This document shows, one piece after another, positions 1 through 42,488 of a DNA stretch of 42,488 nt; positions within the stretch are counted from its first letter, which is position 1, and each line of letters opens with the position of its first letter. This stretch comes from a virus (taxonomy: Duplodnaviria > Heunggongvirae > Uroviricota > Caudoviricetes), in IMG/VR virus record IMGVR_UViG_2874945390_000011, one strand, 5' to 3'. The notes under the pieces were generated by a model. The model saw only the letters and a list, made by a program, of their open reading frames with translations. It did not search any database and was not told the origin of the DNA. The position numbers were made by a program, and so were the translations under genes.

Positions 1-9644: not shown

Positions 9645-9752
9645 TCATATGCCTCCAGAAAGCAAAAAACCCACTCGAAGGCGGGTTTTATGTAGCTAGT
9701 TTTCTTTCCATGGTGATAGAAGCAATTACCGTGAAAAGTTAATTTAGCGAAC

Positions 9753-10094
9753 TCATTTCTTATTTTCAGATAGCACCAATCTACATTCTTCTTTTTTTAG
9801 AATCGTAAGAGATTGGCCACTATCGGAAAAAGAATAACCGCACTCGAAAGCGAGTTGACGCAGAGCTATTTCACCATAACTATCACCATGTTCTTTCATT
9901 AACTCATCACCAAAATCCGCCTCACGACCATTAGATACAGCGTCCATAGCCGCATTAGAAACAGCCCTATTTGTGCTCTCTCTCTTGATGATGTAGTTAT
10001 CAGCCAGTGAGGTGTGCAGTCCAAAAAAATCATTCAGCATTCCACCTACACAAATTGTTGGAGTCAACACTGCGAGAAGGAATATTTTCTTCAT
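9753..10094 (-). CDS. secreted hypothetical protein (moron inside baseplate module)
   Basis: 113-aa ORF with N-terminal signal-peptide-like segment MKKIFLLAVLTPTICVGG; AT-rich relative to flanking tail genes; own upstream intergenic region. Confidence 0.5.
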   Translation of the reverse strand: MKKIFLLAVLTPTICVGGMLNDFFGLHTSLADNYIIKRESTNRAVSNAAMDAVSNGREADFGDELMKEHGDSYGEIALRQLAFECGYSFSDSGQSLTILKKEECRLVLSENKK

Positions 10095-10129
10095 TACAAA
10101 TGTCTCTTATAGCTGATTTCTTAAAAAAA

Positions 10130-10372
10130 TTAATTACAGTACGTTGTGCCAGTATTGGTCGCCTGGCATTCACGATGTACTGCACTCCCATTAATCGTTC
10201 CTGTGGTATACGTAGTACCTGTATTGGTTGTATAATATTCTGTTTTAACTGTAGAACCACTACTGTCTGTACCAGTACAGTAAGTTGTTCCTGTATTTGA
10301 AGTGGTGCATGTTACCGCAGCCACAGAAGACAAAGTCACAAAATATACCAGTAATAAGATCCATTTAAGCAT
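10130..10372 (-). CDS. small secreted Thr/Gly-rich repeat protein (moron)
   Basis: Signal-peptide-like MLKWILLLVYFVTLSSVAA followed by about 60 aa with four Cys and repeated NTGTTY motifs; AT-rich; probable start at MLKW overlapping the hub gene stop. Confidence 0.5.
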   Translation of the reverse strand: MLKWILLLVYFVTLSSVAAVTCTTSNTGTTYCTGTDSSGSTVKTEYYTTNTGTTYTTGTINGSAVHRECQATNTGTTYCN

Positions 10373-11405
10373 TTGGTACCCCACTTATTTTCGCTATCGT
10401 ATCAGGAGTGAGTAAACTTTTACTCCCTTTAGCCAGGCAAAGCAGGTCCATATACCACGCCTGCCCTCGGGTGTCGCCAGTATAATCAATGCTGCCCACA
10501 ATGTAATCACCGTCAGTATTAATGCTGGCAGGCTGTGACATGCCTGGCAGACCGTTAACGTAGAGATTACCGTCGCTTTCAGACTCATCCAGTCGTGCTG
10601 GCGATTTCGCTACCTGGTCATTACTCAAAGAGGCACGGTATACAGATGCCTGATCCAGACGAATAAGCCCACCGAGCTTAATATTTGGATTAATCAGACA
10701 TCTGACATTTACGCCAGCTCCCATCGTCCGCTGTGGCATACTGATAAGCCCGGTGTTAGCATTCAACACCGTAGCAACACCAATATATTTATCTTCAGGA
10801 ACAATATTTACCAGATTATTTTCATACCACCAGTTAGCTTTACACTGCCCTGCGATATGATTCATCAACCTTGATGTGTTTTGATAAACAACGCGACCTC
10901 GGGGAAATACCGTTTCAGGCATGTCAGGAACTGCACCGGATTCGATGCCATATGGTTCGAATGATTTCATACCCAGACTGAAAAGATCGCTGTACTTCCA
11001 GCCAGCAGCCACTGTGGTTTTCACACTTGCGTTCAGGTGGCCTTCCCAGCTGTCAATACACTGCAACATGATCCAACTGTCTGTGGCATTATCTTTACCA
11101 GTGACAGTAAAACGGATATCTCCATTGAATATCATACCAACGTTTTCATCAGGATAATTACCTGCTGCATCCGGTTGCCCCTTGTATCCGGCAATAACCT
11201 GTATACGCGAAAACTCCTTCTGCATAATCCGGTTCTGAGTGGTAGGAGACAGGTTATAAACCTTAAAATTTCCAACAAATCCATTAAATATGGTCGCAGG
11301 CATTTTCTGAATATTGAAAGTGACTTTAAGCTCAGAAATTTTTATCCCGTCGCCCTTATCATCAACAAGCAATAATTCAAAGTGACGCATCCAGTTTTTC
11401 GACAT
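10365..11405 (-). CDS. baseplate hub-like protein
   Basis: 346-aa ORF between tape measure and spike genes in a Mu-like order; positional assignment. Confidence 0.45.
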   Translation of the reverse strand: MSKNWMRHFELLLVDDKGDGIKISELKVTFNIQKMPATIFNGFVGNFKVYNLSPTTQNRIMQKEFSRIQVIAGYKGQPDAAGNYPDENVGMIFNGDIRFTVTGKDNATDSWIMLQCIDSWEGHLNASVKTTVAAGWKYSDLFSLGMKSFEPYGIESGAVPDMPETVFPRGRVVYQNTSRLMNHIAGQCKANWWYENNLVNIVPEDKYIGVATVLNANTGLISMPQRTMGAGVNVRCLINPNIKLGGLIRLDQASVYRASLSNDQVAKSPARLDESESDGNLYVNGLPGMSQPASINTDGDYIVGSIDYTGDTRGQAWYMDLLCLAKGSKSLLTPDTIAKISGVPNA

Positions 11406-11407
11406 TG

Positions 11408-11710
11408 TTACTCCGTGAAAACATAGAGGTGTGAGAGCGTTCCAAGATCGAATTGCGTCGGATTCTCCTGCCCTGCCACGTCGCAGAGCACCACCAGAGA
11501 AAAACCCAGATCCATATATCGATACTGTGCCAGCAGGTCAGCCCCCGTAATCATCGGTATACCTGATATAATGGCGGAGCCATTGCTGTCAGCAAGATCC
11601 AGAACCCAGCACTCGCCTCGCCAGATGACAGACAGGTGATAAACCGAACCGTTAATTGTGGTGGCAAAAGTCTGATTGTCAGCAACCAGTGGGATTTCTA
11701 CGGCTTTCAT
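11408..11710 (-). CDS. hypothetical tail protein
   Basis: 100-aa ORF tightly packed between tail genes on the late strand. Confidence 0.4.
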   Translation of the reverse strand: MKAVEIPLVADNQTFATTINGSVYHLSVIWRGECWVLDLADSNGSAIISGIPMITGADLLAQYRYMDLGFSLVVLCDVAGQENPTQFDLGTLSHLYVFTE

Positions 11711-11713
11711 GAA

Positions 11714-12364
11714 TCACCTTCCCAGAAATAAATTGCTCAAATACCCATCAACAGTGGAGATACCTTCTTGCGCCATCTGTGGCAGCGATTTCAGAATGGA
11801 ATTATTCGGCGGCACCGTTGTTTTGGTGCCTGTATTCTGCACAGCAGACGTTCCGACTCCCTCGGTCATATTGTTTTTCGGGGCAACCCTGACTGACTGC
11901 GTGGAGGTAATAATTACTTCCCTGAGGGTAAGTGTCGCCAGAAGCACATTTTCACTACTCTTATCGGTCGTGACCTCCAGCGTTTTTATCAACATATTGT
12001 TGTAAATACGCTTGCCGGTTGTCACATCGAAAGGAATACGATTCCGCTGCAGGTTAAGCAGTTCCTGATACAGTTCTTTCGGGCTCAGCCCCAGTAAACT
12101 GGTAGCAGTCAGGTTACTGGCAAAATCAAGCAGCGATCTGCCTCCGGAAAAACCGGTTTCCATCACAACCTCAGAAGGGCGCCTGAATGCGTGTTCTGAT
12201 ATGTAACCAGCGCCCTCACCACTGGCACCAGCATTCGTGGGCTGTTCAACCGGATGTTCCGTAATTTCCAAGGCGTCAGTGTGCTTTTCGGTAATAACCA
12301 CATCAGGAATAATGATTCCTATTGAGCGGGTTCGCTGCTGCAGTAAAACAGATAAAAAGTCCAT
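11714..12364 (-). CDS. hypothetical tail protein downstream of tape measure
   Basis: 216-aa ORF whose start overlaps the tape measure stop; positional assignment. Confidence 0.4.
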   Translation of the reverse strand: MDFLSVLLQQRTRSIGIIIPDVVITEKHTDALEITEHPVEQPTNAGASGEGAGYISEHAFRRPSEVVMETGFSGGRSLLDFASNLTATSLLGLSPKELYQELLNLQRNRIPFDVTTGKRIYNNMLIKTLEVTTDKSSENVLLATLTLREVIITSTQSVRVAPKNNMTEGVGTSAVQNTGTKTTVPPNNSILKSLPQMAQEGISTVDGYLSNLFLGR

Positions 12365-14316
12365 TACGCAGGTCCTTTCAATTGCTGTACCGCCCTGGCA
12401 TTTACAGCCCCCTGCTTGTCAGCGATCAGATTAGCCGCCTCCTGAGGGTTGTTAACTCCATGAACATTTATAACAGTCTGCTGGTTAAGGTTGCCAGCGG
12501 CGGCCTGATACGCCAGCGGGCTGTTCCAGTTTGAATAACCTTCTTTGCGCGCCATCGACTGCATCAATGCTCCCATAGTCCGGGGATCTGTAAGATTCAA
12601 TATTGCATTCGGTGATACTCCCATCCATTTCGCAACATCCTGTGCATACTTTTTCGGATCGTTGTTATCACCTGCCGGGGCCCAGGTACTGACAATATCC
12701 TGAATAGTCTGTAATGCCCGTCCGGTTGTTTTCCCGGTAAAGTAACGCATGAGCTGGTTTTTCATCGCCTCCCAGCCCTCAAGAGCTGATTCGAAAAACC
12801 GGAACCCTTTACCGCTCACCGGGCGAATATTCCCTGGATTGTTATTCCGATCGGCTAAAGTACGCTTCGTAGACTGCGCATGTTGTTCCGGCTCAGCACC
12901 TGGAATATCTGACTGAATATTTGCGCCTTTTACGGTATGAGGATTACGACCAAAATCGGTATCAATGCCAAGCCAGCGCAATGAATCTCCAATATTTTGT
13001 TTCGTGTAATCCCAGGATGACTTCGCACTGGCACCAATATTTTCGCGATCAGAGTACAAATACGCAGCATAAGCCATCCAGCCTTTTAACCACGGCGGGA
13101 CCAGCAAACCTGATATTTTCCCGAAAGCCCCCAGAACCTTGGATACCCAGACACCCGCGATGAATGTACCGAGGATTTCCAGTGCATTTTGCCAGCCGCC
13201 AACACCATCTTTTAGTTCCAGAAGGTGATCACGAAGCCAGGTGATCGCATCCTTCGCTTTATCTATTGCTGGTTGCCATTTTTCCCAGTCGATAAGACTG
13301 TTACCGCCTTCTTTCCATGTTTTGTAGTCTTCCCACAAGAGACCGAGAGCCACGATCAGACCGGTAATCAGCCCTATAGGTGACATCCAGAAAGTAGAGT
13401 TAAGTATCCGCATGGCGACAACCAGACCGCCGATAACCTCTATCAGGGTTTTTGTTTCGGCATCCAGTTTCCCCCACCACTCGATGATATCTCCGACACC
13501 ATCGACTATCCGGAATGCACCCCGCCCGACTATCTCACCCAGCCAGAGGATCCCCTTTATGACCTTTGTGATGGTGACTTCAATTTTGGGAAAATTTTCA
13601 ATTATCTTTTTGCGCAGGTTATCAATCTGCCCCGCCAGTCCGTCCGCAAGATTCGATCCGATTTTGTCCCGCGCCATCCCGGCCATTTCACCGAGCGATT
13701 TCAGCGAGGTCATAAACCGGTTTGACGATAAGGCAGCCTGATCGGCATTAAATCCGATCGCTTTCACCATTTCTGAATACTGAGCGCTGAACTGCCCCAC
13801 TCCGCGACGCATAGCCATAAGGGTATTTTCGTCAATGCCCAGCATCTGCGCATACTGGTTAGCCCGGTAATACGGCATACCGCTGAGCTTCTGGCCTACA
13901 CCAGTAAAAATAGCGGCCATGTCACGCATGTTACTGCTGGCATCACGGGTCTGTACGCCCAGGCGATTCAGAAAGCCTTCTGCACCGGGATTGTTACGAA
14001 TAAACCGGGAGAGGCTTTCCAGAGAAGATCGCGCAGCGTCCACGCTGCCGCCAACCTGCGAAACCGCATAGCCAATAGACTGAATTCCCTGGACTGTCGC
14101 GCCGGTGCGCTGTGACGCCCAGTAAAGATTATCCAGACCGGAGGCGATCTTAGCCGTGAAGGCCACCACGGACAGCGCAGCTCCTTCAACAGCCAGCCCC
14201 ATTTTGATGACATTTGCAGTTGTACCGGCGAGGACAGAACCGAACTTTTTCGCTCCTGCATCATCCACACTGAAGCCAAGCGAGACGAGGAAATCTTTAA
14301 TAGTCTCGGCGTTCAT
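12364..14316 (-). CDS. tail tape measure protein
   Basis: 650-aa ORF with Ala/Gly-rich helical N-terminal half and hydrophobic middle segments; follows the tail assembly chaperone. Confidence 0.8.
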   Translation of the reverse strand: MNAETIKDFLVSLGFSVDDAGAKKFGSVLAGTTANVIKMGLAVEGAALSVVAFTAKIASGLDNLYWASQRTGATVQGIQSIGYAVSQVGGSVDAARSSLESLSRFIRNNPGAEGFLNRLGVQTRDASSNMRDMAAIFTGVGQKLSGMPYYRANQYAQMLGIDENTLMAMRRGVGQFSAQYSEMVKAIGFNADQAALSSNRFMTSLKSLGEMAGMARDKIGSNLADGLAGQIDNLRKKIIENFPKIEVTITKVIKGILWLGEIVGRGAFRIVDGVGDIIEWWGKLDAETKTLIEVIGGLVVAMRILNSTFWMSPIGLITGLIVALGLLWEDYKTWKEGGNSLIDWEKWQPAIDKAKDAITWLRDHLLELKDGVGGWQNALEILGTFIAGVWVSKVLGAFGKISGLLVPPWLKGWMAYAAYLYSDRENIGASAKSSWDYTKQNIGDSLRWLGIDTDFGRNPHTVKGANIQSDIPGAEPEQHAQSTKRTLADRNNNPGNIRPVSGKGFRFFESALEGWEAMKNQLMRYFTGKTTGRALQTIQDIVSTWAPAGDNNDPKKYAQDVAKWMGVSPNAILNLTDPRTMGALMQSMARKEGYSNWNSPLAYQAAAGNLNQQTVINVHGVNNPQEAANLIADKQGAVNARAVQQLKGPA

Positions 14317-14546
14317 TATCCTCTCTCCATTTTTCTACCCGGACATCGTTGTCCTCGCACATATCAAGGTAGTCATTAAGAAGCGCGATGCGACAGAGAT
14401 CTACCGCACCACTGTTAAGATCTTTCTGGTCAATATGGAAGGCAAGCGCCGGACGAAGAATAAAATCTTCACCACCCGGCAGGCTATTGAAGGTTATTCC
14501 GCTGGCGGGATGGGCGTCTCTTTGGTAGGGTGTCCTTGCAAAAAAT
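14297..14546 (-). other. predicted -1 frameshift extension of the tail assembly chaperone (G-T-like product)
   Basis: Slippery heptamer A AAT TTT in the zero frame at plus 14542..14548; the -1 frame stays open for about 80 codons and stops 2 codons after the tape measure ATG. Confidence 0.45.
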
Positions 14547-14946
14547 TTCCTAGCGAATCGGCGACCACCCGCGCCACCAGCTGCAGCATGACCAGCAGGT
14601 CAATATCATCAAACATCAGTTCGCCCTGGGTAAATACCGGCACCCATCCGTCCATATGACGCCGCGACACCACCGCAAGACAGGGATGAATAATTGCACT
14701 GGTGTCATCTTCGGTCAGGGAAGACAGTTCCTCAGCGATACGCGGGAGCATGGTTTCAAACACCGGTTTTAACTGCTCGAATTTCACGGTGTCTATTTTG
14801 CCGTCAGCAGGCAAACGGGAGCGAATGCTCCCGAAATCTGACATCATTCCTGCCAGCACCGGCAGAAGTTTGCGGGTCACTTTCAGCTGGTCAAAAACGC
14901 TGAGTTTTGCCGCGCGATATTTCACGCCTTTGATTTCGAATTCCAT
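14494..14946 (-). CDS. tail assembly chaperone
   Basis: 150-aa acidic ORF directly upstream of the tape measure gene; canonical position of a lambda gpG-type chaperone. Confidence 0.6.
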   Translation of the reverse strand: MEFEIKGVKYRAAKLSVFDQLKVTRKLLPVLAGMMSDFGSIRSRLPADGKIDTVKFEQLKPVFETMLPRIAEELSSLTEDDTSAIIHPCLAVVSRRHMDGWVPVFTQGELMFDDIDLLVMLQLVARVVADSLGNFLQGHPTKETPIPPAE

Positions 14947-14967
14947 GTATTAAAACTCCCCGAGAAC

Positions 14968-15390
14968 CTAGTCAATCTTGCCGCAGTCAAGCACCCACGG
15001 CATCGTATTACCGGTTTTAGCGTTGGCGTTATCCGGTTGTTTCTGGAACGCAACACTGCGTGCCGTGATGATGTCGCCGCTGACCTTGTTTCGGATCACA
15101 ATAACGTTATTCCCCCATGTGGCAGAAGACTGGCTCTGTGCGTTATACGCCAGCGACAATTTTTTATTTGTCGGTGATGTCTTCAGAAGGTTAACGGTAA
15201 TCGTCCCGCTTTTATCTGCATGGAGACTGTGCATCACTTCGCCATCAGCACCGATGGTCATGGTGTTTTTAGGACCGCCCATCGCAACCACAATCCCCTC
15301 TTCAGAACTTGCCGAACCGTACCCGAGGTCAATCGAACCGGTCGGCCCGGTCAGCGTCGCAGTGACATCCATAAAAGAATAGGTAGACAT
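14968..15390 (-). CDS. tail tube protein
   Basis: 140-aa ORF between sheath and chaperone genes; positional assignment. Confidence 0.55.
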   Translation of the reverse strand: MSTYSFMDVTATLTGPTGSIDLGYGSASSEEGIVVAMGGPKNTMTIGADGEVMHSLHADKSGTITVNLLKTSPTNKKLSLAYNAQSQSSATWGNNVIVIRNKVSGDIITARSVAFQKQPDNANAKTGNTMPWVLDCGKID

Positions 15391-15400
15391 TCACTTCCCC

Positions 15401-16546
15401 TTAGCGAACAACGTTAATCTGTACGTCAGCGTAATGAACCGCGCCTGCAAGTTTTATTGCAGCCTGAATCACCGGAGCCTTACGGGCTTCACGTTCTGAT
15501 TGTGCCTGTTCATCCAGCGGCTGGGCGTATACGTAATAACCTTTGGGCAGCGTGTCACCTGATGACAACTGACCAAGGTCGCCACCGTTCCATACGCCCG
15601 GAGCAATCAGTCCATTCTGAACGGCCTGATCCAGTGATTTTTCAACACTTGATAACAGTCGGGTAATACCGGCTTCACTCTGGGGTACTTTCGTGGTGCT
15701 GGTATAAAGCAGGTTATAGAGGTTGGTCTGCACATAATTCTGTAACCAGTCCAGGCCGTGGCGTTCATCAAAGAAATCGCCGTTAGCCATCACTCCCTGC
15801 TGGAGGATAGCCGTATCATTCTGGTAGTACACGAATACATTGCAGTTTTTTGCATCAAGTGCCGATGCCTGGCTGACTGTCAGTGTTTCATACCCGACAC
15901 CCGGCTCCTGCTTAAACTTGAGCGTAATCGCGGTATTACTGCCATTGAAATTAACCGTGAATGCCCGGCCAAATGCAGATAACGCAGCGTATTTATTACC
16001 CGATGAATACTGAATAAAACTGCGTGAATATCCGGCGTTTTTCAGTTTTGATGCCAAATCATCGCTGGATGCAGTCTGCAGGCATTTCTCATCGCTTGTC
16101 GTAATCGCCAGAATACGGCTTACAGAAGAGGATTCGATCGCCGCAGCCACTTTCAGCCAGTCTGCATCCGGAATATCTGCATCGTCTGCAATCCCCAGCC
16201 CATACCATGAAGTATAATCAAGCATGGCATTCACAGCCTGCTCCAGCGTCTCAGGCGTGGCCTGTTCGCTGTCTCCCTTCGTTTTCACCCAACGACCAAC
16301 AAAAACCTCCTGAGGTTTCGGTGATTGTGAGAAAAACACCTGCGCAGCCTTATATTCTGGTGATTCCACGCCAAAATCTTTTCCAATATCTTCCGCAGCA
16401 GAATAACGGCGAATGCGCTCACTTACCGGAATGATTGTGGACGGGCCGAGAATGAGTAATGCACCAAAATTTCGCCCTGATGCTGCACGCGGCGACATGA
16501 TCACATCAACATTAACAACGTTTGATACAGGCAAGCCCTGTGCCAT
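15401..16546 (-). CDS. tail sheath protein
   Basis: 381-aa ORF preceding tube, chaperone and tape measure; contractile tail inferred from the J/V/W-like baseplate set. Confidence 0.6.
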
Positions 16547-16549
16547 AGC

Positions 16550-17158
16550 TTAATCTCCGAAAAAGATGACTGGTGCTTCCACCAGCGATTTAATACCGTA
16601 CTCGCGCACAACCTTCCGGCGCAGACGCACCGTCATATCGTAGCGGCGGACCCATTGCTGATTAATAAGTTCAGGGAAGGGAGTCAGACCTGTGTAATCG
16701 CCAAGAGACAGCCCCAGCGCATTCAGTGCTGCATTGTTCTGCGGTACAGATATACCGTCACGAAACCGGGACGCATACACCATCCCCGCCGGACCATAAA
16801 ACGAAGCCATACACTCAATCGTTTCATGCCGCCAGAGCTGAGAGCCATCATCGGTCTGTCTGGTGAATGCCGGACTGTCATCACCTGACCATCCGATAAC
16901 CCCAAACGCACACCAGCTCGTTTCAGCCGGTAGCAGTGGCGGCTGCTCTTTCTGCCAGCGCGGACGAACCATCCCGGCAGACAGACCGGAAACGTTACGC
17001 ATCCACTGGCTTAACAGCCTGTCGAGCGCTTCGTCATAATCCGGATCGCCACTGGTTGGTATCAGCCATCCGCGCTCTGTGCTGGTGTTATTGCTCAACC
17101 GGAATTCCCCCATCAAACGGCAGCAACTCACAATGCGCCTGAACGAATCCGGCACCAT
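16550..17158 (-). CDS. hypothetical structural protein (neck / tail completion region)
   Basis: ORF in the head-tail joining region; real start probably internal (MGEFRLSNN). Confidence 0.4.
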   Translation of the reverse strand: MVPDSFRRIVSCCRLMGEFRLSNNTSTERGWLIPTSGDPDYDEALDRLLSQWMRNVSGLSAGMVRPRWQKEQPPLLPAETSWCAFGVIGWSGDDSPAFTRQTDDGSQLWRHETIECMASFYGPAGMVYASRFRDGISVPQNNAALNALGLSLGDYTGLTPFPELINQQWVRRYDMTVRLRRKVVREYGIKSLVEAPVIFFGD

Positions 17159-17477
17159 ACGCTGTATACGGGTCGACGAAAGTCACACGATAATCACGGC
17201 CCTGATACGTCACGATATCGGCATCACGGCCAGTCTGTCCCTGCGTCAGTCGCTCAGTCGTCACAATCAGAATTGCACCACTGATTACCTGCCCGGCCTG
17301 CATACGACGGTTTTCCAGAGAGCTATCAACAGTAACGACTCCGGCAAACTGCTTTTTAACTTCGCTGTCGCTGCCGATCACATCCTCATCCACCGTTTGC
17401 ACACGGCGTGTTACCCACAAATTGAAGTCGCAAAAATCGGGGTCAAAAAGCACATCTGTTACATCAAGAGTCGGCAT
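17088..17477 (-). CDS. hypothetical structural protein
   Basis: 129-aa ORF in head-tail joining region, co-oriented and tightly packed. Confidence 0.4.
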   Translation of the reverse strand: MPTLDVTDVLFDPDFCDFNLWVTRRVQTVDEDVIGSDSEVKKQFAGVVTVDSSLENRRMQAGQVISGAILIVTTERLTQGQTGRDADIVTYQGRDYRVTFVDPYTAYGAGFVQAHCELLPFDGGIPVEQ

Positions 17478-18018
17478 CTTTATCCCTCACAACATGGGTA
17501 ATCGCTCTGCGATATTGCCCGGTGTCAATTAATGGTTTCGCCAGTTCGGTTCCCGGAGATTCGCCAGCAGCACGCCGGGCAAGTTCCAGTGTTGCCCCCT
17601 TGCGCCCCCGACGAGCCCGGGCTTCAACAGTACTGTCAGCAAGCAGCGTAAAGCCGGTAATGGTCATGTAACGCCTGACGCCATTAGCGGCCAGTGTTCC
17701 GGCACGGTTGAGTGCGCTTTCTGCTCCCGCAGCATTACCATCAAGTGCAGCCTGCGCCGCGGCTTTGAGCTGCGGCACCGTCTGCTCTTCTGCCGATTTA
17801 ACGCCGGGGACCAGGTGAGGTCGTGGCGGGATGTTCTGCTCTGGTGAGCCGTATTCGTTGAGGTAACCGATGCCCGCATTACCAAACGGAACATCATCCC
17901 GCTCGCTGTCTTCCGAAGGGATGCCGACCAGCACATCTTTTTTGGTTAACGACCTGAGCGCATCCAGAATGGCCTTAGCGTTATCCACCCTCGTTGTTAC
18001 ACCGCTTTTGAAACTCAT
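17464..18018 (-). CDS. hypothetical structural protein
   Basis: 184-aa ORF; 4-nt start/stop overlap with the upstream gene. Confidence 0.4.
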
Positions 18019-18422
18019 AGCTGGCGACCGCCTGCACCGAACATCGTGATCAACTGATAAAATTCAGCGCCATATCGGGTGTTATTCCAGAAACCTGCAT
18101 CAGGATTCAGCGTCGCGCTGGTGTCATAGCTGACGCTTACCTTGTCAACGGACTTTGAGGACTGAACACCATTGGTTGAACCGCCCGGACCACCAGCCAG
18201 CATCGCTCTGCTGTCTGCCGCCCAGAGCGTCATGTAGTGCGCAACGAACAATCCGGCAAAGTACGGAAACAACTTTTTGCCGGTGACGTTTTCGGTCAGC
18301 AGTTCATCGGCCAGATTCAGACGAAACTGGATTTGCGCTTCGGGATATTTGGCAGGGTCAGCAAACTGCGGGAACTCGCGGCGAAAATCACTTACCGCTG
18401 GCAGACTTTGATTCTTTGGCAT
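18015..18422 (-). CDS. hypothetical head-tail connector region protein
   Basis: 135-aa ORF following the capsid genes. Confidence 0.4.
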
Positions 18423-18609
18423 TTTTTACCTCGTTACGCGCGTCTGTGGCTTTGCCAACGGATACTTCCGCGTGCGCACGAGTGAACCAGTGCGTGGCAA
18501 CGTCTTCCTCCACAACATGACGGCCTTTAACAAACTCGCGCCGAGAACCGTCGGGAAGCGTGAGCACAAACGGGGTATGTACGTGTATTACTGCATCATT
18601 TTTTGCCAT
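18388..18609 (-). CDS. small hypothetical protein after major capsid gene
   Basis: 73-aa ORF 40 nt downstream of the capsid gene on the same strand. Confidence 0.35.
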
Positions 18610-18650
18610 CGGGTCATCCTTAATGGCCCCGCCAGGGGGCCATGTGGCTG

Positions 18651-19592
18651 TTAAATGCCATCAACGTACGAAATGGTTTCTTTGTACACTGGCTCGACTG
18701 CACCCAGCTTGCCGTAGTAAGTGACGATCTGATACAGACCGCGATACTGCACCGGCACGCTCTGAAGCGGAACCAGCGGGTAGCGGACGTATTTTTTATC
18801 GTTGGTGTACGCAACCATGCGATCCTTATTCCCCACACCACGGCCTTTCAGCCATTTAACCGCGCGGATATTCAGCGGAACACCGTTCTGGTGATAGCTG
18901 ATGGTGTTGGTCTGAAGGTACGTCAACAGGGACTGGTTACCTGCAGATGAAACGATGATGCTGGACAACAGAGCAAACTGCTCAGGCGGGATCAGCAAAT
19001 CACGCGGAACCACAGAGTAACCAGAAGCGGCCCACGCATCAGACAGCACCTGGTTAATGCTTGCGCGGATTTCGTCCGGTGTTGAGGTTGCCCACGTTTT
19101 GGCAGCGTTGTTGACAGGCACGCCGTCCAGGGTAACAAGGCCTTTCAGGTTTAATGCGGAATCGCCAACATATACCTGTTCATCGTTATCCATCTGCCAT
19201 TTCAGTTGCATACCGTCATACTTCTGCGTATCAATCGGGCGGCCGACCTACTGAGCAGCCTGCAATTCTATGACCGTCCAGCCAAGTTCCATCCCCCACA
19301 GGTTCAGCGGATTACCGGATTTGCCGATATCCACGTTCACGCCAGCAATAGCGGTTGAGTCTTTGCCTACCCAGTTTTTTCCATTCGGATTTGCGCCAGT
19401 ACCCGCAGCGGCGAAGCTGGTATTCGTCCAGCTGGAAATGTCATCTGCGATGGAGACGTCTTCACGCAGTTGAATATCGCGGCTCCAGGTGTACCCCACC
19501 AGTGGCAGGTTCAGCGTCTGGTCGAGTCGCTCCAGCTCCCCGATGAGAAAGGCACCAGAGCTGTCAACGGTTGCCTGATCAAAAGTAATCAT
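18651..19592 (-). pseudogene. major capsid protein interrupted by an in-frame amber codon
   Basis: ORFs 19248..19592 and 18651..19211 are in the same frame, separated only by TAG at 19248..19250; read-through gives one continuous protein of about 314 aa in the capsid position. Confidence 0.6.
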
Positions 19593-19603
19593 TCGTCTGT
19601 TCC

Positions 19604-20111
19604 TTAAATCTTCCAGGAAATTTCTGCATTGCCGTCAGCATCACCGGCACCTGTGAATTCAGCGTTGGTCAGCACCACGTTTTTGCCACTGACTGACGTG
19701 GACATGAATCCACCCAGCGGCACTTTGATGGATTCATCAGTGGATGACGACAACGTATACCGGATCGCCTTTTTTGATAGTGCTGGCATCAAAATCAGAA
19801 CCGAGATTAACGGTCACGTAGCCACGCTTCATGGCGTCGCCCGGGAAGTTCTTGCCTGTTCCCACCTGGCGAACCATGTCCGGCTGCGACGTGGTCGGAT
19901 AAGGGCGCACGTAGATCCCCTTCACCTTGTCTGCGGTATCACCATCTGCCAGCGGCACGAAAAAACCGTCATCATCGTATTTACCAGCCAGGCCATAGGC
20001 AGCGAAGGCGTTATCGGATTTAAGGACCACCGGTTCGACGGTTAAGTCCTGCGGGCGAGAGACAGCCCCGGCAATGCCAACAGGCATCCGGTACAGAAAT
20101 ACATTATTCAT
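19604..20111 (-). pseudogene. small head protein, apparently frameshifted
   Basis: ORFs 19737..20111 and 19604..19792 overlap in different frames and together fill the gap between scaffold and capsid genes. Confidence 0.4.
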
Positions 20112-20114
20112 TTT

Positions 20115-21335
20115 TTACCCTTTACGGTTTGCCCAGAATTCAGCGTTTTGTTTGTTCAGGGAAGCGATACTGGTCATGCCCATGTTTAGGCGCTGTGCAT
20201 CGCCGGTGGTGGCGCGGGTGTTTCGCCCTTTGGCAACCTCAGACACGGCATTAAACGCCATGTCGACCGATTGTTTCGGTAATTTGCGGATATCCGCATC
20301 ACCGACTATCTGGCGAACCAGCGTTTTGTCAGCAGAAGCCAGAACCTCGCGTTTGAACGCGGTCGGTTTCATCTTACGGCTCAGATCGATACCCGGAACG
20401 ATAACTTCGGCACGCCAGGCTGAGTCACCAGTAATCGTGGTTTCCTCTTCATCGTCCTCGCCGTCACCGGTCGGATTATCGTCAGGCTTATTATCGTTAT
20501 CGCCCGTGGCATTTCTTTCCAGCTTAGCCAGCAGGGCTTTCAGTAATGTTTTGAGGTCATCATCACTGTCGCCAGTTGGATCTCCGCCCATCTCTGGTGC
20601 TTTGTCCGGTAGTGGTTGCTGCGGGGACAGGTTGATGTTGAGATTAACGCCCTGCGGCAAATCCCCCTCATCTCCTGTAACCGATGCGGGAGCCGACTCC
20701 ACCAGTTCGTTCATGGTGTCGGCATCTCCTGTCTTGATGGCCGCACGCATGCGGTTCCACCAGTTTTTCTTTTGATTTGCCATTGTGTCTCTGTCTCCAA
20801 TTGCACAACGATTTCCGGCTCTGCCTTTAGGGACAAGAGCCACATGGTTTCCGGTAATATCGACCTGCTCGGCTTTACCTGGCTCGGTCTGCTCGTACTC
20901 CGCGTCATAGCCGCACGACACTTCGCGCAGGCCATCTTCGATAAGCTGAATGGCGCTTTCGTCTTTGACGATAAGGTCAGCCAGCATCAAATCAGACTGC
21001 TCACCCGTCCCGCGCCGGACATTCTGGAGGTGCCCGACAGCAAGCTCTTTCCAGTTCTCGGGATTTACCAGCCGCACATTCCCGTTTTCATCTTCAGGAT
21101 GCAGGATCGTGATGCTCATCCCTTCGAATGAGGCAAGCGTGGCCGGATGGAATACCTGCTCAGGAGAACGCGTGACGACTATTTCACCGAACTTATCGGG
21201 TTTCAGTTTTGGCAGGTCATCAGCACCATAGAGCTGCTTACCTGTTCGTCCTATCGGCACGTCTTTGCACAGCAACGAGCCGTCAGCCAGGCGGTATCGG
21301 GTTTCCCCGAGCCTGGTCTCAAAAAAGTATTTCAT
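20115..21335 (-). CDS. head scaffold / maturation protein-like
   Basis: 406-aa ORF with long acidic low-complexity middle region, between head-morphogenesis and capsid genes. Confidence 0.5.
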   Translation of the reverse strand: MKYFFETRLGETRYRLADGSLLCKDVPIGRTGKQLYGADDLPKLKPDKFGEIVVTRSPEQVFHPATLASFEGMSITILHPEDENGNVRLVNPENWKELAVGHLQNVRRGTGEQSDLMLADLIVKDESAIQLIEDGLREVSCGYDAEYEQTEPGKAEQVDITGNHVALVPKGRAGNRCAIGDRDTMANQKKNWWNRMRAAIKTGDADTMNELVESAPASVTGDEGDLPQGVNLNINLSPQQPLPDKAPEMGGDPTGDSDDDLKTLLKALLAKLERNATGDNDNKPDDNPTGDGEDDEEETTITGDSAWRAEVIVPGIDLSRKMKPTAFKREVLASADKTLVRQIVGDADIRKLPKQSVDMAFNAVSEVAKGRNTRATTGDAQRLNMGMTSIASLNKQNAEFWANRKG

Positions 21336-21338
21336 GGG

Positions 21339-22121
21339 TTATGCTGCCCTTTTCATTGCGAATGGAACGCGAACAAACACGATCTCTTTATAGCAGCGGC
21401 AGTTTGGCAGCTCGCCCGCGTGGCCGGTCATGCCGTCCAAAGTTGGAGGTGAATCCCAGCGGACGAATTTACCTTTCATGTGATCGTGGGAATCTCGGAC
21501 ATCGCCATCATCGGCTGTACGCCAAATATAACCATCCGAGCCAATAGCTATCGCTCGGGCCATATCCAGCGCGCCCGTTGCTCTTCCCAGTTCCGTTCGG
21601 GCAATCAGATCGGCCCTAGACTTAGCAACATCGCCGGTAGATGCAATCTCTTTAGCAAACTGCTCCGCCCGACCACCGGTGACAACAGCTTCTATCGCTT
21701 TGTTCTGGATGTCGTACACCCTGTCTGCGGCCTCGAGAGGCAGAGATTTGATGTACTTGACCTGTTCGGCGATGATGGATTGCATCACCTGGCCCACAGG
21801 AGCGCTTTCCACAAGATTGCGGAGCTCGCGACTGATGTTCTTGCTGTGTTGCCGCCAAACTTTCTCGTTCTGCCGGGTTAGGTCCGCAGTAAAGTTTTCC
21901 GCGACCTTTGTCGCCCAGGGGGTGATGATTTCACTGTAACGCTCCAGCGCCGCAATAATTTCCGTGATACTGTCATTTGAACCATCGTAGCGACCATTTA
22001 CGATGTCTCCGACCGCCCTCGCTATCCTGCGTAGGCTGGTTCGATACCGGATTTCCGCCTGACGGCTCCTGCGGTTCGTCATCAGGTTCGCCGATGCCGG
22101 GCGGCGCTTCATCTTCGGCAT
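21339..22121 (-). CDS. head morphogenesis protein (Mu F / SPP1 gp7-like)
   Basis: Follows the portal gene and contains an NCRC motif (GELPNCRCYKE) recalled from this family; real start probably internal (MTNRR). Confidence 0.6.
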   Translation of the reverse strand: MPKMKRRPASANLMTNRRSRQAEIRYRTSLRRIARAVGDIVNGRYDGSNDSITEIIAALERYSEIITPWATKVAENFTADLTRQNEKVWRQHSKNISRELRNLVESAPVGQVMQSIIAEQVKYIKSLPLEAADRVYDIQNKAIEAVVTGGRAEQFAKEIASTGDVAKSRADLIARTELGRATGALDMARAIAIGSDGYIWRTADDGDVRDSHDHMKGKFVRWDSPPTLDGMTGHAGELPNCRCYKEIVFVRVPFAMKRAA

Positions 22122-23439
22122 TCTCGATGTCCTCGTCGGTAATGGATGCCCCGATGCCGGTTACGTCAGAATTTTCTCGCAAATCAGTCATAGCGGCTTT
22201 CAGTGTCATCAGACCATCACCCAGCGCCGTACTGATTGCGTTGGTGGTGTTTAACGCCACCGTTGAGCGATCGACATCAGACATTTGCCAGAGCGGGTTA
22301 AACTCAAACGTGAAATCGTCCGGCAGCGGCTTGCCAAGTTCCGAACGATGCATGATGTCCAGTATCCGCCGCACAGGAAGACGTAAACGCCTCTCCTGCA
22401 ACGAACTGATGCGATCGTAATAGTTGGCAAGGTCTGCATCACCGGTAGAAAATCCTTTCGGGGACTGTCCGAACAACCGCACCAGTGGGATACCAACAGC
22501 GCCACTAATCTGTTCTGCAAACTGCGAAAGGATGTCATCCAGACCACTGAAGCTGTACTGATGGGTTTCAAACTTATCCCGCGAGTCCATGAGCGTCATG
22601 CCTTCATTACTCTGGAACTGTCGAATCAGGTCGATATTCTTCAGCAACGCTTCATACGCAGGACCACCAAGTGCGATAAGCTCGCGTAGCTTCTCCACGC
22701 TGTAGGTACGCAAATGCGCCTTGTAGACCAGCTGCGCCGCGCCGACAGTAGCGCTGTCGAACGCGGTAAGACGATCCCAGATACGCTCTACAACCGACAT
22801 TCCCCATTCGTTCTCGGTCATCTTCTGCTGAAATGGCAACGTGACGCCATCAAAGCGAATCAGGCGACTGTGATGAATGCGCCAGGCAGGAATTCCCGTT
22901 GCTGTGGTCACCACATCGTAAAACTCAGGTTTACCCAGGTCCGGCCCCATATCTTTAATGCGGCGGGTCAGTGCCGGGTCGACCATCCAGCGGTCGAGCG
23001 GGAGAATCCCCTTAAACTTGCCCTTACCGATGGTTTCGGGTCGCAGCGGGGTCATTGGTGCCTGCCCCTCAATCATGATGAAACCCACCGCGCCGCCGTA
23101 GAGGCGCGACCATTTCAGCACGTCATTCAGCGCATCCCAGATTTGCAACTCATCCAGTTGTGATTCGAGAATGCCACGATCTTTTGCATCAATTTCCGAA
23201 GTGATGCGAATGCCTTTGCGGGTCATATCATCCGGGATAGCATCGACTGCTTCGCCGATGATCCAGGATGAACGATAGGACCATTCCACCAGCATGCGGT
23301 TACGACTGGTGAAATTAGCCCGGTAGGTGGATGCTGAGTGCTGGTTAGGTGTCTGCATCCCTACGCGGGCAATAAAATTCTCATAACCATCAGCTGTGGC
23401 CTGCACAGTTCGCCGCAGGGCTTGTTTGTTTCGTGCCAT
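21973..23439 (-). CDS. portal protein
   Basis: 488-aa ORF directly after the terminase large subunit with acidic C-terminal tail; positional and compositional assignment. Confidence 0.7.
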   Translation of the reverse strand: MARNKQALRRTVQATADGYENFIARVGMQTPNQHSASTYRANFTSRNRMLVEWSYRSSWIIGEAVDAIPDDMTRKGIRITSEIDAKDRGILESQLDELQIWDALNDVLKWSRLYGGAVGFIMIEGQAPMTPLRPETIGKGKFKGILPLDRWMVDPALTRRIKDMGPDLGKPEFYDVVTTATGIPAWRIHHSRLIRFDGVTLPFQQKMTENEWGMSVVERIWDRLTAFDSATVGAAQLVYKAHLRTYSVEKLRELIALGGPAYEALLKNIDLIRQFQSNEGMTLMDSRDKFETHQYSFSGLDDILSQFAEQISGAVGIPLVRLFGQSPKGFSTGDADLANYYDRISSLQERRLRLPVRRILDIMHRSELGKPLPDDFTFEFNPLWQMSDVDRSTVALNTTNAISTALGDGLMTLKAAMTDLRENSDVTGIGASITDEDIENAEDEAPPGIGEPDDEPQEPSGGNPVSNQPTQDSEGGRRHRKWSLRWFK

Positions 23440-24943
23440 CAGGCCTGTCTCCCCAACTGTTCCCAGATATCCAGCGATGTATCGATTGGCGCGAAGGCCA
23501 TAATGAATGCATCAGCAACGTTTGGTGACGGTATCTCGCGTTTTGCGAGGTCTTTTTTACTTTCGACCATCACACGTCCGTTACGGTCGAAATCACGATG
23601 AGGTGTTGTCAGTTCCAGTTTCAGCTTTTCAAGCAACGGACAACGAGAATCTATGCTGATCAGCTCATCCACAGGATACTGTTCTCCGTTGTTAATGGCG
23701 TTAAACGTATTTCTGAAACGGTCAGCCACCATGCCTGAGCCTTAAGATTTGCGAAAAAGTCTTTGTTGGGGATGCCGTTGTACTCGTCATCTGGCTCATG
23801 CACACCAGCACCGGCGTTAAACCTCTGGTAATTCACACGTCGCGCGTATGCGTTCTCGCTCTTCCGGTCAGCGTTAATTTCAGAGAATTTAGCACCGGCA
23901 GACGCACCAACACCGATAGAGTCGTAAACAATATCTGCTTCACGCTCCAGCGCCGCCTGATAAGTACGCTGGCAGCTCTTCAGTAATTCATCTTCTTTGG
24001 CCTTCCATTCGTCGGCCCAGAAAACAACGGATCCGTGACGGTAAACGTTAGCGCACTTATCTGTACCACTGTCAGCCACGTCAAAGCCAATACGCTTTCT
24101 TCCACTGGGTTCGAAATTTAACGTTTTGTGCGCATCCACTGCGGCTTCTATCCAAGACAGTTTGATGATTGTCGCATCATCATCAGACTCCGGAACGCCC
24201 TCATACACATGTTTAAAACCATCCGGATCACGGCGTCGCGCCGCGTCGATAACCTTAAGCATGGTGTCAGACAGAAACGGATTTTCGTCATAGTTAATTT
24301 TGCGGATGAGAGTGCCTTCGGGCGGATCAACAACGAAGTTGCGCCAGACGAAATCAGTAACAAGTCCGGGGTTGAATATGAACCAGCATTCCGAACCCTC
24401 TTTACGGATCGTTGGCTCCAGAATTTTCCACTGGTATTCCGTCAGTGCGTGGGCTTCTTCCAGCCACAACACATCGATCCCCTCCAGTGACTTAATTTCT
24501 TCGATGTTGCGCCATAATCCATAAAAAACAAATTCCGAGCCAGTAACCCGGTTAATGATTTTGTTGTTCAGAATACGGAAACGGTGCCGCAGACCAAACC
24601 TGTCTATCTGAATTTTGAGCAGGGTATACACCGACTCTTCGATTTTATTCTGGATCTGACGGGCACAACAAAAACGCAGGGTGTATTTATTCGACAGAAA
24701 TATGGCAATGCCAGCGGCATCCCATGATTTTGACGATGACCGACCACCATAAAGCACTTTGTTACGTGCCCGCATAGTCCAGAAACTACGTAAAGCCGGA
24801 TTCAGCGTCGGTTTGGATGTCAGAGTAGAAGTCATTGAGGTCACGCTCTCCATTGCCATCATCAATACCTGCATCACGGCGAAGACGATCAGCCTCCAGA
24901 GACACCTTATCAGTGGCGGCCTTGCGGTAGGCTGTATCAGCAA
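23439..24943 (-). pseudogene. terminase large subunit, split by a frameshift
   Basis: ORFs 23660..24943 and 23439..23732 overlap in frames offset by 1; the junction AQAWW / VADRFRNTF reads like one continuous terminase of about 495 aa. The listed start is TTG; true start probably internal. Confidence 0.7.
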
Positions 24944-25532
24944 ATATTTTTCCTACCGTCGCAAGCGTGCCAACGATGGACTCAATACGAACTGTATTGC
25001 GCATCATTGCTTTCTCGGCGGCGCTGATATTTTCAATCAGCATCTTCCTTTCCTGGTCCCCATTAGCATCTTCCAGCGACACCAACCACCGACCAATATT
25101 CTCTGCAGCGACAAGGTTGTTAGCACGAAGGCGAAATAATTCGTCCTCGAGCGTCAACGCTTTAGCGTCCTCTATCACCTCATCTTTGAGCAGAAGGCGA
25201 CGGGCATAACCACCGTGTTTTAATGCCTGCTGGTTACCGGGTTGGAATGGGTTAGTCGGGGGATCGGTACGCATTCCGCGTATCGGTTTCGTATCCGGTG
25301 TAGATTCTGTTTTTAGTTGCGTACTTTTTTGTGTAAGGCCAGTAATGGCAGGCTTTCTGCTGGTACGCACTTTCCTTTTTTGCGTACCATTGCCACTGCG
25401 TGCCCAACCAAGCTTTTTGGCCCTCTTCCTGATAGCCCCTTCTGTAACGCCGTATTTCTCGCCTATATCACGGAGGCTAAGGACTCCGGCCCGGTATGCC
25501 GATTAGATGGCCTCCCAGTCCGGTTTTGCCAT
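24786..25532 (-). pseudogene. terminase small subunit with premature stop at codon 10
   Basis: ATG at 25532 gives MAKPDWEAI then TAA (25503..25505); the same frame continues SAYRAGVLSLRDIGEKYGVTEGAIRKRAKK (HTH) into the 24786..25370 ORF with GNxxALKHG motif. No ATG, GTG or TTG between the TAA and the HTH. Confidence 0.6.
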
Positions 25533-25726
25533 GATTATGCTTCCTGTGATTTACTGTTATCGCTGCCTGTCACAATAGGTTGCTTTAATTCTTCCTCATC
25601 ACTCACTCCTGCGACGCTCCGTGGCAGGGCCCCCCACAGGAGTACCTTGTAAATGTAAGGTGTTTAAGCCTAAATTAAGTCGTATCACGGTTAAATAGCA
25701 AAGAAAAATTCACAGAAGGAAAGACA

Positions 25727-26239
25727 TTGATGGAGTGGATAAATGCTTTGATGAACTATTTTGTACTTCATCCATATCGCCTATGGGGGCTTCTTTTTAT
25801 AATAGCGTTCACAAAATCCACTTTACTCATTTCGGCAATATTGCCACCAGCATCAATTATGATGGCCACTGTAATTACAGTCAGCAAGACGACTCTTTCA
25901 CCATGGGAAGCTGGAATCACGGTCATGAGTGGCGCATGGTGCGGTACTATCGTTAATTACCATCTTGGTATAATAATTGGGCATATCCCTCAACTTGCAT
26001 GTATAATATCGAGCCGTTCCAATACAATAGAACGGGTTCGCCTTCAGTTGCAAAATAACTCTGTGTCAATACTTTTCACTTCGCGCTTTATCGCCGTGCT
26101 GCGTTATATTGCTCCTTTGGTGGCAGGAATGTTGCAACTTCATCCAGTGAAAGTGTATACAGTGAGTCTGATTTCAGCTGCTAGCTGGTCAGCACTTTAT
26201 GTTGGTAGTTTTAGCTTCGTGTTGCCTTTTTTTAGCTAA
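25727..26239 (+). CDS. DedA/YqaA-like membrane protein (moron between lysis genes and terminase)
   Basis: 170-aa ORF with four or more predicted transmembrane segments; on the strand opposite to the late genes; AT-rich upstream region. Confidence 0.45.
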
Positions 26240-26809
26240 ACTGCCCATAAAAAGCTCTTGCGAATCCAGCTTCCCCCATTCCTCTGACAACAGAATCTGA
26301 TTTGAAGGATAATGAGTAAAATTACCGCTACCCCCAAGGCATTGGATCCAGATGTACTCCTGAAGCATTCTCAATGCTGTCTGGTCGCTGATGATTCCGT
26401 CCCGGATACCGAGAACGTTTCGTCCAGCAACTGGAGAGAGTTCGACGGTGGCATCATTGCCCATGCCGGAGGCGCTGGAGGTTTCGGCTGAGGATGGCAC
26501 AGGGCATTTTCCTTTGACGAGCACCCGACCACCATTATCAAGCTTGCGCCGAAGAGCATCATTTTCAGCTTTCGCATCAGCTAACTCCTTCGTGTATTTA
26601 GCATCGAGTGCATCAGCATCACGCTGGCGCTGCTGCATGTCAGTAATGGTTGCGTTCGCCAGCTTCAGTTCTCTTGCGTTTTTGTCGCGCTGCTCTTTGT
26701 AGGTAATGGCGTTATCACGGTAATGATTAACAGCCCATGACAGGCGGACGATGATGCAGATAACCAGAGCGGAGATAATCGCGGTGACTCTGCTCATTGC
26801 TGCCCCCAC
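26189..26809 (-). CDS. i-spanin Rz
   Basis: N-terminal 110 aa closely parallel recalled lambda Rz ([17 protein letters not shown]...[11 protein letters not shown]...[19 protein letters not shown]); about 50 codons longer than lambda Rz at the C-terminus. Confidence 0.75.
26371..26577 (-). CDS. o-spanin Rz1 lipoprotein
   Basis: Embedded in the +1 frame of Rz; lipobox-like VVGC then Pro-rich [11 protein letters not shown], as in lambda Rz1. Confidence 0.7.
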
Positions 26810-27291
26810 AAACAGACTTCACGCTCAATCTCACGACGGGTCATCAGCCCTTTCCATTGCTTACCGCCAGCATATGTCCAGCGACGTAGCTGGTCACATG
26901 CGCCTTTGATATCGCCCTGGTTTATTTTGCGAAGAAGCGTCGATGTTCTGAAATTGCCAGCGCCCACGTTGTAAACGAACGAGTAAAGAGCGCCGCGCGT
27001 TGTTTCCGGTATATCGACTTTGATGTACGGGTTAATTTGTCTGGCGACAGTGGCAAGGTCTTTATTCAGGAGAGCTTTGCATTCTGCTTCGGTATACGTT
27101 TTACCAGGCATGATGTCTTTTCCGGTGTGTCCGTGACATACAGTCCATACACCAATGATATCTTTGTATGGTATGTAGCTGACACCTTCCAGACCATCGT
27201 TACCACCTGGGCCAGTGATTAACACAGATGCTATAGCAACAGCCCCGCCACCAATAGCAACTGCAACAGCCTTGCGTAATGATGGCGACAT
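26794..27291 (-). CDS. SAR endolysin (phage 21 R-like lysozyme)
   Basis: 165-aa ORF nearly identical to recalled R21: Gly/Ala-rich N-terminal signal-anchor-release segment followed by a lysozyme catalytic region. Confidence 0.85.
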
Positions 27292-27506
27292 TATTCACCT
27301 CTCGCAGCCTTACGCTTATCTTCTCTTATTTTGAAATACAGATTCGTCAGATAAGTCAGAAGCCCCAGAAGCAGACTTCCCAGCACACCAATCGCAGCCC
27401 ACTGTGATGGACTGACCTGATCCAACCACTGCAAAAACCAGTAGCCGGCACTGCCGGCGGAGGTGCCGTAGGCAATGCCTGTTGATATTTTTTCCATCTG
27501 ATACAT
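27291..27506 (-). CDS. pinholin (phage 21 S-like) with dual start motif
   Basis: 71-aa [30 protein letters not shown]... near-identical to recalled S21; Met1 and Met4 give the 71-aa antiholin and 68-aa holin forms. Confidence 0.85.
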
Positions 27507-27535
27507 ATCCCGCCCCCCGACAGACCTGTGCTATC

Positions 27536-27572
27536 GGAAAGAAAAAAGGCCATCAGCAAAACTCTGATGGCC
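27536..27572 (-). terminator. rho-independent terminator upstream of the holin gene
   Basis: On the minus strand a perfect 9-bp stem ggccatcag/ctgatggcc with 7-nt loop is followed by TTTTTTCTTTCC, 30 nt before the holin start. Confidence 0.5.
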
Positions 27573-27681
27573 TGAATCACCTTTACCAATATTGTATGAA
27601 AAAACACGCACGTCTAATTGACAATAATTTTCATTTCCATTAAAAAAGATCGCGTAGCATTCTTAATTCATGAGGAACTTT

Positions 27682-27747
27682 ACCCGCCAGCAATCTGAGT
27701 AGCGAAAGCTGTTCATCCCCAATGTTTTTGCTGGCGGGTCCTTTTTT
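27682..27747 (+). other. long-loop hairpin followed by T-tract
   Basis: 12-bp perfect inverted repeat acccgccagcaa/ttgctggcgggt enclosing about 34 nt, then ccttttttc; no plus-strand gene nearby. Confidence 0.3.
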
Positions 27748-28185
27748 CTACGGTCCTCCTCCCCGGAGGGGGCATTTCATTATTTTTCTAATCATTACTG
27801 GTGAGAAGGCGGAAGAAAAAGCCAGTTCTTCGCCCCTAAATAACAGCATGATTCCAGTCCATGCAAAATCTGATTTCCAGCTCACACATACCGAGCACTG
27901 TACAAAAAACCGCCAACCAAGGCAGTTAAGAGTGTGCTCCCGGGGTTTGCTTAGAATATTTTGTAAGTTGTCCGAAGAGATATTTACAACACCAGAATGA
28001 TGCATTATCAGTCCCCTGCCAGAGGTTCACTACGTAACCTGACCGACAATGCACCATTCTGGTGCTGAAAAAAGAGCACTGGAACTGCAACAAAACAACA
28101 TCACAGAACAGGAGATGGTAAGGAGTCAGACATTCCCACACAATATTGTGTCAGTGCAAATAACAACCTTCGTCTCAAATCTCGC

Positions 28186-28260
<75 letters not shown>

Positions 28261-28263
28261 ATA

Positions 28264-28339
<76 letters not shown>

Positions 28340-28341
28340 GC

Positions 28342-28418
28342 TGGCCCACCACCGAGGACTCGAACCTCGCACCGTCAACTTAGAAGGTTGATGCTCTATC
28401 CGGATGAGCTAGTGGTGG
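28342..28418 (-). tRNA. tRNA-Arg (anticodon UCU)
   Basis: CCACCACUAGCUCAUCCGGAUAGAGCAUCAACCUUCUAAGUUGACGGUGCGAGGUUCGAGUCCUCGGUGGUGGGCCA; 7-bp acceptor stem, anticodon stem UCAAC/GUUGA, loop CUUCUAA. Only 1 nt from the next tRNA, so the 5' boundary is uncertain. Confidence 0.65.
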
Positions 28419-28419
28419 T

Positions 28420-28496
28420 TGGTGGCCCTTGCTGGACTTGAACCAGCGACCTGGCGATTATGAGTCGCTCGCTCTGACCAACTGAGCTAAAGGGCC
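28420..28496 (-). tRNA. tRNA with anticodon CAU (Ile2-like, ileX/ileZ type; Met not excluded)
   Basis: GGCCCUUUAGCUCAGUUGGUCAGAGCGAGCGACUCAUAAUCGCCAGGUCGCUGGUUCAAGUCCAGCAAGGGCCACCA; closely resembles recalled E. coli ileX; anticodon loop CUCAUAA. Confidence 0.7.
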
Positions 28497-28583
28497 GGAG
28501 ACAGAATAATAACCATATGTCATCACATCTGCAAACTCATCTGACCACCAGCACGTTTAACGTCCTGTGCCGTTTTTCAGGTA

Positions 28584-28608
28584 TAAAAAAACCCGCATAA
28601 AGCGGGCT
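28584..28608 (-). terminator. terminator-like hairpin downstream of the Q-like gene (tR-prime candidate)
   Basis: Minus strand: stem cccgc/gcggg with loop TTTAT followed by TTTTTTTAT, about 80 nt after the Q-like stop and before the tRNA cluster. Confidence 0.45.
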
Positions 28609-28685
28609 CTTTCAAATGTCCATGTCTGCTATTCGCCTCGCGGTACAGCTTTGCAAAGCGTACAAGAATTGAAGCAGTTTTTACG

Positions 28686-29240
28686 TCAAAAAGCAATAAC
28701 TTTTTTCTCTATACCAAAAGCCATAACCATTGGTTTGTACAAAATAAATTCTGCCACCTTTAGCCAATGCTCAATGCGTCTTTCACAGGTTCTTAAACTC
28801 CATTTCGGGTGTGCATCATTCAGCAGTTCAGCCATTTTGCGTTTGGTCATCCCCCGCCCCTCATACCGTTGCCGAAGGACGCTAATCAATCCTGGATGCT
28901 CTGCCAGCACCTCACTTATGACCCGATCAATACATAACGCCTCTGCATCAGTACAATGCGCCAGCCAGCTCTTTTGCTTACCGTTAATCATATCCCGCAA
29001 AAAAGCCTCAAGTTCAGACTTGTTCAGACCTGCTTTTTTCATCCTCCGGAGCGCCTCGTTAATTGCCGTTTTTGTCAGCTTTTTAGAGGTCAACATCAGG
29101 TTAAACATATTCCCCGTCTTACCGCCACCAATATACGACCAGCGCCCCCACATACGTAGTTTTCCCTGAATCCAGACACTTTCCAGCGTGGTGAGACGAA
29201 GGTGTTCTCCGCTTTTTCCTGTATTCGTTGGGTAAATCAT
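28686..29240 (-). CDS. putative late-gene antiterminator (Q-like)
   Basis: About 185-aa ORF (start taken at internal MIYPTNTG, overlapping the ybcO-like stop) immediately upstream of the tRNA cluster and lysis cassette; positional assignment. Confidence 0.5.
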   Translation of the reverse strand: MIYPTNTGKSGEHLRLTTLESVWIQGKLRMWGRWSYIGGGKTGNMFNLMLTSKKLTKTAINEALRRMKKAGLNKSELEAFLRDMINGKQKSWLAHCTDAEALCIDRVISEVLAEHPGLISVLRQRYEGRGMTKRKMAELLNDAHPKWSLRTCERRIEHWLKVAEFILYKPMVMAFGIEKKVIAF

Positions 29241-29488
29241 AAATATCCCTCCTTTCTCCAGATTTCTTGTGTGCGAAAAACACCTTCTGCATGCATCAGG
29301 CGTAATTCTTCTTTGGTGTAATCGCTGGTTTTTACCCGCCCGTCGATTAAATCGTGGCACGAGCTACAGGCAATCGCTGCCTGCATATCGTGTGGCTTTA
29401 TCGCTGTTCCGCACGTTCCCGCCAGTCGGTAATGCGCCAGCACAGACGTTTCCGGATCGTGATTGCAGTAGCCAGGAATTCTGACGGT
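29237..29488 (-). pseudogene. YbcO-like (DUF1364) nin-region protein, 3' part, disrupted by IS600
   Basis: Translation VRIPGYCNHDPETSVLAHYRLAGTCGTAIKPHDMQAAIACSSCHDLIDGR matches recalled E. coli DLP12 YbcO; the reading frame is broken by IS600 at 29488/29489. Confidence 0.7.
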
Positions 29489-29552
29489 TGAGGTAGCCTG
29501 AGTTTAACGGACACTCCTTCCTGAAATAGAATGGCATCAGAAGGAGCTAATA

Positions 29553-29855
29553 ATGAGCAGAAAAACCCAACGTTACTCTAAAGAGTTCAAAGCCGAAGCT
29601 GTCAGAACGGTTCTTGAAAATCAACTTTCGATCAGTGAAGGCGCTTCCCGATTATCCCTTCCTGAAGGCACTTTAGGACAATGGGTTACCGCCGCCAGAA
29701 AAGGGCTCGGTACTCCTGGTTCCCGCACGGTGGCTGAGCTGGAATCTGAAGTTATGCAACTGCGTAAGGCTTTAAATGAAGCACGACTTGAGCGAGATAT
29801 ATTAAAAAAAGCAACAGCGTATTTTGCACAGGAGTCGCTGAAAAATACGCGTTAG
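29553..29855 (+). CDS. IS600 OrfA (IS3-family transposase N-terminal HTH protein)
   Basis: 100-aa ORF with HTH and leucine-zipper-like C-terminus typical of IS3-family OrfA. Confidence 0.85.
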   Translation: MSRKTQRYSKEFKAEAVRTVLENQLSISEGASRLSLPEGTLGQWVTAARKGLGTPGSRTVAELESEVMQLRKALNEARLERDILKKATAYFAQESLKNTR

Positions 29856-29890
29856 TCGAACAATGGCGACAACAATTCCCTGTTGAAGCG

Positions 29891-42488: not shown

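Follow-up and report, generated by a model that had tools for sequence, protein, structure and literature searches.

Two genes for small, predicted exported proteins at the hub-spike junction of a prophage with a contractile tail

Among the morons of lambdoid tail regions, such as lambda lom and bor and the gene for the HK97 exclusion protein gp15, several encode envelope proteins; the classic moron carries its own promoter. Proteins of the Llp/Cor type are small, exported superinfection-exclusion lipoproteins with a stabilising intramolecular disulfide; their genes lie within the tail gene region, beside those for the tail tip or receptor binding, and Llp is 61 amino acids (aa) long (PMC9586334). 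Proteins of this type inactivate the outer-membrane receptor of the phage. In phage T4, Spackle (gp61.3), a 75-aa periplasmic helical protein with a cleaved signal and one disulfide, inhibits the tail lysozyme; its target sits at the tail tip of incoming phages of the same kind (PMC7677548). The defence hotspots of P2-like phages and of P4 satellites consist of a fixed junction, flanked by conserved phage genes, with accessory cassettes that are interchangeable across many genomes (Rousset et al. 2022, cited in PMC11364771). Pam3 has a minimal baseplate of solved structure, for which six components suffice; its genes from gp17 to gp24 are contiguous, and the hub gp19 adjoins the spike gp20 (PMC9942802).

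The prophage described here combines lambdoid early genes with a Q-like antiterminator and a contractile tail; it also carries an ipaH effector gene. In the window, by which we mean the whole 42,488-nucleotide (nt) stretch of DNA that was analysed, two genes, ORF-A and ORF-B, occupy the gap between the baseplate hub and spike genes.

The two genes in the hub-spike gap

A sequence-only reading of this DNA had placed two open reading frames, with products unlike tail proteins, between hub-like and spike genes. Profile matches bore out the hub and spike identities, and the family searches returned no structural match for either product (in Pfam, neither PAAR nor any other structural family). Every gene at this locus lies on the minus strand, and its features are as follows.

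10365 to 11405, minus strand: gene for the baseplate hub (346 aa), upstream of the two ORFs (phrog_196, E=8e-79; PF22759, E217_GP41)
10365 to 10425, minus strand: last 19 hub codons and stop, the left edge of the variable segment, exchanged along with the first gene after the hub (slot 1)
10130 to 10372, minus strand: ORF-A, 80-aa precursor, of which 19 aa form a predicted Sec-type signal peptide and 61 aa a mature part rich in Thr and Gly
10316 to 10372, minus strand: putative signal-peptide coding part of ORF-A, MLKWILLLVYFVTLSSVAA, with cleavage predicted between VAA and VT from the sequence pattern
9753 to 10094, minus strand: ORF-B (phrog_13007), 113-aa precursor in which a predicted Sec-type signal peptide precedes ~96 mature residues
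10044 to 10094, minus strand: putative signal-peptide coding part of ORF-B, MKKIFLLAVLTPTICVG followed by G, placed from alignments
9660 to 9689, minus strand: intrinsic-terminator-like hairpin and T run, AAAACCCGCC TTCGAG TGGGTTTT, closing the hub-spike gap
9652 to 9656, minus strand: ribosome-binding site of the spike gene, GGAGG, 7 nt upstream of the ATG at 9644, read from the sequence
8892 to 9644, minus strand: gene for the membrane-puncturing spike (250 aa), downstream of the two ORFs (GpV Apex motif and an N-terminal spike domain, E=1e-44)
28710 to 29264, minus strand: Q-like antiterminator gene (phrog_753, E=2e-78), upstream of the tRNA, lysis, and structural genes

The segment had been described as more AT-rich than its surroundings and as followed by a weak hairpin before the spike gene, and both descriptions held. 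The 720 nt at 9645-10364 have a GC content of 0.392 versus 0.496 for the window, at the 0.3rd percentile of all 720-nt windows, and the segment is compositionally foreign. The hairpin is a 9-pair stem (9689-9666; 4 G-C pairs and one G.U pair) of -9.9 kcal/mol with a T run after it; it is conserved in the lineage, and the copy in the window is the weakest of the conserved versions.

The N-terminus of ORF-A reads MLKWILLLVYFVTLSSVAA followed by VTC, and its ATG overlaps the hub stop codon (ATGCTTAA). The earlier account of a 60-aa Thr/Gly-rich region with four Cys and NTGTTY repeats was close to what we found: the mature part contains 22 Thr, 7 Gly, and 4 Cys among its 61 residues, and the NTGTTY motif occurs three times, at residues 26, 50, and 73, corresponding to three 22-nt DNA repeats spaced by 69 and 72 nt. 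Homologues formed 9 clusters, each of 77 to 80 aa and with Cys 22, 32, 69, and 79 invariant. A start at the GTG at 10384 (listed as 10130-10384, 84 aa) was rejected. Because the homologues are 77 to 80 aa long with the ATG conserved, and because at one locus (L013) an in-frame stop separates the upstream GTG from the ORF-A reading frame, the alignments indicate that translation almost certainly begins with the ATG at 10372. An antisense ORF of 97 aa (10007-10300) was likewise rejected; Thr/Gly codons on the opposite strand yield few stops, and its frame stays open as a side effect. ORF-A has no CDS annotation in a near-identical RefSeq prophage and was not called by metagenome gene callers; it has been entirely overlooked by current annotation pipelines.

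ORF-B was recovered as the 113-aa protein with a signal-peptide-like N-terminus that the earlier reading had described. The phrog_13007 profile covers its residues 1-113 (E=1.1e-35), and this PHROG has no assigned function. Only ~20 representatives of the family at 50% identity exist among 1.8 billion proteins, and a tblastn search of isolated phages with ORF-B gave no match in 50,697 phage records. The cleavage region aligns with the canonical sites of homologues, in which VFA, ASA, or VSA is followed by G. The mature part is acidic and predicted to be helical, and its sole invariant residues are G70 and two Cys, C85 and C104. A Cys in the hydrophobic region varies among the homologues, whose signals end in A-x-A/G sites.

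Both ORFs are under purifying selection: computed against homologues with saturated synonymous sites, pN was ~0.24 to 0.31 for the closer homologues and 0.47 to 0.51 for the most divergent ORF-B relatives, with pS at ~0.71 to 0.88. The marked excess of the saturated pS over pN, together with the conserved length and Cys residues, indicates that both are real genes. Both N-termini, taken for signal peptides in the earlier reading, also look like cleavable Sec signals, and the products would be exported to the periplasm. We infer this because the charged, hydrophobic, and small-residue pattern is kept in each family member while the sequence drifts (in ORF-A, every homologue retains the n/h/c pattern and small residues at -3/-1), because Cys are among the conserved mature residues (a Cys pair plus one Gly in ORF-B and four Cys in ORF-A), and because four slot-1 relatives have true lipoboxes.

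Remote-homology searches and structure prediction, which the sequence-only reading had suggested as checks, yielded no family of known function and no usable fold match. ORF-A had no match in Pfam, NCBIfam, PHROGs (to E=10), or PADLOC, and phrog_13007 was the sole match of ORF-B across the same collections. Neither ORF showed homology to exclusion proteins in these collections or among PDB sequences, and profile searches of all PDB sequences gave chance matches only. The AlphaFold2 models, each built on a small family alignment, were a poor meander of beta hairpins for ORF-A (pLDDT 61) and a low-confidence helical hairpin for ORF-B (pLDDT 54); Foldseek searches of the PDB with these two poor models gave nothing usable, and matches of the ORF-A model to NanoLuc were disregarded (E>0.3). 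Elsewhere in the window, the tape-measure protein is named a lytic transglycosylase only through RefSeq annotation and a Pantoea homologue; a muralytic domain in it was not confirmed by Pfam.

Variation at the junction among related loci

The survey covered 66 distinct related loci across Enterobacterales; the loci stop short of the fibre tips. In 63 of these, a small, predicted exported protein is encoded directly after the hub, with its start abutting the hub stop; the slot-1 families are phrog_3443-like at 54 loci and ORF-A-like at 7, and the hub-spike gap is empty of genes at three. Hubs and spikes that are 96 to 98% identical flank wholly different slot-1 families. In alignments, such hubs diverge abruptly after ...CLAKG, and loci with different slot-1 families differ in the hub C-terminus. 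Because the slot after the hub is nearly always filled by an exported protein, which is ORF-A-like in a minority of loci, ORF-A is an alternative allele at a conserved position, where its family is the less common of two, and not a simple insert. Of the two genes, only ORF-B behaves as accessory cargo, its family being found at 8 of the 66 loci. The families of ORF-A and ORF-B occur together at more loci than would be expected. The earlier description of a two-gene insert has to be amended accordingly.

In relatives, the rest of the gap is taken up by toxin-antitoxin or HEPN-like cassettes, namely HEPN-like pairs, YafO, Phd-Fic, and T5orf172, and the setting is one of conflict genes. Variability among related prophages had been named as a further check, and the site does differ: among 5,426 complete E. 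coli genomes, the whole segment was found in only 6, versus 48 for the adjacent spike start. The terminator-like hairpin recurs, as an ACCCGC...GCGGGT(T6-7) element, at 61 of 69 related loci irrespective of the cargo, with a few compensatory stem variants, and the spike start pattern (...CTGGAG...ATG) is kept in relatives. Judged from these alignments, the comparison shows the hub-spike junction to be a dedicated bay for accessory genes, closed by a conserved putative terminator just before the spike ribosome-binding site. The bay was previously unlisted, our literature search having found nothing specific on this hotspot or phage lineage, and the prophage lineage that carries it is spread across Enterobacterales. 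Whatever the two proteins do, it offers a practical hunting ground for new defence and toxin-antitoxin cassettes.

Relatives of ORF-B also recur in other myoviruses and in lambda-like siphoviruses, again within tail-tip operons. Their places there are after the spike, between Dit-like and plug genes, and, in lambda-like siphoviruses, between gpK-like and gpI-like genes. ORF-B relatives start -22 to +35 nt from the end of the preceding gene.

Signals for separate transcription of the segment were sought by consensus scans, which are weak evidence either way. In the window, a single promoter-like site was found versus 3.1 expected by chance, and it lay within invariant hub coding sequence; counts in two relatives were at or below chance. 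Second genes in the bay lie closer to the first when they encode exported proteins (median, 21 nt) than when they belong to cytoplasmic cassettes (median, 77 nt; p=0.003). Since slot-1 starts overlap or abut the hub stop at most loci, ORF-B spacing is short, promoter signal is not above chance, and a Q-like antiterminator is present, co-expression of ORF-A and ORF-B with the late genes is supported. Both genes would be transcribed as part of the late tail operon, translation of ORF-A would probably be coupled to that of the hub, and the Q-like antiterminator would let late transcription pass the terminator at 9660-9689.

Putative functions of the two products

Neither protein is likely to be part of the tail; both probably act on the cell envelope, and an envelope-acting or exclusion role is the most plausible putative function. 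Our best guess, put forward tentatively and at somewhat short of an even chance, is that the proteins, made with the late genes, block phage entry from the periplasm or mask a receptor. Both proteins would be exported by Sec across the inner membrane; once the signal peptides were cleaved off, they would fold in the periplasm and acquire disulfides. The mature proteins, which would not be virion parts, might then act in the periplasm, where the target could be the tail tip of an incoming phage or the side of an envelope receptor that faces the periplasm, so that superinfection would be blocked, envelope damage from further adsorbing particles limited, and fewer progeny lost on cell debris. A link to the tail tip and to entry is suggested by genomic context, as ORF-B relatives are found in tail-tip operons of differing architecture. 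Because near-identical hubs and spikes lie beside different slot-1 families, the phage's own hub and spike are unlikely targets. Late-only expression is odd timing for classic prophage exclusion and counts against this best guess, as do the promoter scans, in which no lysogenic promoter came up, the lack of homology to exclusion proteins in the collections searched, the poor structure models, and the failure of Pfam to confirm a muralytic domain in the tape-measure protein. If a periplasmic entry block is indeed what these genes encode, two unrelated families would join a very short list of periplasmic exclusion proteins (T4 Spackle, P1 Sim, and the Llp/Cor lipoproteins), and exclusion factors would be routinely wired into baseplate or tail-tip operons.

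A wider version of this proposal, which we regard as rather unlikely, is that the lineage as a whole makes a polymorphic new class of late periplasmic factors that counter penetration by the tail tips of phages, or perhaps of tailocins, on a Spackle-like principle. Such a class would take in the slot-1 families (phrog_3443-like, ORF-A-like, and lipoprotein fusions) together with the ORF-B family, moving between myovirus and siphovirus tail-tip operons. Were this true, the Spackle-like principle would be far more widespread than the T-even phages.

Late-operon position and predicted periplasmic products would also suit factors that act in lysis or envelope remodelling, adjusting the endolysin/spanin step, or the condition of peptidoglycan or outer membrane, for efficient or timely release. 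Indeed, the near-universal slot 1 fits a phage-intrinsic function better than it fits optional defence. We nevertheless consider such a role improbable: ORF-B relatives are located in tail-tip operons rather than in lysis cassettes, and neither ORF is similar to antiholins or spanins. A spanin or lysis-cassette role in particular was rejected because the window already holds a complete cassette elsewhere (holin, lysozyme at 26794-27291, and Rz-type spanin at 26189-26809).

The products might instead benefit the host, as lysogenic-conversion factors similar to lambda Bor or Lom that alter the envelope, stress tolerance, or host interaction. Although the segment is moron-like (AT-rich, of foreign composition, variable, and with a terminator after it) and the same prophage carries ipaH, we doubt this explanation as well, given that the promoter signal is not above chance and the ORF-A start overlaps the hub stop. 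Moreover, the families range over plant, insect, and environmental Enterobacterales (e.g., Pantoea, Rahnella, Serratia, and Hafnia), which makes a pathogen-specific role unlikely.

The earlier reading would have been overturned by conservation of the two ORFs as structural baseplate components; what we found was conservation of position only. As virion or assembly components, they could be a PAAR-like tip sharpener or a membrane-active protein of the tail lumen, with the hydrophobic N-terminus left uncleaved. The location between hub and spike, the nearly universal slot, whose gene starts right at the hub stop, and the four invariant Cys of ORF-A, which could bind metal, would all fit. Against this stand the small residues conserved at -3/-1 and the lipoboxes that make some slot-1 relatives lipoproteins; the proteins look exported. 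Two unrelated families fill the slot beside near-identical hubs and spikes, ORF-B relatives are present in siphovirus tail operons too, and no PAAR or structural match was found in Pfam. Because in Pam3 the genes for plug, hub, spike, and sheath initiator adjoin one another, with six components sufficient and no such protein needed, and because three loci have an empty gap, we hold a structural role to be very unlikely. Finally, the reading as chance ORFs in an AT-rich noncoding spacer, to which the missing annotation of ORF-A and the open antisense frame might lend colour, was rejected and has next to no probability, since homologues at 43 to 55% identity in at least six genera keep length, frame, signal peptide, and all four Cys, pN is well below pS, and ORF-B belongs to a PHROG family.

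Comparison with known systems

The proposed periplasmic entry block would work on a principle akin to that of T4 Spackle or T5 Llp/Cor, without relatedness to either. With morons, the segment shares its deviant base composition, variable presence in relatives, late-operon site, and downstream terminator (9660-9689). It differs from the classic moron in that the ORF-A start overlaps the hub stop, promoter signal is not above chance, and the first slot is conserved rather than optional. With the P2/P4 hotspots, it shares a fixed junction with exchangeable cassettes (HEPN-like pairs, YafO, Phd-Fic, and T5orf172 at this junction). It differs from them in phage lineage and in the junction used, which is hub-spike, and ORF-A and ORF-B are predicted to be exported and are not recognised cytoplasmic defence genes, with no PADLOC match. 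Neither has a counterpart among the components of the Pam3 baseplate. In contrast to the cytoplasmic baseplate parts of Mu/Pam3-type myoviruses, the predicted signal peptides occur throughout, some relatives are lipoproteins, and three gaps are empty.

The comparison with Spackle concerns ORF-B, which is predicted to be helical (in a low-confidence model) and has one invariant Cys pair. Profile searches of PDB sequences, Spackle included, detected no similarity, and Foldseek of the PDB for a Spackle-type fold gave nothing below E=4 with a poor query model. The Spackle gene is an early one and lies at a distance from the tail genes; ORF-B belongs to the late baseplate operon.

"Cor-like" had been suggested for these proteins, and as a statement of family membership this did not hold. 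Llp/Cor proteins are anchored by a lipid at an N-terminal Cys, whereas neither the ORF-A nor the ORF-B family has a lipobox ([LVI][ASTVI][GAS]C); the first Cys of ORF-A is preceded by V-T, and that of homologues by I-T, V-E, or V-S. No sequence similarity to Cor/Llp or to an annotated exclusion family was detected to E=10 in PHROG, Pfam, or NCBIfam, and the neighbours are a contractile-tail hub and spike, not a receptor-binding protein. What ORF-A and ORF-B do have in common with Llp/Cor (T5; T1, phi80, N15, and HK022) is that they are small, predicted to be exported, and encoded in the tail region. Each would yield a small mature protein with invariant Cys (four in ORF-A and two in ORF-B, presumably forming disulfides) that is encoded beside tail-tip genes, and mature ORF-A, at 61 aa, is the same size as Llp.

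Two small ORFs between the hub and spike genes

The whole window represents a prophage in which the early genes are lambdoid and the tail module is contractile. The tail-module genes lie on the minus strand throughout and are given first, in transcription order.

Features of the prophage
12364-14316, minus: tape-measure protein
11714-12364, minus: Dit-like tube initiator
11408-11710, minus: Pam3-gp18-type plug
10365-11405, minus: baseplate hub (phrog_196, E=8e-79)
between hub and spike, minus: ORF-A, then ORF-B, then a hairpin
8892-9644, minus: spike (N-terminal spike domain and GpV Apex motif)
8539-8892, minus: sheath initiator
7340-8539, minus: baseplate J
6663-7343, minus: wedge protein (DUF2612)
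last, after the wedge gene, minus: tail fibre and its assembly protein
28710-29264, minus: Q-like antiterminator (phrog_753, E=2e-78), upstream of the late genes
28186-28496, minus: four tRNA genes (Gly-UCC, Thr-UGU, Arg-UCU and one with a CAU anticodon, Ile in RefSeq)
26794-27291: lysozyme
26189-26809: Rz
1057-2820, plus: ipaH, IpaH-type type III secretion effector gene at the prophage end (NEL E3-ligase domain, E=7e-77, and LRR_TTSS domain)

The same tail-module order is found in Pam3, a structurally solved minimal myovirus whose hub gene (gp19) sits directly beside its spike gene (gp20) and whose entire baseplate is built from six proteins (PMC9942802). This indicated that ORF-A and ORF-B have no structural counterpart.

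Every element described in the sequence-only reading was present, namely the ORFs, the four cysteines with the NTGTTY repeats, the AT-richness and the hairpin before the spike gene. Over the 720 nt that separate the spike gene from the hub gene, GC content was 0.392 versus 0.496 for the window, which places them at the 0.3rd percentile among equally long windows. The sole other stretch as AT-rich, 421-1230, lies upstream of ipaH and overlaps its 5' end.

ORF-A can be read from a GTG at 10384 (84 aa) or from an ATG at 10372 (80 aa). Since homologues in all nine clusters were 77 to 80 aa long and since an in-frame stop cuts off the upstream GTG in the Trabulsiella locus, the GTG was rejected, and the ATG, which overlaps the hub stop codon (ATGCTTAA), is almost certainly the true start. 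The predicted product begins with MLKWILLLVYFVTLSSVAA, after which the mature protein (VTC...) comprises 61 aa, of which 22 are Thr, 7 Gly and 4 Cys. The NTGTTY motif is present three times, at residues 26, 50 and 73, corresponding to three 22-nt DNA repeats spaced by 69 and 72 nt, and homologues with 43-55% identity retained the length, Cys 22/32/69/79 and the TGTTYC motifs. ACA, the codon of Thr-UGU, accounted for 10 of the 23 ORF-A Thr codons versus 16-25% in the tail genes checked, a match to the prophage tRNA that may be coincidence. ORF-A is unannotated in the RefSeq record of a near-identical prophage (L001 4495-4766, equal to window 10094-10365) and was also left uncalled by the gene caller in Salmonella contigs (L008 5730-6001); the family is largely invisible to current annotation. 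A 97-aa antisense ORF (10007-10300, plus strand) overlaps both ORFs and is open in the Salmonella locus too, but is most simply attributed to Thr/Gly-rich codons, which leave the opposite strand without stops, and not to a gene.

ORF-B (9753-10094), a member of phrog_13007, starts 35 nt behind ORF-A, and its product begins with MKKIFLLAVLTPTICVG, followed by G at the start of the predicted mature part. Only about 20 relatives were recovered when 1.8 billion representative proteins were searched with a profile; among 18 aligned, one Gly and two Cys were the only invariant residues of the mature protein. One relative follows the spike gene of a different myovirus, and another lies between Dit-like and plug genes of a further one. 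In two separate cases (L076 5001-5348; L078 5001-5366), relatives sit between gpK-like (JAB/NlpC-P60) and gpI-like genes of lambda-like siphovirus tail-tip operons, so this exported family moves between tail types.

The hub-spike gap across relatives

A search anchored on the hub protein yielded 61 loci from species-representative genomes, to which loci found via the ORF-A and ORF-B proteins were added. Every hub-to-spike gap was analysed, and counts refer to 66 distinct loci, or to 69 where so given. The gaps ranged from 38 to about 2600 nt, and the position directly after the hub gene (slot 1) encoded a small, predicted exported protein in 63 of the 66. This was a phrog_3443 protein in 54 loci (110-120 aa; a ..QCG.. 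motif follows the signal peptide, and both ends have a Cys nearby), a member of the ORF-A family in 7 and another exported protein in 2; the phrog_3443 and ORF-A families never occurred together. In most loci, the slot-1 gene begins at the hub stop, either overlapping it or directly adjoining it. Where hubs 96-98% identical were followed by different slot-1 families, identity was lost beyond ...CLAKG, 19 codons short of the hub stop (window position about 10425), which indicated that the hub C-terminal tail belongs to the exchanged unit.

Beyond slot 1, the gap holds interchangeable cargo.

Cargo between slot 1 and the spike gene
ORF-B family: 8 of 66 distinct loci
two-gene cassette, HEPN_IX-like protein with a 243-273-aa partner: 13 occurrences among 69 loci
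YafO with a partner
Phd-Fic
409-aa membrane-anchored T5orf172 protein
several further exported or membrane proteins

Examples of the two-gene cassettes and the T5orf172 protein are L002 4115-5286, L004 4110-5269, L003 4088-5078, L008 6494-7332 and the gaps of L032, L052 and L062. The bay has the look of a hotspot, so far undescribed, of defence or toxin-antitoxin genes. The median distance from slot 1 to the second gene was 21 nt for exported proteins versus 77 nt for cytoplasmic cassettes (p=0.003), a spacing that leaves the latter room for a promoter; ORF-B relatives sit -22 to +35 nt behind the preceding gene. Another cargo family of 145-150 aa (L015, L017 and L020) combines an N-terminal membrane helix with a Cys-rich C-terminus (YIWRS.ED...C.EC..NNGK.F.W), which we take to resemble the conserved motif of Mu-F/SPP1-gp7-type head proteins.

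An exported N-terminal domain of about 200 aa was fused to an ORF-B-type domain in one relative (P0030) and to a phrog_3443 domain in L025 and L035, where it carries a lipobox. Because the same domain is joined to either one, the two partners appear to be interchangeable modules. Of 8 ORF-A-type loci, 5 also had the ORF-B family, one of them a divergent Cronobacter prophage, as against only 4 of the 54 loci with phrog_3443; this association is only suggestive, since several of the ORF-A-type loci are close kin and two are near-identical.

The window hairpin (9689-9666) has nine pairs, then a T run. In 61 of 69 loci, even in the three without cargo, the spike ribosome-binding site is closely preceded by an ACCCGC...GCGGGT hairpin and its run of six or seven T's, and a few loci show compensatory stem variants; the hairpin is missing from six loci carrying the slot-1 gene only. 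Its retention, cargo-free loci included, indicated that this intrinsic terminator is phage backbone and not part of any insert. The window copy (9660-9689 with the T run) contains one G.U pair and is the weakest of the lineage.

The whole segment was found in only 6 of 5,426 complete E. coli genomes, while the adjacent spike start and hairpin were common to 48; the site differs among related prophages. The sequence-only interpretation is supported in part. The two ORFs are indeed unlike tail proteins, but "insert" has to be qualified: slot 1 is conserved, and the interchangeable cargo lies beyond it. In one E. coli genome match (H1, FDAARGOS_943, NZ_CP065615.1 2060512-2062916), an IS1 element interrupts the same segment.

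Selection, export and possible role

Against distant homologues of ORF-A and ORF-B, pS was saturated (0.71-0.88) and pN was well below it, at about 0.24-0.31 for closer homologues and rising to about 0.5 in those relatives of ORF-B that diverge most, indicating purifying selection on both. The first 17-22 residues vary freely in sequence in both families, yet they retain a basic start, a hydrophobic core and small residues at -3 and -1, a pattern of change typical of signal peptides. On sequence grounds, we strongly infer that both proteins are exported.

ORF-A and ORF-B would be made along with the late genes, the terminator at 9660-9689 being read through by Q-modified polymerase; its main job would be to keep other transcription, for example from lysogen cargo promoters, out of the spike and wedge genes. 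Both proteins would then be exported, processed and disulfide-bonded in the periplasm. There, we tentatively guess, they may hinder the passage of incoming tails through the envelope or, acting from within the periplasm, mask a receptor. An arms-race interface is consistent with the rapid divergence, the alternative families in slot 1, the recurrence in tail-tip operons and the conflict-related genes nearby. However, late-only expression is unusual for prophage exclusion, and Pfam confirmed no muralytic domain in the window's tape-measure protein, which is a lytic transglycosylase by RefSeq name and has a Pantoea homologue matching SLT. Unrelated slot-1 proteins beside near-identical hubs and spikes also count against entry block or masking, and for the same reason the phage's own hub and spike are improbable targets.

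A part in lysis or envelope remodelling would suit exported products but is unlikely; the lysis cassette in the window is complete (holin, lysozyme and Rz). A lysogenic-conversion factor benefiting the host is just as unlikely; ipaH at the prophage end speaks for it, and the overlap of the ORF-A start with the hub stop against it. A virion or tip component, to which the location among baseplate genes might point, is very improbable next to the six-protein Pam3 baseplate. That these are chance ORFs is scarcely credible given purifying selection.

Comparison with known systems

A precedent for blocking envelope penetration is T4 Spackle, which is periplasmic and helical, measures 75 aa, contains a single disulfide and acts as an inhibitor of the tail lysozyme (PMC7677548). 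T5 Llp and Cor, small disulfide lipoproteins whose genes adjoin tail-tip genes (PMC9586334), are a precedent for masking a receptor. Membership of ORF-A and ORF-B in the Spackle family was rejected for want of homology, and the suggested Cor-like character fails as membership of Cor/Llp, there being neither homology nor a lipobox in either family; true lipoboxes occurred in four of the 54 phrog_3443 slot-1 proteins, these being longer. Neither ORF belongs to a PADLOC defence family. The segment resembles a classic moron in its deviant composition, variable presence and downstream terminator, but its first slot is conserved; for an own promoter, a consensus scan, of little weight in either direction, gave one candidate site against 3.1 expected by chance, within hub coding sequence. 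The architecture is clear, and it is mildly surprising that a slot next to the hub persists across the lineage. ORF-A and ORF-B are best described as exported accessory proteins whose genes lie within tail-tip or baseplate operons.

Follow-up and report, generated by a model that had tools for sequence, protein, structure and literature searches.

The window, that is, the whole 42,488-nucleotide stretch of viral DNA analyzed here, contains a prophage with a single amber codon inside its major capsid gene (Table 1). Specifically, a 942-nucleotide frame on the minus strand, comprising 314 codons including the terminal TAA, harbors a single in-frame TAG. The stop divides the gene into two open reading frames encoding 114 and 186 amino acids. 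Both, together with the 12 codons that lie between them, belong to one shared frame whose restored product is 313 residues long. An earlier note, prepared from the letters of the DNA alone, had described two same-frame open reading frames, one TAG, 12 sense codons, and a listed methionine, and this layout and its coordinates are correct on the minus strand.

Table 1. Features of the interrupted capsid gene and of the surrounding prophage, by position in the window.
Feature	Position	Strand	State or basis
PEBP-family gene (PF01161), left edge of the window	1..477		
ipaH E3-ligase effector, 587 aa, LRR and NEL domains	1057..2820		intact
Tail-fibre gene	~3931		4-bp deletion, frameshift
Tail tube gene (DUF3277/PF11681)	14950..15390	-	second CAG>TAG, at codon 141 of 146; stop at 14968..14970
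Major capsid protein gene (DUF2184/PF09950), HK97-type	18651..19592	-	pseudogene; Pfam, structure match, homologues
C-terminal capsid part, mechanically listed 186-aa ORF	18651..19211	-	opens at internal ATG 19211, then 185 codons to TAA
12 sense codons VGRPIDTQKYDG between TAG and next ATG	19212..19247	-	ordinary capsid coding sequence, identical to homologues
Amber codon TAG, codon 115	19248..19250 (read 19250..19248)	-	ancestral CAG (Gln)
N-terminal fragment ORF, 114 aa	19248..19592	-	ends in TAG at 19250..19248
Head cement/decoration protein gene (Gp24-like, PF22758), adjoins capsid gene upstream	19604..20111	-	frameshifted
Large terminase gene (TerL)	23439..24835	-	frameshift; one copy of tandem 7-mer GGTGGCT lost at ~23731
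Gene in small-terminase position (TerS-like, unnamed; 254 aa in relatives)	24786..25532	-	GAA>TAA and deletion
Rz-like gene	~26335		1-bp difference
IS3-family element (IS600 by annotation of matches in relatives), inside DUF1364 gene	29489..30752	+	3-bp overlap of flanks
hokD	~32060		2-bp deletion relative to FDAARGOS_944, frameshift
cro	36186, 36192		1-bp and 4-bp deletions, frameshift
DDE_3 transposase insertion (IS630-family-like), 1.14 kb	37504-38645		intergenic or early region
Second IS600-type element	40396-41659		replaces gam/recE region

The true start of the gene, at 19592, is preceded by the ribosome-binding site AAGGA, whereas no Shine–Dalgarno sequence lies upstream of the internal ATG at 19211. 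Thus, the methionine that opens the 186-residue open reading frame does not mark a real start and corresponds to Met128 within the intact protein. The 114-residue fragment is the only product expected from the real start, and it keeps approximately 42 of the approximately 241 residues covered by the PF09950 capsid domain model.

The gene belongs to a SEN34-like myovirus and specifies its DUF2184/PF09950 major capsid protein. When codon 115 is read as Gln, the restored protein matches the Pfam family PF09950 (Major_capside) with 294.7 bits over residues 73–313, compared to a curated cut-off of 26.8 bits, and PF09950 matches are found in each of the two fragments as well. A solved "Major capsid" chain, 8hdt_A, is matched at E=4.8e-19 over residues 72–312, and the Salmonella phage SEN34 homologue is annotated as "major head protein." The whole 942-nucleotide frame aligns end to end and gap-free to intact genes in 338 of 5,426 complete Escherichia coli genomes, and thus the joined frame is no chance juxtaposition. 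The best of these matches are 99.8% identical (2 mismatches) and are annotated "DUF2184 domain-containing protein." Nucleotide identity of the capsid gene is 98.2% to phages vB_EcoM-606R2, 689R2, 611R5, and 683R1, and 78.7% to phage SEN34. The local gene order (TerS-like, TerL, portal, Mu-F-like protein, DUF2213, cement protein, capsid, connectors, sheath, tube) fits this assignment, and the order of the head module is the same as in SEN34 and 606R2. Functional members of the family possess an uninterrupted frame; the window copy has TAG at codon 115. With PF09950 matches in both fragments and intact homologues that run from end to end, the earlier proposal that one amber codon breaks a capsid gene is borne out.

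The earlier note had suggested aligning intact homologues to learn which residue occupies the position of the stop. Codon 115 was compared by DNA alignment of the window with three E. coli prophages, phage vB_EcoM-606R2, and phage SEN34, and it is CAG, encoding Gln, in all five. The same codon is present in the prophage of E. coli FDAARGOS_944. Retrieval of loci by an exact CAG-containing 30-mer added Shigella flexneri SFBU1023, E. coli ECMA0423, and 12 metagenome contigs, and 13 of these 14 loci possess the complete 313-residue frame. One human gut metagenome contig, OXEB01000165, carries CAG at codon 115 and has an open frame that stops after 204 residues; this may be an independent truncation in another prophage copy. 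The exact 30-mer with TAG has zero matches in contigs from a collection of one genome per species and zero in metagenome contigs, whereas the control 30-mer with CAG has 2 and 12 matches, respectively. Given that every intact relative examined has CAG and that the TAG 30-mer is without matches in either collection, the lesion is a derived C>T transition converting CAG to TAG (G>A on the plus strand at 19250). A change at one point does restore a capsid-sized frame, as had been noted: with CAG at codon 115, the product is 313 residues long.

Beyond the TAG, one nucleotide, at plus-strand position 19311, separates the gene from its nearest intact relative; it appears in the DNA alignment as AAC>AAT. 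Because only two nucleotides differ between the two genes, substitution patterns within the capsid gene cannot show relaxed selection. The sequence context of the capsid amber is GCAGG, which is not a Dcm site.

The TAG allele belongs to Shigella boydii. The window is 100% identical to CP026836.1 over 20,345 bp, and the exact 114-residue product is on record in the corresponding NCBI assembly GCA_002950135.1 (5.1 Mb). CP026836.1 is listed as S. boydii (PMC12817139). The exact 114-residue product also exists in the Logan assemblies of SRR4787860, ERR2287283, and ERR200294, of which ERR2287283 is S. boydii serotype 9 isolate 9355. All four assemblies, which derive from independent read sets, have T at the amber site. 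In the 30-mer searches of genome and metagenome contigs, the allele was not found outside this one S. boydii lineage.

The capsid amber is one of about a dozen inactivating lesions in the prophage. We located the others by mapping the annotated genes of the E. coli FDAARGOS_944 prophage, the closest relative (99.4% identical over 27.5 kb), onto the window. Relative to that prophage, no fewer than 10 additional disruptions are seen in the window. The lesions in other genes of the element comprise a further two nonsense codons, six or more frameshifting indels, and three insertions of IS elements. In the cement gene, a +1 A insertion at ~19745 yields 508 nucleotides versus 507 in relatives and splits the gene into open reading frames of 124 and 62 residues. 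In the TerS-like gene, the GAA>TAA change lies at codon 10 (25505), accompanied by an 18-bp deletion at ~25391. The 7-bp deletion in the TerL gene looks like slippage. The two IS600-type copies are in opposite orientation, and this inverted pair could mediate inversion of the early region. The direction of change is clear for the cement, tube, and TerL lesions and for both TerS-like lesions, as phage 606R2 and/or other prophages share the FDAARGOS_944 state. Since so many other lesions reside in the same prophage, reversion of codon 115 would not revive the phage.

The ancestral sequence at the tube amber, GAC CAG GTT, contains CCAGG, a Dcm methylation site. Dcm sites are classic 5-methylcytosine deamination hotspots for amber mutations. 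The FDAARGOS_944 prophage has a frameshift of its own, in a 184-residue head-tail gene (26557–27110 in its locus), and the window counterpart at 17464–18018 is intact. Thus, decay is independent in the two lineages.

The assemblies also capture the order of events. The SRR4787860 assembly contains both ambers, in the capsid and tube genes, along with the frameshifted cement gene, and its TerL (467 residues) and TerS-like (254 residues) genes are intact; the TerL 7-bp deletion, the TerS-like GAA>TAA change, and the 18-bp deletion are all absent. Since capsid, tube, and cement lesions accompany intact terminase genes in this assembly, decay was stepwise, and the capsid lesion belongs to its oldest layer.

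Several further features accompany the structural genes. The PEBP-family gene at the left edge of the window is taken to be host ybhB. At the same prophage end as the window's ipaH, FDAARGOS_944 has a different ipaH N-terminal part, and only the 3' 783 nucleotides align. A homologue of the tRNA-modification enzyme QueH (epoxyqueuosine reductase) is carried as cargo at 32350–33015 on the minus strand; it is intact and 100% identical to the FDAARGOS_944 copy. A cluster of four tRNA genes at 28186–28496, also on the minus strand, lies between a gene for a Q-like antiterminator and the lysis genes. Its members are a CAT tRNA (Met by ARAGORN and tRNA-Ile in the annotation of the relative, hence Met/Ile2), Arg-TCT, Thr-TGT, and Gly-TCC, and each of them reads codons used rarely in E. 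coli. The cluster resembles the ileZ-argN-argO cluster of Stx phages.

In the hok/sok module (31969–32292, minus strand), the sok antitoxin RNA matches Rfam at 117 bits. Given the 2-bp deletion in hokD and the retention of sok, the toxin gene is inactivated and the antisense RNA is kept. At 39182–39370 on the plus strand, Rfam matches to isrK (64.8 bits) and C4 antisense RNA (76.3 bits) sit in the 5' part of an Ash/Rha-type regulatory open reading frame (39131–39952). This segment, only ~88–92% identical to the relative and with many small indels, looks like a P1/P7-type anti-repressor control module within an otherwise lambdoid early region.

We consider the interrupted gene to be, with a probability of roughly 0.93, an ordinary pseudogene that arose by a spontaneous CAG-to-TAG change at Gln115 in a decaying SEN34-like, ipaH-carrying S. 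boydii prophage. Observed directly are CAG as the ancestral codon, the lesions elsewhere in the prophage, the order in which lesions appear across assemblies, and the occurrence of the allele in independent isolates. The notion is that a spontaneous C>T transition turned the Gln115 codon into TAG and that, in a prophage freed from selection for virion production, the mutation was presumably fixed by drift. Translation from the real start would then end after residue 114, before most of the capsid fold. Consequently, functional capsid protein would not be made, and no capsid would be built. Decay began with the ambers in the capsid and tube genes and with the cement frameshift and continued with the terminase lesions, and the IS insertions and the fibre, cro, and hokD frameshifts are likewise part of it. 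The prophage persists as a carrier of ipaH.

Other explanations account for parts of these data. Because an error could account for one base that differs from relatives, we considered that the stop was introduced by sequencing or assembly of the deposited genome. However, the same T occurs in three further assemblies from independent read sets and different projects (SRR4787860, ERR2287283, and ERR200294). This recurrence marks TAG as a fixed allele of a lineage and leaves error with practically no credence. Another idea starts from the fact that the two open reading frames are in the same frame, with an ATG 12 codons past the stop: ribosomes could read through the stop in a programmed manner, or the gene could be deliberately split to give functional polypeptides of 114 and 186 residues. 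The earlier note had held that such a pair, if it were the normal arrangement in related phages, would count against a broken gene. However, the stop is not conserved, and all relatives possess one 313-residue open reading frame. Moreover, a 101-nucleotide stretch of RNA that surrounds the TAG and extends downstream shows no more stable folding than shuffled sequences (z = +0.66), Rfam reports no element at the TAG site, and the split point falls within a single capsid domain model. The internal ATG, as described above, also lacks a Shine–Dalgarno sequence. Readthrough or a functional split is thus vanishingly unlikely. Reassignment of TAG was likewise considered and rejected: there are only two in-frame TAG codons, each at an ancestral CAG, and ydaV terminates in TAG. 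The 39 intact genes translate cleanly under code 11, using TAA 22 times, TGA 16 times, and TAG once (in ydaV).

Suppression of the stop by the host was also considered. A supE-type amber suppressor tRNA that inserts Gln, if the host had one, would allow the wild-type capsid and tube proteins still to be made at full length. In keeping with this idea, the nonsense codons of the capsid and tube genes, which are the oldest two point lesions, each arose by a change of CAG to TAG, so Gln insertion would restore the exact wild-type proteins, and TAG is a rare natural stop in the element (1 of 39 intact genes). Against it, none of the four tRNAs in the window has a CUA anticodon (theirs are CAT, TCT, TGT, and TCC). 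Furthermore, a suppressor cannot mend the cement frameshift, which is as old as the amber, nor can it undo the loss of 7 bp from TerL, the TAA in the TerS-like gene, the frameshifts in the fibre gene and cro, or the IS insertions. In the genome and metagenome contigs searched, the TAG allele is without occurrence outside one S. boydii lineage. We therefore judge suppression to be most improbable. Selection might instead have removed head functions and kept the contractile tail and lysis genes, moving the element toward a tailocin. In the structural region (3000–25532), disruptions affect 4 of 7 head and packaging genes, as against 2 of 22 genes for the tail (Fisher p = 0.018; the comparison was chosen post hoc, after the data had been seen), and the sheath, tape measure, baseplate, spike, holin, and lysozyme genes are intact. 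Nonetheless, the tube gene has a premature stop, the tail-fibre gene and cro are frameshifted, a late-region gene is split by an IS, and non-head genes such as hokD decay too. This route to domestication is accordingly very improbable. A broader proposition, that the S. boydii lineage carries or once carried a natural Gln-inserting suppressor that made the prophage conditionally functional for a time, or else that loss of head genes marked the start of tail domestication, also strikes us as improbable. The ordinary pseudogene remains our favored reading.

For annotation, the consequence is that the two open reading frames become one capsid pseudogene with an internal stop and that the prophage should be treated as defective. 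The finding matters little beyond annotation. The locus offers a small but clean and datable example of how a Shigella prophage decays step by step and keeps its virulence cargo, ipaH. Lesions common to several isolates could be used as markers of the lineage in strains like S. boydii serotype 9.

The closest known phage counterparts of the prophage are SEN34 (Brunovirus) and phages vB_EcoM-606R2, 611R5, 689R2, and 683R1, which have the head and tail gene order and the DUF2184 capsid gene in common with the window. SEN34 is a plaque-forming temperate myovirus with lambdoid early genes, and vB_EcoM-606R2 is deposited as a phage genome and is also termed an induced phage. In SEN34 and the Escherichia phages, the 313-residue capsid gene is uninterrupted; in the window, its codon 115 is TAG, and other lesions are numerous.

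Phages with laboratory amber mutations in their head genes are conditional lethals that are grown on supE or supF hosts. At the molecular level, the lesion described here, a CAG>TAG change within a major capsid gene, is no different, and in principle, a Gln-inserting suppressor could rescue it. Unlike the laboratory ambers, it is natural, fixed in a clinical lineage, and situated beside non-suppressible lesions, with no suppressor in the element. Coulondre and Miller reportedly found C>T amber hotspots in lacI at Dcm sites, CC(A/T)GG. The amber at tube codon 141, with its ancestral CCAGG, fits that pattern; the capsid amber, in GCAGG, does not and is simply a C>T transition.

In the chromosome, ipaH genes usually sit amid genes of prophages and ISs (PMC8072062). 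Defective prophages of Shigella and E. coli, including remnants that carry ipaH, are like the one in the window: lambdoid or myovirus elements that combine ISs, frameshifts, and nonsense codons with an intact virulence cargo gene. Compared to those cryptic prophages, nothing essential differs, and the window copy is comparatively young, as it has kept nearly its full length and shares 99.4% identity with a relative that is largely intact. The interrupted capsid gene is nothing new in kind; it follows a pattern well known from the defective prophages of Shigella and E. coli.

Follow-up and report, generated by a model that had tools for sequence, protein, structure and literature searches.

The question raised by this locus is whether a large terminase gene (terL) that is read in two frames is a broken gene, a gene that works in two frames, or a fault of the record. 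The window, by which the whole analysed stretch of 42,488 nucleotides from the tailed-virus record IMGVR_UViG_2874945390_000011 is meant, codes for the two ORFs concerned on its minus strand. In the ORF listing of the region 22500–26000 they are found at 23660..24943 and 23439..23732, exactly with the coordinates given in an earlier note made from the sequence alone. The first ORF encodes 427 aa from a TTG codon and has the C-terminal end ...LKAQAWWLTVSEIRLTPLTTENSILWMS, also given as ...FFANLKAQAWWLTVSEIRLTPLTTENSILWMS. The second encodes 97 aa starting with MVADRFRNTFNAINNGEQ, and its frame is −1 relative to the first ORF, with an overlap of 73 nt between the two. Across the junction, the window has the sequence gct cag gca tgg tgg ctg acc gtt. 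When an intact E. coli TerL was searched against the window with tblastn, its residues 1–379 matched frame −2 with 98.2% identity and residues 371–467 matched frame −1 with 97.9% identity. As one intact TerL is matched in two frames, the split of terL is real, far beyond chance. Alignments, Pfam and tblastn agree in this with the earlier reading of one PBSX-type large terminase in which the frame changes by one at the AQAWW/VADRF junction.

The gene model was corrected at both ends of the 5′ part. The true start of terL is the ATG at 24835, matching the start used in all annotated homologues, and the TTG at 24943 is located within the upstream gene; the length of about 495 aa proposed in the note is therefore too high, and the intact protein has 467 aa. 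The stretch behind the Trp-Trp pair, counted there as about 25 codons, is 21 codons long (Leu and 20 out-of-frame residues). As a whole, the terL pseudogene, a large terminase gene of PBSX/Terminase_3 type, occupies positions 23439..24835 on the minus strand, is colinear with the intact 467-aa CDS of WP_038341124.1, and is 1397 nt long versus 1404 nt in intact alleles. Its 5′ fragment (23660..24835, minus strand, 391 codons and a stop), recognized by a PF04466 match and by alignment to Sf6 gp2, carries native residues 1–371 at 24835..23723, followed by the 20 out-of-frame residues and a TGA at 23660–23662. The 3′ fragment (23439..23732, minus strand), recognized by the tblastn match of residues 371–467 in the other frame, consists of a fortuitous ATG and native residues 372–467.

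The nature of the lesion was resolved by comparison with intact alleles. In megablast, 118 E. coli complete genomes covered at least 80% of the query 23400–25000, and among the full-length matches listed, 1607–1608 bases were spanned versus the 1601-base query. The genes of WP_038341124.1 (E. coli FDAARGOS_944) and WP_000204763.1 (E. coli C25), both encoding 467 aa, were used as intact references. Aligned to either of them, the window has one single 7-base gap, and both parts belong to one gene. The intact alleles read GCA TGGTGGC TGGTGGC TGAC (A-W-W-L-V-A-D), while the window reads GCA TGGTGGC TGAC, and the remaining single TGGTGGC heptamer at 23725..23731 (minus strand) represents the deletion site. 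Relative to the E. coli copy, the deletion is called at window position 23732 as GCCACCA on the plus strand, the placement inside the repeat being ambiguous. Read from these alignments, a perfect TGGTGGC tandem has lost one of its units, with a net −1 shift after Leu371. The 1-nt frameshift proposed earlier was thus right as to the net shift by one frame and wrong as to the lesion, and a 1-nt indel is ruled out by the 7-nt gap. When TGGTGGC was put back in silico, an uninterrupted 467-aa ORF was obtained, with two substitutions, A222T and A431D, relative to WP_038341124.1. Outside the gap, the locus is about 99.7% identical to the intact E. coli allele.

The TerL of Klebsiella phage ST16-OXA48phi5.2 has AQAWWLVADRF in one ORF of 466 aa, and the DNA coding for it, TGGTGGCTGGTAGCG, is an imperfect repeat; the perfect tandem, prone to slippage, is thus a property of the E. 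coli/Shigella alleles. The ancestral terL carried TGGTGGC TGGTGGC TG (W-W-L-V-A) as a perfect tandem heptamer, one unit of which was lost most likely by slipped-strand mispairing at replication, to judge from the repeat structure only. The frame was thereby shifted by −1 after Leu371, leaving an ATPase part with a 20-residue nonsense tail and putting the last 96 residues into the other frame.

The identity of the protein follows from domain and structure searches. PF04466 (Terminase_3) was found in Pfam on residues 24–213 of the 5′ fragment with an E value of 2.6e-38. In a search of PDB sequences, the intact homologue matched the Sf6 large terminase gp2 (PDB 4idh) over residues 10–449 with an E value of 1.8e-78, and it also matched the nuclease-domain structures 5c10/5c12, named 'Gene 2 protein', and 8dkr. 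The 97-aa fragment alone had no Pfam match. On the intact protein, Terminase_3C reached 20.1 bits, which is below the gathering score of 26.7, so the nuclease assignment rests on PDB sequence homology to Sf6 gp2. The two-domain layout of Sf6 gp2 (PDB 4IDH; nuclease domain 5C12) and its P22 gp2 relatives is shared by terL here, and the Walker A region reads GGRSSSKS versus GGRGSGKS in Sf6 gp2. The position of the gene between a small-terminase-like gene and the portal gene is also as expected for a large terminase.

In the Sf6 gp2 nuclease, the acidic triad D244/D296/D444 and N441 bind the catalytic metals, and K428 gates metal binding (PMC4678813). Sf6 residues D244, D296, K428, N441, and D444 align with D252, D305, K429, N441, and D444 of terL here. 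D252 and D305 are located together with the ATPase domain in the 5′ fragment, and K429, N441, and D444 are in the 3′ fragment. Unlike Sf6 gp2, the terL of the window is frameshifted after residue 371, and the last three active-site residues are off the ATPase polypeptide. The packaging ATPase domain with its Walker A motif is present on the 5′ fragment; the complete Sf6-type metal-binding set is absent from the ATPase polypeptide in the window and is complete only once the missing 7 nt are put back in silico. Absent as well is a single ORF of about 465–470 aa, in place of which there are ORFs of 391 aa (counted from the true ATG) and of 97 aa, versus 467 aa in E. coli. The 391-aa product is unlikely to fold a complete nuclease domain; missing the complete RNase H-like fold, it would not be able to cut concatemers, and we infer that the prophage cannot package its DNA. 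By descent the gene is a large terminase of Sf6 gp2/PBSX type, and because ATPase and complete nuclease are not in one polypeptide, it is now classed as a terL pseudogene.

The surroundings of the gene are those of a known prophage. In E. coli FDAARGOS_944, an ipaHb prophage is colinear with the window and 99.45% identical to it across 26 kb. The layout of this prophage comprises a Rac-like early region, a lysis cassette, DedA-like, small-terminase-like (TerS-like), TerL, portal, and Mu F-like genes, contractile-tail genes, and tail fibres. The gene order around the intact 'PBSX family phage terminase large subunit' of FDAARGOS_944 (WP_038341124.1) and of other E. coli prophages matches that of the window; the E. 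coli alleles have both TGGTGGC units and a single 467-aa ORF, whereas the window has one unit and two ORFs. The FDAARGOS_944 prophage also carries the same ipaH cargo as the window, at the tail-fibre end. In the window this is an intact gene at 1057..2820 (plus strand) for an IpaH-family type III effector E3 ligase of 587 aa with LRR_TTSS and NEL domains, and in the FDAARGOS_944 copy the same position at the tail-fibre end is annotated as ipaHb. The window ipaH adjoins a PEBP-family (ybhB-like) chromosomal gene at 1–477 (plus strand), and the E. coli copy abuts pgl/ybhD. These differing flanks suggest a flanking deletion or rearrangement.

Downstream of terL, the portal gene (DUF1073/Phage_portal_3) at 21973..23439 (minus strand) is intact and 100% identical to the E. 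coli portal of 488 aa, and its start overlaps the terL stop. Upstream, the small-terminase-like gene at 24786..25532 (minus strand) was recognized by its E. coli homologue, annotated as an HTH-containing hypothetical protein, in which Pfam has weak HTH matches. In this gene, codon 10 is an ochre (TAA at 25503–25505) in place of the GAA of E. coli, and 18 bp are deleted in frame at about 25392. A DedA/VTT-family membrane protein gene at 25727–26239 (plus strand) is intact and 100% identical to the E. coli copy; it is on the opposite strand between the lysis and terminase genes and looks like moron-type cargo. Flanked by a Q-like gene and the lysis cassette, four prophage tRNA genes form an intact array at 28186–28496 (minus strand): Gly-TCC, Thr-TGT, Arg-TCT, and one with a CAT anticodon, whose E. 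coli counterpart is annotated as Ile.

Further lesions were called relative to the E. coli FDAARGOS_944 copy. The major capsid gene (DUF2184/Major_capside) at 18651..19592 on the minus strand has an amber codon at codon 115 (TAG at 19248–19250; CAG in E. coli). Two Logan assemblies with the terL deletion (L016 and L017) have a full-length capsid gene call of 313 aa, and the capsid amber is therefore lineage-specific. Also on the minus strand, the gene of a Gp24-like cement protein has a +1 frameshift by a 1-nt insertion at 19745, the tail-tube gene has an amber codon six codons before its end (14968–14970), and a 4-bp deletion at 3932 divides the tail-fibre gene into ORFs 3924..4835 and 3574..3927. 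A hokD-like toxin gene is frameshifted by a 2-bp deletion at 32061 and a cro-like repressor gene by 5 bp deleted in total at 36187–36193. The CI-like HTH gene next to the latter, at 36347..36754, is intact.

Three insertion elements were located. Two IS3-family elements of 1264 bp each (29489–30752 and 40396–41659) are IS600-like, have opposite orientations, and consist of a 100-aa HTH_Tnp_1 ORF and a 272-aa rve ORF; one of them interrupts a DUF1364 gene. At the second (40396–41659), the alignment to the E. coli copy skips recE/gam, which is missing between the two aligned blocks that the element separates. An IS630-family element of 1142 bp with a DDE_3 transposase is inserted in the early region (37504–38645). 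The insertion elements interrupt both the early and the late-regulatory regions, and the prophage as a whole is decaying, with the cargo (ipaH, the DedA-like gene, and the tRNAs) intact and several morphogenesis genes broken. The FDAARGOS_944 prophage carries its own, different pseudogenes. Its head-tail gene is annotated as 'frameshifted' (26989–27542 of the FDAARGOS_944 locus, L004); the window counterpart at 17464–18018 is intact, with 184 aa and one extra C in the C-run at 17609. As this gene is broken in FDAARGOS_944 and intact in the window, the copies are decaying independently.

Grounded prophages usually look like this, with cargo kept and morphogenesis genes decaying, and the window is in line with published remarks that prophages and pseudogenes often surround the chromosomal copies of ipaH (PMC9046306). 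IS-rich, ipaH-associated prophage remnants of Shigella have IS3- and IS630-family insertions, nonsense mutations, and frameshifts beside an intact ipaH, as in the window. There is no difference in kind between the window and such pseudogenised remnants, except that the lesion here is pinned to the deletion in a heptamer repeat.

The distribution of the deletion was followed with its junction and its products. With an 81-base junction query, 41 E. coli complete genomes were matched, all with 92.0% identity, which equals the 7-base gap. The deletion is in none of these 41 genomes, all of which keep both heptamers. In a collection with one genome per species, an exact 40-mer across the junction had one hit, Shigella flexneri SFBU1023. 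An identical 391-aa product is encoded by CP026836.1 (GCA_002950135.1), which is 100% identical to the window across the 5 kb tested and is cited as S. boydii (PMC12817139). The exact 97-aa ORF was found on at least 184 contigs under labels such as 'bacteriophage protein' and 'hypothetical protein', and since this ORF exists only with the deletion, its contigs mark deletion carriers. Among them are Logan assemblies built from independent read sets and a number of complete chromosomes, S. dysenteriae Sd197 (CP000034.1) and 1617 (CP006736.1) included.

In other Shigella lineages with the deletion, the gene has been damaged further. S. flexneri SFBU1023 has an insertion of about 1.3 kb in the 5′ part of terL, at 6378–7711 of its locus (L003). 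In S. dysenteriae type 1, two elements of IS3-family type are inserted in terL (loci L008–L015, approximately 1007–3608 and 4665–5362), and IS1 truncates the portal gene, followed by chromosomal genes (rlmC-like, ybjO, potI-like). As the 5′ fragment has additional insertions in other Shigella lineages, neither fragment is conserved or maintained.

The features of a prophage pseudogene were found together here: close intact relatives do not have the lesion, it recurs in independent assemblies, and other essential genes are inactivated as well. The split of terL almost certainly reflects a real mutation, fixed and with loss of function, in a Shigella prophage that carries ipaH and is decaying.

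The alternative that survives best concerns the number of times the mutation arose. The heptamer tandem could be a hotspot from which one unit was lost independently in several Shigella lineages, as a convergent immobilisation of the ipaH prophage, which we consider unlikely. The deletion is common to S. boydii, S. flexneri, and S. dysenteriae type 1, in which other lesions of the prophage differ: the TerS-like gene has a full-length call of 254 aa in the S. dysenteriae loci and a stop codon in the window, and the same holds for the capsid gene of full length in L016 and L017. The specificity of the perfect repeat to the E. coli/Shigella alleles would also be in line with a hotspot. Against this, the deletion alleles of S. 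boydii, S. flexneri, and S. dysenteriae are mutually only 0–2 SNPs apart per 910 bp and are 1–2 SNPs per 910 bp from the nearest intact allele, that of FDAARGOS_944; a SNP haplotype table for single versus recurrent origin, with 0–2 SNPs per 910 bp, holds too few informative sites. A two-copy heptamer is a weak slippage hotspot only. The data are explained just as well by a single origin and later spread, vertically or by recombination, and near-identical deletion alleles together with lineage-specific other lesions would fit an early single event. There is accordingly a small chance that the deletion in S. boydii, S. flexneri, and S. dysenteriae represents a convergent 'grounding' of the ipaH-effector prophage by the same 7-bp event. 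If so, recurrent grounding was possibly favoured, since it locks the virulence cargo in the chromosome.

It is highly improbable that the deletion is an artefact of sequencing or assembly and that two heptamers and an unbroken terL are present in the actual genome. A repeat this short might in principle be collapsed, but the identical junction is present in independent assemblies from different laboratories and under different species labels (CP026836.1, SFBU1023, Sd197, 1617, and Logan assemblies), and a sequencing error was rejected on these grounds. The loss of 7 nt in a non-homopolymer context is no typical platform error.

Hardly more credible is a functional two-frame gene, in which a programmed −1 ribosomal frameshift or the reassembly of the two fragments would yield an active terminase. 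The second ORF is in the −1 frame of the first and overlaps it by 73 nt, and the deletion leaves an ATG with AAGG 7 nt upstream, from which the second ORF may be translated by chance. In the overlap, from 23750 to 23660, no slippery heptamer of the form X XXY YYZ was found in the frame of the first ORF, which counts against such an arrangement, as do the single frame of the gene in all 41 matching E. coli genomes and in the Klebsiella phage, and the insertions that further interrupt the 5′ fragment in other Shigella lineages. The capsid, small-terminase-like, cement, and tail-fibre genes are inactivated as well; with the capsid and tail-fibre genes dead, a working terminase would be useless, as there is nothing to package into. 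As far as sequence can tell, a programmed −1 frameshift is excluded.

Two naturally separate genes, the refuting case named in the earlier note, were rejected since every intact relative examined, from the 41 E. coli genomes to Klebsiella phage ST16-OXA48phi5.2, has one ORF, and a reversible phase switch is implausible with one heptamer left and no repeat tract to re-expand.

The locus is thus best read as a genuine loss of terL function, and the gene is an ordinary pseudogene in a grounded prophage, with nothing new in kind. Frameshifted phage genes are commonplace in IS-rich prophage remnants of Shigella, the fragments are already in public databases, and the importance of the finding is little beyond annotation hygiene. 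What is added is the exact lesion, a heptamer-repeat deletion, the corrected gene model with its start at 24835 and a 467-aa parent, and a junction that can serve as a marker. In annotations, a single terL pseudogene should take the place of two hypothetical or 'bacteriophage' proteins. For particle production, the prophage would best be treated as non-inducible. In the sets searched, the 7-bp junction is a clean marker that separates the Shigella copies of the ipaH prophage from the E. coli copies with intact terL, including that of FDAARGOS_944, and it could help to trace the history of the ipaH prophage.

Follow-up and report, generated by a model that had tools for sequence, protein, structure and literature searches.

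The window, that is, the whole 42,488-nucleotide stretch of DNA analysed here, carries on its minus strand the gene for a phage small terminase (TerS), followed by those for the large terminase (TerL) and the portal protein. The reading frame of TerS is interrupted by a stop codon close to its beginning, and it also bears a short in-frame deletion. The locus comprises the following features:

24786..25532, minus strand: TerS pseudogene; the whole ancestral frame, by translation from ATG 25532 to the stop codon at 24786..24788
25530..25532, minus strand: ATG at which TerS natively starts, preceded by AGGAA at a distance of 8-9 nt; the same start is shared by homologues
25503..25505, minus strand: premature ochre stop at codon 10 (Glu10, GAA to TAA), with G changed to T at 25505
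25410..25517, minus strand: intact coding segment for the predicted N-terminal three-helix (HTH-type) domain, codons 6-41, mostly past the stop
25386..25397, minus strand: site where 18 bp (GGTACGCAGGTTTGCAAA) have been deleted in frame from the GTQ linker of TerS; the repeat makes the exact placing ambiguous
25368..25370, minus strand: GTG, the first canonical in-frame start past the stop, giving a 194-aa product without the HTH

Read on the minus strand from ATG 25532, the gene gives MAKPDWEAI, then TAA, then SAYRAGVLSLRDIGEKYGVTEGAIRKRAKK (also given as SAYRAGVLSLRDIGEKYGVTEGAIRKRAKKLGW) as far as the stop at 24786..24788. The preliminary description of this DNA, made from the letters alone, had reported an in-frame TAA at codon 10 ahead of an otherwise intact HTH, and translation bears this out. 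It had also stated that no canonical restart precedes the HTH, so that a full-length protein would need suppression. A codon-by-codon scan agrees with this statement, as it found no ATG, GTG or TTG in frame between 25502 and 25371. The only near-cognates in that gap are ATA 25466 and ATC 25433, both of which lie within the putative HTH. Further downstream, GTG 25370 opens a 194-aa ORF (24786..25370), with an AAGGA motif just 2-3 nt upstream, which is a poor spacing. ATG 25274, which would yield a 162-aa product, shows no detectable SD pairing. In terms of the predicted structure, the stop interrupts the first helix of the DNA-binding domain, and GTG 25370 lies in the disordered linker. Past the stop, TerS differs from that of its E. 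coli relative (described below) by the 18-bp in-frame linker deletion and one synonymous substitution.

The gene had been called a small terminase in the preliminary description, and this identity is upheld by a PHROG match and by the overlap with the large terminase gene. Residues 1-252 of WP_001118113.1, the intact orthologue from E. coli FDAARGOS_944 that is annotated as 'hypothetical protein', align to PHROG 370 ('terminase small subunit') with E=7.5e-95, and the 194-aa remnant still matches profile positions 71-276 (E=5.2e-74). At their N-termini, several TerS PHROGs (1206, 51, 2606) also match residues 1-70. With the end of TerS at 24786 and the ATG of TerL at 24835, the two genes overlap by 50 nt. 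TerL itself matches PF04466 (Terminase_3/PBSX-type, E=3e-38), and the portal gene comes next (PF06381, Phage_portal_3, E=3e-106). In Klebsiella phage GZ7, the orthologue is annotated as terminase small subunit (UVD31909.1).

A Pfam scan of both the intact and the truncated TerS returned no Terminase_2/4/5 or similar TerS family, and the HTH matches stayed below threshold (Sigma70_r4, 16.3 bits; HTH_AsnC-type, 16.2 bits). In the AlphaFold2 model of an intact homologue (P0001), helices span residues 6-15, 20-27 and 31-41 (pLDDT 81-90), then comes a disordered linker of ~60 residues, after which residues 107-199 form a long helical hairpin (pLDDT 76-91); the overall confidence of the model is moderate (pLDDT 63, pTM 0.40). 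The model thus predicts an N-terminal HTH-type DNA-binding domain in TerS. A Foldseek search of this model against the PDB gave no match at E<=0.001, only generic coiled coils that were non-significant, and phmmer against PDB sequences yielded nothing relevant, only weak Cif matches. Because the PDB searches gave no significant relative, it is the PHROG profile and synteny that carry the TerS assignment, and on these two grounds we take the gene to be an HTH-type small terminase.

Between the HTH and the helical core, the linker of TerS is a repetitive GTQ-x-x-K tract made from GGTACGCA-type repeats. It is through this linker that homologues vary in length, in steps of 249, 254, 258, 262 and 266 aa (range 249-267). 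Such a pattern suggests that slippage drives length polymorphism here, in a region predicted to be disordered.

Phage small terminases with an N-terminal HTH are well known, lambda gpNu1 and Sf6 gp1 being examples. The gene studied here resembles HTH-type phage TerS such as that of Klebsiella phage GZ7 in its full-length match to PHROG 370, in its position upstream of and overlapping a Terminase_3/PBSX TerL with the portal after it, and in its predicted layout of N-terminal three-helix domain, flexible linker and long helical hairpin. Unlike them, it is cut at codon 10, and its DNA-binding domain cannot be made. Its family also stands apart in that it reaches no Pfam TerS family at threshold and has no sequence or fold relative found in the PDB.

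Alignment with homologues, which the preliminary description had named as the way to the ancestral codon, gives Glu, encoded by GAA or GAG. A search of 5.8 billion proteins returned 2217 TerS homologues, of which the best 120 were compared. Glu10 is present in 120 out of 120, and all of these proteins start with M-[AS]-x-P-D-W-E and are 249-267 aa long. Thus, none of the best 120 of the 2217 starts naturally downstream of the stop position, which would have been an innocent reason for the interrupted frame. At the DNA level, GAA and identical flanks were found in E. coli FDAARGOS_944, E. coli CE0021a and Klebsiella phage GZ7. Among 116 IMG/VR viral contigs chosen by their exact 32 flanking bases, codon 10 is GAA in 109 and GAG in 7, and a stop in none. 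Similarly, a 71-base query over the site had a 100% match in 0 of the 197 matching complete E. coli genomes, the best match having one mismatch. By these alignments, the ancestral codon is Glu, and the lesion is Glu10 GAA to TAA, a G-to-T transversion on the coding strand.

Assemblies carrying the same allele were found by exact-sequence look-up of the truncated products of the locus. In the finished genome CP026836.1, which belongs to Shigella boydii (PMC12817139), 5176 bp are 100% identical to the window, TAA included. The Logan assemblies ERR200294 and ERR2287283 also have the TAA, and each of them differs from the window by one base elsewhere. These three independent assemblies share not only the TAA but also the 18-bp deletion and a deletion in TerL. 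The possibility of a sequencing error at the stop codon, raised in the preliminary description, fails on this recurrence. An exact-pattern scan for the TAA allele returned zero in GTDB species representatives and zero in JGI metagenome contigs. The allele is real but private to one lineage; the scan results mean that it is rare, and there is no conflict between the two.

Related lineages carry the same prophage with other lesions. In SRR31555785 (701..1464), the GAA is kept, and a -1 deletion in the A-run just upstream of GTG 25370 frameshifts TerS independently. GCA_001253215.1 has GAA and an intact TerL, and its portal is called in three pieces (58, 54 and 360 aa; 3081..4547); runs of N interrupt the start of its TerS. 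Different lineages are thus eroding the same prophage at different places. Because the lesions differ between related lineages, decay fits better than a specific adaptive allele.

The closest relative used for comparison is the prophage of E. coli FDAARGOS_944, whose TerS is intact. The window is collinear with it over ~31.6 kb at 99.4-99.5% identity (24.8 kb at 99.5%); 1.8 kb more match with 92% identity, and the final 0.8 kb with 100%. Each annotated gene of the FDAARGOS_944 prophage was mapped onto the window, and in this way the following lesions were called besides those in TerS:

23439..24835, minus strand: TerL pseudogene (PBSX family/Terminase_3), frameshift at codon 372
19248..19250, minus strand: nonsense mutation in the major capsid gene (DUF2184), Gln115 CAG to TAG, which splits the ORF into 19248..19592 and 18651..19211
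19745, minus strand: +1 A insertion in the Gp24-like head cement gene, frameshift at codon 122
14968..14970, minus strand: nonsense mutation in the tail tube gene (DUF3277), Gln141 CAG to TAG, last 6 residues lost
36193 and 36187, minus strand: -4 and -1 deletions, which frameshift cro (36048..36270)
32061, minus strand: 2-bp deletion in the hokD toxin gene (31969..32122)
26331, minus strand: -1 deletion at the last codon of Rz (26328..26797), ORF lengthened to 206 aa
29489..30752, plus strand: IS3-family insertion of 1264 bp, which splits a DUF1364 gene; located by the break in the blastn match, transposase NF033516 E=5.6e-100
37504..38645: IS630-family insertion of 1142 bp, seen as a break in the match to the E. 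coli relative
40396..41659: second IS3-family insertion of 1264 bp, in the opposite orientation to the first; the recE/gam region is absent alongside

The lesion in TerL is a 7-bp deletion at ~23723 that removed one copy of a GTGGCTG direct repeat. Two ORFs are left, 23660..24835 (391 aa) and 23439..23732 (called as 77 aa; 97 aa from the first ATG), and the 391-aa product recurs among the gene calls of CP026836.1, ERR200294 and ERR2287283. The two 1264-bp IS3-family elements have a size that fits IS600. As a separate observation, the cI-like repressor (36347..36754) is intact while cro is frameshifted.

A comparison of the window with the relative over 28 late genes counted 24 synonymous, 26 non-synonymous and 3 nonsense substitutions. 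A random substitution in these genes has a chance of ~3.7% of producing a stop codon, which sets the expectation for the 53 at ~2, against 3 seen. The nonsense count matches neutral decay, with no excess over chance. The pN/pS ratio of the window against the E. coli relative in the late genes is 0.37, not 1, and this value indicates that part of the divergence accrued under purifying selection, either before the inactivation or on the other branch.

Several further genes of the prophage and its surroundings are relevant here:

1..477: ybhB, at the left edge of the window
1057..2820, plus strand: ipaH, full-length, for an IpaH-family T3SS effector/E3 ubiquitin ligase of 587 aa (NF046045 IpaH_Shig, E=5e-170)
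25727..26239, plus strand: gene for a DedA/VTT-domain membrane protein of 170 aa (PF09335, E=9e-14)
28186..28496, minus strand: four prophage tRNAs, namely Gly-TCC, Thr-TGT, Arg-TCT and one with a CAT anticodon
32350..33015, minus strand: intact gene for the epoxyqueuosine reductase QueH

The element adjoins ybhB and is a lambdoid, myovirus-tailed prophage. Its ipaH gene identifies the host as Shigella or EIEC. This gene lies at the tail-fibre end and is intact while the phage genes decay. Flanked by the lysis cassette and TerS and running on the other strand, the DedA/VTT gene looks like a moron; it is conserved in the E. coli relative (WP_011069285.1). In the annotation of that relative, the tRNA with the CAT anticodon is given as Ile. 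It may be added that a tRNA cluster and a tRNA-modification gene, QueH, occur in one prophage.

The TAA is very probably a fixed loss-of-function point mutation in the TerS gene of a decaying prophage of the Shigella boydii lineage, that is, a product of ordinary decay. As the sequence shows, only nine residues can be translated from the native ATG before the stop. No protein with the DNA-binding domain that recognises pac or cos would then be made, and the packaging site would go unrecognised. At best, an HTH-less fragment of 194 aa might be produced from the poorly placed GTG 25370. Because of the 2-3 nt spacing of its AAGGA motif and the lack of SD pairing at ATG 25274, a truncated product is unlikely to be abundant. 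Moreover, the ~740 nt left untranslated would probably lower the expression of the overlapping TerL through lost translational coupling and, possibly, polarity.

Judged from its sequence, the prophage as a whole is a non-inducible remnant under neutral decay, with around ten genes inactivated independently. We base this on the roughly ten independent lesions, which include nonsense mutations, frameshifts, IS insertions and an IS-associated deletion. Suppression of the TerS stop is neither expected nor enough to restore function, since lesions have also disabled TerL, the capsid gene and others.

Three ways in which a ribosome could get past the stop were considered and rejected. Translational bypass (hopping) from ATC 25508 to ATC 25433 would cost the protein its HTH, and the sequence around the stop does not differ from that of sense-codon alleles. 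As for +1/-1 frameshifting around the stop, both other frames run into stops, within 12 and 7 codons. A prophage-borne suppressor tRNA was sought among the four prophage tRNAs and none was found.

Cryptic prophages of E. coli and Shigella, including chromosomal remnants that bear ipaH, are known to gather nonsense mutations, frameshifts and IS insertions. The prophage in the window is like them in the spread of lesions over several modules, in its IS3- and IS630-family insertions and in the ipaH gene kept at its edge by ybhB. It differs from the classic remnants in being less eroded, since ~37 kb are still collinear with an almost intact relative. Its decay is well advanced, but it can still be recognised for what it was.

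An explanation other than neutral decay is that the knockout of TerS was positively selected as it immobilised the ipaH prophage, so that the mutation records domestication and is not a neutral passenger. It could draw on the intact state of ipaH beside broken packaging genes, and on the fact that at least two independent TerS-inactivating lesions occur in related lineages. However, the lesions extend across regulatory, lysis, head and tail genes and their numbers fit the neutral expectation. Besides, any single one of them would suffice, which means that selection on the TerS stop in particular cannot be shown. We consider this explanation improbable.

It is also improbable, in our view, that an HTH-less TerS, either the 194-aa product from GTG 25370 or the 162-aa product from ATG 25274, is expressed and functional. 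Such a protein might act on the terminase of a related phage, superinfecting or helper, by oligomerising with it or poisoning it, or it might relax packaging specificity. The 194-aa ORF does keep the helical-hairpin core predicted by the model of the intact homologue, together with the C-terminal region; it also retains its match to PHROG 370 positions 71-276, is annotated by gene callers in several assemblies and has gathered just one synonymous change. The last point carries little weight, as few substitutions are expected anyway at 99.5% identity. Against a functional fragment stand the poor spacing at GTG 25370, the undetectable SD pairing at ATG 25274 and the inactivation of the prophage's own TerL and capsid genes. 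In SRR31555785, TerS is killed by a different lesion, the -1 in the A-run, which is more like decay than a selected truncation.

A further reading holds that the head/packaging module (TerS, TerL, cement and capsid) was knocked out preferentially, with the contractile tail, the baseplate and lysis essentially intact, and that the TerS stop, which would reduce the protein to a 194-aa oligomerisation fragment without the HTH, was a selected step in the domestication of the prophage to a producer of headless, tailocin-like particles or to a fixed effector island. By our own count, there are 4 lesions in ~9 kb of head/packaging genes vs 1 mild lesion in ~12 kb of tail genes, numbers that are too few for significance. 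We regard this scenario as improbable.

Far less credible still is functional recoding, in which readthrough, suppression or bypass of the UAA would yield some full-length TerS, as in a conditional ochre mutant or in programmed readthrough. What speaks for it is the condition of the frame past the stop, where the HTH is intact and, apart from the 18-bp linker deletion, one synonymous change is the only difference. Yet a stop at codon 10 occurs in no homologue examined, so nothing has evolved around the TAA, and flanks that are the same as in the GAA alleles imply that there is no dedicated signal. Readthrough of the UAA is unlikely; in termination-context studies, UAA followed by U is among the strongest terminators in E. 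coli. The four prophage tRNAs include no suppressor, and with TerL, the capsid gene and others independently broken, readthrough would rescue nothing.

The comparison with conditional mutants can be made more exact. The classical amber and ochre mutants of phage terminases are laboratory nonsense alleles that grow only on suppressor hosts. The TerS allele in the window is like the ochre ones in that an early single-base change creates a nonsense codon and a full-length product would need a suppressor tRNA. Unlike them, it occurs naturally, as a fixed allele of a bacterial lineage, it is accompanied by many other lesions, and no suppressor is found among the prophage tRNAs.

Finally, a sequencing or assembly error that hides a true GAA codon and an intact gene, although it would account for a single-base difference from a 99.5%-identical relative, has next to no chance of being right, as the finished genome CP026836.1 and two read-set assemblies share the TAA together with the 18-bp deletion and the 7-bp TerL deletion, and position 25505 lies outside any homopolymer.

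Ordinary decay being the preferred reading, the locus is an unremarkable nonsense pseudogene in a Shigella prophage that carries ipaH and is decaying, and nothing about it departs from known biology. It should be annotated as a TerS pseudogene (Glu10 to ochre) and not, as gene callers do, as a 'hypothetical protein' of 194 or 162 aa. The private TAA, the 18-bp deletion and the 7-bp deletion in TerL could serve as lineage markers. Beyond annotation, the finding matters little. What the lesions do mark is that the ipaH prophage is non-inducible in this S. boydii lineage, which bears on the mobilisation of the effector by its own phage.

Follow-up and report, generated by a model that had tools for sequence, protein, structure and literature searches.

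The analysed window is a stretch of 42,488 nucleotides (IMG/VR virus record IMGVR_UViG_2874945390_000011), and all positions given here refer to it. Judged by its sequence, the window is a decaying lambda-like prophage of Shigella with the late genes on the minus strand. An IpaH-type effector gene is found at positions 1057-2820, which points to a Shigella/EIEC prophage. The lysis cassette comprises S, the gene of a P21-type class II holin (27291-27506; PF04971 at 1.5e-35), R, which encodes a phage lysozyme (endolysin; 26794-27291; PF00959 at 9.5e-46), the i-spanin gene Rz (26189-26797; PF03245 at 1e-28) and the o-spanin lipoprotein gene Rz1 (26371-26577; PF06085 at 3.8e-21; lipobox VVGC), all on the minus strand. 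Rz1 is intact and embedded in Rz, which encodes 202 aa and carries a -1 frameshift at its end. The small terminase gene (24786-25533, minus strand) is inactivated by a TAA at codon 10 (25505-25507), where relatives have GAA, and carries an 18-bp deletion at 25391. The large terminase gene (Terminase_3; 23439-24943, minus strand) is split by a 7-bp deletion at 23722.

The gap that separates the lysis genes from the terminase genes holds, on the plus strand at 25727-26239 and convergent to the minus-strand late genes, an ORF for a DedA/VTT-domain inner-membrane protein (PF09335). Translation from the TTG at 25727 yields 170 aa. The alternative ATG at 25730 yields 169 aa and is, according to the alignment, the start used by all homologues; it is the likelier start of the gene. 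The sequence-only reading let its finding begin at 25533; this position belongs to the start codon of the small terminase and lies outside the DedA feature. The product of the 170-aa ORF matched PF09335 (Pfam VTT_dom/DedA) with 52.4 bits over profile positions 3-121 of 123, the Pfam cut-off being 33.9 bits, and the RefSeq entry identical to it, WP_011069285.1, is named 'DedA family protein'. The earlier assignment of the ORF as the gene of a DedA-like multi-pass membrane protein is borne out by the Pfam score above the cut-off and by the RefSeq name. The family search that had been proposed as a check returned, besides this match, homologues in several Enterobacterales. The top NCBIfam matches were the DedA and UptA models, though far under their cut-offs: the protein scored 30.7 bits with PRK10847 (E. 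coli DedA; equivalog cut-off 236) and 19.5 and 16.0 bits with the UptA models (cut-offs 250 and 300). With scores so far under the equivalog cut-offs, no characterised activity can be transferred to the protein.

The structure of the DedA ORF protein was modelled with AlphaFold. An earlier run with 17 sequences only had reached a pLDDT of 56. The AF2 model built from 57 sequences is all-helical, with a pLDDT of 76 and a pTM of 0.71. It shows two hairpins (helices 16-30/42-53 and 112-119/125-135), which are broken at conserved tips, and further long helices at residues 59-85 and 140-169. Two re-entrant helical hairpins, together with transmembrane helices, make up the core of DedA proteins (PMC10127716), and the predicted helix pattern fits this core. 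A fold search of BFVD with the better model found no phage protein and returned weak matches to giant-virus proteins annotated as 'SNARE associated Golgi protein' (TM 0.41). Neither the single-sequence search nor the profile search of the PDB detected a relative of the protein.

The classic moron after Rz is bor of lambda. It is separated from Rz by 31 bp and read from the opposite strand, and the position of the DedA ORF matches it. The comparison of positions confirmed that the DedA ORF reads convergent to Rz in the slot held by bor in lambda. The DedA gene shares with lambda bor and borD of DLP12 a location right behind Rz/Rz1 and ahead of the packaging genes, with a reading direction against that of the late operon, and these genes are all of the lysogenic-conversion cargo type. 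The products themselves are different: Bor is an outer-membrane lipoprotein which confers serum resistance, whereas the DedA protein of the window is a polytopic inner-membrane protein of unrelated sequence.

The limits of the inserted segment were derived from blastn searches and GC content. The cassette at 25655-26250 (plus strand) contains the DedA-family gene, about 72 bp upstream and about 10-11 bp downstream. It is 82% identical over 595 bp (25655-26249) to a copy in a Citrobacter youngae-type prophage and 77% identical to a chromosomal copy of C. meridianamericanus. Outside 25655-26250 the window has nothing in common with either of these loci. The GC content is 0.406 in the cassette and 0.49-0.51 in its flanks, and no flanking direct repeats that would suggest transposition were found at the cassette. 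Of 5426 complete E. coli genomes, only 6 contain the DedA segment, but 4993 have matches to the neighbouring Rz/R DNA; this distribution agrees with the earlier claim that the DedA ORF is an insert. In phage records no close copy of the DedA segment was detected, while the Rz/R DNA matches 292 of these records. A tblastn search of 50,697 phage records returned only distant DedA matches of 24-30% identity, mostly on host-like contigs.

The protein closest to the DedA protein of the window (78% identity) is encoded in the Citrobacter youngae prophage. This prophage is lambdoid but unrelated to the window, with a GH19 endolysin, different holins and a lambda-type Nu1/GpA terminase. As in the window, its DedA copy lies on the opposite strand directly after a spanin-like gene pair, a pair assigned from sequence features only. 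On its left side, the Citrobacter cassette is flanked by remains of lysis genes: the 3' part of an R-type lysozyme gene, and Rz/Rz1 in degenerate form. The cassette has thus recombined into lysis regions more than once. The chromosomal orthologue of C. meridianamericanus shows 74% protein identity. More distant chromosomal members (36-57% identity) occur in C. amalonaticus, Enterobacter, Hafnia, Morganella, the isolate bta3-1 and Arsenophonus, where the carriers include endosymbionts with genomes under 1 Mb. A lack of homologues had been named as an outcome that would speak against the membrane ORF; with homologues in a prophage and in chromosomes the opposite was observed. The DedA gene is an extra gene between phage modules, is missing from close relatives, deviates in GC content and is read from the strand opposite the late genes. 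By these marks, all taken from sequence comparison, it is a horizontally acquired moron in a lambdoid prophage. Our literature search found no description of a DedA protein as a lambdoid moron and nothing relevant on WP_011069285.1.

Rz of the window starts with the ATG at 26797 (a mechanical GTG start lies at 26809) and encodes 202 aa, versus 155-156 aa normally found in relatives. The QC motif corresponds to residues 152-153 and is followed by 49 further residues, and the Rz and DedA ORFs overlap by 51 bp (26189-26239). The sequence-only reading was therefore right that Rz runs about 50 codons past the usual QC end and that its tail overlaps the DedA ORF. It had further suggested that the original stop of Rz was replaced by the insert; on this explanation, the long Rz would be a product of the insertion junction. 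Two observations favor it. The Rz tail reaches into the insert, sharing 51 bp with the 3' end of the DedA gene, and the end of Rz in the DedA-bearing lineage differs slightly from that of insert-free relatives. The last residues before the stop codon are QCR in lambda, QCLK in JLK-2012, QCLR in DLP12-like prophages and QCLGG in the DedA-bearing relatives, and the difference between the latter and the QCLR or QCLK ends is a 6-nt patch, CGATGA>GGGGGG.

Alignments to the DedA-bearing relatives located the cause of the elongation in a homopolymer at 26331-26335, C5 on the plus strand and G5 on the Rz strand, with one base missing. The relatives read GGG GGG TAG and the window GGG GGT AGC, by which the TAG stop is lost. 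The loss of one base from the G6 run allows translation to continue for 46 codons out of frame. The resulting tail (residues 157-202 plus stop) occupies 26189-26329 on the minus strand, its last 51 bp being antisense to the 3' end of the DedA gene. Twelve of the 14 loci that carry the DedA insert have C6; C5 is found in the source contig of the window and in one other assembly (L020). The twelve loci, which include E. coli FDAARGOS_943 (98.6% identity to the window over 25300-27000) and S. flexneri SFBU1023, encode an Rz of 156 aa, whose TAG and the DedA ORF are 88 bp apart. Rz thus terminates normally in loci that carry the identical insert, and the sole difference at the stop is one homopolymer base.

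The homology to insert-free DLP12-like prophages also argues against a stop removed by insertion. It runs past the Rz stop to 26284, which places the junction downstream of Rz. The insert junction at 26250-26283 truncates a small ORF and not Rz. This small ORF follows Rz in DLP12-like prophages and is full-length (50 aa) in an insert-free one; its remnant in the window is located at 26236-26337 on the minus strand (phrog_11822, a weak match at 0.0036). Consequently, the claim that the insert replaced the Rz stop did not withstand the comparison with the twelve insert-bearing loci, the one-base homopolymer loss and the junction downstream of Rz, and we consider it extremely improbable.

The missing base might instead be a homopolymer error of the assembly, in which case the true Rz of the strain would be a normal protein of 156 aa. 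In favor of this are the 6-base homopolymer at the site, the single assembly (CP026836.1) in which the exact 202-aa Rz is recorded, and the other C5 assembly (L020), where gene coordinates are shifted by 1-4 bases against those of its relatives. In order to place the long C-terminus among related proteins the ends of Rz relatives were compared. In the best 120 of about 8000 relatives Rz ends with QC plus 1-3 residues, save for one cluster. This cluster, P0218, whose sequence lies on a 4.53-Mb contig, consists of 5 near-identical members which have the tail of the window together with the ancestral residues C18 and R150. Among the same best 120 relatives, no homologues of the read-through tail were found outside P0218. 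Entries of 194 aa among the relatives are N-terminally extended gene calls. The alignment of Rz C-termini had been suggested as a check on the earlier reading, and a long C-terminus shared by related Rz proteins had been named as evidence against it; among the best 120 of about 8000 relatives the long tail is limited to this one 5-member cluster.

Compared with its relatives, the Rz of the window shows the changes C18R in the membrane anchor, a change at residue 60 and R150W. The occurrence of the same tail on the C18/R150 background of P0218 fits an inherited frameshift. It suggests that a real frameshift was inherited in a small clade and that more non-synonymous changes followed in the window. 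Moreover, the other lesions of the window are a substitution and the 7- and 18-bp deletions, which are not homopolymer errors. An assembly error is therefore unlikely, though clearly less so than removal of the stop by the insertion. Phase variation at the G run was also considered; it was rejected since the run has only 6 bases and the prophage carries other inactivating lesions.

As in the Rz/Rz1 genes of lambda, P21 and DLP12 (RzpD/RzoD), Rz1 of the window is embedded in the +1 frame, and residues 1-154 of Rz are 92-94% identical to an E. coli 'lysis protein'. Unlike these spanins, the Rz of the window lacks its stop, has 46 unrelated residues right after the C-terminal Cys and carries the C18R and R150W exchanges. 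With an arginine in the membrane anchor and 46 out-of-frame residues it belongs to the i-spanins by descent, but is probably inactive.

We favor the reading that two independent events adjoin at this locus, the capture of a DedA moron and a pseudogenizing frameshift in Rz, and give it a probability of roughly 0.8. According to this reading, a low-GC DedA cassette of about 600 bp would have been captured from a chromosomal lineage of the Enterobacterales. In the recipient, a lambdoid prophage, it would have come to lie downstream of the lysis genes and ahead of those for the terminase, running against the late operon. Rz would have lost one G of the G6 run abutting its TAG, which would have produced the out-of-frame tail antisense to the 3' end of the DedA gene. 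The overlap of Rz and DedA would be an accident of this frameshift and neither an evolved arrangement nor the junction of the insert. The DedA gene itself would have been kept intact by purifying selection amid the decay of the surrounding Shigella prophage.

The comparison with other Shigella and E. coli loci bears on this last step. Relative to the FDAARGOS_943 copy, the window has the terminase lesions, the Rz frameshift and three non-synonymous Rz changes, and the DedA ORF shows one synonymous change only. In the ten loci listed, IS elements cut Rz, R or TerL variously and the 170-aa protein is identical, although the look-up finds exact matches only and is thus biased towards intact DedA copies. 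In the assembly collection, 5113 blocks contain exactly this DedA protein. The intact state of DedA across Shigella may partly reflect recent common ancestry.

The DedA ORF might accordingly be a functionless passenger which has not decayed yet. The Shigella copies differ by 0-3 nt only, which would have left little time for decay. Neither a clear promoter nor a clear terminator was found, and both acidic residues needed in the E. coli homologue YqjA are absent (see below). Several observations point in the other direction. The dN/dS of the Shigella versus the Citrobacter prophage DedA copies is 0.24, a value that mostly reflects the history before or between captures. The flanking phage genes were repeatedly hit by IS elements, deletions and nonsense mutations, and the 513-bp DedA ORF was spared. 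The 70 nt upstream of the ORF are conserved, and the residues that replace the two acidic ones are conserved throughout the subfamily, including genome-reduced Arsenophonus endosymbionts. On this evidence a functionless passenger is unlikely, and the selective retention of an intact DedA gene is the preferred reading.

Upstream of the DedA ORF, a Shine-Dalgarno-like AAGGA (25716-25720) precedes the ATG at 25730 by 9 nt, and AGGAG occupies its place in the Citrobacter copy. The conservation of about 70 nt upstream extends over the prophage copy and the chromosomal copies of Citrobacter and Enterobacter. Conservation within this region outlines a footprint at 25661-25697 on the plus strand, which consists of a direct repeat with an 11-bp period, TGTTTAAGCCTAAATTA (25661-25677), a spacing of 14 nt and the hexamer TAAATA (25692-25697). 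Hypothetically, this footprint is a candidate response-regulator site followed by a -10-like hexamer. A promoter and terminator scan of the surroundings of the DedA ORF found no consensus sigma-70 promoter upstream and no intrinsic terminator downstream; expression of the ORF in the lysogen is thus putative. A relaxed promoter scan upstream of the ORF yielded only sites with 7-8 of 12 matches, which were not conserved in the Citrobacter copy. There was no match in Rfam. The sequence-only reading had regarded its membrane ORF as refutable by a lack of homologues and expression signals: the homologues are present, and clear promoter and terminator signals were not found.

The upstream repeat was also compared with known regulator boxes. 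For PhoP, the box (T/G)GTTTA-N5-(T/G)GTTTA with at most 2 mismatches was taken as the criterion (PMC5775216). The site at 25661-25677 agrees with it at 9 of 12 positions, its 3 mismatches exceeding this limit, and the window contains 146 sites that match the box equally well, versus 92 expected. With sites of this kind so common, the repeat on its own is not significant as a PhoP box and amounts to no more than a lead. The same applies to a PmrA box. In Enterobacter, the region between mgtE and the orthologous dedA contains a PhoP box that deviates from the consensus at 0-1 positions (0.05-0.07 expected per locus), and no other box of this quality occurs anywhere in that locus. Furthermore, the neighbour of chromosomal DedA members is mgtE in four genera and corA in Morganella. 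The genomic context therefore provides a lead that may connect the DedA subfamily with Mg2+ and PhoP.

DedA proteins play a central part in the recycling of undecaprenyl phosphate and in polymyxin resistance, and those of COG0586 (YqjA, YghB, DedA and UptA) are proposed to be PMF-driven undecaprenyl-phosphate flippases. The DedA protein of the window resembles YqjA, YghB and DedA and the B. subtilis UptA in its VTT/DedA domain and in the arginines of the second hairpin. It is 22-23% identical to YqjA and DedA of E. coli K-12 and about 50 aa shorter than these, without the C-terminal helix and an 11-aa N-terminal stretch. YqjA and YghB require the residues E39, D51, R130 and R136 (PMC6849406; bioRxiv 10.64898/2026.09.20.752871). 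In COG0586 DedA proteins the acidic residues have been read as proton-binding and the arginines as binding the phosphate of UndP (PMC10127716).

In an alignment with YqjA and DedA of K-12, R120 and R126 of the window protein correspond to R130 and R136 of YqjA. Arginine occupies these two positions in 133 and 132 of 137 relatives, respectively. The positions of the essential E39 and D51 of YqjA are taken by K30 and A42, so that both acidic residues of hairpin 1 are absent. The K/A pair was found in 8 of the 9 subfamily representatives checked, i.e., the members alignable over hairpin 1, and this signature is kept throughout the subfamily. At the E39 position 9 of the 137 relatives have K and 127 have E, and K is confined to the subfamily of the window protein. 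The D51 position is non-acidic in the PAP2-fusion branch as well.

The subfamily is small. A profile search of 1.84 billion protein representatives yielded only 12 clusters at E<=1e-30, counted at 50% identity. The next-best matches (E 1e-19 to 1e-15) were mostly VTT-PAP2(-LssY_C) fusions of 450-700 aa. Like the window protein, the DedA-PAP2(-LssY_C) fusions have both arginines and, in place of the Asp of D51, one of the residues S, A, T or V. Unlike it, they have Glu at the E39 position, a length of 450-700 aa and a lipid-phosphate phosphatase domain. To our knowledge, no such fusion is known from phages. The PAP2 fusions have been placed in COG0586, the branch of the proposed undecaprenyl-phosphate flippases (PMC10127716). 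YqjA variants D51A and R136A fail at pH 8.5 (bioRxiv 10.64898/2026.09.20.752871). Since D51A abolishes the function of YqjA, the natural K/A variant may work differently or bind another ligand. The DedA gene is a new member of two known kinds, the morons and the DedA proteins, and its residue signature is unusual.

From the retained arginines we infer that the DedA protein binds an anionic lipid head group, either undecaprenyl phosphate or a phospholipid. Most likely it would be expressed in the lysogen and would flip or scramble an anionic lipid, for instance undecaprenyl phosphate, probably without proton coupling. Such a protein would alter the envelope homeostasis of the host and not the growth of the phage.

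A service to the phage itself was considered as an alternative. The DedA protein might modulate the holin and spanin or the timing of lysis, or exclude superinfecting phages via an altered inner membrane. Two lambdoid phages that are not related to each other have the cassette immediately behind their spanin genes, which would agree with such a role. The intergenic slot is, however, a general site of morons, as exemplified by bor, and transcription of the late operon would oppose that of the DedA gene on the other strand. In addition, most members of the family are chromosomal and have no phage context, and the gene persists in prophages that have lost the capacity for lysis or packaging. A role in phage growth is consequently quite improbable, even more so than a functionless passenger, and we prefer a function in the host envelope.

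A more far-reaching proposal combines the residue signature with the genomic context. The cassette could encode the mobile form of an Enterobacterales-only DedA subfamily which, with K in place of E, A in place of D and its retained arginines, would be a proton-uncoupled scramblase or flippase of lipid phosphates tied to Mg2+ homeostasis and PhoP signalling. Captured by lambdoid phages and retained in Shigella, it could act as an envelope-remodeling fitness factor under low-Mg2+ or antimicrobial-peptide conditions. This proposal is speculative, and we regard it as rather doubtful in its full extent.

The long Rz has little general importance, as it is one more lesion in an already dead prophage. 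It serves as a warning that, where ORFs overlap beside homopolymers, a frameshift artefact may be the cause. The DedA gene is of modest interest, as the gene that survives in an IS-riddled Shigella prophage and that has moved between unrelated phages as a discrete cassette of 600 bp. As a natural variant of the E39K/D51A type, the DedA protein of the window could be of use in telling apart the contributions of lipid binding and proton coupling within the DedA family.

The chromosomal orthologues of the DedA-like gene were examined for their neighbourhoods in five genera, represented by the loci L010 and L036 (Enterobacter), L029 (Arsenophonus), L033 (Hafnia), L035 (bta3-1) and L034 (Morganella). 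In all five a Mg2+ channel gene lies zero to two genes from the orthologue. This neighbour is mgtE in four of the five genera and corA in Morganella, while the remaining neighbours vary from genus to genus. The mgtE-dedA intergenic region of the Enterobacter locus L036 contains a canonical PhoP box (TGTTTAAGAACGGTTTA, 3898-3914). A second VTT-domain (DedA) gene of 190 aa was observed in Hafnia (L033, 5035-5607) and in bta3-1 (L035, 4979-5554), in both cases on the opposite strand and two genes from the subfamily member.

The right-hand junction of the DedA cassette in the window, where 34 bp of sequence are unassigned, carries one arm (26262-26275) of a 14-nt inverted repeat. The other arm (25905-25918) lies inside the DedA ORF, and 13 of the 14 positions are complementary. 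This repeat may be due to chance or may be a trace left when recombination brought the cassette to this site. In the Citrobacter prophage L006, which carries the same cassette, the region to its left (7291-7972) holds remnants of a second lysis cassette, namely a fused Rz/Rz1-like ORF and the 3' part of a gene for an R-type lysozyme, which shares 81% identity with window positions 26804-26931. A functional GH19/holin/spanin set stands beside them.

In the window prophage the packaging genes bear three inactivating lesions, all of them specific to the window. The gene for the large terminase has lost 7 bp (at 23722), and that for the small terminase has both an 18-bp deletion (25391) and a TAA at codon 10 (25505-25507). 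Two IS copies of 1264 bp, each encoding an IS3-family transposase, are located at 29489-30752 (plus strand) and 40396-41659 (minus strand). They are 98.9% identical, inverted relative to each other and flank approximately 10 kb of early genes. The copy at 29489-30752 is missing from the related prophage of E. coli FDAARGOS_943.

Four tRNA genes are clustered on the minus strand at 28186-28496, with the holin gene on one side and the gene for a Q-like antiterminator on the other. Three of them are Gly-TCC, Thr-TGT and Arg-TCT; the fourth has a CAT anticodon, and the annotation of the E. coli relative gives it as Ile. A gene for epoxyqueuosine reductase (QueH; 32350-33036, minus strand) is situated amid early and nin-region prophage genes.

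Besides the DedA-like gene, the prophage has a second cargo gene, which encodes an IpaH-type type III effector with LRR_TTSS and NEL E3 ligase domains (1057-2820, plus strand) and adjoins the tail-fibre genes. Since the prophage carries this effector gene, its host is assigned to Shigella or EIEC.
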